From: Acidilobaceae archaeon
Lineage (GTDB): Archaea; Thermoproteota; Thermoprotei_A; Sulfolobales; Acidilobaceae
Length of the DNA: 64,000 bases
Direction: 5' to 3'
Assembly (NCBI GenBank): GCA_038897215.1
Contig: JAWAWX010000001.1
Span: 1,056,001-1,120,000, forward strand
The notes beneath the pieces were generated by a model. The model was not told the DNA's origin. It did not search any database and saw only the letters and a list, made by a program, of their open reading frames with translations. Below are positions 1 to 64,000 of the stretch, piece after piece. Position numbers and translations under genes: made by a program. How positions within the stretch are numbered: position 1 is the stretch's first letter; each line of letters starts with the position of its first letter.

Positions 1-463
1 TTATTATGAAGAAGCCCTCGAGGTATACGAGGAAGGCTAGGAATCTGCCGAGATACTCGTTTCCTGTCATGCTAGAAAATGTCTCAGCCATGGCGGGGAT
101 ATAGCCCCAGAAGAGGAAGAAGTACGCTAAGCCTACTAGGAGAGCTACATTCATATAAGTGAATACCCTGAGCTGGTCTTGGAGTTCTAGAAGCTGCTGC
201 TGGTCTTGGGTCTGTAGTTCTGTAACGTCTTTCTCCTCGTAGAGCCTCCTACCGGCTAGAATCTCGTCTACACTCCTAGAAGCCTTCTCGAGGGGGCCTT
301 TAACGAGCCTACTTAGCAACATAGAGGAGGCGATAGAGAGCGCTATTATCACCAAGAACGTCCATATACTTATGCCCATTAGCGAAGCTAGGAGCGCGTA
401 GAGTAGTATGAAGAGCTGCCCTGTGAGGATTCTGTAAGCCGTGTTCTCGTAGTAGTACGCCAC
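1..463 (-). CDS. DUF2208-like crenarchaeal membrane protein, 3' end beyond window edge
   Basis: Hand-translated from GTG at 463 (GAGGAG upstream): MAYYYENTAYRILTGQLFILLYALLAS...RRLYEEKDVTELQTQDQQQLLELQDQLR...; TM segments; frame open to position 1; not in ORF track. Confidence 0.7.
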   Translation of the reverse strand, partial: MAYYYENTAYRILTGQLFILLYALLASLMGISIWTFLVIIALSIASSMLLSRLVKGPLEKASRSVDEILAGRRLYEEKDVTELQTQDQQQLLELQDQLRVFTYMNVALLVGLAYFFLFWGYIPAMAETFSSMTGNEYLGRFLAFLVYLEGFFII

Positions 464-506
464 AGCCCTCTCCTCCTCTCAAGAGGCAGTCTCTCGAAGT
501 TTAAGA

Positions 507-761
507 CTACGCTATAGCTTGAGCGCTCTCCCTCTCTCTGATCCTACGCTTAGCCTCAGAGAACCTCCTCCACCCGAGGATCAGCGCTAGCCCCGTGCCC
601 GCTATGAATCCCCCCGCTAGGATAGCTGCTATGGCTAGTGTTAGCTTGACAACTTCTTCTGAGTGCTCGCTGTAGAGTACGAGATAAGAGTAGATGATAG
701 CTAGAGCGAAGCCTGCGACCACTAAAGCTAAGCCTGTGACCCTCAAATCCAAGAAGCTCAC
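507..761 (-). CDS. small two-TM membrane protein
   Basis: Two hydrophobic helices, basic tail; 4-nt overlap with upstream gene. Confidence 0.7.
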   Translation of the reverse strand: MSFLDLRVTGLALVVAGFALAIIYSYLVLYSEHSEEVVKLTLAIAAILAGGFIAGTGLALILGWRRFSEAKRRIRERESAQAIA

Positions 762-961
762 TCTCCCCCGCTCTCCTGCTTGATTGCAAAAACCATCCTC
801 TTACTCTCATAGCTTGGCTTTCTCTCCACTACCTTCCTCCTCACTAAGTCCGCTAGAGCGAGCCTTAGAGCTCTCCTATCTCTCACTAGTCGTAGCGAGT
901 CCTCTATCTCCCGGAAGGTCAGTTCTCTGCCTCTAAGAATACTCTCTATCTCGCTCTCCAT
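758..961 (-). CDS. small winged-helix protein
   Basis: LTFREIED...LRLALADLVRRKVVER wHTH pattern. Confidence 0.7.
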   Translation of the reverse strand: MESEIESILRGRELTFREIEDSLRLVRDRRALRLALADLVRRKVVERKPSYESKRMVFAIKQESGGE

Positions 962-1172
962 ACTTCATCTCTCACCGAGAGACGACTAGCCGCAGGCTTT
1001 CATTTTTAACCTACAGGGTCTCCTCGTAGCGCTCTACTACTCATCGATACCAACCTTAGTCGAGAAGCTCGATTGAGTGAAGTGGTTGTGTTCACTCTCG
1101 AGCACCTAAGGCGCCGTCCTCCTCGGTCTCTCTTGCATCAAAAAGCCTCGGCCTCGAGTTAGGGAGCTCTCT

Positions 1173-1427
1173 ATGAGAGTCAGGCTTAATTTAGAGCATA
1201 TAGCTAGAGAGCTTGCTAGTAGCAAATCCAGATACGTGAGAGTCAAGGATGTGAGCGAGATGCTCGGAGTCTCTACGAAAACCGCTGGAAAGATACTAGT
1301 GAGGCTGGAGAGAGAAGGGTATGTTAAGAGGTACTCTCTACGAGCCTACAAGATCGTGTTTTCTGGAGAGAGAACCGTAGAGATCAAGCCTCCCCTTAGC
1401 TCTGAAGAGCGAGGCTCTCGTTTTTAG
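1173..1427 (+). CDS. small winged-helix DNA-binding protein
   Basis: VKDVSEMLGVSTKTAGKILVRLEREGYV HTH. Confidence 0.8.
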   Translation: MRVRLNLEHIARELASSKSRYVRVKDVSEMLGVSTKTAGKILVRLEREGYVKRYSLRAYKIVFSGERTVEIKPPLSSEERGSRF

Positions 1428-1537
1428 TAGTGGAGCACTAACCCTACTCGAGTAAGCCTCTGAGCTCTCGGGAGCCAAGCTGAGACCGCTAGACACGAAT
1501 ATTAGGTTTCCGAGAGGGGTTGAGATAGGGCGCGCTT

Positions 1538-1816
1538 ATGGCTAGGACGCTGACTTCAGCAAAGCTAGTGCTAGAGGCTTTGGGTTTGAGGCAACTAGAT
1601 GTCTATAGAGTAGTGAGAGACAAGAGGCCTGTAGACTTGGTTAGAGTCATGGACGTATCGAGCGGGAGAGTTGCTCTAGTAGACTTGGGTACTCTGAGAG
1701 AGAGCTTGAGTCTCTCCGAGTACATCGATAGAGTAGTCTCAGAGCTAGCTAGAGCAGGAATCAGGGTCGATGAGAGGAAGCTAGCTGCAGTCAAGGCTAA
1801 GCTCTCGAGAAGCTAG
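1538..1816 (+). CDS. hypothetical protein
   Basis: 92-aa ORF, ATG start, host-like codon usage. Confidence 0.65.
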   Translation: MARTLTSAKLVLEALGLRQLDVYRVVRDKRPVDLVRVMDVSSGRVALVDLGTLRESLSLSEYIDRVVSELARAGIRVDERKLAAVKAKLSRS

Positions 1817-2722
1817 AGATTCAGCTAGCTCTACTGCTGCTCTCCTATCCGGCATAGAGCTACTGCCCTTCAGAGTGACCTTGAGAGAGCCCATGGCTAC
1901 CCCGAGTCTTAGAGCCCACTCTACATCGCTCTCTTCGACCAACCCTACTGTGAACCCTGCGTCGAACGCGTCTCCAGCGCCTGTAGTGTCTACTACTCTA
2001 ACTCGGGGGCTCTCGACTAGGTAGGACTTGCCTCTCGTTAGAGCCACTGCTCCTCTCTCACCCATCTTGACTACAGCAACCTCTGCTCTCGAGCCTCTCT
2101 CTAGGAGTCTACAAGCTCTCTCTAGCTCTGCTGAGCCTAGGAGAGCTTCTAGCTCCTGCCTAGCTACTATAGCTATCTCGACGCTTTTGAGAGCTCTAAA
2201 AACCCCCTCTCTATCCCTCCTGACCTCAGCACCCGGGTCGTAGCTAACCGCTCTCTCAGGGTTCTCAGCCACATAGCCTAAGACTACTCCCGGGCTTACG
2301 CTAGCAAAGTGGAAGTGGTCTCCCGCTCTAGGGATGTGATCGTGAGAGAGATGCGAGGAGACCCCTCTATAGGATATTATCGTTCTCGAGCTATCCTCTC
2401 GAGAGACCACTACAGACGCCACGCTAGGAGGGCCCTCGGATACGATGACGTGAGATACATCGACACCCAGGCTACGTAGAGTCTCGAGGAGCCCGAGCTT
2501 TAGAGCTAGAGAGCTAGCTATAGCTACGAGCGATACCCTATGGCCGAGCTTAGCTACTGCTACAGCATAGTTGGTCGCTGCACCGCCAGGACCTAGCCAG
2601 AGGTCGTCTGCAACTAGCCCCTCTCCAGCTCTCGGGCTTCTCGAGACAAACATAACGATATCGATATTCAGATTCCCCACGGATACAAACGTTTTACTCG
2701 AAGCGCTCAAATCCACACCCAA
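1781..2722 (-). CDS. PfkB/ribokinase-family carbohydrate kinase
   Basis: GGAATNYA and VVDTTGAGDAF signatures. Confidence 0.92.
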   Translation of the reverse strand: MGVDLSASSKTFVSVGNLNIDIVMFVSRSPRAGEGLVADDLWLGPGGAATNYAVAVAKLGHRVSLVAIASSLALKLGLLETLRSLGVDVSHVIVSEGPPSVASVVVSREDSSRTIISYRGVSSHLSHDHIPRAGDHFHFASVSPGVVLGYVAENPERAVSYDPGAEVRRDREGVFRALKSVEIAIVARQELEALLGSAELERACRLLERGSRAEVAVVKMGERGAVALTRGKSYLVESPRVRVVDTTGAGDAFDAGFTVGLVEESDVEWALRLGVAMGSLKVTLKGSSSMPDRRAAVELAESLASRELSLDCS

Positions 2723-2873
2723 GTGCTCCTCACAGAGTCCTCTTTAAAAAGAAATAACGTAATACCCTGTGATCGCTAGTAGCCATAAGTCTCTTTGAGT
2801 TACACACGTCAAGCTTATTAGTCTTGGTTCGACTATAGAATATCTATATGATAGTGAGTCGGGTGAGTAAAAG

Positions 2874-3062
2874 ATGGCAGCGTGCACTCAGGCAGTCAAA
2901 GTAAAGACCCCCAGCGGCCAGGAGGCTACACTAGTCCCCAAGAAGGTCTGGCTACTTCAGCCTAAAGGCGGGAAGGGAGTCAAGATAGGGCTCTTCCAGG
3001 ACCCCGCTACTGGCAAGTTCTTCAGAGCTAAGGTCCCCGCTGAGTACCCCGAGTGCGGCTAA
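2874..3062 (+). CDS. creN7: chromatin protein Cren7
   Basis: [48 protein letters not shown]; GGTGA RBS. Confidence 0.95.
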
Positions 3063-3116
3063 CTAGCTGGCCGCTGGGGGCTTAGAGAGCCCCTCTTCTC
3101 TCTCCTCTTCTCTCCT

Positions 3117-3725
3117 CTACCTCACTAGCCGCTTCTTAGAGAGCTCTCTCACCAACATGATGCGGGAGAGGTCTTCTAGAGCTTCTATCATGTCTAGAGC
3201 CTCGTAGAGGTCTCTCCTACTGTAAGCTACTACCCCGTGTTTCTCCAAGACTGCAGTATTGCACCCAGTCTTCTCTAGCACTGAGGCTACAGCTTCTGCT
3301 AGGTCTCTAGTAGCGGGCTTGATGTAGGGGATTCTGGCTACACAGTTGATAGCGTAGCTAGCTTCACTCAAAGCTTCTAGCTCTATCTCTAAGCCTAGCT
3401 CTGAAACCGCTAGAGTCATTGGGGGGTGTAGGTGAAGCACTGCTCTAGCTTCTCCGACTCTCCTGTAGACCTCTAGATGCAGGCTTAGCTCAGAGGAGGG
3501 AGAGCCCCAGAGGATTCTCCCGTCTAGCGAGACCAGGGATATCGATGTCTCTGTGAGCAGAAACTTCGGAGCGCTCCTGGGGGTTATGTAGACTAAGCCT
3601 AGGCTCTCGTCTAGTATGCTAGCGTTCCCTCCTCTGGCTTGAGTTAGCCCTCTCAGATAAGCTGCTCTCATGACCTCGACTATCTCTCTAGAAGGGCTCC
3701 TGGTAGAGCTCCGTCTATCTATCAG
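3117..3725 (-). CDS. class II aldolase/adducin family protein (start probably upstream of ATG 3671)
   Basis: GGNAS, PSSEL, HLHP, LEKHG motifs; frame open upstream with SPSREIVEVM, CTG at 3725 / ATA at 3722. Confidence 0.85.
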   Translation of the reverse strand: MIDRRSSTRSPSREIVEVMRAAYLRGLTQARGGNASILDESLGLVYITPRSAPKFLLTETSISLVSLDGRILWGSPSSELSLHLEVYRRVGEARAVLHLHPPMTLAVSELGLEIELEALSEASYAINCVARIPYIKPATRDLAEAVASVLEKTGCNTAVLEKHGVVAYSRRDLYEALDMIEALEDLSRIMLVRELSKKRLVR

Positions 3726-4248
3726 ACTCTCCCACCACGTAGTAGTACATAGTGCTCTGCCATCCCGTCTTGAAGCCGAAGATCTTGACGGGCTTCCACC
3801 CGGGGATCTGGAAGTCTAGAGAGATGACGCGAGTCCCTGGCTTGAGTTCCTTAGACAGCTTAGGCTTAAGGGCATCGTTGACGCTAGTGAGTAGATACAT
3901 GTACACTACAGACGCCTCCTCTATAGGAGTCTCGAATATGTCCCCGTTTACTGCCACGAATCTATCCGAGACTTCTTCTAGCTGAGCTCTCCTCATAGCC
4001 TGCTCTAGGAGGTCTCTGCGAGACTCTATGCAAACCCCTCTCCTAACACTCGTTCTCTTCAAAACCTCTATCACAACCCTGCCGTCCCCGCATCCCAGAT
4101 CGTAGAAGACGTCGTCCGAGTTGAACTCCACGAGCTTGAAGAGCATCTCTAATGCTTCACTACGAGTTGGCACGAAGGGGACGAGAGAGCCTCCTAGAGT
4201 CAAAGCGAGCCACCCAAGCCAATCGCTTGTCTCCTCAATACCCCTCAT
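3715..4248 (-). CDS. archaeal protein-lysine methyltransferase (aKMT, Dot1-like); true start may be slightly downstream
   Basis: VPFVPT, FYDLGCGDGR, YLLTSVNDALKPKLSKELKPGTRV match Sulfolobus aKMT pattern. Confidence 0.85.
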   Translation of the reverse strand: MRGIEETSDWLGWLALTLGGSLVPFVPTRSEALEMLFKLVEFNSDDVFYDLGCGDGRVVIEVLKRTSVRRGVCIESRRDLLEQAMRRAQLEEVSDRFVAVNGDIFETPIEEASVVYMYLLTSVNDALKPKLSKELKPGTRVISLDFQIPGWKPVKIFGFKTGWQSTMYYYVVGESDR

Positions 4249-4326
4249 TGCCTCCTAATAGCTACCATACCCTAGAGGCTAATAAATACTCCGAGATGAG
4301 TAGATGCTAGAGTAGGTGACTTAAAG

Positions 4327-4716
4327 CTGGTAGAGTACATTAGCACTCCTCACGCTCCAAGACCAGTAGGCCCCTATAGTCAAGCTGTTAGAGCAGGCTG
4401 CCTCCTATTCGTCTCAGGTCAGCTCCCCATAGACCCCTCCACGGGGGAGCTCATCTCAGGAGACTTCGCTGAAGAGGCTAGGAGAGCTCTCTCAAACGTC
4501 AAATCCATAGTTGAAGCTGCTGGAGCTAGGCTAGATAGAGTAGTCAAGGTCACGGTGTACCTGACAGACCTGAAGCTAGCTGGGGAGTTCAATAGAGTCT
4601 ACGAGGAGTTCTTCGGAGAACACAAGCCCTCGAGGTCTCTAGTCGGGGTCTCGGGCTTGCCTCGAGGAGCGAGAGTAGAGGTGGAGGCCGTAGCCTACCT
4701 CTGCGGGGACTCTTAA
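4327..4716 (+). CDS. ridA: RidA/YjgF enamine-imine deaminase (non-canonical start; missed by ORF track)
   Basis: APRPVGPYSQAV...SGQLPIDP...VVKVTVYLTD...FNRVY...KPSRS...GLPRGARVEVEAVA; TAA overlaps panE ATG. Confidence 0.92.
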   Translation: MVEYISTPHAPRPVGPYSQAVRAGCLLFVSGQLPIDPSTGELISGDFAEEARRALSNVKSIVEAAGARLDRVVKVTVYLTDLKLAGEFNRVYEEFFGEHKPSRSLVGVSGLPRGARVEVEAVAYLCGDS

Positions 4717-5615
4717 TGCACAGAGTCTGCGTGACCGGGCTGGGCGCTGTAGGCAGCCTCCTCGGCTTCTTCGCCTCCAGGGGTCTCGGAGACCCGGTAG
4801 CCGTCATAGTGAGGCGCAGAGAGCAGGCTGAGGTAGTGTCGAGAATGGGGGTCAAGCTAACGGGGCTGATCTCGGGGCGCTACGAGCCCGTAGTCTATGT
4901 CGGAGAGCCCGAAGAATACTGTGAGTACAACATAATAGCCACTAAGGCTTACGACGCGGAGAAGGCTATAGAGGCCACGATCAGCAAGACCGGAGTCTTC
5001 GCCGTAGCCTGTAACGGTCTGGGGCCGCTCGAGGCAGCTGCGAGAACAGGCAAAGGGGCTCTAGGCATAGTGGTAGACTACGGGGTCACCCGCCTGTCAG
5101 ACTGGGAGTTCTCCGTCAGGGGGCTCGGCTGGCTGACCATAGGCCCGCTGAGAGGGTCAGAGGCTAGAGTAGAGCCTCTAGCCGAGGCTCTGGCTAGAGG
5201 AGGGGCTAGAGTGAGAGTAGTCGATGACATAGAGCCTTACAGATGGCTGAAGCTCTCTCTAAACGCTGCAGTAAACCCCCTCACGGCTCTGCTGAGAGCC
5301 CCTAATAGGGTCGTGTTGAGAGAACGCGTCTGGAGCATTGCTAGAGCCGCTTGCGAGGAGGTAGCCGCAGTAGCTAGAGCTCGGGGAGTAGAGCTCCCCG
5401 AAGACCCTCTAGAGTACCTCAGGAGAGTAGCTGAAGCAACGGGGGAGAACAGGTCTTCGATGCTAGCCGACGTGGAGGCATGCCGTAGAACAGAGGTAGA
5501 CTACATAAATGGTGCTGTCGTGAGAGCAGCTGAAGAGCTCGGGCTAAGAGCCCCGGTTAACAGAGTACTCTACGAGCTAGTCAAGGCTCTGGAGGAGGTG
5601 GCTTGTGCCGGGTAA
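4716..5615 (+). CDS. panE: 2-dehydropantoate 2-reductase
   Basis: GLGAVG, KAYD, WLKLSLNAAVNPLTA, NRSSMLAD, TEVDYING. Confidence 0.92.
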   Translation: MHRVCVTGLGAVGSLLGFFASRGLGDPVAVIVRRREQAEVVSRMGVKLTGLISGRYEPVVYVGEPEEYCEYNIIATKAYDAEKAIEATISKTGVFAVACNGLGPLEAAARTGKGALGIVVDYGVTRLSDWEFSVRGLGWLTIGPLRGSEARVEPLAEALARGGARVRVVDDIEPYRWLKLSLNAAVNPLTALLRAPNRVVLRERVWSIARAACEEVAAVARARGVELPEDPLEYLRRVAEATGENRSSMLADVEACRRTEVDYINGAVVRAAEELGLRAPVNRVLYELVKALEEVACAG

Positions 5616-6426
5616 GGTGACTGTTAGAGACATACTCAAGATGAAGGGCTCCAGCAAGATCGTAATGGTGACAGCCTACGACTACCCTACAGCGAGACTC
5701 GTGGACAGAGCTGGGGTAGACGCTATACTAGTGGGTGACAGCATGGCTATGGTCGTCCTAGGCTACCCTACTACTCACGGAGCGACAATGAGAGAGATGC
5801 TTGCTCACACAGCGGCAGTAGCTAGAGCTAAGCCGAGAGCTCTCGTAGTCGGAGACATGCCCTTCGGTAGTTACGAGCCTAGCTCGAGGAAGGCGGTAGA
5901 GTCGGCTATAGCCTTCGCTAGAGCTGGAGCCGAGGCGGTAAAGCTAGAGGGGGGTAGCGAGTACGCGGATAGAGTCAGAGCAATAGTCAGAGCCGGGGTC
6001 CCGGTGATGGGCCACATAGGGCTAACCCCTCAGAGGTACCTTAAGCTAGGAGGCTTCAGGCCTGTGGGTAAGAGAGAAGAAGAGGCTAGAATGCTCCTCA
6101 AAGACGCGGAGGAGCTACAGGAAGCAGGAGCTTTCTCTATAGTGATAGAGTTCACGGCAGCAGAAGTAGCTAGAGAGATAACGAGCAGGCTGAGAATACC
6201 CACTATATGCATAGGCTCAGGACCCTACTGCGACGGGCAGGTGCTAGTGCTCCACGATATAATAGGCCTCTCTGAAACCCCGCCACCCTTCGCTAAAAAG
6301 TACGCTAACGTAGCTGAAGCCATAGTAGAAGCTGTAGCAGCATTCGCTAGAGAAGTGAGAGAAGGAGTTTTCCCAAGCTGGGAGCATACTCCAGTAAGGC
6401 TAGAGAAGCCTAGAGGAGAGTCTTGA
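5605..6426 (+). CDS. panB: 3-methyl-2-oxobutanoate hydroxymethyltransferase
   Basis: TAYD, LVGDS, DMPFGSY, KLEGG, GHIGLTPQ, DGQVLV. Confidence 0.97.
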   Translation: MPGKVTVRDILKMKGSSKIVMVTAYDYPTARLVDRAGVDAILVGDSMAMVVLGYPTTHGATMREMLAHTAAVARAKPRALVVGDMPFGSYEPSSRKAVESAIAFARAGAEAVKLEGGSEYADRVRAIVRAGVPVMGHIGLTPQRYLKLGGFRPVGKREEEARMLLKDAEELQEAGAFSIVIEFTAAEVAREITSRLRIPTICIGSGPYCDGQVLVLHDIIGLSETPPPFAKKYANVAEAIVEAVAAFAREVREGVFPSWEHTPVRLEKPRGES

Positions 6427-6545
6427 AGCTAGAGTAATCGAGCAGAGTTTAAATAACCTCTATCATATCACGCTGTGAGAGATAGTATCAGGAAAAATTA
6501 CCCCTCCGATCTTCTAGTAGAGGAGAGGAAGCTGGAAGACGTCGA

Positions 6546-7940
6546 GTGGTGCTGAAAGTGGTGTTGTATCGAGGAGAGCTCGAAGGCTTAGACCACGAGT
6601 TCAAAGAATTTCTAACACGCAGACTAGACATAGCCTCCTATGTGTCTACTCTCAGGATACTAGACTACCTCCAGTACACAAACCCCCCCTACGTCCAGAG
6701 GAAGATGGCAGTAGACCTGAGCGAGCCTCAGTCAAGGATATCTCAGCTCGTGGACTCTCTAGAGGAGAGAGGAGTTAGGGTTAGGTTAGACTTCTCCCAC
6801 GTGCCTCTAGGACTCAAACTCCTCATAGTCATCGTAGAGGGGGCCAGAGCTCTAACTAACAGACTTCCGCTCGTCGACTGGGTCTCTGTAGCCTACAGGA
6901 TCTCGAGAGGAGTCCTAGCTGTTTACAGAGCACCCGCTGATAAAGCGAGCGAGATTATAGACATTTTGAGAACCCGAACCACCCTAATAGCTATGAGTAA
7001 GAGCTCAGTAAAAGCAGAGTTCTTCGAAGTAGAGGACGGGCTCCTAGCTAGGCCTAGTCTCGAGTACTGGCTCTACAGAGTCTTCGACGAGTACCCAGGC
7101 TTGGAGAAAGTGAATCCAATCAACGCCTTCGACCTGCTAGAAAGGCATCCTCGCAGAATAGACACCTCCAACTCTCTAGACTTAGAGGAGGACATAGCGT
7201 TCTACCCTGGAGAGCCATACATAGGGTTTAGAGACATCTACGACCTCGTGCTACTATCGCACATGGAGCGTTCAATATTCCACATTAAGTCTCACAACAT
7301 AGATGAAATGCTTCTAAGAACCTTCGGCAAGCCCAAGCTACAAACGCTAGCTCACGAGAAACACGTAGCCAGCTTATCGCGCGGAAGCAGAGTAGTGACA
7401 CACGGAACCGACCCCCAGAGAGGGGTCATGAATCTAGTCTGTATAGCTGAGGGCTCTGAGAGAGCTGTTAGAGAGCTCGCGAGAGACTTGAAGAAGCACC
7501 CGTACGCTTACAGTCTAGCCAAGCTGAAGAATGTGGGGCTCTTCTTCACCATGAGCATGCCCGTAGCGTATGTGAATAGGCTAGCTTTAGAGGTAGAGGA
7601 CAGATATGGGGTAGACGTGACGCACATATATCAAGTCTCGATAGAGGATGTTCTGCTGAGGCAGACGATACCGTTCAGAAACTACGACCAAGCGAATAGA
7701 AGATGGTCTTTCGATAACACTGTCGGAACAGTGCTACTAAACTACCTCAGGGGATTCGTATCGACAAAAGAGAAGATCGAGCGGGACGTGAGAGAGTACA
7801 TTGAGATGGCTAAGAGTAGTTACGGAGAAGACAGGGTTTTAGATGCTGTGAGAGAACTGGGGTTCGACTCGATAAACGACCTGATAGATGAGGTTGAGAG
7901 AGCTAAGAGGAAGAGGAGAGAGATGAAGACACAGAGGTAG
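6546..7940 (+). CDS. large putative regulator with N-terminal HTH and tandem Lrp/AsnC-like repeats
   Basis: QRKMAVDLSEPQSRISQLVDSLEERG HTH then VPLGLKLLIVIV; second degenerate repeat ending TIPFRNYD...WSF. Confidence 0.55.
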   Translation: MVLKVVLYRGELEGLDHEFKEFLTRRLDIASYVSTLRILDYLQYTNPPYVQRKMAVDLSEPQSRISQLVDSLEERGVRVRLDFSHVPLGLKLLIVIVEGARALTNRLPLVDWVSVAYRISRGVLAVYRAPADKASEIIDILRTRTTLIAMSKSSVKAEFFEVEDGLLARPSLEYWLYRVFDEYPGLEKVNPINAFDLLERHPRRIDTSNSLDLEEDIAFYPGEPYIGFRDIYDLVLLSHMERSIFHIKSHNIDEMLLRTFGKPKLQTLAHEKHVASLSRGSRVVTHGTDPQRGVMNLVCIAEGSERAVRELARDLKKHPYAYSLAKLKNVGLFFTMSMPVAYVNRLALEVEDRYGVDVTHIYQVSIEDVLLRQTIPFRNYDQANRRWSFDNTVGTVLLNYLRGFVSTKEKIERDVREYIEMAKSSYGEDRVLDAVRELGFDSINDLIDEVERAKRKRREMKTQR

Positions 7941-7988
7941 ACCGTAGTGAACAGAGTATCTCGAGGGATCTCAGAAGAGTCGTCAGAA

Positions 7989-8040
7989 AGCGTCAGCGTG
8001 CCTCGGGTCGCCTTTAAGACCATCGAGCACGGTCATCGCC
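7989..8040 (-). ncRNA. candidate K-turn (C/D-motif) capped hairpin RNA
   Basis: Minus strand GGCG-AUGA-C-CGUGCUCG-AU-GGUC-UUAAAGGC-GACC-CGAG-GCACG-CUGA-CGCU. Confidence 0.4.
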
Positions 8041-8231
8041 GGCATGGCGAGGCCATTCTTTGCTCTGATTTGGCGCTATTCGTGCTTCTGTAGAGTCTAT
8101 TTGGTTGGATTATATGTGTTTTAGTTTATGCTATCTGGTTTTCTATTAGTGTAGTTGTCTTGTATCTTTTAGGAGATTCTTAGTGTTACCGCTTTTTAGG
8201 GTGCTTTTCCCTCGCTTCTCGGGGAGCTTGG

Positions 8232-9539
8232 TTGAGAGCTAGAGTGTTTATTGAGACTTATGGGTGTGCTTTGGCTGAGTTCGAGTCTAGCGTTATGGAG
8301 GGTTTGTTGAGAGAGAAGGGGTTTGAGCTAGTGGGGAGTGTTGATTGTGCTGACGTCGTTATCGTTAATACCTGCTCTGTTAGGCTTGATACGGAGCAGA
8401 GGATAGTTAAGAGGATTCTCGAGATTCAGGAGTCTCGCTCGAGCGTCGGGCTGGTTATTGCTGGGTGCTTGGCTAAAAGCAGGCCTGGTCTTGTTGCCAG
8501 AGTTGCTCCTAGAGCTTCTATTCTGGCTCCTCAAGCAGTAGGTAGAGTCGTGGAGGCTGTTGAGGCTACTCTCTCGGGCGGGAGGCTTGTTGTTCTCGAC
8601 TCTGAGAGAGACTTCTGTAGAGTGCCCCCGGTTTCTCCACGGGGGGTTGTTGGCACTGTCATGGTTCAAGAGGGGTGTTTGAATGAGTGTAGCTTCTGTA
8701 TCACTAAGCTAGCTAGACCCAAGCTGGGGAGCTATCCTGTCAGCGTCGTAGTTGAGACTGTTAGGAGGCTTGTGGAGATGGGGGCTGTAGAGGTCAGGCT
8801 TACCGGGATGGATACTGGAGCCTACGGGCTAGACCTTCCGGGCAAGCCTACTCTAGCAGACTTGATTAGAGAGATCCTGGATAAAGTGGTGGGAGACTAC
8901 GTGATCAGAGTCGGGATGATGACCCCGGAGTCTGCTATAGAGATAGTAGACGACCTGGTAGACGCCTACAGAGACCCGAGAGTCTACAAGTACTTCCACA
9001 TACCCGTGCAGAGTGGAGACAACAAGATACTAAGAGCGATGGGGAGAAGGTATAGCGTAGAAGACTACAAGAGCCTCTACGAGAAGATAAGGAGCGCTTA
9101 TCCTGAAGCCATGATTGCAACCGACGTGATAGTAGGGCATCCTGGAGAAGACGAGGAGTCCTTCGAGAAAACTGTAGAGCTAGTCAGAGAGCTGGAGTTC
9201 GATAAAGTCCACATAGCCCAGTATACTCTAAGACCACACACTAGAGCACTAGCACTACCCCAAGTGCCCGATAGCGTGAAGAAAGAGAGGAGCACGAGGC
9301 TAACCAAGATAGTCGAGTCTATATGCTACAAGAAGCTATCGAGATACAGAGGGAGAATCGTAGAAGCTAGAGTAGTCGAGGAAGGCTTCAGAGCCGGGAG
9401 CCTAGTAGCTAGACTCGACAACTACACACCCCTAGTCTTGAGAGGAGGGAGAGAGCTCTTAGGTAAGAGAGTTAGAGCCCTTATCGAGGACAACACGTTC
9501 TTCGACCTCAGAGGCAGAGTCTTAGAGACCCTAGCCTAG
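8232..9539 (+). CDS. mtaB: tRNA t6A37 methylthiotransferase (archaeal MtaB/MiaB-like)
   Basis: ETYGC, NTCSV, AGC (UPF0004); CLNECSFC radical SAM; HIPVQSG; TRAM tail. Confidence 0.9.
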   Translation: MRARVFIETYGCALAEFESSVMEGLLREKGFELVGSVDCADVVIVNTCSVRLDTEQRIVKRILEIQESRSSVGLVIAGCLAKSRPGLVARVAPRASILAPQAVGRVVEAVEATLSGGRLVVLDSERDFCRVPPVSPRGVVGTVMVQEGCLNECSFCITKLARPKLGSYPVSVVVETVRRLVEMGAVEVRLTGMDTGAYGLDLPGKPTLADLIREILDKVVGDYVIRVGMMTPESAIEIVDDLVDAYRDPRVYKYFHIPVQSGDNKILRAMGRRYSVEDYKSLYEKIRSAYPEAMIATDVIVGHPGEDEESFEKTVELVRELEFDKVHIAQYTLRPHTRALALPQVPDSVKKERSTRLTKIVESICYKKLSRYRGRIVEARVVEEGFRAGSLVARLDNYTPLVLRGGRELLGKRVRALIEDNTFFDLRGRVLETLA

Positions 9540-9828
9540 AATACGCTCGGAGAGAGGAGAGCCACTCCCTCCCCCCTCTCCGCGTTCTCGCAAAACATGT
9601 ACAAGCTTTAGCTCATCGAAGCCGTGGAGACCGACACTTTGAGCTCTCGCCTACTCAGCCTAGGTGGAGGGCTTCACGTCTTTGGGCTCGATGGCTACAC
9701 GTGAGTCACGCTAGCGCTAAGACTGTAGCGAGTAAAGCAGAAGTCTCTTACGAGAAGACGTCAAAGAGTAGGAGCGAGTACACGGGAGCAGATGGGAGAG
9801 TGTGGAGGGCTCTCGGCTTCTCTTACCT

Positions 9829-9990
9829 CTACTCTTCTTCCTCCTCTTCTTCCCAGAACTCTTCCTCCTCTTCCTCCTCCTCCCAGAACTCTTCTTCTTC
9901 GTCGAACTCCTCCTCTTCTTCTAGCTCCTCTTCCTCCTCCCAGAACTCTTCCTCCTCTTCCTCTTCTTCTACGGGCCTCTTAGGGGGCAT
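9829..9990 (-). CDS. 53-aa poly-Glu microprotein with FW repeats
   Basis: MPPKRPV-E8-FW-E5-L-E5-FD-E4-FW-E8-FW-E7-stop; GAGGAGG RBS; TATATATA at 10030-10037. Confidence 0.75.
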   Translation of the reverse strand: MPPKRPVEEEEEEEEFWEEEEELEEEEEFDEEEEFWEEEEEEEEFWEEEEEEE

Positions 9991-10029
9991 TTCCTCCTCA
10001 CTCTCGGGTTTCTGGCTTAGAGGTCTAAG

Positions 10030-10037
10030 TATATATA
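10030..10037 (-). promoter_or_regulatory. TATA box of acidic microprotein gene
   Basis: TATATATA about 40 nt upstream of ATG 9990. Confidence 0.55.
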
Positions 10038-10142
10038 GTTTCTAGCTAGAGCTCTCCCTCGTAGGGCTAGAGTCTGATTCTGGAGGTTTACGAGTTCAAG
10101 AGGGTTCCATCGATTGCTCTCGATAGGAGAGAGCTCTCCCTC

Positions 10143-10961
10143 TTGCTCGATGCCTGCAGGAGAGGGAGCGGGCTGGTTAGAGTAGACTTGGGTCTTAGAG
10201 AGGCTAGAGTCTCGGAGTCGGGGGGCTTTTGTAGAGTCTCATCGGGTATCTTCGAGGCTTCTGTGAGGCTTGGTGATGTAGAGGAGGCTGTTGAGGAAGC
10301 CGGGGAGAGAGATGTTATCGTGGTGCAGGCTTCAGGAGAGCTGGTGGTAGCTGAGATTAGAGGAGAGCACTACTACAGGCTAGTTTCTCTAGGCGAGACT
10401 GCTCCAACGCTGGAGATCGACGGGATCCACATGCATAGAGTATCCGAGACCACTCCCTGGGCTGATGCCGAGCTCAAAGTGAGACTAGCGGGAGTAAGGA
10501 GAGGCTACAGAGTGCTCGATGTCTGCACGGGTCTAGGCTACACTGCTATACACTCTCTACTCAGAGGAGCTACTAGCGTTACCACGATAGAGGTCGATGA
10601 GAACGTGTTGACTCTAGCAGAGCTAAACCCTTGGAGTGAGCTCCTAGGAGACCCTAGAGTAGTCTTGATTAAAGGAAACGCTGTAGAGGTCGTCGGGGAG
10701 CTCAAGGGAAGCTATCACGTAGTGATACACGACCCCCCGCGGTTCGCGTCCTCCACGGGAGAACTCTACAGCGTGAGCTTTTACAGAGAGCTCTACAGGC
10801 TTCTAGCAAGAGGAGGGAGGCTCTTCCACTATACTGGAGAGCCTGGGAGAGCGAGAGGAGCCCAGTTCCCCTCACGAGTAGCCTCTAAGCTCGAGGAGGC
10901 TGGGTTCAGAGTTCTGAGATACGACTCGAGAGCTCTAGGAGTAGTAGCGGTCAAGCTCTAG
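10143..10961 (+). CDS. archaeal SAM-dependent methyltransferase (COG2521-like)
   Basis: PTLEIDGIHMHR, VLDVCTGLGYTA, HDPPRF. Confidence 0.85.
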   Translation: MLDACRRGSGLVRVDLGLREARVSESGGFCRVSSGIFEASVRLGDVEEAVEEAGERDVIVVQASGELVVAEIRGEHYYRLVSLGETAPTLEIDGIHMHRVSETTPWADAELKVRLAGVRRGYRVLDVCTGLGYTAIHSLLRGATSVTTIEVDENVLTLAELNPWSELLGDPRVVLIKGNAVEVVGELKGSYHVVIHDPPRFASSTGELYSVSFYRELYRLLARGGRLFHYTGEPGRARGAQFPSRVASKLEEAGFRVLRYDSRALGVVAVKL

Positions 10962-11051
10962 GAGAGTGGAGCGACTGCCCCGGCTACGCTCGAGTAATCA
11001 CAAAACTAAAATATCCGGGCTAGGGGGTAGTATAGAGGGCTGGGCGGAGTA

Positions 11052-11216
11052 ATGCAAGGAGGCTTTGAGATCATCGAGGAGTACGTGAAGCACGGAATGA
11101 GGAGATTCAAGGTGAGAGTAAAGGGGACTAACTTAGTCCTAGACCTTCACGCAGACAACGCTGAAGAAGCTCTCAAGAGAGCCGAGGAGATGGCTAGGAG
11201 AATCATGAGACTCTAG
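11052..11216 (+). CDS. 54-aa hypothetical protein (below ORF-track cutoff)
   Basis: MQGGFEIIEEYVKHGMRRFKVRVKGTNLVLDLHADNAEEALKRAEEMARRIMRL; GGAG RBS, A/T-rich promoter-like element near 11001-11014. Confidence 0.7.
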   Translation: MQGGFEIIEEYVKHGMRRFKVRVKGTNLVLDLHADNAEEALKRAEEMARRIMRL

Positions 11217-11268
11217 ACGCCCCCTCCCCCGACTTCCCGCTAGTTGTTCAGCAGAGCCGCTCCTAGGC

Positions 11269-11973
11269 TCAGCTAGGCGGCTTTACTGTCTTCTCACCGA
11301 CTATGTAGACTCTACCCGACTCTCTAACCTCTGTCTTGAATACTGGCGCCTCGAACTTGACTCTCTCTAGGGCTTCTGCTAGCGCTGGGATCGCGTTTTT
11401 CCTCGACAGTCCCGCTGTAGCTATCACTATAGTCTTCTCCCCGGGCTTCCTCCTACCCACGTAGTGCAGTATTGCTACACCTCTGAGCCCCCACTTCTCG
11501 CCGACTTCTCTAGCTATCTTCTCTAGAGACTTCTCTAGTAGCTCTTGGGAGTACTCGTAGACCAGCTCTTCTACACGCTCTCCCTCATTCTCGGGCTTGA
11601 CTACTCCTACGAAGACTGCTATAGCTCCGACTCCGAGCTTGCTCAACTCCTCTACTACCGCGTTCAAGTCTACCTCCTCTCCTTCTCTCACTACTCCACT
11701 AACGACTCTCAAGCCTCCTCCCGAGGGTAGAGGCATGAGGTGGACTACGTTACTCCTAGCTACTCCCCCCTTCTCCAGCCTCTCCCCACTCCCATCTAAG
11801 ACCACGAAGGAGTCTCCTAGAGCTTCCAGAACTCTAGCAATACCCTCTATCTTCGAGAGCTCACCCAGGATCTCCTCGAAGCTACCTCTCTCGACCTCAA
11901 CCTCGACCTCAGGCCTTCCCGCCATGTCTCTAAACAGGGAGTAGAGCTTGACTCTAACTCTCAAAGAGCACAC
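11269..11973 (-). CDS. moaE: MoaD-MoaE fusion (molybdopterin synthase)
   Basis: Ubiquitin-like N-domain ending MPLPSGG; MoaE motifs GAIAVFVGVV, KFEAPVFKTE. Confidence 0.88.
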   Translation of the reverse strand: MCSLRVRVKLYSLFRDMAGRPEVEVEVERGSFEEILGELSKIEGIARVLEALGDSFVVLDGSGERLEKGGVARSNVVHLMPLPSGGGLRVVSGVVREGEEVDLNAVVEELSKLGVGAIAVFVGVVKPENEGERVEELVYEYSQELLEKSLEKIAREVGEKWGLRGVAILHYVGRRKPGEKTIVIATAGLSRKNAIPALAEALERVKFEAPVFKTEVRESGRVYIVGEKTVKPPS

Positions 11974-12005
11974 GCTCCCGGAAAGCCGTGTGGGAAGCCG
12001 GGGAC

Positions 12006-12257
12006 TTAAATCCTCTTAGAGGATCTAGACGCACGGCTCTTAGCGAACTCTCCAGCCAAGTCTCTAGCTACTGCTAGACAAGAGTAGTCGAGTCTCTCGA
12101 AGAGGAGCTTGAAGAACCTATAGGCGCAACGAGAGCTATGAAACTCTAGAGTAAAGCCTCCTCTCGCTAATACCACTCCCTGCCCCTCGGGGAAGGGCCG
12201 CCCACACACCACGCATGCCCTCTTGTCTCCCAAGAGAGTAGCACCTCCTAGGAGCAC
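12006..12257 (-). CDS. TRASH/YHS-like metal-binding small protein
   Basis: CVVCGRPFPEGQG...FHSSRC. Confidence 0.7.
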   Translation of the reverse strand: MLLGGATLLGDKRACVVCGRPFPEGQGVVLARGGFTLEFHSSRCAYRFFKLLFERLDYSCLAVARDLAGEFAKSRASRSSKRI

Positions 12258-12315
12258 GAGTAGAGTATCGGCCTTAAATAAGGGGGGAGAGTGGGGGAGG
12301 AGAGCGTGTATGGAG

Positions 12316-12816
12316 CTATAGCTTCTTGAGGCCCCAGAGCTTCCTGGCTAGCACCTTGACTCCAGCGCTGACCCCGTCTAGTATCTTGGGGTTTAGGAGC
12401 ATCCTGACTCTCTTAGACGGAGGCTTCTGCTTGCTTAGCTCCTCGCTCAAGCTTAGAGCTGAGGCTAGTATTGCTCTAGCCCCGAAGTACTTCTCGGCGA
12501 TCAAGTCCTCGAATAGCTTCTGCCAGACAGTTGGGTCTCTGGCTCTCCTCACCATGACCAGGTAGCCGCCGACTGCTGGGCCTATCTCTGGCTTGAGTCT
12601 GAGCGCCGTCATGGTGGCGGTCTTACTCTCAGCTTCTACTAGCCCGAGCTTCTTCAGAGTATCAGCTACAGTCTTGAAGAGCTCCTGCACACCCCTGCCT
12701 CCTATCTTCACCAAGGTTACCTCTCTAGCCTCTGGTCTCGTTACTCTCAACTGTAGTGAAGGCCCTCTAGCTGTAGTCTTCAAAACTAGCCTGTACTGTC
12801 TGGTTTCTGTACTCAC
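12316..12816 (-). CDS. basic hypothetical protein
   Basis: 166-aa ORF, TATA-like TTTAAG upstream. Confidence 0.7.
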   Translation of the reverse strand: MSTETRQYRLVLKTTARGPSLQLRVTRPEAREVTLVKIGGRGVQELFKTVADTLKKLGLVEAESKTATMTALRLKPEIGPAVGGYLVMVRRARDPTVWQKLFEDLIAEKYFGARAILASALSLSEELSKQKPPSKRVRMLLNPKILDGVSAGVKVLARKLWGLKKL

Positions 12817-12864
12817 CCCGAATCACCAGATCCTAGCTAGTAGGACACGGGCTTAAATATGATT

Positions 12865-13863
12865 TCATAGTCGCTTACTGCTCCTAAGATAAGAGTCCAC
12901 GCTTCTAGCTACTCGAAGCCCGGACTTTATCGCTACACCTATCCTACTAGGTCCGTGCACGGCATCACCGCAAGCGAAGACTCCGGGAATGCTTGTCATC
13001 ATCTTCTCGTCTACTACGAGAGTGCCGTCGCTCCTCCTCTTTAGCTCGAGCTCCGTGGGTAGAGGAGCGGGCTCTAGGCCAATCGCTAGTAGCACGTAGT
13101 CGACCTCTATCTCTATCTTCTCGCTCGTGACCTCAACAGAGCCCGACTCCGTGATTCTAGTCTTAGCTAGCTCCACTACTCTCCCTCTCTCCTCCTCTCG
13201 GAAGCCTACTGGAGTCGTGTACTCTAGGATCCTGACTCCTCTCCTCTCCAGCTCCTCGAGGCTAGCCGCTCCGCTAGGAGCCTCTCTCCTGCTCCTCCTA
13301 TAGCTCAAAGTGATACTCTCCACTCTACTCCTCAGCTCCGGGTAGTCTAGGAGAACTGTCACCACGTCTACAGCAGTATAGCCAGCACCCACTACGAGAA
13401 CTCTGCCCTCGGGCTTGACGAGTCTCCCGAAGGGCTCGTAGCCGAGTCTAGCCAAGTGTACTAGCGAGAGCCACTCTAGAGCTCTCAAAACCCAGCCGCT
13501 CTCCTCTCCTGGAGCGTTCAGCCTCCTAGAGCGCCAGGCTCCCGTAGCTATCACCACGGAGTCGAAGACCTCGACTAGGCTCTCTAGCCTCACATCTCTA
13601 CCTACTCTCGTATTGAACACGAAGAAGACCCCGTTATCCATGAGCTCTCTAACGCCAAGCCTAACAGACCTCTTGTCTACCCTATGGTCAGGTATCCCGA
13701 AGACGAGTATGCCGCCTGCTTCAGGCATAGCCTCGAAGACAGTCACGCTGTGACCCGCGCAAAGCAATCCGCCTGCTGCAGCGAGCCCCGCTGGGCCTCC
13801 CCCCACTATCGCTACACTAAAGTCAGATGGCGGAGCTCTCTCCCTACAGAGCAGGAATCTCAC
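12865..13863 (-). CDS. GltD-like FAD/NADPH oxidoreductase without N-terminal Fe-S domain
   Basis: GGGPAG, FGIP, IATGAW, GAGYTAVD, SYRRS, FACGD. Confidence 0.88.
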   Translation of the reverse strand: MRFLLCRERAPPSDFSVAIVGGGPAGLAAAGGLLCAGHSVTVFEAMPEAGGILVFGIPDHRVDKRSVRLGVRELMDNGVFFVFNTRVGRDVRLESLVEVFDSVVIATGAWRSRRLNAPGEESGWVLRALEWLSLVHLARLGYEPFGRLVKPEGRVLVVGAGYTAVDVVTVLLDYPELRSRVESITLSYRRSRREAPSGAASLEELERRGVRILEYTTPVGFREEERGRVVELAKTRITESGSVEVTSEKIEIEVDYVLLAIGLEPAPLPTELELKRRSDGTLVVDEKMMTSIPGVFACGDAVHGPSRIGVAIKSGLRVARSVDSYLRSSKRL

Positions 13864-13939
13864 TCGCGAGCCCTCCCTGGGGGGCTTCTCGACCAGCTTT
13901 TTCTCCTCTACTTTACACTCGGCAATCTCGAGAGTAGCT

Positions 13940-14695
13940 ATGCAGAGATGGCTTGAGTCTTTCTTCCTAGAGAAGAGCTTAGAGAGAGCCGTCTCGGAGA
14001 GTCTAGGCGGTAGGTTTGAGTGCAGGAGGATGAGCTTCCTTGGGAGCGCCTACCTCTGCAAAGACTCTAGTAGGAGCGTTGTAGCCAAGGTCTACGACGC
14101 TCTCTCTACCCTCAAGTGGGTTTTAGCGATTCTACTCTCGAGACCCGCTATAGGCTATAGAGTCCTCCCCGTTGAGAGACTCGCCTCCGAGCTAGCTTAC
14201 TCTCGGAGGCTAGAGAGGTGCGTGAAGACATTCAAGGCTATCGGGGTAGTCGAGGTATCGGGCTACTACACTCTACTAAGAGACTACCTGCCGGGAGCGC
14301 CTCTACTCGAGAGGAGAGAGCCTAGAGCCTGGAGACTTCTAGGAGAGACTCTAGCCAGGATCCACGGGGGAGGCGTAGCTCTAGGAGACGCCAACCCCGG
14401 AAACTTCATCCTCTCAGAGGGAGAAGTAGCGGTCGTAGACCTAGAGCAGGCGAGAGAGATGGAGGAAAGCCTAGCAGCCTGGGACCTCGTTACTCTACTC
14501 ATACACAGCCAGGTTAGAGGCGTCTCCCTCTCTCTGATAGTAGAAACCCTGGAGGGCTACGCTGAAGACGGGGAAGCGCTCCGTAGAGCGAGAAGAGAGC
14601 TCAGAAACCCCCGAGTCTGGACTCCCTACATGCTCGTAGCTCAACCACTAATACCTCACGCTCTGCTAGCTCTCAGAAGAGCAGGATACCTCTAG
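13940..14695 (+). CDS. protein-kinase-like fold phosphotransferase (RIO/Kdo/APH-like)
   Basis: VVAKVY, LGDANPGNF, VVDLEQA. Confidence 0.75.
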   Translation: MQRWLESFFLEKSLERAVSESLGGRFECRRMSFLGSAYLCKDSSRSVVAKVYDALSTLKWVLAILLSRPAIGYRVLPVERLASELAYSRRLERCVKTFKAIGVVEVSGYYTLLRDYLPGAPLLERREPRAWRLLGETLARIHGGGVALGDANPGNFILSEGEVAVVDLEQAREMEESLAAWDLVTLLIHSQVRGVSLSLIVETLEGYAEDGEALRRARRELRNPRVWTPYMLVAQPLIPHALLALRRAGYL

Positions 14696-14719
14696 CCTCC
14701 CTCGGGGGAGAGGTAGCCC

Positions 14720-15133
14720 ATGCCTCTACTCGTTCTCAGAGAAGACGGTAGAGTTTCTAGAGCAAAGCTGGAGGACTACGAGGAAGCAGTGTATGCTCTA
14801 GTCCAGCTCCTCGAGCCAGGAGCTCTCACCACCTACGGGTGTCTGGGGAGAGCTCTGAGAGTTAGCGCTAGACTCGTGGGGAGAGCTCTCTCGAGAAACA
14901 AGAGCCCTATAGTCATCCCCTGCCATAGAGTCGTGGGTAGGAAGAGTCCCGGAGGCTACAGTCTAAGCGTTTCTCTCAAGAAGAGACTCCTAGCTCTAGA
15001 AGGCTTGAGAGACGAGAGAGCTATTGCTAGAGCTCTTATCGAATGCAGAGACTTCGATGAGTTCCTCTCGAGTCTAAGAGAGCTCTCTAAGAGAACTGGA
15101 GCCGTCTTCCCCCTCGAGCTCGCGAGCGATTAG
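14720..15133 (+). CDS. ogt: O6-methylguanine-DNA methyltransferase family
   Basis: ARLVGRALSRN, PCHRV active site. Confidence 0.85.
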   Translation: MPLLVLREDGRVSRAKLEDYEEAVYALVQLLEPGALTTYGCLGRALRVSARLVGRALSRNKSPIVIPCHRVVGRKSPGGYSLSVSLKKRLLALEGLRDERAIARALIECRDFDEFLSSLRELSKRTGAVFPLELASD

Positions 15134-15200
15134 CCAGCGTGAGTGATGCTAAGACTCTAGAGATATGGGGAGAAGGAGCGTGTGCGCTACGAGAGGCTGG

Positions 15201-16382
15201 CTAGAGTGCTCCGAATCTCCTAGCCCACTCCTCGTACCTTCTCAGAGACTCTTTGTCTACGCTCGGCTTCCTCTTAGCTAGAACCTCTCTGAAGTCTCTC
15301 ATCGTTATAGGTCTAGGCTCTCCTCCCCCCTTCTGGAAGAACTCTCTCACTGTTCTCATGTGAGCGTCTATCACGACATCCCTTATATCGCTACCCGAGT
15401 ATCCTTCGAGCATGTCTGCTAACGCCTCCAAGTCCACATCGCTCCCCAGCTTGAGGTTACTTGTGAGGATCTTCAGCATCTCGATTCGAGCAGTCTTATC
15501 GGGTAGAGGCACGTATATCCTCTTCTGGAACCTCCTCAAGAAGGCCTCGTCTAGCTCCCACGGCTTGTTAGTAGCTCCTATCACGTAGACGTGGAGCTTC
15601 TGCTTCTTATCGAGAACCCCGTCCATCTCCTTCAAGAACTGGTTCCGGACTCTAACCTCTCCCCCGACTTCGACCTCGTGGACTCCGAGTAACGCGTCTA
15701 CCTCGTCTATGAATATGACTACGGGGACTCCCTGTCTAGACTTCTCTCTAGCGTAGGTGAAGATCTTCCTCACGTTCTTCTCTCCTTCTCCGAGCCACTT
15801 GCTCATAACGCTAGCAGCATCAACGTACAGGAACTCAGCGTTAACCTCGTTAGCTGCGGCAGCACCGAGCATAGTCTTCCCGGTGCCCGGGGGCCCGAAG
15901 AGCAGTATCCCTCGCGGCCACCCTAGCGGGAAGAGGTCTGGTCTCCTCACGGGGTATATTATGGCTTCTCTTATAGCCTCCTTAGCGTGCTCTAAGCCCG
16001 CTATATCGTTGAAGGTTATGCTCGGCTTCTCTCTGATCACGAAGGGGGGCAGGAGCTTCTCGATATCTCCTTGAGGAGCTGGAGAGCCGCTATCGCCACC
16101 CGTTACCTCCACGTAGTACTCATCGTCGGAGCCCCCGCTCGAGATTTTCAGCTTACTCTTCTCCTCTAGCTCTCCAATCTTCCTCCTGTATTGCGCCAAG
16201 AGCCTCCTATATATCGGGGTTAGAGGGTGGTCGGGGTAGTGTCTGGTTATCTCTTCGAGAACCTCTACTGCTCTCCTTAGGTTGAGGAGAGCAGTAGAGT
16301 AGTCGCCCTCAGACTCTGCTTTAGCTGCTGCTAGCGCATACCTCCTCGCTGCTCCCTCGAGGTAGGCTAGAGAGTGAGACAA
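15201..16382 (-). CDS. cdvC: Vps4-type AAA ATPase CdvC
   Basis: MIT domain, FPLGWPRGILLFGPPGTGKT, SKWLGE, IFIDEVD, RRFQKR. Confidence 0.92.
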   Translation of the reverse strand: MSHSLAYLEGAARRYALAAAKAESEGDYSTALLNLRRAVEVLEEITRHYPDHPLTPIYRRLLAQYRRKIGELEEKSKLKISSGGSDDEYYVEVTGGDSGSPAPQGDIEKLLPPFVIREKPSITFNDIAGLEHAKEAIREAIIYPVRRPDLFPLGWPRGILLFGPPGTGKTMLGAAAANEVNAEFLYVDAASVMSKWLGEGEKNVRKIFTYAREKSRQGVPVVIFIDEVDALLGVHEVEVGGEVRVRNQFLKEMDGVLDKKQKLHVYVIGATNKPWELDEAFLRRFQKRIYVPLPDKTARIEMLKILTSNLKLGSDVDLEALADMLEGYSGSDIRDVVIDAHMRTVREFFQKGGGEPRPITMRDFREVLAKRKPSVDKESLRRYEEWARRFGAL

Positions 16383-16418
16383 GAGTAGATACCTCCAGCC
16401 CTAGAGGAGGTCTCTCCG

Positions 16419-17180
16419 CTAGGCTTCGGCTAGAGCTTCGGGAGCCTTGTGTACTCTGATCAGACCCTTGGCTTCTAGAGATTCTAGAGCTCTCTTCACA
16501 GCCTCGGGCGTAGTGTTCAGGTCTCTAGCCGCAGCGCTGAGGCTTATCCTGCCCCCTCTGGTCTTCACGTAGTCTAGTAGAGCTTTCTCCAAGTCCTGGC
16601 TCTGGCTCTGAACCCTTATGCCGAGCTCTGCTAGAGCGTAGGCGATCTCCTGCCTGACCTCCGGGTCGATCTCGACCTTAGCTACGGGCATGTTGTCAGC
16701 TAGCACTCCAACCTCTCTTATCAGGCTCTCGGCAGACACCATCACGTTAGAGAGCCTGCCGACAAGCTCTGGGCTCACTTGAGCTAGGTAGCTGTTAGTA
16801 GCTCTCAGCCAGTAGTCTAGCGGAGCAATGCTCCTAATGAGAGTCTCGATGTTTCTAGCGTCTCTCACTCTCTGTATAGCTATCCCTAGAAGCTTGCTGT
16901 AAGCTGTGAGAGCAGTCAGGATCTTCTTCTTGAGAACGATCTCAGCCGCGATCATCTCCGCTGTATCCGAGTCGCTAGCTCTGAGAGCTGCCTGCATTCT
17001 GTCATAGTAGCCCGCTATCTCGCTAGTCAGCTGGTCTCTAGCGCGGTCTACCTCCAGCTTGGCTAGCTCGAGTCTAGCAGCTATCTCATCGAAATCGATA
17101 TCGCTCACATCATGGTCAGGAGTATGCCTAGTCTTGAAGCCTAATCCCTCCACGATACTCCTAAAGATGCTCGCAATCAC
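16419..17180 (-). CDS. cdvB: ESCRT-III CdvB-like protein with C-terminal winged helix
   Basis: Helical Snf7-like core (AEMIAAEIVLKKKI), wH LLDYVKTRGGRISLSAAARDL; directly upstream of cdvC. Confidence 0.8.
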   Translation of the reverse strand: MIASIFRSIVEGLGFKTRHTPDHDVSDIDFDEIAARLELAKLEVDRARDQLTSEIAGYYDRMQAALRASDSDTAEMIAAEIVLKKKILTALTAYSKLLGIAIQRVRDARNIETLIRSIAPLDYWLRATNSYLAQVSPELVGRLSNVMVSAESLIREVGVLADNMPVAKVEIDPEVRQEIAYALAELGIRVQSQSQDLEKALLDYVKTRGGRISLSAAARDLNTTPEAVKRALESLEAKGLIRVHKAPEALAEA

Positions 17181-17325
17181 TACTCAAGCCACCCGAGGAG
17201 AGCTAGCGCTACCCGGAAATTAGAGCAGGCGCGGGAGATAATACGGGAGCCTTACCGACACTCAGGAGGCGTGAGAGCGTCTTCGAGGACTCGCTCTAGA
17301 GGTTTCCGAGCGCGAGAGCTCTCCT

Positions 17326-17736
17326 CTACTCTCCTCCCCCTCTTACCCTCACTATCTTCGGTCTACCCATTATGAGCCAGTATTCTACAGAGACTCCTGA
17401 AGTGATTCTAGAAGCTAGCTCGGGGTCGTCAGCGGGCTTCTCGATCTCTAGAGTATCGTATGTCTCCATATCCATTACCTGGACTCTATCGCCCATGTCT
17501 GCTAGCACTTGACCGACTCTCTTCTCTATCACCGGCACCTGGACTCTAGTGTCTACGGGGGCTATGAGGGTCTTCTTCTGACCCGAGAATACCCCCACGG
17601 CGACTACGTGAGCTTTAGCGCTCCCATGCTTCCCTGTTTTTGCCGTGCTCATCTCCACTATCTTGCAGGGCTCGCCGTCGATCACTATGAAGCTTCCCTT
17701 CTTGAGGTCTCCTAGTGTAGCGTAGTTGACGCTCAT
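17326..17736 (-). CDS. eif5a: translation factor aIF-5A
   Basis: KTGKHGSAK hypusine motif. Confidence 0.97.
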
Positions 17737-17794
17737 ACAGCTCTCCCCGGGAGAGACGCTCTCTCAGCTGACGCTATAAAAGCGTTTGGCTCCT

Positions 17795-18259
17795 CTAGGC
17801 TATCGAGTATACTCTCAGCTCTCTGATCTTCTCGAGGACTCTCTCCATGAACTCCTCTAGCTGAGCTCGCGAGACTCCCCTCGCCTCGGCTATTCTGGAG
17901 ACCTCCTCGAGAACTCTATCGTACGACCTGAGTCTCTCGTTGAGTTCTCTCCAGGGGACTCTGTAGAGAGCTCTCTCAACCTCTAGAGACCTGGGTAGTA
18001 GCTCTTTGAGCATCAAGACGGCTATGATGGGGTAGCCTATGTAGCCTCTGAACTTGGTCCCGTTATCGTCTGAGTAAGCTTGGAGAGAGCCGTCTCGAGA
18101 GACCTTGACTACGACTCTGTAGACTCTATCGCCCATACTCGATGATACTCTAGCCTCGACGACCTCCCCGGAGTCTCTCACTACAGAGACTCTGCCGTCA
18201 GCGAGAGAGCCGGCCGCTTCCAGCACCTTGATCCTAGGAGGGAGGCTCAGCTTCCTCAA
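17795..18259 (-). CDS. conserved hypothetical protein
   Basis: PPRIKVLEA...SDDNGTKFRGYIGYPIIA. Confidence 0.7.
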   Translation of the reverse strand: MRKLSLPPRIKVLEAAGSLADGRVSVVRDSGEVVEARVSSSMGDRVYRVVVKVSRDGSLQAYSDDNGTKFRGYIGYPIIAVLMLKELLPRSLEVERALYRVPWRELNERLRSYDRVLEEVSRIAEARGVSRAQLEEFMERVLEKIRELRVYSIA

Positions 18260-18356
18260 CTAGCTCCTCCTAGCTTCAGTGAAAACGCGGAGACTCTTAG
18301 CTTATCGCTCGAGGAGAGCAGTAGAGCCGAGCTAACCCCCGGGGGAGGCTCTCGAG

Positions 18357-19223
18357 TCAGGGGGGTTTGACTCTATCGTAGACTCTGAGAACCTGGTCTA
18401 CGTTGACTCTGTACAGCTTCTCTCTCCACTCCTCTCTCTCTGCTAGCTGATGCACTAGTCGAGCCATCTCCCAGGGCTGGGTTACCGCTCCTGGTCTCGA
18501 GGGGTCGTCTAGGTAGTCGCTTTCGACCATGTACACTGGCTCTAGAGCTGAGAGAGCGTACTCTAGAGGCTGGCGTAGCCCTACTATTGTGGAAGAGTAC
18601 CCTCTTCTCCACGCCTCTTCGGCCATCTTGAGGTCTGAGTGGTGGAATACTATCTTGTGCTTGACGGGTTTCAGCCTCTCGATTGCTCTATCTGTGATCG
18701 CTACCGTGTCCTCCTTAGACTGCTCTAGGTGTAGGTGGACTACTGCTCCTAGGTCGCGAGCTCTCTCTATAGCGTACTCCATTATCATGTGAGACGCTAG
18801 CACTCTATCGCTCGAAGTCTTGTAGTGCTGTCTCCCCACCTCGCCTATGCCGTCTAAGAGCCCCTTCTCGACTAGCGAAGCGATATAGTCGATTACCTTA
18901 AACCCGATCTCGACTACTCTAGCCGGGCTCACTCTATGCCTGTCAACGAGCTTATCGACCTCTGCTGGATGGAAACCGGCTATGCAGGCTACCTCGACAC
19001 CCTCCTCTCTAGCGGCTCTACACTCTCTCACGTGAGCCTCTACTGCTCTAAGGTAGGCTTCGAGACCCCCGTCTTCGATTCCGTAGGCTGGAGGGCTCAG
19101 AGAGACTAGAGCTATGAACCAGCCCCCGGCTCTCTTGAATCTCTCGGCTACAGCTCTAGCTCCGAGACCTCTAGCAGGACTACTGTGGCAGTGCCCGTCA
19201 GCTACGGGTAGAGAGCTCGCCAA
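18357..19223 (-). CDS. TatD-like metal-dependent hydrolase
   Basis: DGHCH, GFHP, GEVGRQHY, HLH, ESDYLDD. Confidence 0.85.
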   Translation of the reverse strand: MASSLPVADGHCHSSPARGLGARAVAERFKRAGGWFIALVSLSPPAYGIEDGGLEAYLRAVEAHVRECRAAREEGVEVACIAGFHPAEVDKLVDRHRVSPARVVEIGFKVIDYIASLVEKGLLDGIGEVGRQHYKTSSDRVLASHMIMEYAIERARDLGAVVHLHLEQSKEDTVAITDRAIERLKPVKHKIVFHHSDLKMAEEAWRRGYSSTIVGLRQPLEYALSALEPVYMVESDYLDDPSRPGAVTQPWEMARLVHQLAEREEWREKLYRVNVDQVLRVYDRVKPP

Positions 19224-20652
19224 GACTCTTCAGCCTCTTCTCTATAGCTTCTCTCACGAGCCTGGGGTCTACTGCTCTCCTCCCTATCCTCCTTATCGTG
19301 GCCCCCACCAGGTAGTTTAGAGCCTCCTTCTTGCCCGAAAGGTAGTCCGCCACGGCCTTCCTCTCAGCTCTAAGAGTCTCCTCGACGTAGGCCTCTATGT
19401 CTACAGCTTTCTCGGGCAGGAGCTCCTTCAAGGAGGCTCTCGGGTTCTGAGCGAGCTTCGGTAAAACTAAACCCTTGATCGTATCGTAGGGGTACTCTCC
19501 TCTCTCCACTAGCTTCACTATCTCGACTATCGTGCTCGCTGGAGGCCAGCTAGAGGAGTCAAAGAGGTCTCTCCCAGCTTCTTTGACCTCGCCTCTATAG
19601 TCTACAGCGAGAATCCTGGCTGCTAGCAGGGGGTCAGCGCCTGCCTCGACGGACTCGAGGAATACTCTCAGCGAGTCTCTAACCTGCACTAGGCTCCAGG
19701 CTAGGTCGCGAGGAACTCCTAGGCTTGAGAGCTTGGAGAGAACGGTCTTCAGGCTCCTCTCTTCAGCCTCTCTCCTAGCCTCTTCAAGCATCTCTCTAGT
19801 GATAGCTATCGGCGGCAGGTCGGGATCGGGGAAGTAGAGGTACTCCTCCTCGTACTCCTTGTGCCTTAGAGAGATCGTGACTCCCCGGGCTCCATCCCAG
19901 TGCCTCGTTTCTCTAGCCACAACCCCCCCGGACTCGAGGATCTTGGTCTGCCTGGCTATCTCGAAGACTAGAGCTTTCTCCACGTCGGCGACGCTCCCTA
20001 TATTCTTGACCTCTACTCTCTCCCCTCCCTCTACGCTCACGTTAGCGTCTACTCTGAACGCTCCCTCGAGCCTGGGGTTCGTCACGCCCAGGTGTTCTAG
20101 CGTTAGAAGCAGGTACTCTAGGAAGACTCTAGCGTCTCTAGGGCTCTCGAGGTCGGGCTCTGTGACTATCTCTAGGAGGGGGACGCCGCTCCTGTTGTAG
20201 TCTACGTGAGATAGAGGGCTCCTCACTATGTCTCCATCGTATACAGTCCTACCGGGGTCTTCCTCGATGTTGATCCTCCTTATCCCGCACTTCCTCCAAG
20301 CCCACGCTACGGGGTCTAGGTATTCGAGGAAGCCTTCGAGGCAAACGGGGACTCCTCCTGCTCTCTCAAACATAGATATCTGGTAGTTCTTGGGCAGGTC
20401 TGGGTAGAAGTAGTGCTTTCTAGTGAAGACTATCCTATCGGGGATTCTGCAGTTGAGAGCGATAGCAGTCCTCAGAGCTAGCTCTACTACTCTCTTGTTG
20501 ACTACGGGGAGAGCTCCGGGCAAGCCTAGGCAGACGGGGCAGACGTTGCTATTCGGGGGCCTCCCCCTGTAGTCCGCGCTACAGCCGCAGAATAGCTTGG
20601 TCCCGGCCTCGGTTACTTGGACGTGTATCTCTAGCCCTATCCTAGCTCTCAC
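19198..20652 (-). CDS. gatB: Asp/Glu-tRNA amidotransferase subunit B
   Basis: IGLEIHVQ, RKHYFYPDLPKNYQIS, YFPDPDL. Confidence 0.97.
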   Translation of the reverse strand: MRARIGLEIHVQVTEAGTKLFCGCSADYRGRPPNSNVCPVCLGLPGALPVVNKRVVELALRTAIALNCRIPDRIVFTRKHYFYPDLPKNYQISMFERAGGVPVCLEGFLEYLDPVAWAWRKCGIRRINIEEDPGRTVYDGDIVRSPLSHVDYNRSGVPLLEIVTEPDLESPRDARVFLEYLLLTLEHLGVTNPRLEGAFRVDANVSVEGGERVEVKNIGSVADVEKALVFEIARQTKILESGGVVARETRHWDGARGVTISLRHKEYEEEYLYFPDPDLPPIAITREMLEEARREAEERSLKTVLSKLSSLGVPRDLAWSLVQVRDSLRVFLESVEAGADPLLAARILAVDYRGEVKEAGRDLFDSSSWPPASTIVEIVKLVERGEYPYDTIKGLVLPKLAQNPRASLKELLPEKAVDIEAYVEETLRAERKAVADYLSGKKEALNYLVGATIRRIGRRAVDPRLVREAIEKRLKSLGELSTRS

Positions 20653-22135
20653 TAGCGACCACTCCCCTGACTCCCGTGAGCTCTTCTACTAGAGCTCCTA
20701 GAGAGAGGAGCTTGAAGTCTTCGAGAAAGCCTCCTATCCACTGGACGCCCACAGGTAGCCCCTGGTGGAAGCCCACGGGCTGAGCTAGAGCCGGTAGCCC
20801 AGATAGGTTTGCTATCACCGTGTAGACATCCATCGAGTAGAGCTTGAGAGGGTCCTCGATCCTCTCTCCGAGCCTGGGCGGGAGAACGGGGGACACCTGA
20901 GAGGCGATTACGCACTCTGAGGTGAGCCTTATGAGCGCGTCTCTCACCAGCCTTCTGAGCTTGGTGGCCGCCACGTAGTACTCTTCTCTGTACCCCTCGC
21001 TGAGAACGTAGACTCCCATCATTATCCTCCTCTTGACCTCGAGCCCGAAGCCTTTAGACCTCGTGGACGCTATGAAGCTCTCCCAGGTGTTCTTCTCGGT
21101 CTTGAGGGGGTAGAGGACTCCCGTGTATCTCGCTAGGTTGCTCGCGGCTTCCGCGAAAGCTATGGTGTAGTAGGCTGGGAGAGCTCTAGCTAAAGAGGGC
21201 TCGCTCTTCTCCTCGACCGTAGCCCCCTCTGACTCGAGCTTCTTCAAGACCATCCAGTAGGCTTTCTGCAAGGGCTCGTCAGCGTTCTCCCAGAGCTCTC
21301 TAACAGCGCAGACTCTCAGCCTTCTGGCATCAATAGGCTCTACTAGGGGCTCTGCTCTCCTCTTGAGGGTAGTCGAGTCTAGAGGGTCCCAGCCGCTTAT
21401 CACGTCGAGGAGTAGAGCTAGGTCTCTAGAGCTCCTAGCCATAGGGGATACCTGCTCTAAGCTGTTACCGTAGGGTATGACTCCGTATCTGCTCACAAGA
21501 CCGTAGGTTGGCTTCAGCCCGAATGTGGCCGTGTATGCTGCGGGTAGCCTAGCAGAGCCCCCCGTGTCAGTCCCTAGAGCTAGGTCGCAACCCCCGTAGG
21601 CTAGAGCCGCCGCGCTCCCCCCGCTGCTACCCCCGGGGGTTCTCTCGAGGTCCCAGGGGTTTCTAGTGGCTCCGAAGAAGCTGAGCTCCGTAGTCGAGCC
21701 CATAGCGAACTCGTCTAGATTAGTCTTCCCCAATATTATGGCGTCTTCTTCTCTAATCTTCCTGACTGCTGTCGCATCGAATGGAGGAACGTAGAAGGTG
21801 AGTATTCTCGATGCAGCAGTAGTGGGGAAGTCTGTAGTCGATATGTTGTCCTTTACTGCTACCACCAAGCCTGCTAGCTTCCCGAGCCTCTCCCCCCTCT
21901 TGGCTCTCCCGGCTATCTCCTCGGCTTTCTCGAGAGCTAGCTCTAGATTGTCTATCGATATGTAAGCGTTCACTCTAGGCTCCCATCTAGTGATACGCTC
22001 GTAGACCTCGTGCAAGTGCTCTACAGGGTCTACCACTCCTTCTCTGATATCCGCTACTAGCCTCCAAGCCTCAGTTATGGTCTGCAATCCTCCCTCCTCT
22101 CCAGGGAGCTCTAACGTACCCTCTCTCATCGACAT
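20642..22135 (-). CDS. gatA: Asp/Glu-tRNA amidotransferase subunit A (start uncertain)
   Basis: KDN, GKTNLDEFAMGS, PGGSSGGS, GTDTGGS. Confidence 0.95.
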   Translation of the reverse strand: MSMREGTLELPGEEGGLQTITEAWRLVADIREGVVDPVEHLHEVYERITRWEPRVNAYISIDNLELALEKAEEIAGRAKRGERLGKLAGLVVAVKDNISTTDFPTTAASRILTFYVPPFDATAVRKIREEDAIILGKTNLDEFAMGSTTELSFFGATRNPWDLERTPGGSSGGSAAALAYGGCDLALGTDTGGSARLPAAYTATFGLKPTYGLVSRYGVIPYGNSLEQVSPMARSSRDLALLLDVISGWDPLDSTTLKRRAEPLVEPIDARRLRVCAVRELWENADEPLQKAYWMVLKKLESEGATVEEKSEPSLARALPAYYTIAFAEAASNLARYTGVLYPLKTEKNTWESFIASTRSKGFGLEVKRRIMMGVYVLSEGYREEYYVAATKLRRLVRDALIRLTSECVIASQVSPVLPPRLGERIEDPLKLYSMDVYTVIANLSGLPALAQPVGFHQGLPVGVQWIGGFLEDFKLLSLGALVEELTGVRGVVASES

Positions 22136-22391
22136 CCGCTGAGAGCCTCCTGACGTCGATAGACCTATCTGGCTCTTCGAGAGGCTCTCTCAAATACCCT
22201 ATCTCCTCCCATACGTGATAGAGAGGCTCTACGTCATAGCCTGCTACAGCCTCCCCCACGCTTCTCAGATACGACGCGATCCTAGCTATGTCAACACATA
22301 TCTTTCTAGCCTCCTCATCCGAAAGCTCTAGCTTAGCTATCTCCGCTAGCCTCTTCACAAGACCCTCATCGCAGTCAGTCTCGCTCACCAA
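22071..22391 (-). CDS. gatC: amidotransferase subunit C
   Basis: VKRLAEIAKLELSDEE; directly upstream of gatA. Confidence 0.8.
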   Translation of the reverse strand: MVSETDCDEGLVKRLAEIAKLELSDEEARKICVDIARIASYLRSVGEAVAGYDVEPLYHVWEEIGYLREPLEEPDRSIDVRRLSADVDERGYVRAPWRGGRIADHN

Positions 22392-22528
22392 TAGAGCCCC
22401 CGAGGAGTCCTCTAGGAGGAGGCTCGAGATTAATTTTGTTGCTCTACAACCCGGCTCCTAGCTACTCCCGTAGAAGCTGGGGTTGAAGCTAAACAGATAT
22501 AAGCCCGCCTAGCTGTTCTATAGACACG

Positions 22529-22653
22529 CCCCAGCCCGGCCATAGCGGCCGGGTAACACCCGGACCCATATCGAACCCGGAAGTTAAGCCGGCCGCGTTG
22601 AGGGCTCCGTGGGGTCCGCGAGGCCCCGCAGGGCCCTCAAGCCGGGGCTGGGG
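22529..22653 (+). rRNA. rrf: 5S rRNA (unlinked)
   Basis: GGCCATAGCGGC...CACCCGGACCCATATCGAACCCGGAAGTTAAG; terminal helix CCCCAGC/GCTGGGG; TATAAG upstream. Confidence 0.95.
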
Positions 22654-22809
22654 ACTTCTCTACGAGCGCTTCTCCGGAGGTAGGCGGGATGAGTCTCGGG
22701 GGCTCTTCTAGCGTAACCTGCGAGCATTAAACACTATGGGAGAGCAAGCTAGCCCACGTCTAGGCCTTGTCTTTTCTCGTTGCTAGCCTCGAGAACGCAT
22801 GCCGGGTAG

Positions 22810-22885
22810 CGGGCCCGCCGGGATTTGAACCCGGGACCTCCGGGTCCGAAGCCCGGCGCTCTAGTCCTGGCTGAGCTACGGGCCC
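22810..22885 (-). tRNA. tRNA-Arg(UCG), CCA not encoded
   Basis: GGGCCCGTAGCTCAG...CCGGG-CTTCGGA-CCCGG...GTTCAAATC...CGGGCCCG. Confidence 0.95.
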
Positions 22886-24252
22886 TCTGCCTTGAGGTTT
22901 TCTTGCTCTATGGCGGTTTTAGTGTTTTTTCTATCCTCTACTCGTGTGCTCGTTATGTCTGCTAGCTTCTCCACAGCTTCTAGAGCGTTTCTTGCTACTA
23001 TCCTGAGTACTCCGAAAGCTTCTCCTCTCACACCCTCGCATATGATGTCTGGTAGTCTGCCTCCAGCTATCTTGGCTGCTTCTCTCGCCAGCTCTCTAGT
23101 CGTTGCCTCCTTCGGGAGCTCTATGCACGCTACCGTGTAGCCTTTGTCTAGAGCTCTCTCAACTAGTCTCTCATCGTATCTCATTGTCACCATAGCGCGA
23201 GTCTCAGCATCGATAGCCATGAGGGAGTGCAGGGTTTCAGCTGTGTGAGTACTCGAGCCTAGAGCCGGCCCCACTGCTCCCTCTCGGGGCTTGATTAGAG
23301 CTACCGCTACATCGCTAGAGCTTCTAGCATACCTAGCTGGGATGCTCTCGGCTATCTCGATCTCGGAGTCTAGCCGGAGCTCGCTGGCTATAGATAGAGC
23401 TCTGCCTAGAGCCATCTCGACGCTTCTGAGAGCCTCGTATCTCAGTGCGGGGAGCTCTAGCCAAGCAGTCGGGTTGACTGGACAGTACCCCTTCCCGACT
23501 CTTACACCATACTCTATCGCTATCGTTATGAATTTCTTAGCCTCGACTACAGCCTCGTAGACGCTGAAGCCTCTAGCCAGGTAGGCCGCTATAGCTGCTG
23601 AAAACGAGCAACCAGTACCGTGAGTGCACGCTCTCTCGATGCGAGGACCCGGGATCACGTAGTGCCTCCCCCTCCAGTACAGGACGTCTGGCGAGCTCTC
23701 TACGGAGAGGTGGCCGCCTTTAGCGACCACTGCCTCACAGCCGTACTCCTCCGCTATGACCTCCGCTGCCTTCTTCGCGTCATCGAGACTCTCTATGCGG
23801 ATGCCCGAGAGTATCTCAGCCTCCCATCTATTCGGCGTAGCCACCTTGGCTCTAGGGAGGAGCTCTCTCTTCAACGCCTCCACTGCATCCTCTCTGAGTA
23901 GCCTAGCGCCACTCTTAGCCACCATGACCGGATCTACTACCAGAGGGAAGGGGTAGTCGTCCACGGCTCTCGCTACAGCCGATATGATCTCCTTGTTGCT
24001 AAGCATTCCAGTCTTGCCAGCATCTATGCCCATGTCTTCAGCTACCACCTTGATCTGCTCGTAGACCATCTCGGGGGGCAGGTCGTGGATAGCTGTGACC
24101 TGGTACGTGTTCTGAGCTGTTATACTCGTTATAGCCACCGTCCCGTGGACTCCTAGAGCAGCGAAAGTCTTGAGGTCCGCCTGGATCCCCGCTCCTCCTC
24201 CTGAATCGCTACCCGCTATGGTTATAGCTACTCTCCATGGACGAGCAACCAT
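22876..24252 (-). CDS. thiD: HMP/HMP-P kinase ThiD fused to degenerate ThiN-like domain
   Basis: [27 protein letters not shown]; C-terminal ThiN-like extension. Confidence 0.92.
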
Positions 24253-24308
24253 GAGTAAGTCTCCGCTAGAAGAGCGGGCATTGGGGCTAATAAGCTTCCC
24301 CTATTACC

Positions 24309-25490
24309 TCACAAGTCTAGCTCTCTGACTTGCTCTAAGACATACCTCCTGATCTCCGAGAGCTCCGGTAGAGGTCTAGAGAGCTCTCCGTTATCCAAGT
24401 ACTTGACCAGAAGAGGCCTTGGAGCTGAGCCATCTCTACAAGCGGGGACCTCTCTCTGGTCGAAGAAAGCTAGGTAGTCTTCTCTAACACTACACCTGTA
24501 GACTTGAAGAGCTGAAGGTATCTTGCCTCTCTTGGCTCTAGGCTTCCACTCGCCGTCTTCGTACACCTCTACTATGTCAGCGCTTATATCGATATTGGGA
24601 GCGGCCGCTATAGCCGTCCCTACTCCGAAGCCGTCAACCACGTCTCTTAGCTCCACTACATCGCTCTCATCTATGCCCCCGCTCACGAATATCTTGACGT
24701 GCTTGTAGCCAGCTCTATCTAGAGCTACCCTGACCTCCTCCACTATATCCCTCATCCTCCCCCTCCTGCTACCAGGAGTGTCTAGCCTCACGCCGTAGAG
24801 CTTCTCGCCTAAGAGCTCTGCAGCCATTAGAGCCTCTACTCTCTCATCGTAGAAGGTGTCGACTAGAGCAACGATGGGGGTCTCGTTGCCGAATGTCTCA
24901 GCGAACGCTCTCCAAGCTCTCCTCTGGTCTCCCATGCTTACTATCAGAGCGTGAGGCATAGTGCCCATAGGCTTGAGCCCCAGGTACTTCTCTGACAGGA
25001 CTCCGCTGACTCCATCAGCTCCCCCGATGTAGGCCGCTCTATCTGCTGAAGGCTGGACCGCGGGGTGCAGGGCTCTCAGACCGAAGAAGAGGAGTGTCTT
25101 GTCTCCAGCGAGCTTCTTCAGTCTCGCAGTCTTAGTAGCTATGCTGGAAGCGAACCTCAAGACTCCTAGGTAGGCTGTCTCGAAGAGAACCATGTCTCTA
25201 AGCCTTCCCTCGATTAGCATGAGGGGCTGCTTTCTCCTGAAGACAGTCCCCTCTGGCATAGAGTAGACTGTGAGAGGCTTCCCCCTAAGGATAGCTAGAG
25301 CCTCCTCGAGACCAGCGAAGACAGCCCAGTTGTAGCCCCGCGGGAGGGAGTACGCGTGGACCTGCATCCTCACTCTGACATCTTCAGAGTACTTGTCTAG
25401 AATCACCTTAGTCCTGTAGAAGTATATGTCTGTCGCTCTCCCCTCCAGTATGTCGTCGAGGCTAGCCAAGTATACTCTAGGCTCTCTCAT
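24309..25490 (-). CDS. pncB: nicotinate phosphoribosyltransferase
   Basis: [28 protein letters not shown]. Confidence 0.92.
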
Positions 25491-25507
25491 GGAGTTCTTC
25501 CAGAGAG

Positions 25508-26182
25508 CTAGCTATTGAGGGGGGGTAAAACGCTTTTCGGGCTGACGACCTTGTAGACTAGGTGAAGCCAGCCCGGGCACACCTCCCAGTAGTCTACTAG
25601 AGCTAGCTCGACTCTACTCTTCTCCCCGTCGAAGACCTCGCAGCGAGCTAGAGAGACTCCGGAGCCGAAGACGTATGGGGCTATGGTTACTCTGAGCTCG
25701 TCCACAAGCCCTGCGGCTAAAAGCGAGCAGTTGAGCATCCCTCCCCCCTCTACTAAGACTCTCCTAGCGCCCATATCGTAGAGTCTGGCTAGAGCTACGC
25801 TGAAGTCTATGGACTCTCTCCCTGCTCTAATCACTCTAACCCCCCGGTTAATGTAGCCAGCTAGGTCTTCATCACTCCATTTCTCTAAAGTGACCAAGAC
25901 CCCTCTCCCAGGAGACTCGAAGACTCTAGCCGAGGGGGGCACTCTGAGCTGAGCATCAACAACAACTCTGTAGTGGGGGCTAGGCCCCGGAGCCATCCTG
26001 GTAGTCAGCCTGGGGTCGTCGGAGATCGCGGTGTTAGCTCCCACCATGACCGCGTCGCTCACAGACCTCAAGCTGTGGAGAAGCTCCAGGTCTCTCGGGC
26101 AGCTGAGCCTAGAGAAGCCCGTCCTACTCGCTATCCTACCATCTAGAGTCATCGTCGAGAATATAGTAACGTGAGGCCTCAA
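25508..26182 (-). CDS. arfC: RibD-C/ArfC-type pyrimidine nucleotide reductase
   Basis: TLDGRIA, VGANT..DDPRLT, LVEGG. Confidence 0.85.
   Translation of the reverse strand: MRPHVTIFSTMTLDGRIASRTGFSRLSCPRDLELLHSLRSVSDAVMVGANTAISDDPRLTTRMAPGPSPHYRVVVDAQLRVPPSARVFESPGRGVLVTLEKWSDEDLAGYINRGVRVIRAGRESIDFSVALARLYDMGARRVLVEGGGMLNCSLLAAGLVDELRVTIAPYVFGSGVSLARCEVFDGEKSRVELALVDYWEVCPGWLHLVYKVVSPKSVLPPLNS
25836..25851 (-). repeat. origin-proximal motif copy A (TTAAC-CGGGGG-GTTAG)
   Basis: Plus strand CTAAC CCCCCG GTTAA, inside arfC. Confidence 0.75.
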
Positions 26183-26252
26183 GAGTAGAGCCTCCTAGAG
26201 AAAGAAGCTCTCCTCGAGAGACTTATAACCCTAGACTCGTATAACCTCAGTG

Positions 26253-26312
26253 GACCCCGGTTGCCCGCGCGACACCCCCGCGTATCGGAGGAGAGTGAGC
26301 GCGGGACGGGTC
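26253..26312. ncRNA. GC-rich intergenic long hairpin, candidate structured RNA or leader
   Basis: GACCC/GGGTC, CCCGCGC/GCGCGGG, and on minus strand CACUCUC/GGGGGUG stems. Confidence 0.45.
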
Positions 26313-26390
26313 GCTCCCGGCCTCTATCAACACTCTTAATCCCCCTATATTAGGGCTCTTCGAGAGCCAGGTCTCCGAGGGTGTCGTAGA

Positions 26391-26717
26391 GTGAGCGGAG
26401 AGAAGAGTGGTGGTAGAGTGCGTGTCGAGAGAGTAGGCGATAGAACCTACAGGGTTTTATTTGAGGGAGAGGACCACACTATGGGCAACTTGCTCGCTAC
26501 GACCCTCACGGGTATGCCTGAGGTTGAAGCGGCTAGCTACATGAAGCCTCATCCTCTCGAAGACAAGATCGTGGTCTTCGTCTCTCTCAGAGATAGTGGA
26601 GTCGATGTTGTAGACGTGTTGATCAAAGCTCTCGAGAGGATACTAGAGAAGAACAAGGTCTTCAGAGAGCTCTACCTAGCTGCTCTCAGAGAGAGAGGAG
26701 TGTCTATTGAAGCCTGA
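26391..26717 (+). CDS. rpoL: RNA polymerase subunit L (Rpo11)
   Basis: GEDHTMGNLL, YMKPHPL. Confidence 0.95.
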   Translation: MSGEKSGGRVRVERVGDRTYRVLFEGEDHTMGNLLATTLTGMPEVEAASYMKPHPLEDKIVVFVSLRDSGVDVVDVLIKALERILEKNKVFRELYLAALRERGVSIEA

Positions 26718-27006
26718 GGCTAGAGTACTCTTATCCAGGTGTAGCGATGATGTCTGCGCTTCGGTAATCGCTAGAGGCAGAAGCTTCGACAGCTTGATCC
26801 TAGCTGAGAGCTGTGCTGAGCTCTGCGCGAGACTAGAGAGAGAAGGCTACGCTGGAGAGCTACGCTATGCTCTAGGAGACTGTACTTGCGGTGCTCCAGC
26901 ACCCCCGGGGCCCGTTGAGGCTGAGAGCTTCTACGAGCCTCTCCTAGTTAAGCTTATAGGTCTAGCCGGTAGGATGAAGAGAGCTAGAGCGCTTCAGCCA
27001 AGCTAG
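26707..27006 (+). CDS. Cys-rich hypothetical protein in rpoL-tfs operon
   Basis: Overlaps rpoL end; 6 Cys. Confidence 0.6.
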   Translation: MKPEARVLLSRCSDDVCASVIARGRSFDSLILAESCAELCARLEREGYAGELRYALGDCTCGAPAPPGPVEAESFYEPLLVKLIGLAGRMKRARALQPS

Positions 27007-27008
27007 AG

Positions 27009-27359
27009 GTGGGGGGATTGCTGAGATTCTGCCCTAGATGCGGTGCTTTGATGAGCCCTAGGAGAGAGAGCGATGGCTCTAGCTCTCTCGCATGCCCTAG
27101 ATGCGGCTACACTGAGAGAACCCAGGAGGCTGTAACGATACAGGTGAAGAGTAGCGCTAAGAGGAACCCTAGAGATAAGACTCTAGTGCTAGACAAGGAG
27201 AAGACCCCGGAGACTCTCCAAACAGTCTCCATAGTGTGCCCTAAGTGCGGCAATGATAAAGCCTACTTCTGGATGATGCAGACCAGAGCAGCCGACGAGC
27301 CCCCCACTAGGTTCTACAGGTGCACTAAGTGTGGCTACACTTGGAGAGAGTACGCTTAA
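27009..27359 (+). CDS. tfs: transcription factor S (cleavage factor)
   Basis: Two Zn ribbons; QTRAADEP catalytic loop. Confidence 0.95.
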   Translation: MGGLLRFCPRCGALMSPRRESDGSSSLACPRCGYTERTQEAVTIQVKSSAKRNPRDKTLVLDKEKTPETLQTVSIVCPKCGNDKAYFWMMQTRAADEPPTRFYRCTKCGYTWREYA

Positions 27360-27555
27360 GCTCTCCTGTAGAGACATCCTGGAGGTTCTAGAGAAAGGGC
27401 TCTCGAGACTAGTCGAGGACCTAGCTAGAGCCTCTAGCACTACTCCCCCCACTATCTCATCGAAGCAGCTGGTAGCGGGAGCGCTAGAGCTAGCTATGGG
27501 GCTCAGAGACTCTGTCTCGCTAGCTCGAGAGCTCTGCTTGTGTAGAGAGTCTTGA
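27331..27555 (+). CDS. possible small helical protein
   Basis: Fills gap between tfs and Lrp gene; amphipathic. Confidence 0.4.
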   Translation: MATLGESTLKLSCRDILEVLEKGLSRLVEDLARASSTTPPTISSKQLVAGALELAMGLRDSVSLARELCLCRES

Positions 27556-27610
27556 AACCGATCCTTTATAAGCCTCGAGACCTACCAGGATTGCTGTGGT
27601 GTAGAGGTCC

Positions 27611-27859
27611 GTGCCTACAGAGGCAGTGATATTGATCAACGTCGATATAGGCAAGGAGGAGACAGTCTTCCAGAAGCTTCTCGAGATTCCCGAGGTTAAG
27701 GAAGCATACATAGTCTACGGTATCCACGACTTGATAACTGTAGTGAAAGCCGATGGGTTGGAGGAGCTCAGGCAAGTAGTTGTCCAGAAGATAAGGAAAA
27801 TCGAGGGAGTCAGGAACACGATAACGTGTATAGTAGTTAAGAAAGAGCAGAAGGCTTAA
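27611..27859 (+). CDS. stand-alone Lrp/AsnC ligand-binding (RAM) domain
   Basis: EAVILINVDIG...EVKEAYIVYGIHDL...IRKIEGVRNTIT. Confidence 0.9.
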   Translation: MPTEAVILINVDIGKEETVFQKLLEIPEVKEAYIVYGIHDLITVVKADGLEELRQVVVQKIRKIEGVRNTITCIVVKKEQKA

Positions 27860-27882
27860 TTCTAGAGAACGAAAGGTAGCCC

Positions 27883-29226
27883 ATGAGGCTGGTCACTCTA
27901 GCCTTCGATAGCATTGATAGCATCGACGCTGGCTGCACTACTCACTTCGCTTCTCTACTACTACTGAAGCTAAGAGGTAGAGTCAAGCTAGCCGACTTAC
28001 CGCTCCTCGTTAGACTCAATCCAGCAATCCCCTGGAAGACTAGAGGAAACGCTTCAGTAGCTCTCAGACTCTACTACGATGGGAGGCTAGAGGAGCTCCT
28101 CGATGAGACCGTAGAGCTAGCCGAAGAGTATAGCGGAGACAGGGAGCTCTACGGTATCACTGTAGCCTCTGGAGCCCCCTGGAGAGACCCCGACTTCAGG
28201 AGGCTCTACGAGAAATCCTTGACCAGCGTGGTCCCAGTAGATGTAGCTGTAGAGCTAGCTGAGCGGAAGAGAGTACTCTGGAGTGGCGGTAGAGGCGTTG
28301 TTGGAGCTCTAGCCGCTCTAGCAGCTCTAGCCGATAGAGAAGACTACACGTTCGAACTCGTAGCTTACAGGAAGCCTGAAGAGTGGGGCTCTGAGAGGTG
28401 TGTTAGAGAAGGGCTCGCAGCGGCTCTCCTCGAGGAAGAGCTCCCTCCGTGTGTGTTCAATAACTATGACCCTTTAACCGGGGAGTTAACTGCTGCTCCT
28501 AGAGGCTACGACCCTGTGCTAGCAGGCTTTAGAGGAGACTGTTACGAGAGCCTCCCCGCTTACTCGAGACTACTCTGCGAGGAGCCCAGCTTCTGGACTC
28601 TATACAGGTCCAATCAGCACACAGACGCGCACGCTAAGCCTCTAGAGGGCAGACTCTACCCCTACGAGTCGGGCTATGTGAGAGGAGTAGTAGTAGATGC
28701 TGAGGTTCTCCCGGGCTCGCATACAGTGGTTGAGATCGAGACGAGTGATGGGAGAGTAGACGCTGTATTCTATAGAGAAACCTTCCCCATGAATAGAGTA
28801 GCTGCTGAGCTGAGAAGAGGCGATAAGGTAGCGGTATACGGTAGCGTGAGACCATACAAGCCTAGAGGTAGAGTAGTCCTAGCCTCCGAGAAGCTAGTAG
28901 TCGAGAGCATAGCTAGAAGAGTCATCCAGGCAAACCCCAGATGCCCACTCTGCGGGTCTAGGCTTGAGAGCTCTGGAGCAGGAAAGAAGCTCAGATGCCG
29001 TAACTGCAGATACGTAGCCAGAGACCAGGCGAAGATAGAGATAGAGGTTGAGACAACGGTATTGCCAGCTGTATACACTCCAAGACCTGGGAGGCTGAGA
29101 CACCTAGTCGCTCCACCTAGCAGAAGGCCTAGGCTAGACTACGAGCTCCCCCTAGAGCCTCTAAGCGTTGAGGATGTCGTGAGTCGTACACCACCCAAGC
29201 CTCCTCTAGTAAAGCATCGTGTTTAA
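27883..29226 (+). CDS. tiaS: tRNA(Ile2) agmatidine synthetase
   Basis: GCTT, LVRLNPAIPWKTRGN, SNQHTD, OB fold, CPLC..CRNC Zn ribbon. Confidence 0.95.
   Translation: MRLVTLAFDSIDSIDAGCTTHFASLLLLKLRGRVKLADLPLLVRLNPAIPWKTRGNASVALRLYYDGRLEELLDETVELAEEYSGDRELYGITVASGAPWRDPDFRRLYEKSLTSVVPVDVAVELAERKRVLWSGGRGVVGALAALAALADREDYTFELVAYRKPEEWGSERCVREGLAAALLEEELPPCVFNNYDPLTGELTAAPRGYDPVLAGFRGDCYESLPAYSRLLCEEPSFWTLYRSNQHTDAHAKPLEGRLYPYESGYVRGVVVDAEVLPGSHTVVEIETSDGRVDAVFYRETFPMNRVAAELRRGDKVAVYGSVRPYKPRGRVVLASEKLVVESIARRVIQANPRCPLCGSRLESSGAGKKLRCRNCRYVARDQAKIEIEVETTVLPAVYTPRPGRLRHLVAPPSRRPRLDYELPLEPLSVEDVVSRTPPKPPLVKHRV
28473..28490 (+). repeat. origin-proximal motif copy B (TTTAAC-CGGGGA-GTTAAC)
   Basis: Inside tiaS. 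Confidence 0.75.
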
Positions 29227-29239
29227 CCGGGGGGTTTAG
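29222..29239 (+). repeat. origin-proximal motif copy C (TTTAAC-CGGGGG-GTTTAG)
   Basis: Overlaps tiaS stop and abuts first ORB. Confidence 0.8.
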
Positions 29240-29240
29240 A

Positions 29241-29638
29241 CCCCCTCGTTTCCTCTGGAGCCCACTCAAGCGAGTCTAGAGCCTTAGCTGAGAAGATGAG
29301 AGGAGCTGTAATCGAGCCGGACTCCTAGACTCTACCCACACCCCTCGTTTTCTACTGGAGAGCTATCTACATGTGAAAAACAAGATTTGAACCTTCACGA
29401 GATAAGAGTAATCGCTGTTCGCGATGCTATAGTTCTAGCTCTGATTAAAGTTTGTATAACGTTTTTAGCAACGGCCGAGCTGTATTCTAGAAAGTCGGCG
29501 CCATGGGGTCTAGTGGAAGTAGAGGGGTGCGGCTCTCGAGAGTATACACTCATGTATAGACATCGCCTCAGCGAGCATCAATGAGACCCCCCCGTTTCCA
29601 CTGGAGCCCACCAGTTACTGTAGATAATTCCCCTGGAG
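29241..29638. other. oriC: chromosomal replication origin (oriC) with ORBs and AT-rich DUE
   Basis: ORB/G-string repeats CCCCCTCGTTTCCTCTGGAG (29241), CCCCTCGTTTTCTACTGGAG (29341), inverted TCTAGTGGAAGTAGAGGGG (29509), CCCCCCCGTTTCCACTGGAG (29587), mini-ORB TTCCCCTGGAG (29628); AT-rich 29370-29470. Confidence 0.88.
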
Positions 29639-29663
29639 TTACTGCTAGCGAGCGGGTCGAGCT

Positions 29664-30407
29664 TTGAGCTGCGACCCTCTCATAGAGGCTGCTCGAGGAG
29701 CACTCGACTTAGTCAGAGGCCTCCTAAGAGAGAACACTATCCTAGGAGCGGGGACTGGCAGGACTGTAGTAGCGTTCCTCAACATGCTCTCACGAGAATC
29801 CCCCAAATCTATCTACGTGGTGCCATCTAGTCTAGATACAGCTCTCCTAGCCTCACGCTTAGGCTTCAGAGTCCTCGACCCTAGGACCGTAGAGTCTCTA
29901 GATGTCTATGTTGATGGAGCAGATGAGGTCGACGAGAGAGGCTTTATGCTCAAGGGGGGCGGTGGAGCAATGCTCGGAGAGAAGATAATGGCCTACAGTA
30001 GCTCTCTAAACGTGTTCGCGGTATCAGAAGACAAGCTAGTAGAGAGGATCGGGTCGAGGAGACCTATCCCAGTAGAGGTGGAGCCAGGCTATCTGGCTAT
30101 GGTCTTGAAGACTCTTGAGTCTATGGGGCTTAGAGGGACTCTCAGAGAGTCAGTGGGTAAGAAGGGCCCCCTGGCTTCAGACTGGGGAGGAGTCATAGTA
30201 GACGTGGAGACAGAACCGTTAAGCGACCCGGAGAGCTTGGAGAGAGTTTTGAAGAGCGTGCCGGGAGTCCTGGAGACAGGCATATTCGCTGGCTACGCTG
30301 ACTACGTGGTAGTAGGCTTCTCGCGATGCGGGTATAGAGTGCTGAGATTCGAGAGAACTAAGCGTCGCCAGCATCAGAGCTTCGAGCAGCTAAACCCCCC
30401 GGTTTAA
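29664..30407 (+). CDS. rpiA: ribose-5-phosphate isomerase A
   Basis: GAGTGRT, DGADEVD, KGGGG..LGEK. Confidence 0.95.
   Translation: MSCDPLIEAARGALDLVRGLLRENTILGAGTGRTVVAFLNMLSRESPKSIYVVPSSLDTALLASRLGFRVLDPRTVESLDVYVDGADEVDERGFMLKGGGGAMLGEKIMAYSSSLNVFAVSEDKLVERIGSRRPIPVEVEPGYLAMVLKTLESMGLRGTLRESVGKKGPLASDWGGVIVDVETEPLSDPESLERVLKSVPGVLETGIFAGYADYVVVGFSRCGYRVLRFERTKRRQHQSFEQLNPPV
30390..30407 (-). repeat. origin-proximal motif copy D (TTAAAC-CGGGGG-GTTTAG)
   Basis: Overlaps rpiA stop; inverted relative to copy C (17/19 identity over 29221-29239 vs 30390-30408). Confidence 0.8.
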
Positions 30408-30426
30408 CGAGCGAGACTCGAGAGTC

Positions 30427-30795
30427 TTGAGCGTAGAGGATGCCGGGAGCTCGGCTGGAGCTCGGAGAGAGCCTCATAGCAGAGCCTCTGCTCTAGGGCT
30501 CTCCGGTAGATTCGTTCTACTAGACTCGAGCCTCGGTCTCTGGGCTTTCTTAGGCAAACACAACGACTACATCATAGTAGAGGGGCTTTATTGCAGTTGC
30601 TACGAGTTCCTGAAGCGCGTGAAGGAGAGGAGGTGTGTTCACCTAGAGGCTCTCGACTTAGCCAAGAAGACTGGGAGGTATAGAAGGCTGAGCTACTCTA
30701 GAGTAGAGGATGTCGCGAGCATAGTGTGGGAATGCCTGACTCTAAGCCACAGCCCTAGACTCAGGTCTCTAGTGTACGGTGAGAGAGGAGTCTAG
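30427..30795 (+). CDS. SWIM zinc-finger protein
   Basis: YCSCYEF...CVH. Confidence 0.75.
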   Translation: MSVEDAGSSAGARREPHSRASALGLSGRFVLLDSSLGLWAFLGKHNDYIIVEGLYCSCYEFLKRVKERRCVHLEALDLAKKTGRYRRLSYSRVEDVASIVWECLTLSHSPRLRSLVYGERGV

Positions 30796-30800
30796 AGAAC

Positions 30801-30962
30801 TCATAAGAAGATATGGAGTACTCCCACTAAGACAGCTAAAGCTATAGCCGCTAGGAGCACAGCTATCGGTGATAGCTTAAGCCTGCCCTCGAACTCCTCG
30901 TAGAACGATATCAGACCAGCAGCGCTCATAGGCCCCCCGGTTCTCCTCCTTCTACTCGACAC
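30801..30962 (-). CDS. secG: preprotein translocase Sec61beta/SecG (missed by ORF track)
   Basis: MSSRRRRTGGPMSAAGLISFYEEFEGRLKLSP plus TM helix. Confidence 0.9.
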   Translation of the reverse strand: MSSRRRRTGGPMSAAGLISFYEEFEGRLKLSPIAVLLAAIALAVLVGVLHIFL

Positions 30963-31013
30963 TCAGAAGACACCCCCAGGTTTCCGTACAAGTCTTCTCT
31001 AGAGGTTAATACT

Positions 31014-31379
31014 CTAATCGCAGCTCGCGGTCTCCAAATCGCTTAGATACTTCTTCCTCAAAGCCTCTTCTACATCGACTCCGACTAGATTAGCTATGCT
31101 GAGAGTCCACGCTACGATATCAGCTATCTCCTCCTCTACTCTAGAATAATCTCTCGAGAGTAGTGCTTCAGCGAGCTCTCCAACTTCCTCAACGAGCCAC
31201 GCGAATGTAGCGTAGAGCCCTCTCTCGCTATCTCTCTCGTAGTAAGCTCTCCTCATAGCCTCCTGGACACACCTCAGCTCCACGAGGTGGAACCCTAGGA
31301 GCTCTAGAACACCCAGCACTCTAATAGCGTTCACCCTCAACGAGCGTTCGAGCCTCTCACCAACTTCACATGATTCCAC
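31014..31379 (-). CDS. MazG-like nucleotide pyrophosphohydrolase (true start likely about 90 nt downstream)
   Basis: RDSERG..WLVEEVGELAEA..EEIAD. Confidence 0.85.
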   Translation of the reverse strand: MESCEVGERLERSLRVNAIRVLGVLELLGFHLVELRCVQEAMRRAYYERDSERGLYATFAWLVEEVGELAEALLSRDYSRVEEEIADIVAWTLSIANLVGVDVEEALRKKYLSDLETASCD

Positions 31380-31543
31380 ATAACTAGCTCTACTCTCAAC
31401 CAGCAGACCTCAATGCCCCCACTCGTCCCTCTAAGCTATCTTCTCCAGCTAGGACGAGGTTTTGTGGAGCTAGTGAACATATATTAGGTCTGCTTTGAGG
31501 AAGTACTTTCTCTATGCCTCGGAGACCTTAGAGGACGAGATTC

Positions 31544-32899
31544 TTGGGTTTAATTACTGAAGCTCGGAGCAACAGCATGATTGACGAGCTGGTAGAGATT
31601 GCTAGAGTTGAAGGCGTGGACTACGAGTCACTTAGAAGAAGCGTGAGTCAAGGCAGGGTTATTGTAGTGAGGAATCTTAAGAAACGTAGAGTCAGGCTTG
31701 TCGGGATCGGGGAAGGTCTCAGAACTAAGGTGAATGTGAATGTTGGCACGAGCGGGACAGTTGTAGACATAGACCTTGAGGTCAAGAAAGTCGAGACAGC
31801 GGTCAAGTTTGGGACAGACACGTTAATGGATTTGAGTACAGGAGGCGATCTCGATGAGATAAGAGCGAGATTGATGGAAGCCTCTCAAGGAGTTCCTTTC
31901 GGCACTGTACCCACATACCAGGCGTGGATCGATGGAGTCAGGAAGTATGGGAGTATCAACATACCCTCAGACTGGTTTCTCTCAGTAGTGGAGAAGCATT
32001 TACGAGACGGAGTCGACTTCATGACCATACACGCAGGCATAACGCTAGACCTAGCCAAGAGAGTTCTGAACAGCAATAGAATAATGCCTATCGTCAGTAG
32101 AGGAGGAGCTATGCTAGCTGTGTGGATGATAGAGAATAGTGAAGAAAACCCCTATCTCAAACACTGGAGCTATCTCCTCGAGCTGTTTAGAGAATACGAT
32201 GCAGTGATTAGTCTCGGAGATGCTCTGAGACCCGGGGCTATAGCTGATGCCCACGACGAGTTCCAGATATCGGAGCTAGTGAACAACTCAAAGCTAGCTA
32301 AAGATGCTGTAAGCAAGGGGGTTCAAGTGATGATAGAAGGACCGGGCCACATGCCTCTCGATAAAATAGTTGCTGATGTTAAGCTAATGAAGTCTCTCAG
32401 CGGGGGTCTACCATACTATCTGCTTGGTCCTCTCGTGACAGACGTGGCTCTAGGCTACGACCACATAGCCGCAGCTATCGGGGCAGCTATAGCTACAGCT
32501 GCAGGTGCAGACCTGATATGTTATCTCACTCCATCAGAGCACCTAGGGCTACCCGGCTTAGAGCAGGTGAAGGAAGGCTTGATAGCAGCCAAGATAGCAG
32601 CTCACGCTGGAGACATAGTCAAGCTTGGTGGAAGAGTCGCTATACGCGATGTAGAGATGAGTATTAGGAGAGCAGCTCTAGACTGGGACTACCAGATCTC
32701 GAGGTCCTATGACCCCGAGAGAGCTACTAGACTCAAGAACCTCTTCTCCCAGCAGATAGATTCCTGTACTATGTGTGGACAGTATTGCGTATTCCTTCTA
32801 CTATCGAAGCACCTAAATGGCAGAAGGTTAAGAGTAGACGAGGTCATAGAGAGGTTTAGAGAGAGGAGGAGCACAGCGACCGATGCCCTTCTCTCGTAG
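31544..32899 (+). CDS. thiC: phosphomethylpyrimidine synthase
   Basis: KVNVNVGTS, MDLSTGG, SRGG, EGPGH, CTMCGQYC. Confidence 0.97.
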   Translation: MGLITEARSNSMIDELVEIARVEGVDYESLRRSVSQGRVIVVRNLKKRRVRLVGIGEGLRTKVNVNVGTSGTVVDIDLEVKKVETAVKFGTDTLMDLSTGGDLDEIRARLMEASQGVPFGTVPTYQAWIDGVRKYGSINIPSDWFLSVVEKHLRDGVDFMTIHAGITLDLAKRVLNSNRIMPIVSRGGAMLAVWMIENSEENPYLKHWSYLLELFREYDAVISLGDALRPGAIADAHDEFQISELVNNSKLAKDAVSKGVQVMIEGPGHMPLDKIVADVKLMKSLSGGLPYYLLGPLVTDVALGYDHIAAAIGAAIATAAGADLICYLTPSEHLGLPGLEQVKEGLIAAKIAAHAGDIVKLGGRVAIRDVEMSIRRAALDWDYQISRSYDPERATRLKNLFSQQIDSCTMCGQYCVFLLLSKHLNGRRLRVDEVIERFRERRSTATDALLS

Positions 32900-32906
32900 G
32901 CAGTAT

Positions 32907-33680
32907 TCAAGTACCTATGATTATCCCCCCTTCACATATCTGCTTCAGTAATCTCACAGCAGATAAGACTGCGAGATAGCTCGTCTTAGGGTTGCTAGGG
33001 TGAGGCTTATTCTCTACCCTCACGTATACTCTGGACGCTTCACTCTCAATCTCTATCTCATGAACGTTGACCTCTAACCCTCTTCTAGCCCATATCTCTA
33101 CAGTGGCCTCCATTCCTGCTGCTAGCGTTAGTGTAGCAGCTACGTTCACGTTAGCTGGGTATAGTCTCACAGCCTCTGAGGCGGGACCCCTGTATAACAG
33201 CTTGTCTTCTCCCTTCTCGATTCCGAGAGCCTCATGACTCTTACTTGTTCTCAAAACAACTCTATGCACCTTCTCTAACGCTAGAGCTTTGACTGCATCT
33301 ATGCCAGCTATCGCTCCTGTAGGCATGTATATCTTCACGTTCTTCATCCTAGCTAGCTCCTCTATCTCACTATAAAGCTTCTCGTCGAGAAGAGCTCCAA
33401 CGCTGAGCACGATAACGCTGACCCCTTTCTCTACTATTCTCGGCACGTATCTTCTCACAGCTTCCTGAGAAGCGGCTTCGACTACTATGTCCGGGTTCTT
33501 CTCGAGTAGACACTCTAGCTCACTACAAACCTCTACACCTCTAGACACTGCGGTAAGCTTTTCGCACTTCTCCGGGACAATATCCATGACTGCAACTAAG
33601 TCGGCTTTCACAGTGCCATTCGCTATATACTTGGCTAGAGTGGAGCCTATGGCTCCGCATCCAATAATCGCTACTCTCAC
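32907..33680 (-). CDS. nadX: L-aspartate dehydrogenase
   Basis: GCGAIG, EAAS, GAIAGID, PANVNVA, NPKTS. Confidence 0.93.
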   Translation of the reverse strand: MRVAIIGCGAIGSTLAKYIANGTVKADLVAVMDIVPEKCEKLTAVSRGVEVCSELECLLEKNPDIVVEAASQEAVRRYVPRIVEKGVSVIVLSVGALLDEKLYSEIEELARMKNVKIYMPTGAIAGIDAVKALALEKVHRVVLRTSKSHEALGIEKGEDKLLYRGPASEAVRLYPANVNVAATLTLAAGMEATVEIWARRGLEVNVHEIEIESEASRVYVRVENKPHPSNPKTSYLAVLSAVRLLKQICEGGIIIGT

Positions 33681-34534
33681 TTTTCGAGCACCTCGACTAT
33701 CTCTAAGCTCATATCTATCGCTGGAGAAGACATAGTGATCCAGCCGCAGCTGATCACATCAACTCCTGTTTTCGCGTACTCCTCAACGTTCTCTAGATTT
33801 ATCCCTCCAGAAGCCTCTAGCAAGACTCTTTCTCTCAACCCTCTCCTCTTAAGCTCCTCGACTACCGCTCTTATCTCGCTCGGTTGAACGTTATCAAGCA
33901 TCACTATATCGGCTCCCGCCTCGACAGCCTTCAGGGCTTCTTCAATAGTGGAGACCTCTACTTCCACCTTATGAGCGAAGCTCGTCTTCTCTCTCACTCT
34001 CCTCACTGCTTCCGAGACGTCTCCAAGTATTCTCAAATGATTCTTCTTGATCAACACGGCGTCACTGAGCGAGAATCTATGCGTATCACCTCCTCCAGCT
34101 AGCACAGCCTTCTTCTCGAAGTATCTCAGTAGAGGAGAAGTCTTCCTGGTGGCGGCTATCCTTACGTTAGGATTGACTCTACGAGCTTTCACGACCATAT
34201 TTCTAGTAGAGGTAGCTATACCGCTACAACGCATTAGGAGATTGAGAACAGTTCTCTCAAGCATTAGTATCTTTCTAGCGCTCCCAACGAGTTCCATGAT
34301 TATATCTCCTTTCGAGAACTGCTCTCCATCTCTCAGTCTACGCCTAACCTCTATACCCATCTTCTCCAGAACAGCCGCTAGGTCGTCTATGCAAGCGACC
34401 ACCCCATCCTGCTTGGCTTTGATGACAGCTCTAGCTAGCGTAGTCTCCGGGATAAGCTTCTCGGTGGTTATGTCTCCGAAGGGTAGGTCTTCTTTCAGCA
34501 TTTCTAGGAACACATTGTACACTATTTCTTCCAC
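33677..34534 (-). CDS. nadC: quinolinate phosphoribosyltransferase
   Basis: TRKT, HRFSLSD, EVEV, MLDN, EASGGI. Confidence 0.95.
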   Translation of the reverse strand: MEEIVYNVFLEMLKEDLPFGDITTEKLIPETTLARAVIKAKQDGVVACIDDLAAVLEKMGIEVRRRLRDGEQFSKGDIIMELVGSARKILMLERTVLNLLMRCSGIATSTRNMVVKARRVNPNVRIAATRKTSPLLRYFEKKAVLAGGGDTHRFSLSDAVLIKKNHLRILGDVSEAVRRVREKTSFAHKVEVEVSTIEEALKAVEAGADIVMLDNVQPSEIRAVVEELKRRGLRERVLLEASGGINLENVEEYAKTGVDVISCGWITMSSPAIDMSLEIVEVLEK

Positions 34535-35487
34535 GGGATAGGCTCACCTAGAGCTAGAAACGTGTTCTTTATAGCTTTACGCACTCTCTCCGCTACCTCT
34601 TTGTCGACGACGACTCTATACACTTTGTTCTTTAAGCTCAGGTAGACTTTCTCGATAGTTATCTTCTTCATATCCCAACATATAGCCTCGCTTGACGCTG
34701 GGATGAAGACCTTGCCCGGATTCTCTCTAAGCATCCTGTATATTATGCCTACCTCGGTTCCAACCAGGAAGACTCTACTATCGCTTCTCCTAGCTCTCAC
34801 AATCATCTGGCTCGTGCTCCCGGTATAGTCAGCTAGTCTTCTTACTCCTCGAGGGCACTCTGGATGGACTAGGACCTCTGCTTCTCCATATATTCTCTTC
34901 AACTCGAGAATGGCTTCTTCGCTGAAGCGTTGATGTACTGGGCAGTGCCCATTGGCTGGAACAGGGATCACTGTTTTCCCCGTGACTTCAGCTATGTACT
35001 CGGCTAAGTGTCTATCAGGACCGAATATGACTGTATCTTCCTTCAGTGCGGCAACAAGCCTGGCAGCGTTGGCGCTAGTAACCACGTAGTCGGAGTATGC
35101 TTTAACTAGTGCTGGCGAGTTCACATACATCACAATTGGAGCTTTCGGGTGCTTCTTCTTAGCCTTCAACACCTCTTCAGGCGTTATCATAGCAGCCATG
35201 GGGCACCTGGCTTCCGGGTCTGGATGGAGAACAATAGAGTCTTCATTTAATATAGCTGCTTGCTCAGCCATGAAGTCCACCCCGCAGAAGACTATGTATC
35301 TCGCTTTCGTCTCGCTAGCTTTGATCGAGAGCTCTAAGCTATCACCTACGTAGTCTGCGACTTCTTGAACTTCAGGTTTCTGGTAGTTATGAGCTAAGAC
35401 GACCGCGTTCAGGTCTCTCTTAAGCCTCGCTATTTCCTCATAGTAGTTTATCTTCATTACAGTAGTCCCTAGCGGGACAGCACTCAC
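34522..35487 (-). CDS. nadA: quinolinate synthase
   Basis: LAHNYQ, CGVDFMAE, CPMA, CPVH, HPEC. Confidence 0.95.
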   Translation of the reverse strand: MSAVPLGTTVMKINYYEEIARLKRDLNAVVLAHNYQKPEVQEVADYVGDSLELSIKASETKARYIVFCGVDFMAEQAAILNEDSIVLHPDPEARCPMAAMITPEEVLKAKKKHPKAPIVMYVNSPALVKAYSDYVVTSANAARLVAALKEDTVIFGPDRHLAEYIAEVTGKTVIPVPANGHCPVHQRFSEEAILELKRIYGEAEVLVHPECPRGVRRLADYTGSTSQMIVRARRSDSRVFLVGTEVGIIYRMLRENPGKVFIPASSEAICWDMKKITIEKVYLSLKNKVYRVVVDKEVAERVRKAIKNTFLALGEPIPWKK

Positions 35488-35578
35488 AATCAGTAGTATT
35501 TAAGGATTGATCTAGCGCTCCAGCCGTGAGTCGAGAAGGCAGAGAGTCTCGAGCGCTAGCAAAGACTACTCCCGCATC

Positions 35579-36139
35579 TCACTCTACCAATCCGGCTTCT
35601 CTTAGCCTCCTTAGGATCACGTGGCTGTCTTCGAATTCAAGTGCATCCTCATAGAGCCTCTCTCTATCTATTGACAGCTTCCTCGCTCTCAGAGCTCTAG
35701 CTATATCCTTAAGTCTCTCAATATCGCTAGACCTGCCCGCGTTGGCTTTGAGGACTAGGTGCTCCTCTAGACCTAGCATCCTAACCTCTATGCCCTCTAC
35801 TCTGACAGAGTTCACTCTCCTCTCTAGGAATCCTGGAGGCACGAAGAAATCGTGGATGTTATCGTAAAACTCGAATGGCACCTCTTCGCCGGCAGCTCTT
35901 ATGATGAGTCTAGGAGTCCCGAGCCACGTATGGCCTAGAACCCACTTGTTGCTCGACGCTACAGAAACGAAAGCATCCTCATCGTAGACTAGAGGATTCT
36001 CCGAGAACACATCCACATCATCCCCCAAGTCGCTAGAGCCTAGCATAAGCTCGACTATAGTCCCACCTATCACCACGAACTCGAACCCCTCCGAGTAGAG
36101 CTTCTTGACCGCCTCAGCTAGCGCTCTCCGAGAGACCAC
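35579..36139 (-). CDS. stand-alone nucleotidyltransferase (DUF2204-like)
   Basis: FVVIGG...DVD...LVLKANAGRSSD. Confidence 0.75.
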   Translation of the reverse strand: MVSRRALAEAVKKLYSEGFEFVVIGGTIVELMLGSSDLGDDVDVFSENPLVYDEDAFVSVASSNKWVLGHTWLGTPRLIIRAAGEEVPFEFYDNIHDFFVPPGFLERRVNSVRVEGIEVRMLGLEEHLVLKANAGRSSDIERLKDIARALRARKLSIDRERLYEDALEFEDSHVILRRLREAGLVE

Positions 36140-36186
36140 AGGAGAACCCCCGCCTTCCCGCCTAGCTCAAAACTTTATACGTCTAG

Positions 36187-36777
36187 ATGAGCCGGCTCTT
36201 CACGGGGGAGCTTGTGGACTATCTGAGGGTATTTGTTGCAATAGATGTAGAGGACCCTCTTCTCGTCTCGAGACTAGAGAGACTCAAAGAGTCTATCCTA
36301 TCTACCGGTGTCCCCATGAAGCCTGTGGAGCCTTACAATTACCACATAACCATCAGGTTCATAGGAGAGACTCCTAGAAGAGTTGTAGATGAGATAGTCA
36401 AGCAACTCAAGACACTCTCCTTCAAGCCGTTCAGAGCTACTCTACGAGGACTAGGAGCGTTCCCATCGATCTCGAGTCCTCGAGTAGTCTGGGTTGGGGT
36501 CAGCGAGGGGGAGAGAGAGCTTAGAGAGCTCCGGGACTCCGTGGATTCTCTTCTGAGAAGGCTGGGCATTCCTGCTGAGAGAGAGGAGTTCAAGGCTCAC
36601 GTGACTCTAGCTAGGATAAAGGGGTCAAGAAACATGAGTAGCTTAGTCAAACTCTTGGCAGACCTCTCAGACTACGAGATAGGCTCGATGGAAGTTCGCT
36701 CCTTGAGATTGAAGAAGAGTATGCTCACAAGAGAAGGCCCCATATACGAGACCATAGCAGAGGTCAAGTCTTTATGA
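36187..36777 (+). CDS. thpR: RNA 2',3'-cyclic phosphodiesterase / 2'-5' RNA ligase
   Basis: Two HxT motifs (HIT, HVT). Confidence 0.92.
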   Translation: MSRLFTGELVDYLRVFVAIDVEDPLLVSRLERLKESILSTGVPMKPVEPYNYHITIRFIGETPRRVVDEIVKQLKTLSFKPFRATLRGLGAFPSISSPRVVWVGVSEGERELRELRDSVDSLLRRLGIPAEREEFKAHVTLARIKGSRNMSSLVKLLADLSDYEIGSMEVRSLRLKKSMLTREGPIYETIAEVKSL

Positions 36778-38141
36778 GTATAGCTAGGCTTGTAGAGGGA
36801 GAGGTTCTCGAATACATTAGGCCAGAGCCTTGGCATCTCAAGGCTCTCGAAGCTCTAGTAGCGATCATAAAGTTCTCGCTCGAGAGGTGTCTAAAGAAGC
36901 TAGGATTAGAAGCTAGGGTGAGCGTAGAGGGTAGCTTCGCTAAGAAGACACTTCTCTCCGATAAGAGAGAGGTAGATGTCTTCGTGCTCTTCAAAGACGT
37001 CACGGATGAGTGGATAGAGAGGGAAAGCTTAGAGATACTCGAGAAATGCCTGGGGGGAGTGTTCAAGATAAAGAAGAAGTATGCTCAGCACCCATACGTC
37101 ACGGTAGAGCTAGACGACCTCTCAGCAGATGTGGTTCCAGCAAGACTCATAGAGTCTCCTAGCGAGAGCTCTCTAGGCGTTAGCAGAACTCCATTCCATA
37201 CCAAGTACGTCCTGGAGAAGATTCAAGCAAACCCCTCTCTAGCTGATGAAATAAGGCTCCTTAAGTCATTCATGAGGGGGGTCGGAGTCTACGGAGCGGA
37301 ATCAGGTATCGATGGCTTCTCAGGCTATCTAGCGGAATTGCTTGTAGTGAAGTACGGAGGGTTCAGAGAGGTTCTGAATGCCGTCTCTCAGTGGAGCCCC
37401 CCCGTATACATAGATGTCGAGAATGCGGGTGTTGAGGAGGAGCTGAGAAAGAGGTATAGAGACTCGCCCATCATAGTAGTAGACCCGGTAGACCCGAAGC
37501 GTAACGCTGCAGCATCTGTCTCTCTCGAGAAGCTCGCACTCTTCATAATAGCATCTAAGCTCTACGTGAAGAACCCGGATAAAAGCTTCTTCCACGTATT
37601 CTCAGAAAAGCTTAGAATCGAGACCCCGGCTATTGTAGCGTTCTGTGAGGGAGACTTCTCGAGTAGAGATGAGGCTGTCGTGCTCGGAAAGCTGAAGAGA
37701 GTCTCCGATACTCTATGGGTTTACCTCAGAAACCATGGCTTCAAGCCTCTCTGGAGAACCTACGGGTACGAGGGCGACAGAGCAGTCATCGCTGTCGGCT
37801 TGGAGTCTCTCTCGATCCCACAACTTGAGCAGAGAGAGGGCCCTACTGCGTGGAGTAGCAGTGAGAGAGTTCTTGCTTTCATCTCCAAAAGGCTTCGAGA
37901 AGAAGGGTACGCGTGGGTAGGTGCAGACGGGAGGCTATACGGGCTGAGAGCTAGGAGCTTTAGCCATGTGTCGATGTTAGCGGCTACTCTTAGCGCTAAA
38001 GTCTCTCAGATACTCTCTTCAGATTGTAGCGTAGAAGCTTGTGAGAACTCGTGGAGGTGCTTGAGAGAGTCTTGCGTAAACCTCGGAGCATTAGTAGGCT
38101 ACCCAGCGTATGCCTGGATGAGGTTAGCGTTGAGAGCATAG
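36774..38141 (+). CDS. cca: class I CCA-adding enzyme
   Basis: GSFAKKT..EVDVF, YAQHPY, RTPFH, GFSGYLAELL, DPVDPKRNAA. Confidence 0.95.
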   Translation: MSIARLVEGEVLEYIRPEPWHLKALEALVAIIKFSLERCLKKLGLEARVSVEGSFAKKTLLSDKREVDVFVLFKDVTDEWIERESLEILEKCLGGVFKIKKKYAQHPYVTVELDDLSADVVPARLIESPSESSLGVSRTPFHTKYVLEKIQANPSLADEIRLLKSFMRGVGVYGAESGIDGFSGYLAELLVVKYGGFREVLNAVSQWSPPVYIDVENAGVEEELRKRYRDSPIIVVDPVDPKRNAAASVSLEKLALFIIASKLYVKNPDKSFFHVFSEKLRIETPAIVAFCEGDFSSRDEAVVLGKLKRVSDTLWVYLRNHGFKPLWRTYGYEGDRAVIAVGLESLSIPQLEQREGPTAWSSSERVLAFISKRLREEGYAWVGADGRLYGLRARSFSHVSMLAATLSAKVSQILSSDCSVEACENSWRCLRESCVNLGALVGYPAYAWMRLALRA

Positions 38142-38857
38142 AGGCAGCCAGGGCTCTATGCTATCCTCTAGACCACACCTCGAGCAGGTGTAGTGAGAGA
38201 GCTGAGAGGTTACTAGTAGCGGGAGTAGAGTCACTATGCTCTCTAGGCTCTAGTAGTCTCCCGAGCTCACGGCTAAGAGTCTTAGGTAAAGGTCACGCGG
38301 GAGTAGTGGTTGCAGCTTTCTCAAAGAAGCTCGGCCTGATTGCTGTCAAGTCTCGAAGACTTGATAGCAAGCGCTCTACTCTAGCTCTTGAAGCTCGAAG
38401 ACTTAGCGAAGCCTCTCTAGCCGGCGTAGCGCCTCGAGTCCACTACTACGATGACGACTTGATAGTAATGGATATAGTGTGGGGGCCGGCTCTAGAAGAG
38501 ATGATAGAAGCCTATGGAGTAAACAAGCGGATAGTCGCCGAAGTCCTAGAGCTAGCTAGAACTCTCGATGCGATAGGGGTTCTACACCACGAATTGAGCA
38601 GACCTTGGAGAAACGTGCTCTTCACCTGCGAAACCCCCCTCTGTAAGGCTCTAGTAGTAGACCTCGAGTCCTCTGGGGCAGGGTGTGGAAACGTTCCCCT
38701 AGTTCTCGGAGGGCTCGCTACGAGAAGCGCCAGACTTAGAGCTTTACTGATGTCGATCCGCAGACAGCTTGGAGAATACGCGGAGCACGGTTGCAGTAGA
38801 GAGGAGTTTATCGAGATTAAGTCGAGAGTGCTAGAGGCTCTAGAGGATCAACTCTAG
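38051..38857 (+). CDS. RIO-like Ser/Thr kinase (COG2112-like)
   Basis: LGKGHAGVV, AVKSRR, HHELSRP..NV, VDLES. Confidence 0.8.
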   Translation: MEVLERVLRKPRSISRLPSVCLDEVSVESIEAARALCYPLDHTSSRCSERAERLLVAGVESLCSLGSSSLPSSRLRVLGKGHAGVVVAAFSKKLGLIAVKSRRLDSKRSTLALEARRLSEASLAGVAPRVHYYDDDLIVMDIVWGPALEEMIEAYGVNKRIVAEVLELARTLDAIGVLHHELSRPWRNVLFTCETPLCKALVVDLESSGAGCGNVPLVLGGLATRSARLRALLMSIRRQLGEYAEHGCSREEFIEIKSRVLEALEDQL

Positions 38858-39255
38858 GCCGTTACCTCTGCTAGCTGCCGAGAGGAGGCTAGACTCCTGA
38901 CACTAACGAGATCCTCTCTGAAGTCTGCCGCGAGCTCTGAAACAGAAAGCTTGCGTAGAGTCTGCTCTCTCACAGCAAGCATCACTCCATCCTTCACGTA
39001 GTAGAGCTTAGTAAACTTCTTGTAGGTCATGAAGTAAACTCCTTCAGGTCTATCACTAAACCTTCTACCACAACAGGGGCACGTTTCTCCATCATGTCCG
39101 CTCTTAGCTTTCGCAGGAGTAGGGGGTCCATTGAATTTAGCTTTATTACTATGGTCGCCGATAGCATACCAGTAAGCTATGAACCCGCAGTTCTTACAAA
39201 CTACAGCTATCACACCAACTCCCTTAACTTGGAGACCCAAAGAAGCGCACCTCAC
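38854..39255 (-). CDS. Zn-ribbon hypothetical protein
   Basis: CKNCG...GPPTP...CPCCG. Confidence 0.7.
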   Translation of the reverse strand: MRCASLGLQVKGVGVIAVVCKNCGFIAYWYAIGDHSNKAKFNGPPTPAKAKSGHDGETCPCCGRRFSDRPEGVYFMTYKKFTKLYYVKDGVMLAVREQTLRKLSVSELAADFREDLVSVRSLASSRQLAEVTA

Positions 39256-39324
39256 TCTCTTACTTGATAACGAGCATTCGTGAGTAATACCGAGTATATG
39301 GTTTATAAGGGTGTCGCCCTAGTC

Positions 39325-39341
39325 TGTTGAAATAATCAACA
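39325..39341. promoter_or_regulatory. palindromic operator TGTTGA-N5-TCAACA
   Basis: Perfect 6-bp inverted repeat about 15 nt upstream of the minus-strand TTATAAA box (39302-39308). Confidence 0.45.
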
Positions 39342-39458
39342 CTAGCCCTAGCTAGAGCCTCTTTAAGTACTGACATGAGCTAGTAAAAGCTTATGCGGCT
39401 TCCACCATTAGGAATTCATAGGGGTTGAAGGAGGTCTGCACAAGAAATACGGGATGTA

Positions 39459-39896
39459 CTAGTACTCCGGCATGGGCTTTTCCCAGATAGGCTTTCCTCG
39501 AGAAGTCGGTGGCGCTAGCCAGTCTATGATCTCATCTATATTATCTCGAATTATAGTGAGCTTTATGGCTCCTAGAGGTGACTCTCTATCGCTATCCACG
39601 ATGCTGATTCTTCCCGCGTATGCTGCCTGCTTGTGTAGTAGCAGGTGTGTACTGTTCTCTCTCCTATTCTTCTTGAGAGCATTTCTAACAGCATCCAGAA
39701 TCCTCTCGGCTCTTACTGCCTGGTATAGGGGTAGTAGTGCTCTAGGGCTTGAAGCTTCTCCTACGAGAATTTCGCCCTTAGAGGTGCTAGTAGTGGTGAG
39801 TGTCTCTACGTCTACTATGTTCTTGACGGCTCTCAAAACCTTGTCTTTATCCTCTGTTAGTCTAATCTCTACCTCTACCACAATCTTCGTATGCAA
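39459..39896 (-). CDS. UPF0201/DUF54 RNA-binding family protein
   Basis: TEDKDKVLRAVKN, ERILDAVR, HKQAAYAG, ESPLG. Confidence 0.88.
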   Translation of the reverse strand: MHTKIVVEVEIRLTEDKDKVLRAVKNIVDVETLTTTSTSKGEILVGEASSPRALLPLYQAVRAERILDAVRNALKKNRRENSTHLLLHKQAAYAGRISIVDSDRESPLGAIKLTIIRDNIDEIIDWLAPPTSRGKPIWEKPMPEY

Positions 39897-40440
39897 CTCG
39901 AAGCTCCCTTGCTATTCTTCTCGACTCCTGGACTAAATTGTCTAATGTCGAGTCGTTGACTATCATGTAGTCAGCTAAAGCTAGAAGATTCCCAACACCG
40001 TAGCTTAGATTGAAGTTGTCTCTCATCTTGAACTCCTCTATGCTCTTAACGTCACCAGCCCTCCCTCTCCTCAATAGCCTCTCGAGTCTCAGCTTTGGGG
40101 GCGCGAAAACCCCGACTACGCAAACACGCCCTAGAGACCTGAGAACTCTCACTTCGTCGAGACTCCTGACCCCGTCTACTACGAGAGTTTGAGACTCGAG
40201 CTCTCTCCTCTTGATCTCCTCTAGTAGCAGGTAGGCTACAGCGAGCGAGCCCTTCTCTTCTCTCAGCTTAGTAGCTACAGTTTCGAGCGTCCAGGGGGTT
40301 AGCTCGAGCCCTCTTCTCCTAACCTCTTCTCTAACCAGGTCTCCCATCGATATGATGGGAGACTCGAGCTCTTCAGCTATCACTCTAGCGACTACACTCT
40401 TACCGCTACCAGGGAGCCCTGTGACAGCCACTATGAGCAA
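39862..40440 (-). CDS. UPF0200 P-loop kinase (dephospho-CoA-kinase-like)
   Basis: GLPGSGKS, MGDLVRE, DGVRS. Confidence 0.85.
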   Translation of the reverse strand: MLIVAVTGLPGSGKSVVARVIAEELESPIISMGDLVREEVRRRGLELTPWTLETVATKLREEKGSLAVAYLLLEEIKRRELESQTLVVDGVRSLDEVRVLRSLGRVCVVGVFAPPKLRLERLLRRGRAGDVKSIEEFKMRDNFNLSYGVGNLLALADYMIVNDSTLDNLVQESRRIARELRVAYEDCGRGRD

Positions 40441-40573
40441 TCTCTCTCCCCACGCGCTCTAGCTCTAGCGATAGCGGTTAAGGTAGTTGAGGTTGAGGCA
40501 TTAGCGAGGACTGCTGTGAGATAGCTGAGAGCATTTAAGCAACCGGCTTCAAGCGCTAGACTGGTGCCCGGTC

Positions 40574-41257
40574 TTGGTTAAAGTCAGAGTTAAGCTCGTA
40601 TCCTGGGATGAGATAGTAGACTGGTCTATGAGACTAGCCGAGCTAATAGAGAGCTCAGGCTGGAAGCCGGACGTCATAGTCGCTGTAGCTAGAGGAGGCT
40701 ACGTAGTAGCCAGGCTTCTCTGCGACTTCCTCGATGTAACAGACTTAGTTAGCGTTCAGAGCCAGCACTGGACAGAGGCTGCTAGAATGGCTGAGAGAGC
40801 TGTGCTCAAGTACCCCTATAAGCTCGACCTAGCGGGCATGAAGGTGCTCCTAGCCGATGACATCGTAGATACTGGTGAAAGCTTGCTACTCGCTCGAGAC
40901 TACATAATGAGAGAGTGGAGACCAGAAGAGTTGAAGATAGGAGTCCTACAGTGGATCAGCCCAGTGGCCAAGTTCAAGCCCGACTACTACGTGATAGAGG
41001 TCACGGAGTGGGTCTGGTTCCAGTACCCGTGGACCAGACTGGAGGACGTGAGCCAATTCATAGCCAGGATCTTCAGAGAAGACGAGAGAGCTAGAGGGAG
41101 AGAGGTTGAAGAAGAGGAGCTCAAAGAACTCTTCATAGACTGGTATGGAATCCACCCAAGCGAGCTAGGAAGATACTGGACCTTGGCTCTCAAGAGGCTA
41201 CAATCAAAAGGAGTGATAGTCAGAACTGAGAAAGGCTATCGTCTAGCAGCTCGCTGA
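40574..41257 (+). CDS. purine phosphoribosyltransferase with C-terminal wH-like extension
   Basis: ARGG, LLADDIVDTGESL, WFQYPW. Confidence 0.88.
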   Translation: MVKVRVKLVSWDEIVDWSMRLAELIESSGWKPDVIVAVARGGYVVARLLCDFLDVTDLVSVQSQHWTEAARMAERAVLKYPYKLDLAGMKVLLADDIVDTGESLLLARDYIMREWRPEELKIGVLQWISPVAKFKPDYYVIEVTEWVWFQYPWTRLEDVSQFIARIFREDERARGREVEEEELKELFIDWYGIHPSELGRYWTLALKRLQSKGVIVRTEKGYRLAAR

Positions 41258-41314
41258 ACTAGTCGGACACCACATTTCTCTAAAAGCTCGCTCTACAGAA
41301 GAGACTATACAGGA

Positions 41315-41404
41315 GCCGGGGTGGCCGAGCGGACCAAGGCGGCGGGCTCGAGACCCGTTGCCCCTACGGGGGGCGCGCGGGTTCGAATCCCGCCCCCGGC
41401 GCCA
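41315..41404 (+). tRNA. tRNA-Ser(CGA), CCA encoded
   Basis: GCGGG-CTCGAGA-CCCGT anticodon arm, long variable arm, GTTCGAATC. Confidence 0.95.
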
Positions 41405-41413
41405 TGCCTCTCC

Positions 41414-42364
41414 TCACTCAATATTGTGGTCTTCGAGACTCCTCGGGGGGTAGAGAGCTACTGCTAGTGCTCCATATAGCACAGCATCATCACCGAATCC
41501 TGTGACCTCGATTAGTGGCGGTCTCTGAGCAAGGTATTCTCTTAGTTTCTCCGATACTCTCGGCACGATTAGGTCTACGTTATTCAAGACCACTCCTCCT
41601 CCTAGAATCACTATCTCGGGGTCGTAAGCGGCTATGGAGCTAGCCAGTCCGGCTGCATGGATTCTATTGATCTTCTCCACCAGATACGTAGCGAACCTAT
41701 CCCCTCTTCTGGCTAGAGAGTAGAGTGTAGGCGCGTCTAGTGCTCCGCTCTCGGCCAGCCTCTGAGCCTCGGTCCTCTCCTCTCTCCATCTGAGAGCCTC
41801 GCTTCTAGCTACTTTGGGGATGTTAGCGCCCCCCGCTAGAGCCTCCCAGTGGCCTCTGCCTCCGCATCCGCAGAGCAGGTCGCTCTCGTAGTCGACAACA
41901 AAGTGCCCTATCTCGTGCGCGTTACCATCTCTCCCTAGGAGTAGATTCCCGTCTACCACGGCTCCTCCCCCTATCCCGGAGCTTATGGTGACGTAGAGCA
42001 GGTTGCGGACTCTTCTCCTCCTAGCTAAGACGTACTCACCCCAAGCGGCTGCGACGCAATCGTTGAGAACTCTCACTGGAGCCTTGTAGACCTCGACTAG
42101 AGGGTCTCGGATAGCGAACGACCGGAGCGGGTTATTCGGAGTGTTGACGACCCAGCCTCTCCTGAGGTCCAGAGGCCCTATTGTCGCTACGCTGACGACA
42201 TCGAAGCGCTCTAGGGGTGGAGCGAGTTCAGCTATGGCTCTAGCTACGCTCAGAGAGTCTCCCTCCCGGGGGGTCTTCGCCTCCCTGCGCCAGACTATCT
42301 CCTCCCCCTTGAAGAAAGCAACTCTGATCCTGGAAGCTCCCACGTCTACAGCTAGGACTCTCAT
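41414..42364 (-). CDS. ROK-family gluco/hexokinase
   Basis: DVGAS, NDC, SSGIGGG, EIGH, CGCGGRGHWE. Confidence 0.92.
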   Translation of the reverse strand: MRVLAVDVGASRIRVAFFKGEEIVWRREAKTPREGDSLSVARAIAELAPPLERFDVVSVATIGPLDLRRGWVVNTPNNPLRSFAIRDPLVEVYKAPVRVLNDCVAAAWGEYVLARRRRVRNLLYVTISSGIGGGAVVDGNLLLGRDGNAHEIGHFVVDYESDLLCGCGGRGHWEALAGGANIPKVARSEALRWREERTEAQRLAESGALDAPTLYSLARRGDRFATYLVEKINRIHAAGLASSIAAYDPEIVILGGGVVLNNVDLIVPRVSEKLREYLAQRPPLIEVTGFGDDAVLYGALAVALYPPRSLEDHNIE

Positions 42365-42485
42365 CGAGCACGCTACCAGAGACTCTTAGCGGGAGGCAGA
42401 GCCTTTCTATTAGAGAGCTTCAAACCAGCTGACACCAAGATACTTAACTAGAGGACATCTATACGAGCCCTAGAGGAGGCTCTTT

Positions 42486-43055
42486 ATGCAGCTACAGGAG
42501 AAGCTCGCGGAAGCGTATCTTCGAGCTGTATCAGCTCTTGGAGTGAAGCCGAACCACTTGACTCTCGCTGGTCTCTGCTTAGCTCTAGTTGCTCCAGTAG
42601 CTGCCTACGCTGGCTACACTGTAGCAGTCGTGGCTCTAATGGCTCTCTCTGCTCTCATGGATGCTCTAGACGGATACACTGCTCGAGCACTAAAAATGAC
42701 TAGCAAGTGGGGCGCCTTCCTGGACTCTACAGCAGATAGAGTAGCAGACTCTATGTTCGTGCTCAGCCTAATGCTACTCGGTCTCAACCCTACGGCTTGC
42801 TTTCTCCTACTCACCTCATCACTCCTCATATCATACACGAGAGCGCGAGGAGAAGCTCTAGGCTTATCATTCAAGGGCGTGGGCCTAATAGAGAGGCAGG
42901 AGAGAGTGCTGTTGTTGATCGTGATAGCGGTCCTCACACTCTACGATGTAAGGATTGCAGAGATAGGGGTTCTCGCAACTCTAGTAATGAGTATAGCCAC
43001 GGTCGTTCAGAGAATTCTCCACGCTAGAAGAGGGCTTCAACCATGGGGAGCGTAG
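42486..43055 (+). CDS. pgsA: CDP-alcohol phosphatidyltransferase (archaetidylinositol-phosphate synthase-like)
   Basis: DALDGYTAR...GAFLDSTADR. Confidence 0.9.
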   Translation: MQLQEKLAEAYLRAVSALGVKPNHLTLAGLCLALVAPVAAYAGYTVAVVALMALSALMDALDGYTARALKMTSKWGAFLDSTADRVADSMFVLSLMLLGLNPTACFLLLTSSLLISYTRARGEALGLSFKGVGLIERQERVLLLIVIAVLTLYDVRIAEIGVLATLVMSIATVVQRILHARRGLQPWGA

Positions 43056-43396
43056 GGTTCGCGTACTGCGTAGAAGAGTACGTGAGCGTGGCTCTCAAAC
43101 CCTTTAGCTACGATATACACGGCCACGATGTAGTGATCGAGGCCTGCTGGTGTAGTAGGGGGGAGAGAGTAGACGTAGAGGTCTTGGCCTCAGCGCTGGT
43201 AGAAGCGCTGAGAGGAGTAGACCGCAAGCCGTTATGGGAGACAGTGGGGGCCGAGGACGCTATGATAGAAGACCTGCTCCTATACTTGAAGAGCGCTCTA
43301 GAGAGCCGGGGAGGCGTGGAGCTCTGCGGGCTTAGAGCCCGCTGGAGAGGCAGGCTTATCGCTCTCCTCTCGGAGACCGGCAATATGCGATATTAA
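43043..43396 (+). CDS. divergent QueD/PTPS-like T-fold protein
   Basis: IHGHD and IEDLL motifs. Confidence 0.55.
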   Translation: MGSVGFAYCVEEYVSVALKPFSYDIHGHDVVIEACWCSRGERVDVEVLASALVEALRGVDRKPLWETVGAEDAMIEDLLLYLKSALESRGGVELCGLRARWRGRLIALLSETGNMRY

Positions 43397-43450
43397 GCCT
43401 CCTCCGCCTAGGTATTTCAAGTAACCGGCGTGCTTCCCGGGGGGCGGTAG

Positions 43451-44551
43451 ATGTTCGAGTTCATAGTGGCTCAGTGGTGGATTCTCTTAGTGGAGGGCTT
43501 GGCGATCGCTCTAGTAGTCGGGCTCATAGCGCTCAACGCTGATAAGCTCGTGGGCGACGCTCCCAGAAGCCTATCGTCTCTGAGAGTGGGCATGCTGCTC
43601 ACTCTGATAGCGATGGTGTCAGCTTACTTCGTCGTGATGATACTAGCGGCGAAGGCTCTCGAGGCCTACGCTGGCTTCTCGCTCTCAGCGAACACTCTAG
43701 TGTTGTCTGTCACCATCCTATCGTTCCTCTTGATCCTAGCGCAGTGGCTCTTCTCCCCGCTCATAATAAACCTAGCCTACAGGACCAGAGAGCCCAAGAC
43801 TCAGTACGAGCTGGAGCTCAAGATGGAGCTCGAGAGGCTCGCTGAGAGAGCTGGAATGAAGCCCCCCAAGTTCCTGATAGCTGACGTAGACTTCCCCAAC
43901 GCTTTCGCCTACGGTAGCCCACTCTTCGGGAACTACGTGGCTCTAACGAGAGGACTCGTTAGAACGATGCCCAAGGAGGAGGTCTTAGCAGTCATGGGTC
44001 ACGAGCTAGGGCACTTGAAGCACAGAGACGTCGCGTGGATCCTGGCTCTCAGCGTGATCCCGCTAGCGATATACTTCCTGGGGAGAGCGCTGATATGGAT
44101 GGGGATCCTGGGGGGCGGCGAGACTCGAGGAAGCAGAGGGAGCGCTACCCCCATAGTATTCCTGGCTATTGGAGCGCTCCTAATAGTGTCAAGCGTGCTC
44201 TTCAGGCTTATGATTGTTCACTTTAGCAGACTTAGAGAGTACTACGCTGACGCTCACTCAGCCATACTCATGGGGACCTCTAGACCTCTTCAGAGAGCTC
44301 TAGCTAGACTCTACTTGACCTACAACACTCGCCCTCAGATAGCCGAGATGGCTAGAGAGAATAGCACTGCAGCTCTCCTCTTCATCATAGCTCCCCTCGT
44401 GGAGCTCTGGGCTTCACCCTTCTACGAGATAGACTATTACGTGGATAGACTCAAGGGCATTCAGACGAACCCGTTGGAAGAGCTACTCTCAACGCACCCA
44501 CCGATACCTAAGAGGCTCAGATTCCTAGATAGAGTCCTTTACCGTCTATAG
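43451..44551 (+). CDS. htpX: M48 zinc metalloprotease HtpX
   Basis: PNAFA, HELGH, SRLREYYAD, STHP. Confidence 0.93.
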   Translation: MFEFIVAQWWILLVEGLAIALVVGLIALNADKLVGDAPRSLSSLRVGMLLTLIAMVSAYFVVMILAAKALEAYAGFSLSANTLVLSVTILSFLLILAQWLFSPLIINLAYRTREPKTQYELELKMELERLAERAGMKPPKFLIADVDFPNAFAYGSPLFGNYVALTRGLVRTMPKEEVLAVMGHELGHLKHRDVAWILALSVIPLAIYFLGRALIWMGILGGGETRGSRGSATPIVFLAIGALLIVSSVLFRLMIVHFSRLREYYADAHSAILMGTSRPLQRALARLYLTYNTRPQIAEMARENSTAALLFIIAPLVELWASPFYEIDYYVDRLKGIQTNPLEELLSTHPPIPKRLRFLDRVLYRL

Positions 44552-44572
44552 ACAACTCTATAGCTTCGCTCT

Positions 44573-45298
44573 TCAGCTCATCAAGACTACGGGCACTCCG
44601 CCTGTTTCAACAAAGTCTACCTCGTAGACTTCTCTGAGAAACGATGCTCTGAGGATAAGGCGAGACGGTCCTTTAGCGATTAGCGAGCCGTTTTTCAGAA
44701 CTAGTAGCTCTCTAGCTACGAGAGCGTGAGTAGGCTCGTGTGCAGTGTAGAGCACTAGCGTGGAGCTCTCTGCGAGCAAGCGGAGAAGCTTAGCTACTCT
44801 AACCTGATTCCGTAGGTCTAGGTGGGAGAAAGGCTCGTCTAGGAGTAGCACTCTAGGCTTTCTCACTAGAGCGGCTGCTAGCAGAGCTAGTCTCCGCTCA
44901 CCATCGCTCAACTCCCCCAGCCTCCTCCAGAGCGTTGATTTGGGTAGCCCGACTGCTTCTAGGGCTTCCTCGAACCTAGCCACGCTACTAGCTCTATACG
45001 CGTAGGCTCTCATCACGTCAACGACTCTAGTAAAAGGCTCCACGTAGAGACTGCTGGGAACGAAACTGACCACGCTTCTAGCATCCTCAGGACTCAACCC
45101 GCAGACTCTCACGACTCCACTAGCTACTCTAACGACTCCAGCAAGAGTCTTCAGGAGCGTGGTCTTCCCAGCGCCGTTGGGCCCAATCAGGCAGACCAGC
45201 TTCTCCTCGAGCATAGCGCTCACGCTCTTCAACACGACTCTCTCCCCCAGAACTACCGTAACGTCTCTGATCTCGATGCTACACTCCACGAGCATCAA
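44573..45298 (-). CDS. ABC ATPase, iron-chelate/cobalamin type
   Basis: GPNGAGKT, LSDGE, LLLDEP. Confidence 0.9.
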   Translation of the reverse strand: MMLVECSIEIRDVTVVLGERVVLKSVSAMLEEKLVCLIGPNGAGKTTLLKTLAGVVRVASGVVRVCGLSPEDARSVVSFVPSSLYVEPFTRVVDVMRAYAYRASSVARFEEALEAVGLPKSTLWRRLGELSDGERRLALLAAALVRKPRVLLLDEPFSHLDLRNQVRVAKLLRLLAESSTLVLYTAHEPTHALVARELLVLKNGSLIAKGPSRLILRASFLREVYEVDFVETGGVPVVLMS

Positions 45299-46254
45299 CC
45301 ACCCTGGATTCTAGAGATGAAGTAGACGAGTAGAGGCACTCCCACTAGAGCAGTCACAGCAGTAATCGGCACCTCGAGCCCCCCGAGGAGAGCCTTGATC
45401 GCTGTGTCAGCCGAGACGACGATAGTGGCTCCCAGAAGCCCCGAGGCTAGGCTCAGCTCTATGAAGCCTCCTCTGGTGAGCACTCTAGCTAGCCAGGGGG
45501 CAGTCACACCCACGAAGCCAACGGGGCCGGTTACAGCGGTAATAGCGGCTGTCGCCATAGTGGCTCCCCCTATTGCTAGAGCTCTCACTAGAGAGCATCT
45601 GACTCCAAGAGCTCTGGCTACATCATCTTCTAGAACTAGAACGTCGAGCTCTCTGTGTAGAGTTAGGATCACAGCGACTCCCAGGAGAGCGAGAGACGCG
45701 GAGAAGAGTAGCTCGTCGAGCCTCACGTAAGCCAGACTACCGAATAGCCACATCATGGGAGACCCCTTGATCTTAGAGTGCATGAGAGACAGGAGGATCA
45801 AGTTGATGCTATACAGGAGGTAGGATACAGCGACCCCGGCTACTATCAGTGAGAGAGGAGAGTAGCCAGCTAGAGTCGATAGAGTCATAGCTAAGAGGAG
45901 AGCGAAAAGCCCTCCCACGAAGGAGGATAGAGGCCACAGATGCGGACTAAGCCCTACGGCTATAGATGTTAGAACTCCCAGAACAGCGCCAGAGCTGACC
46001 CCCATTAGGTACGGGTCGGCTAGAGGGTTACGGGTTACTCTCTGAATACTCAGCCCGGCTACGCCGAGAGATAGCCCTGCCACTATGCCGGCTGATAGCC
46101 TGACTAGCCTGTATCTCAACAGCCCGATGCTCTCATCGGGGCACGCTAGAGGGTTTATGAGCCCCCCGGGCCCGATGCTCAGTGATGTCAGGGACGCTAC
46201 AGCTAGTAGAGAGAGGAGAGTAGCGAGCACTAGGAGGGTCCTCGGGGAGAGCAA
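45295..46254 (-). CDS. FecCD/BtuC permease
   Basis: RNPLADPYLMGVSSGA, GPVGFVG. Confidence 0.92.
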   Translation of the reverse strand: MLSPRTLLVLATLLSLLAVASLTSLSIGPGGLINPLACPDESIGLLRYRLVRLSAGIVAGLSLGVAGLSIQRVTRNPLADPYLMGVSSGAVLGVLTSIAVGLSPHLWPLSSFVGGLFALLLAMTLSTLAGYSPLSLIVAGVAVSYLLYSINLILLSLMHSKIKGSPMMWLFGSLAYVRLDELLFSASLALLGVAVILTLHRELDVLVLEDDVARALGVRCSLVRALAIGGATMATAAITAVTGPVGFVGVTAPWLARVLTRGGFIELSLASGLLGATIVVSADTAIKALLGGLEVPITAVTALVGVPLLVYFISRIQGG

Positions 46255-46266
46255 CGAGCGAAACCT

Positions 46267-47634
46267 CTAGGATGCTGGTGCTAGCGCTAGAGCGGCTCGC
46301 CGAGCTCTAACTATGTACTCCACGATCTCATAGGTGGTTGGCGACACGACGCGCGATATTACTGATAGCAGGTCGAAGTCGTCGCCCAGACTCGTGGGGG
46401 TCTGGTTTAGCCCGAAAACGTGAGGGTAGCCTACTACGGCTAGAGCAAGCACAGCGACTAGTAGCCGAGGAGAGGGTCTAACAAGCGAGTCCTCGTAGAA
46501 GCCCGAGAGCTCCACTACTCTACCCTCTCTCACAGCAGCGATCTGCCAAGCAGACCTCCCTAGAGTAGACTCGAGGTACGAGATTAGGTAGGAGCTACTA
46601 AAATACCCGTGCGATGTAGTCAAGAGTATCATGGAAGGGTTCAGCTTCAGCAAAGTCTCTGGAGACACGGGCTGCCAGCTCTCGAGGTCCTCGTAGACGT
46701 TCCTCAACCCAGCCACACTCATCAAGTCGTGCTGCCAGGTCTTGCTACCGGCTACCCAGAGAGGCTCGATCCAGACTATGAGAGCAACCGATGGCTTCTC
46801 GCTAACTCCAGCTTTCCCAACTATCTCTCTAAGCTCCAGTATAGCATACCTTATCCTCCAAGCTAACTCGTAGGCTTCTCTATGCTTACCTAGAGCTAGA
46901 CCGAGCACTATGAGAGACTCTATCACCTCATCGAGAGACCTATCACCTAGGAGGACTACCGGGATGCCGTAGCTAGAGACGATATCTCTTAGAGCTACGT
47001 GACTCGGGACGGACGCGAGCCCAACCACCAAGTCGGGCCTCAGCGCGACTACTAGCTCAATACTCGGGTTCCAGAAACCACCTATAGACCTCAGAACACC
47101 CTTCTCTCTCAGCTCGACCACGACTGGAGGGAAGTTCGAGAACTCATCGACTCCGACTAGTGTCTCTAAGGCTCCGATGTAATACACTGACTCGGTAACG
47201 CTTGGCGCTAGAGAGACCACTCTTCGGGGGGGCTTCAGTAGAACTACATCTCTACCGCTCCAGTCTCTGAGTACCATAGGGTAGCCGAGAGATTCAGCGA
47301 TGTTCAGCACTTGAGCCTCAATCCTAGCTATTCTCTCCTCTAGCGCGATAGACCTTTCGCCCAGCCTATCTAAGCGTGCTCTGAGCTCCACTAGCTCTAG
47401 GTATACGGCTCGAAGGTCTTCATAGCTCGCCATATTCTCAACTTTTCTCGAGAGTTCATCTATCCTCCTCTCGATAGCGTCTACTCTAAGCTCCTCTTCC
47501 TCAAATCTTCTCTGAATATCACTAACAGCCTCTCTTAGTCCCCGTAATTCTAGATAGATAGCGAGCTGAGCTAAGAGGAGAGCTACGATTAGTATAGCTA
47601 GAGCAGGTCTTACTATATCGAGTCGTTGACTTAT
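46267..47634 (-). CDS. BtuF/Fe-siderophore-type substrate-binding protein with TM anchor and coiled-coil stalk (probable ATA start)
   Basis: PRRVVSLAPSVTE; frame open upstream of ATG 47433 to 47640, encoding a TM helix; GGGTGA 6 nt before ATA 47634. Confidence 0.85.
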   Translation of the reverse strand: MSQRLDIVRPALAILIVALLLAQLAIYLELRGLREAVSDIQRRFEEEELRVDAIERRIDELSRKVENMASYEDLRAVYLELVELRARLDRLGERSIALEERIARIEAQVLNIAESLGYPMVLRDWSGRDVVLLKPPRRVVSLAPSVTESVYYIGALETLVGVDEFSNFPPVVVELREKGVLRSIGGFWNPSIELVVALRPDLVVGLASVPSHVALRDIVSSYGIPVVLLGDRSLDEVIESLIVLGLALGKHREAYELAWRIRYAILELREIVGKAGVSEKPSVALIVWIEPLWVAGSKTWQHDLMSVAGLRNVYEDLESWQPVSPETLLKLNPSMILLTTSHGYFSSSYLISYLESTLGRSAWQIAAVREGRVVELSGFYEDSLVRPSPRLLVAVLALAVVGYPHVFGLNQTPTSLGDDFDLLSVISRVVSPTTYEIVEYIVRARRAALALAPAS

Positions 47635-47765
47635 CGCTGGTCACCCTGACCAGCAAACGAGTTGCGAGTAGGCAGCTTAAAAATCTTAGATACGAGAACA
47701 CGCTCTCTTATTGCATACTCGTAGAGGTGCTCTCTTAATAAAGTAGCTATAGTGATAATGATAGT

Positions 47766-48890
47766 ATGGGGCTAGCAGTGGGTAGGGTTAGCGTAGATTT
47801 GGGCAAATCGCTAGAGGACCTAGTAGAGTTATGGCTTTCTCGTAGAGGATATGCTTACGAGCGCAACGTGCTCTTAGAGAGTCCTTTAGGCAAATTCGAA
47901 GCTGACTTCTTGATACACGATGATAGAGGTAGGGTTTTAGTTGAGGTTAAGAACGTGAAGGAGCCTGTGGATAGAGACGTGGTGCTCAAAGTTTACAACG
48001 CTTCTCTAGCTATCGCAGCGTACAAAGCTATAATCATATCATCGTCAGGTTTCACTGAAACAGCGCGTAACCTAGCTAGGCTACTGGAGAGAGTAGAGCT
48101 ACTAGAGCTGAGAGACCTGCTAGCAGAGCTTGATGCAGGAGTGCTAGATGTCTCAGCGCAGTTCCTAGACTCGCAGATCACACTATATCAAGCCAGAGAG
48201 TGGATAGCTAAGCACGTTGTCCAGAAGAAATTCCTAGTAATAGCAGCCGAGCATGTAGCCGAAGTAGAGCCCATATATTACCCGGTTTACCTGATGAAAG
48301 TTAGGCTAGCTCTAGACCAGGCTAAGACGCGATTCAGAGAGACTCTGATGGCTGCCTCGGCTGTCTCAGGGCTTCCTCTAGCTCTAGACAGGTCGAGGAA
48401 AGCTCTCTATGATGCTCTGAGAGAACTCGTAGACATGCCCCCAGACCTGCTAGAAGTCTACAGGATATACGCTGGGAGAGCCGTGGCTAGAAGCGAGCTA
48501 GTCCAGCTCTACGGCCCAACTCTCTGGAATAAGCTGATGAAGAGTCTGACAGCTAGAGGATTGGTTAAGCAGCTATCGAGTCGCCCCATGGTGGTGGAGA
48601 TAGCAAACGTGCTACCGGGGAGTAGCGAGCTAGAGGAAGCAGCTAAACTCTTAGCGGAAGCCAGGAGAGTCGACAAGCCTAGACAAGGCTTCAGCGTAAA
48701 GGAGCAACTGGTTTCAGTAGGGAGCATAAGGTCTTTCCTCAACCAATCACTAGGAGTAGACGTCATAGCCTACACCGTCATCCACGCGCCCTTCTATAGA
48801 GCACGCCTGGAGGAGAGGAGTGGAAGCTATAGAATAGCTTGTATTACAGGCTGGCTGAAGGACCCCATAGTGTACCTCAGCTGCTCCTAG
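47766..48890 (+). CDS. Mrr-like PD-(D/E)XK nuclease domain plus uncharacterised C-terminal region
   Basis: LEDLV..EADFL..LVEVKN..AIIISSSGFTETA. Confidence 0.75.
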   Translation: MGLAVGRVSVDLGKSLEDLVELWLSRRGYAYERNVLLESPLGKFEADFLIHDDRGRVLVEVKNVKEPVDRDVVLKVYNASLAIAAYKAIIISSSGFTETARNLARLLERVELLELRDLLAELDAGVLDVSAQFLDSQITLYQAREWIAKHVVQKKFLVIAAEHVAEVEPIYYPVYLMKVRLALDQAKTRFRETLMAASAVSGLPLALDRSRKALYDALRELVDMPPDLLEVYRIYAGRAVARSELVQLYGPTLWNKLMKSLTARGLVKQLSSRPMVVEIANVLPGSSELEEAAKLLAEARRVDKPRQGFSVKEQLVSVGSIRSFLNQSLGVDVIAYTVIHAPFYRARLEERSGSYRIACITGWLKDPIVYLSCS

Positions 48891-48953
48891 ACTACTACAC
48901 CCTCGGTAACTCTAATAGCCCGCTCACACTATCATCCCGCGGGGCGAGCGAGC

Positions 48954-49490
48954 TTGAGTCAAGCAGAAGACCTCCTGAGATTCCTAGCCTCTAGGAGAAG
49001 CGTTAGGAGATTCAAGAAAACGCCCGTAGACCTCTCGACAGTCCTTAGAGCTATAGAGATAGCCAGGTACGCTCCTAGTGCGCGAAACTCTCAGCCATGG
49101 AGATTCATAATCGTGACTGACGAGAGGCTCAAGGAGACTCTCTCTTCGATACACGGAGCGGCATGGCCTCTGAGAGAGGCTCCTCTAGGTGTCCTCATCG
49201 CCTGCAATACAGCAGAGTCCCCTGTATCCTATCTGGCTGACTGCGCTAACGCTACTATCTACTTCATGCTCGCAGCTCACGCTCTAGGACTGGGGACTGT
49301 CTGGATCCAGACACTAAGAGACATCGATAAGCTGAGAGAACTACTCTCACTACCGCTCGAGTATATCCCGGTAGCGTTGATAGCCGTAGGGTATCCAGAC
49401 GAGCAACCGCAAGCAAAGCCTCGGAAGCCTCTCGAGGAAATAGTGTTCTTCAACAAGTTCGGAGAGTCCCAGCTTGTTAGAGATAGGTAG
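48954..49490 (+). CDS. nitroreductase family protein
   Basis: RRSVRRF, APSARNSQPW, GLGTVW. Confidence 0.92.
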   Translation: MSQAEDLLRFLASRRSVRRFKKTPVDLSTVLRAIEIARYAPSARNSQPWRFIIVTDERLKETLSSIHGAAWPLREAPLGVLIACNTAESPVSYLADCANATIYFMLAAHALGLGTVWIQTLRDIDKLRELLSLPLEYIPVALIAVGYPDEQPQAKPRKPLEEIVFFNKFGESQLVRDR

Positions 49491-49534
49491 AAGAGGTCAG
49501 CTTTTTAGCCCACAAGCTGTAGGAGTGTTCAGGC

Positions 49535-49611
49535 GCCGGGGTAGCTCAGCTAGGTAGAGCGCCGGGCTGTTAACCCGGTGGTCGGGGGTTCAAGTCCCCT
49601 CCCCGGCGCCA
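49535..49611 (+). tRNA. tRNA-Asn(GUU), CCA encoded
   Basis: CCGGG-CTGTTAA-CCCGG anticodon arm; GTTCAAGTC. Confidence 0.95.
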
Positions 49612-50259
49612 CACAGTCTCCAGAGTTCTCCTCATTGAGAACCAGGCTAGAATGTTGACTGCCAGGGCTGAGACCAGAGAGAGCGCGGCTAGCAAGAGGG
49701 GGAGTACGACCACTAGCCCGGCATCGCTCCCAAGTATAGCCAAGTAGGATGCCTGTATCGAGAATGAGATAAGCTGGAGAGCTAGCGTGAGCGGAGTCTT
49801 GATGGTTAGAAATGCTGCCACTAATAGAGCTGTCGCGAGGACAGCTAAGCTGACCAAAGTCAGAGTCGATGCTTTCGACTGAAGAAGCGTCAACACTAGA
49901 GCCAAGAATAGCGCGGTAGTCGAAGCTGTTCTGCTAGATAGCGCTAGAAACGCGTATAAGCTTGTAAGAGGATACGTTGCCCGCAGTCTTCTCTCAAGAC
50001 TCCACAAAGTCTCCACAGCTACAGAGACGTCATTCTTCTCTACGGCTTCGAGAACTAGTCTCGCGTGGGATTGGAGAAAGCTAGAGAATCTCACTCCGAG
50101 AGACTTACTCCTACCATCGAGGTCCTCTAGTTCGCGAATAACGCCTCTTAGCCTCTCGTGGTAGACCCTCCATCTCTCGTCATCTCTCCTGCTAAAAGCT
50201 AGAGCTAGACTCTTGTAGAGCTCAGGAGCGTCCACTAGACTCATCACGCTAGCCTCCAA
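49570..50259 (-). CDS. membrane protein (4 TM) whose C-terminus is antisense to tRNA-Asn
   Basis: Helical N-domain plus hydrophobic segments; ends WRRGGDLNPRPPG. Confidence 0.65.
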   Translation of the reverse strand: MEASVMSLVDAPELYKSLALAFSRRDDERWRVYHERLRGVIRELEDLDGRSKSLGVRFSSFLQSHARLVLEAVEKNDVSVAVETLWSLERRLRATYPLTSLYAFLALSSRTASTTALFLALVLTLLQSKASTLTLVSLAVLATALLVAAFLTIKTPLTLALQLISFSIQASYLAILGSDAGLVVVLPLLLAALSLVSALAVNILAWFSMRRTLETVWRRGGDLNPRPPG

Positions 50260-50545
50260 GCACTCTCTTCAACAGACCAAGGAGACTGCTCCCCGAGGAG
50301 CCCGCGTAACGGCGCGCTCTATCATAGAGAACTCTTAGCTCCTCATCGCTAGCATAGTCGAGAGGAATCCCCTGACCTCCGCTAGCTTCCCACTTCTCGT
50401 AGAGACTGTTCATTATAGATGAGACAACTTCATCTGAATAAAATCTCGCCTTTACCTCCACGTCAGGATTCTCGTCTATCATAGCTATCAAAGCTCTCTT
50501 AACACTCTCTCTGTCCAATCCGCTCGCCCAGAGAGCTTCTGGCAA
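50249..50545 (-). CDS. hypothetical protein
   Basis: LYEKWEASGGQGIPLDYAS; overlaps next gene. Confidence 0.65.
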   Translation of the reverse strand: MPEALWASGLDRESVKRALIAMIDENPDVEVKARFYSDEVVSSIMNSLYEKWEASGGQGIPLDYASDEELRVLYDRARRYAGSSGSSLLGLLKRVLGG

Positions 50546-50658
50546 TATTCGGGTAAAAATCCTTCCGTGGTCATCCTAAGCGTGCTCAGGCTCGAGACTA
50601 GCTTTATTTGAGCTCAGCCTAGAACAGCTACTAGAGAGGCTCTTCAGAGGTCGCGAGC

Positions 50659-51711
50659 TTGAAGACAATAGGTCTCCGTAAGCTGACATCGTTTTTCAAT
50701 AAGCCAGTCTTCGCTGTCGAAGCTCCACTCCCCCTAGTAGGACACATAGCCTTCGGTCTGATAGATAGAGGAACAAACGTAGTCCAGTTGAGACCGACCA
50801 CGTTGTGCCCGCACTCCTGCATATTCTGTAGTGTCGATGCCGGTCCTCGAAGCGTGTGGAGACAGGCAGAATACATCGTGGACATAGAGTGGCTGTATCA
50901 GCACGCGTTAAGCGTAGCTAGATACAAGGGGGGGAGGTCTCTAGAAGCTCTCTTAGACGGGGTAGGTGAGCCGCTTAGCCACCCTCGTGTAGTTGAGCTA
51001 GTCAAGATGCTGAAAGAGTCGGGGCTCTACGAGAGAGTAGCTATCGAAACCCACGGAGGCTTCTTAACCAAAAGCTTGATAATGAAGCTGGCTGACGCGG
51101 GCCTAGATAGGATAAACTTGAGCATAGACTCTCTAGACCCTGCTCAGGCTAGGAGACTCGTTGGGCTAGAGTCCTACGATGTCTCCAGGATTCTAGAGCT
51201 AGCAGCGTGGACTCTCGAGAATACCCGAATCGATATAGTCTTGACTCCAGTAGTCATCCCCGGGCTAAACGAGAGAGAGATGGCTAAGATGATAGAGTGG
51301 GCTAAGAAGCACAAAGCGGGAGAGAAGAGCTCTTGGCCTACAGGAGTCTTGATTCAGAAGTACGAGGTTCACAAGTACGGTAGAAAAGTCAGGGGAGTAA
51401 AGCCATGGTCTTGGCGTAGATTCTACGAGTGGCTTAGAAGACTTGAGCGCGAGACAGGCTACAGGCTGATAGTCTCATCGAGAGAGATAGGAATAGAGCC
51501 TCGACCCTCTCTACCCAAGCCATTCGAGAAGGGAGACGTAGTCACAGGGATAGTCGTAGGCCCAGGCTGGCATAGAGGAGAATATCTGCTAGTTGATAGG
51601 GATTTTAGAAGAATCATATCACTGTTTCCTAGGAGAGAGCTCAAGATAGGCGAGGTACTCACCGTCAAGATTGTCAGAGACACTGATAACATCTACGTGG
51701 CTACAGATTAG
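50659..51711 (+). CDS. radical SAM protein with C-terminal TRAM domain (COG2100-like)
   Basis: PLVGHIAFGLIDRGTN, CPHSCIFC. Confidence 0.88.
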   Translation: MKTIGLRKLTSFFNKPVFAVEAPLPLVGHIAFGLIDRGTNVVQLRPTTLCPHSCIFCSVDAGPRSVWRQAEYIVDIEWLYQHALSVARYKGGRSLEALLDGVGEPLSHPRVVELVKMLKESGLYERVAIETHGGFLTKSLIMKLADAGLDRINLSIDSLDPAQARRLVGLESYDVSRILELAAWTLENTRIDIVLTPVVIPGLNEREMAKMIEWAKKHKAGEKSSWPTGVLIQKYEVHKYGRKVRGVKPWSWRRFYEWLRRLERETGYRLIVSSREIGIEPRPSLPKPFEKGDVVTGIVVGPGWHRGEYLLVDRDFRRIISLFPRRELKIGEVLTVKIVRDTDNIYVATD

Positions 51712-51775
51712 TCTTCGACTAGAGTATAATGAATGCTTAATACTTCTGTCTAAACTATCAGCTTCCTAAAGAGGC

Positions 51776-52858
51776 GTGAGTGAGCGGAAGAGGGGGTGTG
51801 TGGAGATTCTTAGAGCTGGAATCGAGGGATGGGGTGTCTACATACCCAGATATTGGCTACCGGCTTACGAGGTAGCTAAAGTGTGGGGATGGCCCGACCA
51901 TACTTGGAAAAGTCTGGGAGTCGAGGGCAAAGCAGTAGCGAACGTTGACGAAGACTCTACCACTATGGGAGTCGAGGCTTCTCTAAACGCTATCGCTAGA
52001 GCGGGCATAAGTCCTCGGAGAATTGGGGCTGTTCTCTTCGGCTCAGAGTCTAAGCCCTATGCGGTAAAGCCTAGTGCAACAGTGATAGCTGAGGTTATTG
52101 GAGCAACTCCTGACGTGATGGCTAGCGATCTAGAGTTCGCTTGTAGAGCTGTCGGAGAAGCCCTTAGGATTGCTACAGCTCTAGTGTCATCTAATAATGT
52201 CGAGTATGCTCTCGTAGTGGGTAGCGATACAGCTCAGTCGAACCCAGGAGATGTCCTCGAGTTTACGGCTGCTAGCGGAGCAGCAGCGTTCGTTGTTGGA
52301 GCTAACGATCCAGTAGCGGTACTCGAGGGTAGCTTTACCTACGTCACGGACACACCCGACTTCTGGAGGAGAGACGGCGCTCCCTACCCAAGACATGGAG
52401 AGGGCTTCACGGGCGAGCCCGCATACTTCGCTCACGTAGTCTCAGCAGCTAGACACCTCATGGAGAGCCTTGGCCTCAGACCTTCTGACTTCAAGTACGC
52501 GGTCTTCCACCAACCTAACGGGAAGTTTCCAGTTAAAGTCGCTCAAATACTAGGCTTCACGACCGACCAGATAAAGACTGGTCTAGTGGCTCCACAAATA
52601 GGCAATACGTACAATGGGAGTGCTAGCATAGGGCTAGCAAGAGTACTCGATAAAGCAGCACCGGGAGACAGGGTTCTAGTCGTAACCTATGGTAGCGGCG
52701 CTGGTAGCGACGCTTTCAGCTTCATTATCACAGACTCGATTGTAGAGAAGAGAGATAGGGCTCCTACTGTCGACGATTATCTAGCAGCTAGAGTAAAGAT
52801 CTCGTACTCAGACTACGTCAAGCTCAGAGGTAAGATAAAGAGTCTCCCCAGAGACTAA
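51776..52858 (+). CDS. archaeal HMG-CoA synthase
   Basis: GSESKPYAVKP, EFACRA (catalytic Cys), HQPN, GNTY, YGSGAGSD. Confidence 0.93.
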   Translation: MSERKRGCVEILRAGIEGWGVYIPRYWLPAYEVAKVWGWPDHTWKSLGVEGKAVANVDEDSTTMGVEASLNAIARAGISPRRIGAVLFGSESKPYAVKPSATVIAEVIGATPDVMASDLEFACRAVGEALRIATALVSSNNVEYALVVGSDTAQSNPGDVLEFTAASGAAAFVVGANDPVAVLEGSFTYVTDTPDFWRRDGAPYPRHGEGFTGEPAYFAHVVSAARHLMESLGLRPSDFKYAVFHQPNGKFPVKVAQILGFTTDQIKTGLVAPQIGNTYNGSASIGLARVLDKAAPGDRVLVVTYGSGAGSDAFSFIITDSIVEKRDRAPTVDDYLAARVKISYSDYVKLRGKIKSLPRD

Positions 52859-52859
52859 G

Positions 52860-53999
52860 GTGAACTTCATGGTTTTCATAATAGGAGCTGGGATGACTCA
52901 GGTAGATAGACATTACGATAGGAGCCTCAAAGACCTAGCTTTCGAGGCGACAGCGAAAGCGCTAGAGTTGGCTGAGATGAGCGAAGACGATATAGACACC
53001 GTGGTGGTAGCTTCTAGCGTCTCGTACCTACAGTCAAGACAGCTAGATCTAGCCTCTTACATAACGTCATCGATAGGCATGAGGAGAGCTAGAGCTCTAG
53101 CTGTAGAAGCAGGCGAAGCCTCGGGACTAGCGGCAGCTCAAGTAGCTCTATCTCTAATCAGGAGCGGTGTTGCTGAAAACGTGCTCCTACTGGGTGTCGA
53201 TAAGCTGAGCGATACGACGTCTTCCAGTGCATACGAGCATCTATCCCATTTAAACGATGTAGAGTACGAGGGCTTTCACGAGTTCGGCTTCGGAGCTATT
53301 CAGGGGATCCTGGCTAGGCTATACATGTCGAGGTATAAGGTAGACCGCCTCACTCTAGCTCAGTGGCCTGTCTTAATGCACGCTAACGCTAGAAGCAATC
53401 CGCTAGCTATGCTCAGATTCAGCGTGAAGCCAGAAGCAGTTCTGGAGGCGCCTCCCGTAGCCGAGCCTTTAACTCTCCTCGATATGCCCCCAATATCTGA
53501 TGGAGCGGCAGCGATAGTGTTATCGGCTAGAAGTAGAGGGTCTCTCTCTAAGCTGGTTGCTGTAGAGTCGGCTACAGGCTATCCTAGCATAGCTCTTCAA
53601 GAAGACCCTCTCATAATAGAGTCTCTAGAGGTCGCTTATGCTAAACTGAGAGCCAAGGAGGATATCGAGGACCCTGATATACTCGAAGTCCACGACTCTT
53701 CTAGCATAACCGGGATACTGATACTAGAGACGCTCGGATTAGCGGAGAGAGGGAGAGCAGCTAAGATGATAGCAGAAGGCTACTTCTCTAACGAGAAGCC
53801 ACTAGTCAACCTAAGTGGTGGTCTTAAAGCTCGAGGACACCCAATAGGAGCGACGGGAGTCTACCAGCTAGCCGAGATAGCCTTGCAGATTGCTGGCATC
53901 TTCCCGGGGCGTAGAGCTCAAGAAGCTAAAAGAGGTCTAGCTGTATCGATCAACGCTCACGGGTCCTCATCCTATGTAGCTTACCTAGAGGAGGCCTAG
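52860..53999 (+). CDS. thiolase-fold protein lacking all cysteines
   Basis: VEAGEASG, SDGAAA, EVHD, GHPIGATG. Confidence 0.9.
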   Translation: MNFMVFIIGAGMTQVDRHYDRSLKDLAFEATAKALELAEMSEDDIDTVVVASSVSYLQSRQLDLASYITSSIGMRRARALAVEAGEASGLAAAQVALSLIRSGVAENVLLLGVDKLSDTTSSSAYEHLSHLNDVEYEGFHEFGFGAIQGILARLYMSRYKVDRLTLAQWPVLMHANARSNPLAMLRFSVKPEAVLEAPPVAEPLTLLDMPPISDGAAAIVLSARSRGSLSKLVAVESATGYPSIALQEDPLIIESLEVAYAKLRAKEDIEDPDILEVHDSSSITGILILETLGLAERGRAAKMIAEGYFSNEKPLVNLSGGLKARGHPIGATGVYQLAEIALQIAGIFPGRRAQEAKRGLAVSINAHGSSSYVAYLEEA

Positions 54000-54015
54000 A
54001 GGAGGGCGGCTAGCT

Positions 54016-54435
54016 GTGAGCACACCACCAGCGGTCTGGAGGCTTCGGGAAAGCCTGTACAGGTTGCTAGGGAGACAGTGTAGAGACTGCGGGCGAGTAC
54101 ACTACCCGCCCCTCAAGGCATGCCCCTACTGCAGCTCTCGCAATCTGAGCGATGTCGAGCTCCCTAGAAGAGGCAGGCTCGTAAGCTACTCTATAGTCTA
54201 CTCTACTCCATCTCATAGACGTGAGAAAACCCCCCTGATAGTAGGTCTCATCGACCTCGGAGTGGCTAGAGTAGTAGCGGAGATCACTGATGCAGACGCT
54301 TCAGAGATCAGAGAAGACATGGAAGTCGAGGCTGTGCTAAGAAAGCTGAGAGAAGACGGGGCCTCGGGGCTGATAGTGTACGCGCTCAAATTCAGACCCT
54401 CGCTAGTGAATAGAAGAAGCTCTACTACGAGTTAA
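54016..54435 (+). CDS. DUF35 Zn-ribbon/OB-fold scaffold
   Basis: CRDC...CPYC, GLIVYALKFRP. Confidence 0.92.
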   Translation: MSTPPAVWRLRESLYRLLGRQCRDCGRVHYPPLKACPYCSSRNLSDVELPRRGRLVSYSIVYSTPSHRREKTPLIVGLIDLGVARVVAEITDADASEIREDMEVEAVLRKLREDGASGLIVYALKFRPSLVNRRSSTTS

Positions 54436-54446
54436 GGAAGGCAGAG

Positions 54447-55520
54447 ATGGCTTCCAGTCTAGATGATGTATTAGCGAGAGTAGAGAGAGGAGACGTTAAG
54501 CTAAGCGAGCTAGACAGCATCCTTGGCAACGCTAATCTAGCTGTTCTAGCTAGAAGACTGTTCATTGAGAAATATCTCGGCATACCTTTAACAGGTATTG
54601 CTAGCAATATCATAGACTTCGAAGCTCTGAGAGATAGCTTGAGTGGAGTACTGGTCGGTGCTATCCAGGTCCCTCTACACGCTCTAGGTCCTCTAGTGAT
54701 AGAAGGGGGCTTTCTAAAAGGTAGAGTCTACATCCCTCTAGCTCTCTCAAGCGATAGAGACGTGGCTCTACTAGACGCTCTCATTGAGGCTCTAAACGAG
54801 AAGGGAGGAGTTTCTGTTCGTGTTCAGAGCGTGGAGTTCAAGGCTCTCTTGCTTAGCGAAGATAGTGAGCTTCAAGTCGTCGACGCTCTACGCGCAGCTC
54901 ACTCCACGCTCTCCTCTGTTAGAGTGACAGAGCTAGGCAGGCTGGCTGGGAGGAGAGCTCTAATGCTAGAAGCTATGGTGAGACTCCAGAACGACGAGAG
55001 CTCAGTGATTAGATTGAGGAGAGCTATCAGCCAACTAGGCTACAGGGGCTATGCTCTAGTAGACTCTGAGCGTGTTTACGAGCTTAGAGTAAGTGCTAGC
55101 ACGTCTTTAGAGCCGCTCCTGGAGAGAGCCGAGGGAGCGGAGCTAGTAGCATCGCTCGAGAAGAGGCTTGAGCTCTCTCCTGCAGTTAAACACCTAGTCT
55201 CGAAGATAGCGGCTAGACTAGCGGGAGGCTTCTTCAAAGCTCTGGGGCTCGACTCGGCTAGGCTTGAGTTCTCCAGAGACTCCGTGACTCTAGCTCAGTC
55301 GAGAGAAGCGCTTAGCCTTAGAGCAGAAGCTGTCTCAGTCCACCTACCCGAGAGAGACCTAGAGCTAGCTCTAAGACTCCCCACGCAGAGAGAGGCTCTA
55401 GCTCTACTCGGCATCACTAGAGCAGACGAGGAAGCATTATTCAAGCTCGCTGAATCAGCTTCAGCACTCGTAGTTCTTAGCTATCTAGCACCTATAGCCA
55501 CGTTCTTCTACGAGAAGTAA
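54447..55520 (+). CDS. HMG-CoA reductase-like pseudoenzyme (intact ORF, most catalytic motifs lost)
   Basis: Class I archaeal HMGR N-terminus (NANLAVLARR, GAIQVPL..GPL, YIPLA) and LPTQREAL, but no TTEG, DAMGMN, DKK or GTVGGGT. Confidence 0.8.
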   Translation: MASSLDDVLARVERGDVKLSELDSILGNANLAVLARRLFIEKYLGIPLTGIASNIIDFEALRDSLSGVLVGAIQVPLHALGPLVIEGGFLKGRVYIPLALSSDRDVALLDALIEALNEKGGVSVRVQSVEFKALLLSEDSELQVVDALRAAHSTLSSVRVTELGRLAGRRALMLEAMVRLQNDESSVIRLRRAISQLGYRGYALVDSERVYELRVSASTSLEPLLERAEGAELVASLEKRLELSPAVKHLVSKIAARLAGGFFKALGLDSARLEFSRDSVTLAQSREALSLRAEAVSVHLPERDLELALRLPTQREALALLGITRADEEALFKLAESASALVVLSYLAPIATFFYEK

Positions 55521-55562
55521 GACTGAAAGCCAGCAGAAGTCTCCCGAGCTGGGTGCAGTCTC

Positions 55563-55889
55563 GTGGTTAGGAGAAGAGTGGAGACTCTCTCGCTCGTAGG
55601 CTTCCCGAAGATCGTCGACGAGATTAGAATAGGGCCCCCGTATCTCACAAAGTACGAGAAGGCTAGAATAGTGGGTGTGAGAGCTCTCCAGCTATCTTTC
55701 GGAGCTCCTCCACTAGTTCCTCTCGATAAAGTGAAGTCTACAGACCCTGTTGTGATAGCGGAGTACGAGGTAGAAAACGGGATTCTCCCTATCTCCGTCT
55801 TAAGGTATACTAGCACAGGAGAGAGGCAGGCTATACCGCTAAAGCTCCTAGTAGAGCTGGGTAAGAAGTTCTTTGGTAGAGTTGAGTGA
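55563..55889 (+). CDS. rpoK: RNA polymerase subunit K (Rpo6)
   Basis: LTKYEKARIVGVRALQLSFGAPP. Confidence 0.95.
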   Translation: MVRRRVETLSLVGFPKIVDEIRIGPPYLTKYEKARIVGVRALQLSFGAPPLVPLDKVKSTDPVVIAEYEVENGILPISVLRYTSTGERQAIPLKLLVELGKKFFGRVE

Positions 55890-55892
55890 GCG

Positions 55893-56957
55893 TTGAGCAA
55901 CGCTCCCTTCCTGATAGTTGAGGAAGAGTTCGAGATAATCGAGAAGAAGAGTTTCGAGAACAGGCTAGAGATAGTTCTGGGGGAGCCGAAGAAGAGAGAC
56001 TTCAAGAACGCTTTGAGCAAGGTGTACAGAGACCTTATGAGGTCAGGATATTACTCCATGCTTCGCTCAGAAAACCGGGGTCTCGTGCTCTACGTCTTCA
56101 GAGAAGAGTATCGCGGAGAACGCGTGCTTCTCCTCATAGCCCTAGCTCTGATCACGCTTCTCACAGTGACGATCTCGTCTCTGGCTTTCGAGAATCCGGA
56201 ACAGACTCCTCGGGGGTTTTCTTGGAGTATTCTAGCATACCCTCTAGGTCTTCTCGTGCCACTCTTAGTCCACGAGCTCGGCCATCTCTTAGCAATGAGG
56301 GCTAGAAGTGTCCCCTCGAGCCTCCCGTACTTGCTCCCAGCTCCACCCCTCCAGCTCGGGTTTCTTGGAACTTTCGGTGCTGTCGTGAATATGAGATGGC
56401 TACCGGCAACTCTCGAAGACCTAGCTTTCATAGCTCTAGCGGGTCCTCTAGCAGGGCTTCTAGTAGCGCTCCCGCTAGCTTACATTGGCGTAGCGCAATC
56501 AACAGTACTTCAGCCTGGTGAGGTAGTGGAGGGCGCCGAGATCCCCGCTGTCCCCCTCGTCTTCCTCCTGCTCCTAGCTACTCTCGATGTCCCCGAGGGG
56601 TCGGTTATAGTATTGAGCCCCATGGCTTTTGCCACTATGATCTTCCTCTTCGTGACATTCCTCAATCTAATCCCCGTGGGGATGCTTGACGGCGGGCATG
56701 TGGTTAGAGCTCTGCTAGGTGAGAGGCTTCACAGATACGTAGGCCTTACTGTGATAGGGTTAGTGGCTCTCATCGCTATCGCGTACCCCATCTTCTTCGT
56801 GTACCTGCTAGTTCTCATCCTACTGTACACTCTCAGCAGAGGACGGCATCCTGGCTCATCCTACGGGATCGAGATCGAGAGCCACTACTCAAGAGTGATC
56901 GTGGCTCTCGTGTACGCAACACTACTGATCTTGACACTACCCGTCCCAATTGCGTAA
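55893..56957 (+). CDS. M50 site-2 protease
   Basis: HELGH, AGP, NLIPVGMLDGG. Confidence 0.92.
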   Translation: MSNAPFLIVEEEFEIIEKKSFENRLEIVLGEPKKRDFKNALSKVYRDLMRSGYYSMLRSENRGLVLYVFREEYRGERVLLLIALALITLLTVTISSLAFENPEQTPRGFSWSILAYPLGLLVPLLVHELGHLLAMRARSVPSSLPYLLPAPPLQLGFLGTFGAVVNMRWLPATLEDLAFIALAGPLAGLLVALPLAYIGVAQSTVLQPGEVVEGAEIPAVPLVFLLLLATLDVPEGSVIVLSPMAFATMIFLFVTFLNLIPVGMLDGGHVVRALLGERLHRYVGLTVIGLVALIAIAYPIFFVYLLVLILLYTLSRGRHPGSSYGIEIESHYSRVIVALVYATLLILTLPVPIA

Positions 56958-57068
56958 CGAGGTCTTCTTGGAGAGAGGCTAGAGGAGCCGATTTGGCTGC
57001 CGGATATGCTACTCGAAGACTCGGTCTTATAGCTCAGAGGATACACGTTATACTGGAGGTTAAGTGAT

Positions 57069-59156
57069 GTGAGTAAGCTCGCCAAACTACGTCACTGCGA
57101 GCTACCGACTAACTTCATAGCTATAATAGCCGAGAAGCCTAAAGCAGCCCAACGCATAGCCAACGCTATAGGCAAAGCTGACTTATGCGTCTCAGAAGGC
57201 ACTCCCTACTGGATCATTCGGTCCTCAAACACTCCCATAGTCGTTGTTTCAGCAGCGGGGCACCTCTTTGGCCTGTATACTCCGATAAGAGACAAGTACC
57301 CGGTCTACGACTTCGAGTGGAGACCTCTCTGGGTAATAGATGAGAGTTCTAGACACCTCAAGAGATTCTACGACCTTCTAGCCAGAATTCTGCCCAAAGC
57401 GTCACTCTATGTCAGCGCCTGCGATTACGATGTGGAAGGTAGCGTGATATGCTATAAGATCATCGAGGCCTTCGGAGACCCTAGGAGAGCTCGTCGAATG
57501 AAGTTTTCGACGCTGACAGCTACTGAAATCAGAGAGTCGTTTAAGAGACTGCAGCCTCTCGACGTAGAGATGATAGAAGCCGGCTTGGCTAGACATGAGC
57601 TCGACTGGCTCTGGGGGATAAATGTATCGAGAGCGTTGATGGATGCTTTGAGAACGGTAACAGGGTCGAGGAGAGTGCTTAGTGCAGGTCGTGTTCAAAG
57701 CCCGACTCTACTCGAAGCTGCTCGAAGATGGGTAAGCAAGGCTCTCCACGTCCCCAAACCCCACATAGAATTAACGGTGATAGCTGAGACGCGAGATGGA
57801 AGAACGCTTAGCTTTAAGCCGAAGGAGTGGAGTCCAGCTACTCTCAGCGAAGCCAAGTCTATTGCTGTAGAACTCAAAAAGCGGGGCACGTTGCTAGTAG
57901 TCGGCTCGGAGAAGCACGAGAAAGTCTTAGACCCGCCTCCAGCCTTCAATCTAGGCGATCTCCAGCATGAAGCCTACAGGGTCTACGGCTTTTCTCCAAT
58001 GAAGACTCAAAACATAGCCGAAGAGCTGTACCTGAAAGCTCTGATAAGCTACCCGAGAACTAACAGTCAGAAGCTACCAGCTACCATAGACTTCTACCGG
58101 ATAATGAGCGGTCTTAAGTCCAACCCTAAGTACTCGAAGCTCGTGACGACTCTGCTATCGGAGAGCAGAGGGGTCCTGAAGCCTGTACAGGGTAGAGAGG
58201 AGGATCCGGCGCACCCAGCTATACACCCTACTGGGGAATCTCCAGTAAAGCTTTCTCGCGACCAAGAACTCATCTACGACCTCATAGTTAGAAGATTTCT
58301 AGCAGCTTTCGCCAAACCAGCAGTCTTAAACTATGTGTGGGTCGTAGCTAGAGACTACTCGCGTAGACTCTACGTAGCTCACGGTATCGAGGTAGCTGAG
58401 AAAGGCTGGCTTAAATACTACCACTTCAGCGAGCCTCAAGAACACCTAGTGCCTTCCTTGAGGAGCGGCGATGAGCTAAGAGTAGCTAGTGTCAGAGTAG
58501 GGGTTAGGTGGAGTAGCTCGCCCATAGCCATCACTAAAGACTCTCTCCTCAGATGGATGGAGAGCGTCGGGCTCGGGACGGAGTCGACTAGAGCTAGGAT
58601 AATAGAGACGCTCTACGAGAGAGAATACATTGTATCTCGAGGCAAGACAGCTGTCGTCTCAGACCTAGGTCTCACTATCGCGTCGATCCTAGACGAGTAC
58701 GTCCCTGAACTCACATCCCCCGACCTCACTAGGCGTTTCGAGAGACTACTCGAGGATATAAGGTATGGGAGAACCTCTAGGCTTCAAGTCATCAAGGAAG
58801 CCATAGCGTCGCTCAACGTTATCCTAGAGAAGATCTCGAGAAACAAGGCGGCCATAGGCTTCCAGATAGCTCAAGGAGTTGAGCTAGCGAAGCCTAGCGA
58901 GAAATGCAGTATCTGCGATAGGCAAGCCTCGAGGACGATGGGTGAAGTGAAGCTCTGCAGATACCACGAGATGAGCGTAGATGAGCTTAAGAAAGCCATA
59001 CCAGAGATAGCACGAAAACTCGACACTACATGCAGGAAAGCGTTGGAAACCGTGGCTGGCAAGAGAGCCACGGGCGTCTGGGTAGCTGAGACAGCCAGGT
59101 TTGCTCTAAGAGACTCCAGACTCCTCGACTTGATCACCTCTCTCTGCCGCGAGTAG
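57069..59156 (+). CDS. topA: type IA DNA topoisomerase
   Basis: IAEKP, DYDVEG, SAGRVQ, ISYPRT, AHPAIHPT. Confidence 0.96.
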   Translation: MSKLAKLRHCELPTNFIAIIAEKPKAAQRIANAIGKADLCVSEGTPYWIIRSSNTPIVVVSAAGHLFGLYTPIRDKYPVYDFEWRPLWVIDESSRHLKRFYDLLARILPKASLYVSACDYDVEGSVICYKIIEAFGDPRRARRMKFSTLTATEIRESFKRLQPLDVEMIEAGLARHELDWLWGINVSRALMDALRTVTGSRRVLSAGRVQSPTLLEAARRWVSKALHVPKPHIELTVIAETRDGRTLSFKPKEWSPATLSEAKSIAVELKKRGTLLVVGSEKHEKVLDPPPAFNLGDLQHEAYRVYGFSPMKTQNIAEELYLKALISYPRTNSQKLPATIDFYRIMSGLKSNPKYSKLVTTLLSESRGVLKPVQGREEDPAHPAIHPTGESPVKLSRDQELIYDLIVRRFLAAFAKPAVLNYVWVVARDYSRRLYVAHGIEVAEKGWLKYYHFSEPQEHLVPSLRSGDELRVASVRVGVRWSSSPIAITKDSLLRWMESVGLGTESTRARIIETLYEREYIVSRGKTAVVSDLGLTIASILDEYVPELTSPDLTRRFERLLEDIRYGRTSRLQVIKEAIASLNVILEKISRNKAAIGFQIAQGVELAKPSEKCSICDRQASRTMGEVKLCRYHEMSVDELKKAIPEIARKLDTTCRKALETVAGKRATGVWVAETARFALRDSRLLDLITSLCRE

Positions 59157-59222
59157 CTACGAGGCCTGCTCGCCAGGGGGCAGGGGAGCGATTTTGAAAC
59201 TTAACTCCTCCAGCTAATCTAC

Positions 59223-60377
59223 GTGTATCTGAGAGGGTGCGGCGAATTAGGCTTCTGTAGAGTTTGCGGAAAGCGAGACAAGCTCGTCAGCTCTTCTCTG
59301 AGCATCTGCTACACCTGTCTAGCTAGAGACACGAAGCCACCAGCTTTCGTTCACGATATGAGAAGAGCTTGGAGGCACAAGCTAGGCCTGGGCGAAGACG
59401 CTCCTAGAGACTCGGCTAGCAAGCCTTGCCCCATATGCGTCAACGAGTGCAGAATAGGGGTTGGAGAGAGGGGGTTCTGCGGAGTCTGGGTGAACAGGTC
59501 TGGAAGGCTCGAGTACATCGTAGAGAGGGGAGTCTTAGCGGAAACCTACTACGACCCGCACCCCACGAACTGCGTGGCTGCCCCCATATGCCCGGCTACG
59601 ACGCGGCGAGGCTTCCCCGACTATACTCCCACAGAAGGGCTGGAGTACGGCTACTACAACCTGGCGGTCTTCATGGGTGGTTGCTCTCTCGACTGCTTGT
59701 TCTGCCAGAACTGGTCTCACCGCGTGCTAGCTTCTAGAGCTTCCCGTGTTAAAGACTACGAGAGTCTAGTGTTGGAAGCTCTAGACCCTAGAGTCACGTG
59801 TGTGTGCTACTTCGGCGGCGACCCAGTCCCCCACCTGCCTCTCCTCATCAGAGTCTCTAAGGAGATACTAGACAAGTCTAGAGACAGAGGGCAGAGATAC
59901 AAGAGGATATGCTGGGAGACAAACGGCTTGATGAACCCGGTCTTAGCTAGAGAGATGTCTATATTGAGTCTGAAGAGTGGGGGGATCGTTAAGATCGACT
60001 GGAAAGCGTGGACCCCCTCTGTCTACGAGGCCCTAACCGGGGTCGATGGGGAGAGAGCTCTCACAAGACTCAAGGAGAACGCTAAGCTAATAGCGAGCAT
60101 CGGGAGGGAGAGACCAGAGCCCCCCCTCTTAGTCGTGAGTGTTCTACTAGTCCCCGGCTACGTCACGCCCGAAGAGGTTTCACGTATAGCAGAGTACATA
60201 GCGAGTCTCGATGACAGAATCCCCATGGTTCTCCTCGCTTTCCACCCAGACTACATAATGACGGACCTTCCCCCCACGAGCTCAAGGCATGTAGAGGAAG
60301 CAGTTAGAGAAGCGAGGAGAGTGGGAATAAAGGAGATCTATGTAGGCAACGAGTGGCTTCTAGGAGACTATTACTGA
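59223..60377 (+). CDS. PflA-like radical SAM protein
   Basis: N-terminal Cys clusters; GCSLDCLFCQN; CWETNG. Confidence 0.88.
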   Translation: MYLRGCGELGFCRVCGKRDKLVSSSLSICYTCLARDTKPPAFVHDMRRAWRHKLGLGEDAPRDSASKPCPICVNECRIGVGERGFCGVWVNRSGRLEYIVERGVLAETYYDPHPTNCVAAPICPATTRRGFPDYTPTEGLEYGYYNLAVFMGGCSLDCLFCQNWSHRVLASRASRVKDYESLVLEALDPRVTCVCYFGGDPVPHLPLLIRVSKEILDKSRDRGQRYKRICWETNGLMNPVLAREMSILSLKSGGIVKIDWKAWTPSVYEALTGVDGERALTRLKENAKLIASIGRERPEPPLLVVSVLLVPGYVTPEEVSRIAEYIASLDDRIPMVLLAFHPDYIMTDLPPTSSRHVEEAVREARRVGIKEIYVGNEWLLGDYY

Positions 60378-60451
60378 GAACAATCCTAGCTTCAAAACCT
60401 GCTAAAGACTTTTTTGAGATTAATATTAATGGAGACTATTGCGGATACTTG

Positions 60452-60510
60452 GTCGGATGATGAGCTTTCGGTCGCGCAGAGTGGTGACGAAATTTCCTCC
60501 CTCTGACTCT
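60452..60510 (+). ncRNA. C/D box guide sRNA
   Basis: C ATGATGA (60457), guide GCTTTCGGTCGCG, D' CAGA, C' GTGACGA, guide AATTTCCTCCCT, D CTGA (60503). Confidence 0.85.
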
Positions 60511-60554
60511 AACCATAGAGAAAGATGGGAGCTAGCACTGCTGGTAGCTGACTG

Positions 60555-61100
60555 CTAAAACTTGACCCATCTAAGTATCAGATAGTAAAGCAGTTTCTCC
60601 TTAGACGCTATTGCTAGCGTGAGAGTCTTTCTAGCGCTATGACTTACTCTCTGAGCCTTAACTATATCCAGAGGGCTTATCTCCTCGTCTGCTTCATACG
60701 CGTTCACGACAAATGGAGCGTGCTCGAGACCCGGGCCTATTCTGTAGACTGTGAAGTCTCCTCCGTACCTCAGCCCCGAGCGGACTATGAGGCCCGCGTC
60801 TCTCAGAGACTTGTAGATGGTGTACTCAGCAGCAGACTTCTTGTCCTTTAGTAGAGTGAGCTTGAGAGTCTCAACATTCAACGGCCTCCCCTCAAGGTCT
60901 TTGAGACATATGGCCCCCTTTTCTGCCAAGTAGAGAGTCTCGTAGACGCTCAGCCTGAGGGGCGTCTCGAAGCTCGCATCTTTAGGCTTCTCGACTCCTA
61001 TGGGTAGCCCGTAGAATCCTCTGGAGAAGAGAGACCTAGCTTTCTCCACGTCGAGGATTAGAGCGGAGTCTTCTAGAAGAAGAGCGTCAACGCATTCCAA
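60555..61100 (-). CDS. endA: tRNA-splicing endonuclease catalytic subunit
   Basis: GLRYGGDF..Y..GPGLEHAP, RVSHSARK; crenarchaeal loop GVEKPK. Confidence 0.92.
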   Translation of the reverse strand: MECVDALLLEDSALILDVEKARSLFSRGFYGLPIGVEKPKDASFETPLRLSVYETLYLAEKGAICLKDLEGRPLNVETLKLTLLKDKKSAAEYTIYKSLRDAGLIVRSGLRYGGDFTVYRIGPGLEHAPFVVNAYEADEEISPLDIVKAQRVSHSARKTLTLAIASKEKLLYYLILRWVKF

Positions 61101-61929
61101 CTCGAGTCACCACCCCGCCGAGTCTGCGAGCTAGATCTAGGTCCAGCGACGCGATCACGCCGCTGAGACTAACTACTCTATCGAGAGGCGAGTCCAAGGG
61201 CTCTCCTTTTAGCGTATACGCTTCTCCCCCAGCTTCTCTGAGGAAGCCTAGCGCAGCAGCTACATCAACATTCCTCAGCCTCTCCCTCAAGTCTGCGAAG
61301 ACGGCGAATCTGCCTAATGCCGTGTAGCAGAGTTCTAGCGCTGCACTACCCAAACCTCGAACCTTGACTGCTCCAAGGTGGCTCCTGATAGCGCTTAAGA
61401 GGTTCACAGCTACCTCTGGTTTATCCTCATCCAAATAGACTACTACCGTTCTGCTCTGTCTCTGGTCTCCTCTAATCACACTCCTAGAGTCCACTCTCCT
61501 TCCCCCGTAGAAGCAGCCTTTGCCGATAGCAAAAGAGAAGGGCTCGAGTTCGAAAACAGGCACGACAGCTCCAGCTACAACGTCTCTCAGTTTCTCCCCA
61601 TAGGTGAAAGCTATCGATACTGAAGCCCAGGGGATGCAGAGAGCGTAGTTATTGCTTCCATCCAGCGGGTCTATTACCGCTCTAAGCCCTCCACCCCCAT
61701 TAACCTCGAAGAAGCCTCTCTCCTCAGAAACTCCTACTAGCCTAAGACCCTCATATCTTAACGCATCGATGATGTACTCCTCGCTGACTTTATCGGCTAC
61801 TATGGTCTCCCCCTGGACTCTAGCTGAGTACGAGTCGATACACGCGTGATCTCTCAAGAGAGCAGCTGCTTCGCTAGCGACTCTTACAGCTATTCTACGT
61901 AAATCCTCGGGCTCTAAGCTATCTCTCAC
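61087..61929 (-). CDS. inositol monophosphatase/FBPase family
   Basis: SEE, IDPLDGSNN, GSAALE, DVAA. Confidence 0.9.
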   Translation of the reverse strand: MRDSLEPEDLRRIAVRVASEAAALLRDHACIDSYSARVQGETIVADKVSEEYIIDALRYEGLRLVGVSEERGFFEVNGGGGLRAVIDPLDGSNNYALCIPWASVSIAFTYGEKLRDVVAGAVVPVFELEPFSFAIGKGCFYGGRRVDSRSVIRGDQRQSRTVVVYLDEDKPEVAVNLLSAIRSHLGAVKVRGLGSAALELCYTALGRFAVFADLRERLRNVDVAAALGFLREAGGEAYTLKGEPLDSPLDRVVSLSGVIASLDLDLARRLGGVVTRVGMR

Positions 61930-62045
61930 TGAGAGCGCCCAGAGTAGGTCCTCTTTACTCTCGAGAGCTATTAGATTGCATCAGCATCAGTCTAGATTAA
62001 AGATTAAAGAATCTTGAGTCTTGTTGGTGACAGAGTGGGAGCATT

Positions 62046-62534
62046 ATGGGGGATACGAGTAGAAGAGTGTGGATAAAACGCCACCTTATCGATATAATCC
62101 TCGTTCTTCTAGTAGTCTCGTATCTAGTCTTGAGGCTGAGTGGTGGAGGACTAGCAGTCGTTAGTGGGAGAAGCATGGAGCCTACTCTACACACAGGAGA
62201 TGTAGTAATTTATGTGAAGAAAGACCCTGCCGAGCTGAAGGAAGGCGATGTCGTAATATTTGTCTCAAACAGAGGCCTAGTAATACATAGAGTTGTAGAG
62301 AAATACGAGGTAGGCTCTCGCATATGCTTCATCATCCAAGGAGATAATAACCCGGTGCCAGACATCGGAGACCCGCAGCTCTGCCCACCACTCGCGAGTG
62401 TGCCAGGATATGAGAGAAGCCCGGGTATCCCCGAGGAGTGGATAGTGGGGAAGGTCGTAGACGTGAATGGCTATGTGATTAAGATACCGTATATAGGTAT
62501 TGTAGCTCTAGCGATCCACAATATCTTCAGATAA
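62046..62534 (+). CDS. signal peptidase I (Sec11-type)
   Basis: [22 protein letters not shown]. Confidence 0.92.
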
Positions 62535-62542
62535 GGTGGGGA

Positions 62543-63112
62543 TTGTTGAGAGTCTCGGTGGCTCTAACAGGAGCTAGTGGAGTGAGAGTAGCCTTAAGGC
62601 TCATTCAATACATGAGCTCTCTAGGGATAGACGTATATGGCATAATAGTAACGAAGGCGGCTAAAGCTGTGGCAGCAGCGGAGGAGGGGTTGAGTGAGAG
62701 CGAGCTAGTCAGGATTCTGGAGAGCTATGCTCGAGTATACGATAATAGAGACTACAGCTCCCCTCTAGCTAGTTCTTCTAACCAGCCAGACGCTATGGTG
62801 ATAGTCCCAGCTAGCATGAAAACCATAGGACTCATATCCAACGGTATCCCAGCAGGGCTCGTTAGCAGAGCTGCTCTAGCGATCCTCAGGCTGAGACGCA
62901 AGCTAGTAGTAGCTCCTAGAGAGTCCCCTCTCGGTGTTTCAGAGCTCCGGAATCTCTACAGGCTAGCTCTCAGCGGTGCAATCATAGTGCCTCTCACTCT
63001 AGCATTCTACAGCCGGCCCAAGACTGTAGACGATATCGTTGACTTCAACGTTGGGAAGATACTAGATGTTCTAGGAGTAAAGCATAATCTGTACAAGAGG
63101 TGGGGTTCATAA
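62543..63112 (+). CDS. ubiX: flavin prenyltransferase
   Basis: TGASG, ASSS, PASMKT, PRESP, AFYSRP. Confidence 0.92.
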
Positions 63113-63154
63113 GCTTTAAAACTCTGTGCTAGAAGCCTCGAGGAAGGGTAGCAC

Positions 63155-63560
63155 GATGACGATATACCAGGGGAGAGACTTCAAGAAGCCTACTGGAGGA
63201 TACAAGAGTAGACCCTATAAGGTGAAGAGGTGGGCTCTTAGGGGTGGAGAAGCTACGCTCACCACTCTAGGTCAAGCTAGTGAAGTGAAGATAGTTAAGG
63301 GCAGAGGGAATACCATCAAGTTGAAGCTTGTGACAGCATCTCATGCCGTAGTCTCTGACCCCAAGACGGGTTTGTCGAAGAAGGCTAGAATACTTGGCGT
63401 CGTAGAGACGCCGGCTAATAGGGAGTACGCGAGGAGAGGGATTATAGTCAAGGGCTCGATCATAATGACTGAGCTCGGGAAGGCAGTAGTCACCTCGAGG
63501 CCTAGTCAGGACGGTGTTGTTAACGCTGTGCTAGTAGAGCCAGCAGGGTCTGCTAAGTGA
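63155..63560 (+). CDS. rps8e: 30S ribosomal protein S8e
   Basis: MTIYQGRDFKKPTGG...VTSRPSQDGVVNAVL. Confidence 0.95.
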
Positions 63561-63838
63561 GCAGAATCGTGATCTGGCCTGTTTACATCGATTGCGGCAC
63601 AGAGAGAAGGTTGGGTAGAAGGCTCTCTAGAGAACTCTGCGTCAAGAAGCCAACAGTCGCAGAGATTGTAGTAGCGGCTGAGAAGCTGGGGCTCAAGCCT
63701 GAGGTAGTCAAGAAGAGCTATCCTAGACTCTGGTGGGTCTATAGAGACGCAGTCGTAGTCGATAAGATGGGTAGCAAGAGAGAGACTTTGAAAGCCATAG
63801 CTAGGAAGATACAAGAGCTTAGGAGACAGCACGCCTAG
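63557..63838 (+). CDS. srp19: signal recognition particle protein SRP19
   Basis: IWPVYID..GRR..KSYPR. Confidence 0.93.
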   Translation: MSRIVIWPVYIDCGTERRLGRRLSRELCVKKPTVAEIVVAAEKLGLKPEVVKKSYPRLWWVYRDAVVVDKMGSKRETLKAIARKIQELRRQHA

Positions 63839-64000
63839 ACTTGAGCTCTCTAAGAATAGGGATAGACTCGAGCTTCTCCTCATCCAATAGCTCCCACAAG
63901 ACCCCGGGGGGTCTTGGGCCTCTCTCCCGTACTCTGATCACTCTGGTTGGCGTGCAGATCAAGTCTATCGGGACATCGTATACCTCTTGGGGGATTCGGG
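63819..64000 (-). CDS. 5-formyl-THF cyclo-ligase-like (MTHFSD/COG0212) C-terminal fragment
   Basis: YDVPIDLICTPTRVIRV...PPGVLWELL...IPILREL; 5' part outside window. Confidence 0.75.
   Translation of the reverse strand, partial: RIPQEVYDVPIDLICTPTRVIRVRERGPRPPGVLWELLDEEKLESIPILRELKSRRAVS

Follow-up and report, generated by a model that had tools for sequence, protein, structure and literature searches.

A probable gene for a hyper-acidic glutamate/aromatic microprotein in Acidilobaceae, with relatives across the Thermoproteota

The micro-ORF and its neighbors

The DNA analyzed here (the window) is a stretch of 64,000 nucleotides from the genome of an Acidilobaceae archaeon. On its minus strand lies a micro-ORF at positions 9829–9990, taken as a coding sequence from the list of open reading frames, syntenic in-frame orthologues and codon constraint. 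The ORF list and the sequence place its ATG start at 9990 and its TAG stop at 9829–9831. The encoded peptide of 53 amino acids reads MPPKRPV-E8-FW-E5-L-E5-FD-E4-FW-E8-FW-E7, with the first glutamate run beginning at residue 8. It comprises 37 Glu, one Asp, three Trp, four Phe and one Leu, so that Asp and Glu account for 38 of the 53 residues, and it has a mass of 6977 Da (6.98 kDa) and a net charge of approximately −36. A sequence-only reading of this DNA had described the peptide, its FW motifs and the signals ahead of it in these terms, and the sequence confirms that description.

Two putative expression signals precede the micro-ORF. A Shine-Dalgarno (SD)-like element, GTGAGGAGG, lies at 9993–10001 on the minus strand, 2 nt ahead of the ATG, and includes GAGGAGG at 9993–9999. 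Further upstream there is a palindromic, TATA-like box, TATATATA, at 10030–10037. This is positioned 40–47 nt upstream of the micro-ORF ATG, and 34–41 nt upstream of the conserved N-terminus of a divergently oriented methyltransferase, the frame of which is open from 10071. TATATATA is possibly a promoter element shared by the two genes and acting in both directions. Such signals recur among the relatives described below. As judged with crude regular expressions, 35 of 51 family members have a TATA-like box 20–55 nt upstream, and 33 of the 51 have an SD-like element no more than 16 nt from the start.

The divergent gene (10071–10961, plus strand) encodes a class-I SAM methyltransferase of the UPF0020 (RNA-methylase) type, an assignment made from the match of an orthologue to PDB 8vyd. 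That orthologue, from the same genus, matches 8vyd (‘SAM-dependent methyltransferase, UPF0020 family’) with E = 3.8e-50. The gene itself gives weak, generic methyltransferase matches on Pfam, together with a match to the polyamine aminopropyltransferase NCBIfam PRK03612 (E = 1.3e-13) that at 50 bits falls under the cut-off of 472 bits. Its product is not basic, with a pI of ~6 for the 272-aa form.

On the other side the micro-ORF faces a convergent gene (8232–9539, plus strand) for a MiaB-like radical-SAM tRNA ms2t6A methylthiotransferase, recognized by its UPF0004, radical SAM and TRAM domains on Pfam and by a match to NCBIfam TIGR01578 of 373 bits (cut-off 314.7 bits). The gap between the two is 290 nt here. 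Considered as a non-coding RNA or mobile element, this spacer is neither repeated in the genome nor similar to anything in relatives, and it has no C/D-box pattern and no Rfam match. Rfam searched over 9300–10300 returned noise only.

Within the 1,159,524 bp of the genome, the micro-ORF is the sole stop-to-stop frame with at least 13 Asp or Glu residues per 20; its product is the most acidic of this genome, and its acidity is far beyond chance. It had been called unannotated, and this has held up well. On exact look-up in a collection of 15 billion proteins none of 18 sequences was present (the micro-ORF, its mirror frames and 15 relatives), and the micro-ORF and two relatives matched no family either in Pfam-A (hmmscan, E ≤ 1) or in NCBIfam. 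The ESM Atlas does contain the 53-aa sequence letter for letter; searched by features, the Atlas gave a best score of 0.84 to bacterial hypothetical proteins, which is under the level of a lead. A protein database search found 315 candidates sharing words with the micro-ORF, none of which was scored; the composition correction of HMMER removes all of them, so that the search is uninformative on relatives. No description of the microprotein family was found in the literature. Gene callers and low-complexity filters discard frames of this kind, and that is why the microprotein is missing from the databases.

Selection acts on the encoded peptide

Repeats of GAR contain no stop codon in any frame on either strand, so the openness of the micro-ORF is by itself no proof of a gene. 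Two further frames arise in the same way. A poly-Ser frame of 114 aa on the plus strand (9701–10045) is a mirror artifact, since the complement of GAR has no stops, and a poly-Lys/Arg frame on the same strand as the micro-ORF is a shifted reading of its GAR tract. It might thus be supposed that the locus is a purine-rich element of DNA or RNA, such as a sponge of SD-like GGAGG words or a structural repeat, and that the frame is incidental. The tract is indeed rich in GGAGG words.

The codons, however, speak for the peptide. We pooled 53 distinct family tracts from the order, giving 2266 codons. Glutamate is encoded 842 times by GAA and 897 times by GAG (1739 GAR codons), yet the codons reached from GAR by a purine transition at the other two positions are almost absent (AAR 1, AGR 1, GGR 9). 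Position 3 is therefore free to vary between A and G while positions 1 and 2 are fixed, and the constraint is on glutamate, not on purines. Among the overlapping frames, only that of Glu accords with this pattern. The codons that do not encode Glu are nearly all Trp, Phe, Tyr, Leu, Ile or Asp, with 189 W, 89 F, 20 Y and ~99 L against just two K/R. In more than 50 divergent tracts these interruptions (TGG, TTC, TAC, CTN) all keep to a single frame. The ATG, the basic N-terminus and the position of the stop are conserved in the family. In near-identical pairs there are 45 synonymous as against six non-synonymous codon differences, and one pair (L069 and L070) has identical peptide tracts with 13 silent changes. 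Enrichment of GAA, discussed below, moreover lowers the number of GGAGG words. The idea of a GAR element is largely refuted by these observations, and we give it a negligible probability.

The choice between the two glutamate codons is informative in a second way. The micro-ORF has 16 GAA and 21 GAG codons, so that GAA makes up 43% of its Glu codons; in the long ORFs of the genome it makes up 17% (3,233 GAA against 15,962 GAG, the latter being 83%). This enrichment of GAA has a binomial P = 1.5e-4. Across the family the interleaving of GAA and GAG exceeds expectation, with identical neighbors at a frequency of 0.448 compared with 0.521 ± 0.013 in shuffled tracts (none of 1000 shuffles was as low). 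The longest run of one codon has a family mean of 2.9, compared with 4.3 in shuffles (again 0 of 1000 as low), and is three in the micro-ORF. The genome has two tRNA-Glu genes, tRNA-Glu(UUC) and tRNA-Glu(CUC). The simplest readings of the interleaving are selection against slippage-prone repeats of a single codon, or a division of the load between the two tRNAs, and either supports an old, translated tract over a recent microsatellite. It had been proposed from the mixed codons that this is no simple microsatellite, and the short same-codon runs and in-frame interruptions rule out a simple trinucleotide repeat. The interleaving also illustrates how a near-homopolymeric coding tract can stay stable over long evolutionary times.

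We conclude with high confidence that 9829–9990 on the minus strand is a real, selected and translated gene, translation being indicated by the pattern of selection. The codon data indicate that purifying selection acts on the whole peptide, as far as the final aromatic pair and the Glu run at the C-terminal end. This codon-level evidence is new for the microprotein family.

Orthologues in the Acidilobaceae

The earlier reading had looked to conservation of the frame in relatives, and in-frame syntenic orthologues are present in several Acidilobaceae genera. An orthologue of 46 aa in the same genus, MPRKRV-E9-FW-E5-FD-E4-FW-E7-FW-E7, occupies the same place in the same orientation. Although it is 93% identical to the micro-ORF, its E-value after composition correction is only 4e-5. 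A version of 65 aa lies between the same two genes in another genus. In all, 19 of 30 loci beside the MiaB-like gene carry an ORF of this kind, in genera g1, g7, g9, g13 and g15. A genome-wide search with a poly-Glu pattern located members at other positions in g3, g6, g10, g11 and g14, as well as one in g4 that is partial, at the end of its contig, and a further, probable one in g5. The members begin with basic N-termini (MPPKRPV, MPRKRV, MTAKKRW, MARRKF, MKRF and similar), and the best-conserved element in the Acidilobaceae is E5-(F/Y/L)W-E5-10 near the C-terminus. A convergent gene lies downstream at a distance of 3–50 nt in five genera of the Acidilobaceae, as it does in two further families of the order.

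The methyltransferase is the most stable neighbor of the micro-gene in this family. The divergent pair occurs in g1, g7, g9, g13, g15 and g14, and in the last of these it is retained though another gene replaces the MiaB-like gene. Such constancy, together with a single palindromic TATA box about equidistant from both genes, raises the question of whether the peptide is a substrate or partner of the enzyme, for example through reversible methyl-esterification of Glu that would tune its charge. We regard this as extremely improbable. The pairing is limited to one family whereas the micro-gene is found throughout the phylum in the absence of the enzyme, and the enzyme resembles RNA methylases and is not basic. 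Prediction of a complex between the methyltransferase (alignment A2) and the microprotein (alignment A1), run without controls, gave an ipSAE of 0.00 in both runs, a result that carries no weight on binding in either direction.

A phylum-wide family and its association with ABCE1

We searched more widely with the back-translated pattern EEEWEEE. Of 301 genomes of the order, 160 have a match, compared with about 15 genomes for a reversed-pattern control; in a sample of 251 genomes from across the phylum, 140 have one, compared with about three control matches. The matches typically cluster, with several per locus, and the ORFs at these loci have 26–60 aa, as in MLWF-EEEW-EEEW-EEEEW-EEEEW-EEEEW and MKRF-E4-W-E7-L-...-E10-W.

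At 18 of 24 loci in the phylum sample the micro-ORF lies ~60–150 nt upstream of the gene for ABCE1 and is co-directional with it. The same placement was seen at only four of 30 loci in the sample from the order. The position upstream of ABCE1 is therefore frequent in the family and does not define it. In the present genome the gene for ABCE1 (603 aa) is preceded by that for methionine aminopeptidase (MetAP) with a gap of 22 bp, and among 30 Acidilobaceae loci none has an acidic ORF within 1.5 kb of ABCE1. Copies beside the MiaB-like gene or at other sites occur where copies beside ABCE1 are missing. Typically there is one microprotein gene per genome, and the relocated copy replaces that on the ABCE1 side.

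The micro-ORF fits the family in its size (25–70 codons), in a content of Asp and Glu above 70%, and in having acidic runs of 3–10 residues split by aromatic or hydrophobic residues. The Acidilobaceae tracts have a character of their own. They are longer (a median of 48 compared with 34 residues), with more Phe and Tyr and less Trp (a W fraction of 0.06 compared with 0.16). They also end differently: the C-terminal residue is E in 22 of 32 and F in seven of 32, whereas in other families of the order it is W in 15 of 20 and E in five of 20. The present micro-ORF ends in E7, and so lacks the terminal aromatic residue that is usual outside the Acidilobaceae. A syntenic orthologue (L007) and a relocated member (L061) do end in Phe, and some members on the ABCE1 side end in Glu; the terminal aromatic residue thus varies within the Acidilobaceae and is not universal.

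Homology of the long form, with Phe and Trp, to the short forms with Trp is unprovable because the sequence is of low complexity, and we argue for common descent from chains of synteny, architecture, copy number and intermediates rather than from scores. On these grounds the microprotein family spans the phylum, is essentially unannotated, and includes the micro-ORF as its Acidilobaceae form. To this family the locus adds a relocated, free-standing member.

A position ahead of a ribosome-splitting ATPase invites the suggestion that the act of translation is itself the function. The acidic nascent chain would trigger intrinsic ribosome destabilization (IRD), and the ORF would sense ribosome stability or recycling in the manner of MgtL; ancestrally it would have been a leader of ABCE1, with the peptide a by-product. 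In bacteria, in yeast and in a human system, translation is aborted by acidic runs that fall in the first ~40 residues (PMC9718836, PMC12673854, PMC11162784), and the Glu run of the micro-ORF begins at residue 8. In the present genome, however, as in no fewer than five genera of the Acidilobaceae and two further families, the next gene is convergent and there is no target in cis; full-length purifying selection continues regardless. Neither the conserved spacing of Trp nor the C-terminal Trp of other lineages is needed for IRD, and the only archaeal proteome mentioned in PMC9718836, that of Pyrococcus furiosus, shows no avoidance of N-terminal Asp and Glu. We therefore consider such a role very unlikely. 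The same effect in bacteria and eukaryotes nevertheless makes the yield of full-length peptide uncertain.

The Acidilobaceae micro-gene is a free-standing transcription unit. It is uncoupled from ABCE1, has TATA- and SD-like signals of its own and is followed by a convergent gene. It is therefore not simply a leader of ABCE1, and a role as a leader or uORF cannot explain its retention. The locus thereby offers a natural experiment, in which purifying selection has persisted after loss of both the ABCE1 neighborhood and a co-directional downstream gene. This argues for a product that acts in trans over a leader ORF, and the micro-gene product probably does so.

A possible polyanion acting on translation

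On balance we favor a product that acts in trans by means of its charge and its aromatic anchors. The sequence-only reading had proposed aromatic anchors in an acidic chain, and the composition fits this throughout the family. In such a mechanism the Glu runs would provide long-range electrostatic attraction and release of counter-ions, giving binding that strengthens with temperature. The Phe/Tyr/Leu-Trp pairs, and in particular the last before the terminal Glu run, would insert into hydrophobic pockets or stack on Arg and Lys in cation-π interactions. The chain may perhaps become helical on binding. Of the possible targets, the likeliest would be a basic or hydrophobic surface of ABCE1, of the ribosome or of a stalk-dependent factor.

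The chain had been taken to be disordered, and here the earlier view is not borne out by modeling. AlphaFold2 gives a single helix over residues 5–52 with a pLDDT of 91, a result that is itself not to be trusted for poly-Glu. At most the helix could represent the conformation of a bound state. An amphipathic helix or coiled coil was considered and rejected on the AlphaFold2 helix, because the aromatic residues are distributed at 40–280° around the helical wheel and form no single stripe.

The target is a separate matter, and the translation machinery is our highest-ranked, though tentative, choice. It is favored because the family ancestrally fronts ABCE1, and after relocation sits among genes of tRNA and RNA modification. 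The only recurrent genomic associations are with genes for translation or RNA, namely ABCE1 across the phylum, and the methylthiotransferase and RNA-methylase-type enzyme in the Acidilobaceae. This apparent link with translation comes entirely from synteny, translation genes are densely represented in archaeal genomes, and the context differs between families. Taken as a whole, the best explanation would be a selected, free-standing gene for a trans-acting polyanion with aromatic stickers that has the translation apparatus as its target, and we hold this with slightly less than even confidence.

A general chaperone of basic proteins would have much the same chemistry. The peptide might be a polyelectrolyte chaperone or a mimic of nucleic acid that shields or escorts abundant basic proteins such as Cren7, Alba, free ribosomal proteins or SSB, and has no specific tie to ABCE1 or to translation factors. 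It would then act in the manner of prothymosin-α on histone H1, or of DSS1 as a mimic of single-stranded DNA. The high charge on 53 residues, with non-acidic positions that are almost all aromatic or hydrophobic, is consistent with this, as are the single copy per genome, the strong TATA- and SD-like expression signals, and a gene context that varies between families as that of a general factor would. The gain in affinity of polyelectrolyte complexes with temperature would suit a thermophile (PMC10576128). The position before ABCE1 across the phylum would however be unexplained, and the DSS1 and prothymosin profiles are unmatched. A partnership with Cren7, Alba or chromatin had been put forward from the sequence, and finds no corroboration: nothing links the micro-gene to these proteins, and at 81 Thermoproteota loci no poly-Lys micro-gene, chromatin gene or gene for a very basic protein adjoins it within ±1.5 kb (three spurious frames apart). 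We judge this alternative unlikely.

As a separate observation, the most basic tracts of the genome are far from the micro-ORF; one of them is an Rpo13-like protein whose tail is rich in Lys, and no link was found.

A simpler use of 38 carboxylates in 53 residues would be as a reservoir of counter-ions, a polycarboxylate buffering Mg2+, K+ or the long and branched polyamines that hyperthermophiles contain, in which the aromatic residues are incidental or aid solubility. The weak, sub-threshold match of the divergent neighbor to PRK03612 could be read in its favor, although the best match of that protein is to an RNA-methylase-type fold and not to spermidine synthase. A buffer needs no conserved aromatic pairs, basic N-terminus or fixed length, and a gene is a costly buffer compared with free glutamate. 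This is highly improbable.

Returning to a trans-acting polyanion directed at translation, its strongest form would be that the translation cycle of the Thermoproteota has, in a single hyper-acidic Glu/aromatic microprotein, a nearly universal and overlooked component that acts in trans. We consider so broad a proposal distinctly unlikely. Were it so, the microprotein could, for example, imitate the stalk tail as a free molecule, or compete with it, and tune steps that depend on ABCE1 or on GTPases; or it could be a coupler of ribosome stability to recycling, and the arrangement in the Acidilobaceae would mean that it works without the ABCE1 neighborhood. The lack of a C-terminal aromatic residue in the micro-ORF weakens the analogy with the stalk tail.

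Provided that the peptide is produced, a polyanion of 3–7 kDa that is under strong selection, yet missing from protein databases, is present in many archaea. An ancestral place before the gene of an essential ribosome-recycling ATPase suggests that translation in archaea, and by extension translation of the eukaryote-like kind, involves a player that has gone unrecognized. Cultivable Acidilobaceae relatives with a single copy would be clean test systems.

Comparison with known systems

Small acidic molecules with aromatic anchors are known from eukaryotes; we have found no description in print of the archaeal family, its breadth or its link with ABCE1. The micro-ORF and two relatives matched neither the DSS1/Sem1 profile PF05160 nor a prothymosin/parathymosin profile (Pfam-A hmmscan, E ≤ 1).

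A eukaryotic parallel of similar size is DSS1/Sem1, an acidic adaptor of ~70 aa with conserved Trp and Phe residues that binds OB folds and the lid of the proteasome, mimicking single-stranded DNA on the OB folds. The microprotein shares with it acidic runs with conserved Trp and Phe as possible anchors, and would likewise act in trans on larger machines. It differs in being 70% Glu and in its neighbors, which are ABCE1 and RNA-modification genes rather than those of recombination or the proteasome.

IRD has, to our knowledge, no demonstration in archaea. The MgtL leader senses Mg2+ in bacteria (PMC9718836, PMC12673854, PMC11162784). Like leaders of this kind, the micro-ORF is very short with an acidic run within its first 10 codons, and its family is found before the gene of a ribosome-splitting ATPase. 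Unlike them, it has no co-directional gene after it, and the entire peptide is under selection.

Highly charged, disordered molecules form complexes through polyelectrolyte interactions, with an affinity that can rise with temperature (PMC7661507, PMC10576128). The complex of prothymosin-α with histone H1 resembles what we propose in that an extremely acidic chain of small size, itself without a fold, would bind through charge and release of counter-ions. Yet prothymosin-α is nearly devoid of aromatic residues, whereas in the microprotein it is the aromatic pairs that are conserved, and the microprotein is archaeal, from a host that has no linker histone.

A further comparison is with the C-terminal tail of the archaeal ribosomal stalk protein aP1. 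It binds in a hydrophobic pocket of ABCE1 NBD1 through L103, L106 and F107 with an induced helix, and its partners are ABCE1 NBD1, aEF1A and aEF2 (PMC6125642). The tails of genuine aP1/aP0 proteins, seen in L132 and L135 of our survey, terminate in GLGGLFGF or GLGALFG. The microprotein by contrast is free-standing and ends in seven Glu residues, its 53 aa have neither an N-terminal dimerization domain nor an LxxLF(G) end, and it is only a putative binder of ABCE1. What the two have in common is a flexible Glu-rich segment combined with hydrophobic or aromatic residues, and in the case of the microprotein this is encoded by a family that stands before the gene for ABCE1.

Surroundings of the micro-ORF

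The divergent methyltransferase has a conserved N-terminus (window 10068-10145, + strand) that lacks a canonical start codon. Its frame is open directly after a TAG at 10068-10070 (+), and the opening, SLILEVYEFKR..., aligns with the MxxxExYEF start of the orthologues. The earliest ATG, GTG or TTG in frame is a TTG at 10143, 24 codons downstream of the frame opening. Judged from the sequence, either a CTG or ATT start would be in use, or the N-terminus would be truncated in G000, the genome to which the window belongs. The palindromic TATATATA (window 10030-10037) lies roughly equidistant from the micro-ORF and the methyltransferase, and may serve both.

On the micro-ORF's own (-) strand, a shifted reading of the GAR tract gives a poly-Lys/Arg/Ser frame of 67 residues from stop to stop (window 9720-9920), so that ribosomes shifting into this frame within the tract would make a polycation in place of a polyanion. 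Downstream, the stop of the micro-ORF is separated from that of the MiaB-like gene by a spacer of 290 nt (window 9540-9828), compared with 3-50 nt in relatives. No copy of the spacer as a repeat was found elsewhere in G000 and no similarity to it in the related loci, and searches of it for an Rfam match and a C/D-box pattern gave neither.

Beyond the methyltransferase, a 54-aa ORF (MQGGFEIIEEYVKHGMRRFKVRVKGTNLVLDLHADNAEEALKRAEEMARRIMRL; window 11052-11216, +) is conserved, with its position unchanged, in the same-genus genome, and is probably another small real gene. It matched no Pfam family above threshold; there was a weak PurS-like match (E 0.07).

Contexts in other genomes

Genome G059 contains two MiaB-like genes (L062 and L136, on contigs C45 and C7), and a separate convergent acidic micro-ORF accompanies each of them. 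Either the gene pair has been duplicated or the bin is mixed; the stated contamination is ~3%. At three loci from Acidilobaceae genera g11 and g3 (L108, L109 and L117) the micro-ORF is followed after 70-160 nt by a co-directional gene for a conserved protein of ~273 aa with no assigned family (...NLKFTLFKVLNALKHFYSFKELEERLGV...), and preceded by a divergent gene for a ~181-aa protein. This arrangement is a third recurrent micro-ORF context, with a possible functional link.

tRNA set and a lysine-rich protein

ARAGORN, run in default tRNA mode on the whole genome, listed 40 tRNAs in G000, including tRNA-Glu(UUC), tRNA-Glu(CUC) and tRNA-Phe. tRNA-Trp is absent from this list; its gene probably contains an intron and was overlooked in that mode.

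Elsewhere in G000 a 140-aa protein (L137:1650-2072 = G000:C1:65649-66071, +) is acidic at its N-terminus and extremely rich in Lys in its C-terminal tail (...KKAKKKKTSKKAKKKTGKKAKTEG), and ranks among the most basic tracts in the genome. We found no connection between this protein and the microprotein. It resembles the crenarchaeal RNA polymerase subunit Rpo13.

Follow-up and report, generated by a model that had tools for sequence, protein, structure and literature searches.

Sites of the parS and SegB type organise or segregate chromosomes, and parS sites cluster around oriC. Xer/dif sites, which are about 28 bp long and consist of two 11-bp arms around a spacer of 6-8 bp, occur once per replicon and away from origins. 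The conjugative plasmids of Sulfolobus carry a repeat motif that was reportedly termed a recombination motif by Stedman et al. in 2000 and Greve et al. in 2004. In archaea, SegB sites gather at segAB and not at origins (PMC12284271). Archaeal origins have so far been described by ORB and mini-ORB elements, the ucm/UBP pair, and initiators. The ucm, to which UBP binds as a monomer, is an AT-rich 11-mer located centrally in the unwinding element (Dhanaraju et al. 2025, PMC12141716), and every origin of Sulfolobales and Aeropyrum-type genomes has one (PMC12141716). UBP was found through a DNA-affinity and linker-scanning approach (PMC12141716), and the initiator WhiP is required for oriC3 alone in S. 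islandicus (PMC3607249).

This paper describes a near-palindromic box of 16-18 bp that would add a further element to this set. The box was analysed in a window of 64,000 nucleotides (the whole stretch of DNA under study), in the genome to which the window belongs, in related genomes, and on conjugative plasmids. The searchable literature gave no description of the chromosomal box, and neither the motif string nor its variants matched an archaeal paper. We propose that the box belongs to the replication-origin regions of crenarchaea as a cis component and is read by a putative dimeric origin-marking protein, a reading to which we assign a probability of about 0.55.

Copies of the box in the window and the genome

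The consensus of the box is GTTAAC-CGGGGR-GTTAAC, with the 12-mer core AACCGGGGRGTT. The initial annotation had reported four copies, and the core was indeed found four times in the window, with the coordinates and strands given there, at 25838 (minus), 28476 (plus), 29225 (plus), and 30393 (minus). Copy A, TTAAC-CGGGGG-GTTAG (25836-25851, minus), lies within a RibD_C (arfC-like) gene (25508-26182, identified by Pfam), on its sense strand and 3.6 kb from the origin centre. Copy B, TTTAAC-CGGGGA-GTTAAC (28473-28490, plus), lies within tiaS (27883-29226, plus; identified by Pfam), a gene that in Acidilobaceae keeps synteny with the ORB/ucm origin. Copy C, TTTAAC-CGGGGG-GTTTAG (29222-29239, plus), overlaps the TAA stop of tiaS and abuts the first ORB, at 224 bp from the ucm, and copy D, TTAAAC-CGGGGG-GTTTAG (30390-30407, minus), overlaps the TAA stop of rpiA (29664-30407, plus; identified by Pfam) on the opposite strand. 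Copies C and D bracket a segment of 1.17 kb that contains the ORBs, the ucm, and rpiA. Tolerating one mismatch added no core copy across the 64 kb. The near-copy proposed earlier in this region, AACCGGGGGGCC (30931-30942, minus), is present, but it lacks the right arm; as the genome holds 52 occurrences of the 8-mer AACCGGGG, this near-copy is probably a chance match and was not counted as a box.

Genome-wide (1.16 Mb), the core occurs 17 times versus 0.17 expected under an order-3 Markov model, an excess of approximately 100-fold, and dinucleotide shuffles of the window gave an expectation of 0.00 copies. The earlier claim that the core is exclusive to these 4.6 kb is correct within the window and fails genome-wide, where 13 more copies are present, four of them in a second cluster. 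The copies sit in tiaS, rpiA, RibD_C, MoxR, a PLP enzyme, and other housekeeping genes. A replichore polarity was sought among the 17 copies and none was found. An RNA or hairpin reading of the box was dropped, because no Rfam family matched it and its folds are weak (-1 to -5 kcal/mol) and comparable to those of shuffled sequences.

The clustering might in principle be due to chance, to composition, or to a mobile-element remnant such as a MITE, an explanation with nothing in its favour except the small absolute copy number per genome. It is refuted by the excess over the Markov-3 expectation, by a reversed-sequence control that gave near-zero matches across 41 genomes, and by the runs of identity with a sister species described below, and we consider its probability negligible. 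Moreover, the information content falls to background beyond approximately 18 bp, so that there is no extended repeat, the dispersed copies reside in unrelated housekeeping genes, and the position of the box is kept across four families.

Origins of the genome and placement of the box

The origin core of the window (29243-29615) consists of three ORB-like elements, with pattern matches starting at 29248, 29347, and 29594, that flank an AT-rich stretch and that were restricted to this locus in a genome-wide search. It includes a putative ucm, TTATACAAACT (29449-29459, minus), which matches the core of the published UCMwt oligonucleotide (PMC12141716), and of which the genome contains exactly two occurrences, one at the tiaS-side origin and one at the whiP locus. 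By these sequence criteria the ORB/ucm origin beside tiaS is real. The second putative origin, marked by the other ucm, adjoins the initiator gene whiP, whose homologues carry the name replication initiator WhiP, at 468 kb from the tiaS-side origin; we infer both origins from such marks. Eight of the 17 core copies form two clusters, one per ucm origin, each copy being at most 3.7 kb from one of the two ucm sites (binomial P = 1.5e-11), and the other nine are located away from the origins.

The earlier proposal that the constraint acts on the DNA was supported. The copies are read in three different reading-frame contexts, namely AAC CGG GGG GTT at copy A in the RibD_C gene, TTA ACC GGG GAG TTA in tiaS, and AAC CCC CCG GTT TAA at the end of rpiA, on the strand opposite the box. 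In a sister species, copies B and C fall in identical runs of 17 and 16 nt, respectively, and the boxes rank among the longest identical runs between the two species, which share 64% DNA identity in this region. The box is under constraint at the DNA level whatever the frame or strand, and in as well as outside genes.

The box in related genomes

The box is present in 21 of the 24 genomes of the family, and it is found near tiaS-linked origins and near whiP in most Acidilobaceae genera. One to three boxes are present at 11 of the 13 Acidilobaceae-type tiaS loci, in most cases with an ORB or ucm alongside, and their codon position and orientation differ between genera. Of the non-plasmid copies in four complete Sulfolobaceae genomes, most or all are located approximately 3 kb or less from oriC1, oriC2, or oriC3: all four copies in G072 and four of the five in G081 are beside orc1-1/ucm, orc1-3, or whiP, the fifth G081 copy residing in an integrated plasmid, and G062 and G090 display the same pattern. 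The spacing between box and ucm is 125-130 bp in family f11, and in family f6 the box adjoins tiaS. Overall, one to four copies are positioned about 0.1-3 kb from both origins found in the present genome and from most origins examined in its relatives, in many cases one per side and in many cases at 110-220 bp from the ucm. These data support and extend the earlier inference of an origin-marking cis element common to crenarchaeal chromosomes and pNOB8/pING-type plasmids.

There are exceptions to this distribution. Most copies in the Caldisphaera-like genome G017 are away from origins, and one box pair in it brackets only a metallo-beta-lactamase-fold gene; clustering of its copy at 1.7 kb with those at 1.499 Mb was ruled out, the contig being 1,546,846 bp long. 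In Aeropyrum-like genomes, no exact copy lies closer than 20 kb to tiaS. Complete loss of the box with retention of whiP in genus g9 indicates that the box is dispensable or replaceable. An inward orientation, with the G-rich strand running 5' to 3' towards the origin, is obeyed by the innermost copies of this genome, by 14 of 15 Sulfolobaceae sites, and by four plasmids, but this rule is not universal, as many other Acidilobaceae whiP loci break it.

The boxes might alternatively be iteron-like sites for the initiator WhiP, since they flank whiP in most loci: 26 of 30 Acidilobaceae whiP loci have a box within 1.5 kb, with two favoured slots at about -200 bp and about +170 bp, and four of five Sulfolobaceae whiP loci are flanked as well. 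WhiP has tandem winged helices as in plasmid Rep, and in vitro it binds each of the three S. solfataricus origins (PMC3607249). However, its ChIP-seq peaks in S. islandicus lie within the whiP ORF and at downstream intergenic borders (PMC3607249), whereas the boxes at the Sulfolobaceae whiP genes lie roughly 400 bp upstream and 1.0-1.4 kb downstream, with further boxes at oriC1 and oriC2, and WhiP is needed for oriC3 only (PMC3607249). In addition, the WhiP of the box-free genus g9 differs from all others at just two conserved positions, and pNOB8 carries 21 boxes and no WhiP homologue detectable by tblastn. Taken together, these observations make the iteron explanation highly improbable.

Sister boxes on conjugative plasmids

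A sister box, TAAAC-TGGGGA-GTTTA, is present on pNOB8 (21 copies), pING1 (10), pAH1 (14), and pKEF9 (12). With one mismatch allowed, pNOB8 has 22 matches versus 0.39 expected, 21 of which are exact, and the plasmid motif that the initial annotation had brought up is real and massively over-represented. The TCTATACCCCC repeats of the putative plasmid origin have two plus-strand copies on their left and one minus-strand copy on their right (PMC4390865). The densest pNOB8 cluster (15.4-23.0 kb) was rejected as a candidate for that origin, since TCTATACCCCC, the published origin repeat, is located at 10.46 kb. Among all pNOB8 ORFs, matches in the present genome (tblastn) were limited to a helicase, a generic CopG-family protein, and HerA-like segments, and no conjugation or integrase gene was matched.

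The many plasmid copies could also be understood if the boxes were a parS-like centromere for a partition or condensation protein, the plasmids carrying copies as sites to be partitioned. The general layout of the box, a near-palindromic 16-18-mer that numbers between a few and a few dozen copies, most of them genic, both clustered at origins and scattered, would suit this role. Nevertheless, a search of this genome (89.7% complete) gave no match to ParB_N (PF02195), and the two pNOB8 partition cassettes (1429-2942 and 35127-37761), annotated as pairs of winged-helix and ParB-domain genes, have no box in their upstream gaps. SegB, furthermore, recognises a different palindrome, TCTAGA-S-TCTAGA (PMC12284271); its core TAGA-S-TCTA occurs 110 times in this genome versus 18 times in the control, which suggests that the centromere role may already be filled. 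A parS-like role, in partition or SMC loading, is considered improbable.

Inversion of the whiP cassette

In three genera, the cassette of whiP plus ucm has opposite orientations in congeneric species, and both inversion breakpoints lie approximately 70 bp or less from the two flanking boxes. The link to recombination made by the initial annotation is thereby supported, and the finding would agree with the box being a true site-specific recombination site, with inverted arms and an asymmetric 6-bp spacer that is cut by a recombinase. Origins would then be, or would have been, mobile cassettes (captured extrachromosomal replicons) bounded by such sites, or would undergo programmed cassette inversion. 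The plasmids provide further arguments for this explanation: the integrase gene of pNOB8 is bracketed by one plus and one minus copy, pTC1 is the only one of five plasmids that lacks the motif and also the only one that lacks an annotated integrase, and the plasmid motif is reportedly termed a recombination motif.

Several observations speak against recombination as the primary function. At several whiP loci the two boxes are direct and not inverted, and the orientation pairs differ between inverted relatives in a manner not attainable by a simple crossover in the spacer. No inversion was found at the tiaS-ORB-rpiA origin in the 14 loci compared. Long-term retention of the box at the Orc1-1 origin, which is presumably ancestral, speaks for an ongoing function and not for a scar. 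The arms of 5-6 bp are far below those of typical tyrosine-recombinase core sites. A single XerA-like gene was detected (genome positions 700254-701417; 216 bits versus an NCBIfam cut-off of 220), and in a search of this genome that yielded no serine recombinase, its product is the only recombinase of a known family. The contigs of four hot-spring metagenome runs, probably the source samples, all have the reference arrangement at the origin of the window and no joints, which bears neither way on inversion, as contigs drop rare variants. We regard a dedicated recombination site as unlikely, and recombination between boxes is best read as a side effect or second function of an origin-marking site.

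Proposed role of the box

In the origin-marking reading, each box would be bound by a putative sequence-specific DNA-binding protein, which is probably a homodimer, since the box has two inverted arms of 5-6 bp that are centred about one helical turn apart. The predicted protein would mark or organise origins, for example by pairing flanking boxes to form a loop or to insulate the origin, or by holding origins together. The 10-21 sister boxes on the plasmids suggest that the same or a paralogous factor is used there. The whiP inversions and plasmid rearrangements may then be by-products of synapsis combined with the short-homology recombination that is typical of these archaea. Synteny and genes shared between plasmids and chromosomes were searched for the binder, and no candidate could be nominated. 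A 198-aa winged-helix gene adjacent to whiP, syntenic in 28 of 30 Acidilobaceae loci, was rejected as the source of the binder: the box-free genus g9 has it too, and in Sulfolobaceae the neighbourhood of whiP did not yield it.

A more speculative and, in our estimation, rather unlikely extension is that the box is the dock for a predicted origin organiser common to Sulfolobales-type chromosomes, in which synapsis closes each origin into a small loop and gathers the origins, plasmids join the resulting hub, and cassettes flip or move. If true, plasmids would be replicated or inherited by attaching to an origin hub via their sister boxes, and synapsis would offer a physical route by which extrachromosomal origins, as has been proposed, were captured. 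The box ties chromosomal origins to a long-unexplained repeat motif of Sulfolobus conjugative plasmids, and the behaviour of the WhiP origin as an invertible cassette bears on the rise of multi-origin chromosomes. Moreover, the box may help to predict origins in uncultured Thermoprotei, and its binder should be accessible to a DNA-affinity and linker-scanning approach of the type that was used for UBP.

Comparison with known systems

The box shares with ucm that both are short, conserved, non-ORB elements at origins. It differs from ucm in being GC-cored and near-palindromic, and in lying outside the ORB-DUE core, often in neighbouring genes; the ucm role itself is filled by the separate 11-mer TTATACAAACT, which occurs once per origin. 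Compared with ORB and mini-ORB, the dyad TCCAGTGGAAAC-like core is absent from the box, and the resemblance is restricted to the end composed of AAAC plus a G-string. Rep-type iterons lie beside the initiator gene, as the box does at whiP, but the box is not confined to whiP and does not co-vary with it, being present also at Orc1-type origins and lost in g9.

Like parS/ParB sites, the boxes are palindromic and clustered at origins, and they share with parS/SegB sites that they are multi-copy and mostly intragenic, although the SegB consensus is unrelated to the box sequence. The dif-like reading of the initial annotation was not supported, because the box occurs in many copies that are placed at origins and not as a single site elsewhere. 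Specifically, a Xer/dif site is single, whereas the box has 17 copies, 8 of them at two origins, and the box signal ends at about 18 bp, short of the length of a dif site; a Xer recombinase is represented in the genome by the XerA-like gene. Hin/Gin-type switches likewise involve a cassette of approximately 1 kb between two short sites that is found in both orientations in close relatives. The whiP cassette, however, has no associated invertase gene, its box pairs are not always inverted, and it flips an initiator gene plus origin where Hin/Gin flips a promoter or coding switch.

With the pNOB8/pING-type motif TAAACTGGGGAGTTTA, finally, the chromosomal box shares the core AACYGGGGRGTT, a layout of two 5-bp inverted arms with a 6-bp G4 spacer between them, and an occurrence in many copies, in both orientations, and in genic as well as intergenic positions. 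The chromosomal box, TTAAC-CGGGGR-GTTAA, has C instead of T as the first spacer base and TTAAC instead of TAAAC arms, and it resides in housekeeping DNA beside origins, whereas the plasmid motif resides on a mobile element. Both are tied to rearrangement breakpoints, which on the chromosomal side are those of the whiP cassette inversions.

Box copies in the window and in the genome

The 12-mer AACCGGGGRGTT, core of a near-palindromic DNA element of 16-18 bp (the box), has four copies in the window: at 25838 (- strand; copy A, in an arfC-like RibD_C gene), 28476 (+; copy B, within tiaS), 29225 (+; copy C, on the tiaS stop codon) and 30393 (-; copy D, on the rpiA stop codon, opposite strand). 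These coordinates and strands agree with the initial annotation; a one-mismatch search of the window added no copies, and 0.00 copies were expected from shuffled window sequence. Because the copies use three different frame contexts, the constraint acts on DNA and not on protein, as had been proposed. Three ORB-like (Orc1-type) origin elements lie between copies C and D and nowhere else in the genome.

Scanning of the single 1,159,524-bp contig that contains the window revealed 17 copies of the core, whereas an order-3 Markov model predicts 0.17. Their alignment yielded the consensus GTTAAC-CGGGGR-GTTAAC, with information content at background level beyond approximately 18 bp, and the box is therefore neither a longer repeat nor a mobile element. 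Two four-copy clusters hold 8 of the 17 copies, one in the window and one at 616.8-619.4 kb of the genome, the latter enclosing the gene for a 223-aa tandem winged-helix protein whose homologues are named replication initiator WhiP (52% identity to the A. pernix protein). The 11-mer TTATACAAACT has exactly two genomic copies, one per cluster, at 29449-29459 of the window between the ORBs and approximately 60 bp past the whiP stop codon; it agrees with the core of the UCMwt oligonucleotide (supplement, PMC12141716), from the study that defined ucm and its binding protein UBP. In A. pernix, two origins have been reported, one of the Orc1-1 type and one of the WhiP type (PMC10769869). On the basis of the UCMwt match and this two-origin report, and as far as sequence marks show, both clusters are located on origins. 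The eight clustered copies are all less than 3.7 kb away from one of the two ucm sites (binomial P = 1.5e-11, for a distance window picked post hoc); the nine dispersed copies lie in or beside unrelated housekeeping genes. Chance is a practically negligible explanation of the box.

Several other features of this genome were recorded. The two orc1/cdc6 genes, at 262.7 kb and 470.4 kb, do not adjoin an origin. The outermost box of the whiP cluster has a C-5 cytosine DNA methyltransferase gene ~1.1 kb away (10592-11572, -, in the extracted whiP region L001; genome ~620.6-621.6 kb). For the SegB-type palindrome core TAGA-S-TCTA, 110 genomic copies were counted versus 18 for a W-centred control, an excess to which codon bias may contribute, and CTAGA-S-TCTAG has 13, with a SegB-type palindrome at 616728 as an example; these counts may point to a separate SegB-like site system. 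By its tiaS relatives the organism belongs to Acidilobaceae, and its DNA is also present in hot-spring metagenomes.

Conservation of the box among Acidilobaceae

Of 24 genomes from the same GTDB family, 21 contain the AACCGGGGRGTT core, with a maximum of 43 copies (reversed-sequence control near zero); in most of the order's other families the core is rare. Among the Acidilobaceae-type tiaS loci, 11 of 13 have one to three boxes in tiaS or within ~1.4 kb, and most box-bearing loci have ORB or ucm elements beside them. Codon position and orientation of the tiaS boxes vary by genus with the gene order tiaS-origin-rpiA constant, and box sites therefore turn over yet stay near the origin. In a sister-species comparison (2.6 kb, 64% nucleotide identity), eight identical runs were at least 14 nt long, two of them boxes.

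At the whiP loci, boxes lie within 1.5 kb in 26 of 30, preferentially ~160-260 bp upstream of the gene and ~145-225 bp past its stop, the downstream slot being ~100-160 bp beyond ucm. Beside whiP, this genome encodes a 198-aa winged-helix protein with a PH0730-like N-terminal domain (616476-617072; L001 6476-7072, +). Of 30 Acidilobaceae loci, 28 have this gene next to whiP, in one of three arrangements, and its stop codon is often overlapped by a box copy.

Genus g9 (G009, G021, G055; whiP loci L044, L063, L064) has no box copies. Its genomes contain GAGGGACCCC at 21-156 copies (reversed control 1-15); in G009, nine of them lie in the 5.5 kb surrounding whiP. This different, abundant motif seems to have replaced the box. 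In another relative (G017; 1,546,846 bp), an extended-arm box, AATTGTTAAC-CGGGGG-GTTAACAATT, and a near-perfect inverted partner (L096 4824-5585) enclose a single gene for a 205-aa metallo-beta-lactamase-fold protein together with the region upstream of it; the locus showed no origin mark.

Occurrence in other families and on conjugative plasmids

At Sulfolobaceae whiP loci (32-40% GC), ucm lies between two copies of TTAACCGGGGAGTTAA, one ~400 bp upstream of the gene and the other 1.0-1.4 kb downstream. In complete Sulfolobaceae genomes, every box copy was compared with the positions of orc1 genes, whiP and ucm. G072 has four copies, every one at an origin marker (one 527 bp from the oriC1 ucm, one upstream of orc1-3 at ~0.8 kb from the contig end, and two flanking whiP), and G090 has two copies, one at oriC1 and one at whiP. 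In G062, oriC1 has one copy, orc1-3 is surrounded by three and whiP has two; four more lie elsewhere. G081 (2,225,959 bp) has four of five copies at origin markers, and the fifth falls within a 30-kb stretch that contains nine plasmid-type copies. These nine copies (AACTGGGGAGTT; C1:395534-426816, ~31 kb of chromosome) presumably mark an integrated pNOB8-like conjugative plasmid. In a third family (f11), the distance between GTTAAC-TGGGGR-GTTAAC and a ucm is 125-130 bp, and two of the three loci also have an adjacent ORB-like core. A fourth family (f6) has a box at a distance of 32 bp from tiaS.

The Sulfolobus plasmid motif named in the initial annotation is real: AACYGGGGRGTT is present in four of the five conjugative plasmids counted, at 21 copies in pNOB8 (0.39 expected with one mismatch allowed), 10 in pING1, 14 in pAH1 and 12 in pKEF9, with the consensus TAAAC-TGGGGA-GTTTA. 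In each of these four, the TCTATACCCCC repeats have two + copies on one side, at a distance of 0.8-1.0 kb, and one or more - copies on the opposite side; a putative origin, predicted only, has been placed at these repeats (PMC4390865). The fifth plasmid, pTC1 (NC_005969, L093), has 0 copies and, alone among the five, has no annotated integrase; the TCTATACCCCC repeat is likewise absent.

Inversion of the whiP cassette

When whiP loci were oriented on the neighbouring 198-aa winged-helix gene, three gene arrangements emerged. Direct alignment revealed that a segment of ~0.9 kb with whiP and ucm is inverted between same-genus species in three genera, with collinear flanks and both breakpoints within ~70 bp of the two boxes. 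Box pairs thus delimit an invertible origin cassette. The plasmid literature calls the plasmid motif a recombination motif, a label that this inversion fits. That the box is a dedicated recombination site is nevertheless doubtful: some box pairs at whiP loci are direct and not inverted, the orientation pairs of inverted relatives differ in ways that simple spacer crossover cannot yield, and no inversion was seen at the tiaS origin in the compared loci. This genome has one XerA-like tyrosine recombinase only, and no serine recombinase was found in it. The dif-like reading first proposed was not borne out, as the box is multi-copy, located at origins and conserved over 18 bp only.

Nature of the box

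Other known elements were likewise rejected. The box lacks the dyad of an ORB or mini-ORB and resembles only the AAAC-plus-G-string end of ORBs, and ucm is a separate AT-rich 11-mer. No Rfam family matched and folds were weak, which disfavours a known RNA or stable hairpin. The SegB target is TCTAGA-S-TCTAGA (PMC12284271).

WhiP is an unlikely reader of the box, and boxes acting as WhiP iterons are very improbable. Binding of Sulfolobus WhiP to repeats within its own ORF has been reported; its sites in vivo and in vitro are elsewhere than boxes, and it acts at oriC3 only (PMC3607249). Moreover, no WhiP homologue was found in pNOB8, and genus g9 lost the box with WhiP almost unchanged. The whiP inter-domain linker of this genome (L001 ~7560-7650) contains putative degenerate arm-only copies (TTTAC.../GTAAAC...).

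As a conserved element of duplex DNA, the box marks chromosomal origin regions across four families, and conjugative plasmids carry a sister box in abundance, in line with the origin-marking element common to chromosomes and plasmids that the initial annotation had envisaged. A protein-docking, origin-organising element is the favoured reading, at slightly better than even odds (roughly 0.55). A sequence-specific protein, probably dimeric, would read the two GTTAAC arms, whose centres are ~11-12 bp apart, plus the G-tract; boxes flanking an origin would be brought together, and recombination could follow as a consequence of such synapsis. Candidate roles of this docking element include origin insulation or looping, origin clustering, programmed recombination and segregation. 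A centromere is an unlikely reading.

The box is directly testable in genetically tractable Sulfolobus species. No description of a chromosomal box at origins was found in the searchable literature, a scope outside which three key older papers fall. The plasmid motif is old knowledge, and its chromosomal counterpart at origins is the part that is probably new.

Follow-up and report, generated by a model that had tools for sequence, protein, structure and literature searches.

A cysteine-less thiolase-fold protein encoded with archaeal HMG-CoA synthase is probably a non-catalytic subunit of the synthase complex

In the HMG-CoA synthase (HMGS) operon of an Acidilobaceae archaeon, the gene in the thiolase position encodes a thiolase-fold protein with a glutamate in place of the nucleophilic cysteine. 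The sequences of its relatives point to a loss that is an old, family-wide trait and not a peculiarity of the host genome. We consider it probable that the protein is a non-catalytic subunit, kept since HMGS needs the complex and the CoA site shared within it, and that acetoacetyl-CoA is supplied by a classic thiolase. This classic thiolase and a second HMG-CoA reductase (HMGR) of class II, both encoded elsewhere in the genome, most likely perform the pathway chemistry. The operon lies within the 64,000-nucleotide stretch of DNA that was analysed as a whole, referred to here as the window, and its features are collected in Table 1.

Table 1 Position of the HMGS operon, its motifs, and the adjoining gene in the window
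Feature	Position	Strand	Details
Radical SAM protein, neighbour of the operon	50659..51711	+	PF04055 match
HMG-CoA synthase (HMGS)	51776..52858	+	NF003274, 532 bits (cut-off 244); 6ESQ_I, 397 bits
Thiolase-fold protein with 0 Cys; proposed non-catalytic subunit	52860..53999	+	379 aa; NF004720, 291 bits (cut-off 420)
Codon GAA, Glu86 of the thiolase-fold protein	53115..53117	+	aligns with Cys85, the nucleophile of the M. thermolithotrophicus thiolase
HDSS, residues 278-281 of the thiolase-fold protein, replacing HDCF / HDAF	53691..53702	+	
GHPIGATG, residues 326-333 of the thiolase-fold protein, His327 kept	53835..53858	+	
DUF35 scaffold protein, zinc ribbon and OB fold, 139 aa	54016..54435	+	PF12172 and PF01796 matches
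Catalytically dead, HMGR-like relic of the operon's class I HMG-CoA reductase	54447..55520	+	TIGR00533, 67 bits (cut-off 442)

Translation of the thiolase-like gene bears out what the first-pass annotation had read from the DNA: the protein is free of cysteine, its nucleophile loop reads VEAGEASG with Glu86 at the nucleophile position, the HDxF motif has become HDSS, and GHPIGATG is intact. Both thiolase histidines, His278 of HDxF and His327 of GHP, are therefore present. In an ungapped phmmer alignment of query residues 5-107 with chain residues 4-106, Glu86 falls opposite residue 85 of 6ESQ_A, and Cys85 is the active cysteine of the thiolase subunit in 6ESQ (PMC6392133). The homology extends over the full length (residues 5-371, E = 9e-50 to 6ESQ_A), and the protein scores below the cut-offs of two curated NCBIfam models, NF004720 (Table 1) and NF053570 (224 versus 600). 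The AF2 model has a pLDDT of 96 and superimposes on 6ET9_C with a TM score of 0.94 and an rmsd of 1.9 Å, and the fold is thus intact. The lack of cysteine over the whole protein is in itself a weak signal. What goes beyond chance is that the replaced residue is the nucleophile and that its replacement is conserved across the family. The Ser-Ser ending of HDSS is specific to the genus of the host, and most family members carry HDS[FY]. An ATG at position 52869 offers an alternative start for this ORF.

The two partners retain their functional residues. As previously suggested, HMGS keeps its catalytic Glu, Cys, and His: alignment with 6ESQ_I places Glu91, Cys123, and His245, together with Asn277, in its GSES, FAC, HQPNG, and GNTY motifs, and the protein passes the cut-offs of both NF003274 (Table 1) and TIGR00748 (478 versus 353 bits). 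It is the one HMGS of the genome and also its only KAS III-type match. Likewise, all four zinc-coordinating cysteines of the DUF35 protein (Cys22, Cys25, Cys36, and Cys39) are kept, and this protein accounts for the one PF01796 match in the genome. The gaps between the HMGS, thiolase-like, DUF35, and HMGR-like genes are 1, 16, and 11 nt, and the order HMGS-thiolase-DUF35-HMGR is conserved among relatives. In the loci of these relatives, no further pathway gene is consistently linked to the thiolase-like gene besides HMGS, DUF35, and HMGR. The radical SAM gene also lies next to the operon at six further Acidilobaceae loci, four of which have it on the opposite strand, and the Atlas matches of its product are Thermoproteota radical SAM clusters only.

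The last gene of the operon has decayed. Its TIGR00533 match is confined to about 127 N-terminal residues, and alignment with the operon-linked HMGRs of relatives reveals that the Glu of the PLATTEG motif is replaced, that DAMGMN and DKK are either deleted or changed beyond recognition, and that the C-terminal His is missing, as the protein stops before it. Compared with the congener, its dN is 0.65, whereas the neighbouring genes have values of 0.13-0.24. A class II HMGR is encoded elsewhere in the genome (C1:265982-267262; TIGR00532, 481 bits), and mevalonate kinase is present. Hence, the earlier impression of two non-canonical enzymes out of three holds for the operon but not for the pathway.

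The first-pass annotation also advised looking for another, cysteine-containing thiolase, and exactly one was found, a PhaA-type enzyme encoded outside the window (G000:C1:706160-707344). It carries the motifs VCASG and GHPLGASG and the C-terminal Cys, scores 406 bits with TIGR01930 (cut-off 241), and aligns over its full length with PDB 4N44, including Cys88, His348, and Cys378. Its gene stands isolated among unrelated genes for a helicase, a nucleotidyltransferase, TrmY, and a photolyase. The enzyme was recovered by BLAST with paralogs and by PF00108. A provisional reading that there was no second thiolase had come from PF22691 (Thiolase_C_1), which matched the window gene alone, and was discarded, as this model does not cover classic thiolases. 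In the 1.16-Mb genome, which is 89.7% complete by marker count and for which absences are to be read as "not found", neither an ECH_1 domain (enoyl-CoA hydratase) nor an acyl-CoA carboxyltransferase (PF01039) was found, and 3HCDH_N gave one partial match only (33 bits). Across genomes, the classic thiolase occurs in 29 of 42 with a cysteine-less HMGS-linked thiolase versus 0 of 20 with a cysteine-bearing one, a difference that amounts to three phylogenetically independent contrasts and has no statistical power; in the other 13 cysteine-less genomes it was not found with the query used.

A survey of the nucleophile residue, as the first-pass annotation had proposed, returned Gly-Glu or Gly-Asp in all 23 Acidilobaceae orthologs read, these being the readable orthologs among 24 sampled relatives. 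A tree built from 63 HMGS-linked thiolases groups 31 cysteine-less rows, drawn from ten families, in one clade (SH-aLRT 97). This single supported clade and the conserved acidic residue suggest that the loss is ancient and not a recent decay. Aeropyrum, Acidilobus, and Caldisphaera are named members of the clade, and families tentatively identified as relatives of Sulfolobus and Pyrobaculum belong to it as well. At the nucleophile site, other members carry Gly, Leu, or Gln, the Gln in one relative (family f11). The histidines vary too: both are retained in most Acidilobaceae orthologs, and in sister lineages of the same clade GHP is changed to GY or GN and the His of HDxF to Thr or Gly. Among 147 representatives at 50% identity, for which residues at the site were counted, both catalytic histidines are kept in 66 of the 67 with the cysteine versus 31 of the 80 without it, and the acidic site pairs are GD (15), GE (10), AD (7), and AE (2). 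In one family (f10), the operon reads HMGS-DUF35-HMGR, with no thiolase gene between.

Although the nucleophile is lost, the thiolase-like gene is under strong purifying selection. All genomes examined, which span at least ten families, have an uninterrupted ORF. Relative to the congener, its dN is 0.153, compared with 0.131 for HMGS and 0.20 for the DUF35 and radical SAM genes; dS is saturated (at least 2 or undefined) between the two congeners, which leaves the dN values alone comparable. Protein identity is similarly close (76% versus 79% for HMGS). At matched HMGS divergence, the excess divergence of the thiolase-like protein over its HMGS partner is 16-21 identity points for cysteine-less copies versus −7 to +2 for cysteine-bearing ones. 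Cysteine-less copies are thus under relaxed constraint relative to their catalytic homologs.

[quoted passage not shown] However, Cys85 is replaced by Glu86, the protein has no cysteine at all, and HDCF has become HDSS; moreover, the gene order here is HMGS-thiolase-DUF35-HMGR, with the last a relic, and a separate classic thiolase is present in the genome. The PhlABC system of Pseudomonas protegens and the MucABC system of Streptococcus macacae share the architecture of HMGS-like, thiolase-like, and DUF35 proteins in an acyltransferase, and in them one thiolase-superfamily subunit is dead yet required for a functional complex (PMC6392133, PMC12960953). The situation here is the mirror image, as the dead subunit in those systems is the HMGS-like PhlA or MucA while the thiolase-like subunit keeps its Cys, and they catalyse Friedel-Crafts acylation instead of mevalonate synthesis.

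The steroid side-chain aldolases Ltp2-ChsH2(DUF35) and Sal-Shy(DUF35) likewise combine a thiolase fold lacking the nucleophilic cysteine with a DUF35 domain, and the first-pass annotation had raised an aldolase of the Ltp2 type. This proposal is not supported. Ltp2 and Sal need the catalytic Tyr of a YD[HC][FY] motif (PMC12329534), and the position of this Tyr in YDHF/YDCY is occupied by His278 here. In addition, DUF35 forms the C-terminal domain of a MaoC-type hydratase in ChsH2 and Shy, whereas here it is a free-standing protein, and the steroid or hydratase context is absent. 6OK1 ranked 47th in the fold search (TM 0.82) and was not among the phmmer matches of the thiolase-like protein at E <= 1e-5. 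SCP2-thiolase folds with a replaced nucleophile are also found in ST0096 of Sulfolobus tokodaii (PDB 4YZO), TbSLP, and TLP1 of M. smegmatis, but none of these is known as an HMGS partner. 4YZO, which aligns over 370 residues, was considered as a solved structure of the same protein type and set aside as a different paralog with Ser at the nucleophile site; at E <= 1e-40, the HMGS-linked ortholog of a Sulfolobaceae-type genome gave no match to it. The classic biosynthetic thiolases (PhaA and Clostridium acetobutylicum THL, 4N44) resemble the unlinked host enzyme, our proposed supplier, whose gene lies outside the window and has no operon partners.

In the solved complex, the CoA site is an interface built by all three proteins (PMC6392133). 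Archaeal HMGS is shorter by 50-100 residues than its bacterial and eukaryotic counterparts (PMC11522927), and a passage of PMC12960953 citing Vogeli 2018 states that HMGS by itself is inactive and that the thiolase by itself is insoluble. From these properties and the gene inventory, we infer that the complex assembles in the host, that the thiolase-like subunit contributes to CoA binding without catalysing a reaction itself, and that the supplier is the classic thiolase. The cysteine-less protein would then be a pseudoenzyme that has lost acetyl-CoA condensation within a complex with HMGS and DUF35, a situation for which the dead PhlA and MucA subunits offer precedents, and it would have been retained because the truncated HMGS is inactive alone and depends on a CoA site made by all three subunits. 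Acetoacetyl-CoA would be produced by the single PhaA-type thiolase and enter the shared site as free substrate; HMGS would convert it to HMG-CoA, which the class II HMGR would reduce. The carboxylate of Glu86 probably replaces the thiolate, or else the Cys in its acetylated form, at the N terminus of the active-site helix and so keeps the pocket folded. Of the rewiring suggested earlier, the part calling for another source of acetoacetyl-CoA is thereby supported by the one classic thiolase, while a different acyl-CoA chemistry is not, given that the Tyr of Ltp2 and Sal is lacking.

Several observations sit uneasily with a purely structural role. Glu or Asp is near-exclusive at the site in the clade and both histidines persist in most Acidilobaceae, so the pocket could still do chemistry. 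Within the genus, constraint equals that on HMGS, which is more than a simple spacer might require. Judging from the operon that lacks a thiolase gene, HMGS may in some cases do without a co-encoded partner of the thiolase fold. The protein might still be an enzyme, in which the Glu86 carboxylate and His278/His327 perform acid/base chemistry on an acyl-CoA (retro-aldol cleavage, hydrolysis, or enolisation) or a new HMG-CoA-linked step. The recurrence of the acidic residue together with the retained histidines fits this idea, as do the low dN and the existence of Ltp2 and Sal, which are real enzymes with a cysteine-less thiolase fold and DUF35 partners. We nevertheless regard it as unlikely. 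The histidines are replaced in several families of the same clade and are both kept in only 31 of the 80 representatives without the cysteine, and a conserved catalytic mechanism would not tolerate such losses. Furthermore, His stands where Ltp2 and Sal have their Tyr, cysteine-less copies evolve markedly faster than cysteine-bearing ones, and no additional pathway gene is consistently linked. In a related form, the Glu/Asp carboxylate would be catalytic, for example by forming an acyl-anhydride or by acting as general base, and would give the mevalonate pathway of this widespread crenarchaeal clade a cysteine-independent start with the classic thiolase serving otherwise; to this we assign a low probability.

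It is quite improbable that the protein is still an acetoacetyl-CoA thiolase in which Glu86 accepts the acyl group as a mixed anhydride, with channelling from acetyl-CoA to HMG-CoA kept. Class I CoA-transferases are well known to form Glu-anhydride intermediates, and the operon, the fold, and both histidines are preserved; but a carboxylate nucleophile is not known from any thiolase-superfamily enzyme, the site is occupied by Gly, Leu, or Gln in other clade members, and a genome reduced to 1.16 Mb has retained an additional, classic thiolase although no enoyl-CoA hydratase to accompany it was found. Cys-to-Gln ketosynthases are decarboxylases, and one relative (f11) has Gln at the site; by analogy with such KSQ/chain-length-factor domains, the protein could conceivably decarboxylate malonyl-CoA or prime a decarboxylative condensation. 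As no PF01039 carboxyltransferase was found in the genome, no source of malonyl-CoA is apparent, and HMGS is the sole KAS III-type match, so we reject this reading as very improbable. Finally, the lost nucleophile and the scores under the NCBIfam cut-offs might suggest a decaying pseudogene without function. The conservation data contradict this, and we reject it as barely credible: at least ten families retain an intact ORF, dN stands at 0.153 (dS being saturated), the model reaches a pLDDT of 96, and relaxed constraint at this locus looks like the HMGR-like relic, with its dN of 0.65.

A literature search that had the alignments of Vogeli et al. 2018 outside its reach found no published description of a cysteine-less HMGS-linked thiolase. 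The first-pass annotation had allowed that the substitution might be universal in the lineage and already explained; universal it is, but no paper explaining it was found. Databases name the protein acetyl-CoA acetyltransferase or thiolase, an activity of which, judging by its sequence, it should be incapable. For the window alone, the substitution is a trait of the lineage, and its likely explanation is an ordinary one. If the protein is indeed a non-catalytic subunit, the textbook channelling complex of archaea would be half-dead in a large clade, and the first step towards membrane lipids would rely on a classic thiolase that stands free of the complex, so that channelling could not offset an unfavourable equilibrium. 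This would bear on metabolic reconstructions and on the persistence of pseudoenzymes in complexes, and, if the Sulfolobus identification is true, it would be directly testable in a genetically tractable host.

The four genes of the HMGS operon follow each other with intergenic gaps of 1, 16, and 11 nt. The first-pass annotation had described a Cys-free thiolase with Glu at the nucleophile site, an HDSS motif, and a kept GHPIGATG, and both the translation (379 residues, no Cys) and the alignment agree with it. Glu86 (GAA, 53115–53117) aligns within an ungapped stretch with residue 85 of 6ESQ_A, the thiolase subunit of the solved thiolase/HMGS/DUF35 complex from Methanothermococcus thermolithotrophicus, in which Cys85 is the active Cys (PMC6392133). 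His278 (in HDSS) and His327 (in GHPIGATG) are retained, and the AlphaFold model (pLDDT 96) has a TM score of 0.94 to the 6ET9 thiolase chain. HMGS, claimed to be catalytically intact, indeed retains Glu91, Cys123, His245, and Asn277, and DUF35 keeps all four zinc Cys. A 350-residue radical SAM protein (50659–51711), with weak matches alone, to MoaA and the tetraether synthase Tes, adjoins the operon; the gene likewise lies beside it in six further Acidilobaceae loci, four of which carry it on the opposite strand.

Genes of the HMGS operon in the window and their family scores
Feature	Position	Strand	Match
HMGS	51776-52858	+	NCBIfam 532 bits vs cut-off 244
Thiolase-fold protein	52860-53999	+	NCBIfam 291 bits vs cut-off 420
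DUF35	54016-54435	+	Pfam/NCBIfam family match
HMGR-like ORF	54447-55520	+	NCBIfam 67 bits vs cut-off 442; first 127 residues only

Named homologues of the thiolase-fold protein come from Acidilobaceae (Acidilobus, Caldisphaera, Aeropyrum, and Stetteria). In the nucleophile survey proposed with the annotation, 24 relatives were searched, and all 23 readable Acidilobaceae orthologs carry Gly-Glu or Gly-Asp in place of Ala-Cys. With the DNA around HMGS fetched from 40 more genomes across the phylum, Cys-less HMGS-linked thiolases were also found in families f13, f21, and f30, all Gly-Asp, while several further families have Gly, Leu, Gln, or Thr at this site. A tree of 63 HMGS-linked thiolases, from which the motif columns were excluded, requires at least three state changes and contains one clade (SH-aLRT 97) uniting 31 Cys-less sequences from ten families. 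Cys is absent from the site in 80 of the 147 most similar representatives (50% identity). Together with the supported ten-family clade, this frequency indicates that loss of the nucleophilic Cys is an ancient and common lineage trait and not peculiar to this genome. Literature searches, Vogeli 2018 excepted, returned no paper describing Cys-less HMGS-linked thiolases. PDB 4YZO (ST0096, a Sulfolobus tokodaii "thiolase-like protein"), with Thr-Ser replacing Ala-Cys, belongs to a separate Cys-less thiolase-fold family unlinked to HMGS; it resembles a paralog in a family f11 genome (L068, G034:C1:567800-574000).

Operon layout varies among the relatives. The family f10 operon runs HMGS–DUF35–HMGR with no thiolase gene between (loci L077, G080:C1:1072600-1080100, and L078, G033:C6:172100-179600); in genome G033, the HMGS frame is 508 residues long, possibly an HMGS–DUF35 fusion, and a Cys-bearing SCP2-type thiolase lies elsewhere (L064). 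Genome G027 (family f4) has two clusters (L061, G027:C2:130400-136600, and L028, G027:C1), in the first of which a normal HMGS is accompanied by DUF35 and a Gly-Glu thiolase; in the second, DUF35 and an Ala-Cys thiolase stand with a divergent HMGS-like gene (33% identity). The pair looks like two complementary half-dead copies. HMGS frames of ~500–530 residues with the thiolase gene upstream occur in several other families (L086, L090, L091, L095, L097, L098, L101, L103, and L106–L108), and these loci showed no DUF35 as an ORF of its own; one sub-clade of six among them shows an alignment gap at the nucleophile motif. In two genomes of genus g55 (family f18), the HMGS match contains a single in-frame stop (G074:C1:491205-492254 and G089:C22:50617-51663), one being TAG and one TGA.

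Most Acidilobaceae have a class I HMGR with a full family score (415–460 bits) as the next gene downstream of DUF35. In this genus, the Glu of PLATTEG is replaced, DAMGMN and DKK are deleted or unrecognisable, and the ORF terminates ahead of the C-terminal His. The relic is 38% identical to that of the congener G001 (dN 0.65), as compared with 68–79% for neighbouring genes; its 357-residue frame remains open at this divergence. A class II HMGR is encoded on the same contig at C1:265982-267262 (L043:3982-5262; TIGR00532, 481 bits vs cut-off 260), so that the mevalonate pathway is complete and the operon alone hollowed out. The annotated dead HMGR therefore stands for the operon ORF, whose motifs are lost, but not for the pathway. 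Other Acidilobaceae genera show intermediate decay (255, 137, and <20 bits), each with a class II enzyme. In this genus, the operon class I HMGR has decayed and the class II enzyme elsewhere has replaced it.

The genome is a single contig of 1.16 Mb, 89.7% complete by marker count. BLAST with relatives' paralogs, followed by PF00108, recovered exactly one further thiolase, outside the window at C1:706160-707344; the PF22691 genome search, whose model does not cover classic thiolases, gave no second thiolase. This other Cys-containing thiolase, for which the annotation had advised looking, is a classic PhaA-type enzyme (TIGR01930, 406 bits vs cut-off 241) that aligns end to end with 4N44 from Clostridium acetobutylicum, with both catalytic Cys and the His matched. 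Its neighbours are unrelated genes, and since the genome search found no ECH_1 domain and only one partial 3HCDH_N match (33 bits), it seems unlikely to belong to a beta-oxidation set. DUF35 and the KAS III type are each represented by a single match in the genome (for the latter, the HMGS), and a mevalonate kinase is present. Classic-thiolase orthologs occur in 29 of 42 sampled genomes with a Cys-less HMGS-linked thiolase versus 0 of the 20 whose HMGS-linked thiolase bears Cys, a co-occurrence that is suggestive and, with only three phylogenetically independent contrasts, not a statistical result. Where the classic enzyme is missing, some of the Cys-less genomes carry another SCP2-type thiolase that has the Cys and is paired with a DUF35 of its own.

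Relative to G001, where dS is saturated, dN is 0.153 for the thiolase-fold gene, 0.131 for HMGS, and 0.20 for both the DUF35 and radical SAM genes, and all genomes examined have the Cys-less ORF intact. These conservation data contradict pseudogene decay, and the gene still performs some function. At matched HMGS divergence, Cys-bearing thiolases lie −7 to +2 identity points from their own HMGS partners, whereas Cys-less ones lie 16–21 points below theirs (the pairs are not independent); the Cys-less protein is under weaker constraint than a working thiolase. Both catalytic His are kept in 66 of 67 Cys-bearing representatives versus 31 of the 80 without Cys. Families inside the supported Cys-less clade differ in what replaces these residues: GY or GN stands in for GHP, and Thr, Gly, Arg, Ser, or Tyr for the HDxF His. 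Such erosion fits lost catalysis with a kept structural role and does not fit a single new conserved mechanism; a new carboxylate-based activity is rather unlikely, and a true thiolase with a Glu nucleophile very improbable. A KSQ-like decarboxylase was rejected for lack of a malonyl-CoA source, as no acyl-CoA carboxyltransferase was found in the genome search. As for the proposed rewiring, the option of an aldolase like Ltp2 or Sal, which have DUF35 partners, failed the required Tyr test, their catalytic Tyr position being His278 here, while the option of HMGS fed by another acetoacetyl-CoA source gains from the existence of the classic thiolase.

In the solved complex, CoA sits at an interface made by all three proteins (PMC6392133), and archaeal HMGS is 50–100 residues shorter than the bacterial and eukaryotic enzymes (PMC11522927). 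PMC12960953, citing Vogeli 2018, gives HMGS alone as inactive and thiolase alone as insoluble. The acyltransferase complexes PhlABC (Pseudomonas protegens) and MucABC (Streptococcus macacae) share the three-subunit architecture and retain a dead HMGS-like subunit for assembly (PMC6392133, PMC12960953), the mirror case of a dead thiolase. These observations make it fairly probable that the Cys-less protein is a dead thiolase subunit kept for HMGS, which would depend on the complex and on the CoA site shared within it, while the classic thiolase would provide acetoacetyl-CoA. Glu or Asp may be preferred because it imitates the thiolate or acetyl-Cys in charge or shape. Acetoacetyl-CoA is an intermediate of 4-hydroxybutyrate carbon-fixation cycles, which use a classic thiolase; the Cys-less clade roughly matches lineages known for these cycles, and this history could have rendered the thiolase of the complex superfluous.

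The window adds the Glu variant throughout an entire named family, a parallel in-operon decay of HMGR following class II displacement, and a minimal genome whose unambiguous inventory comprises one apparently dead thiolase and one live.
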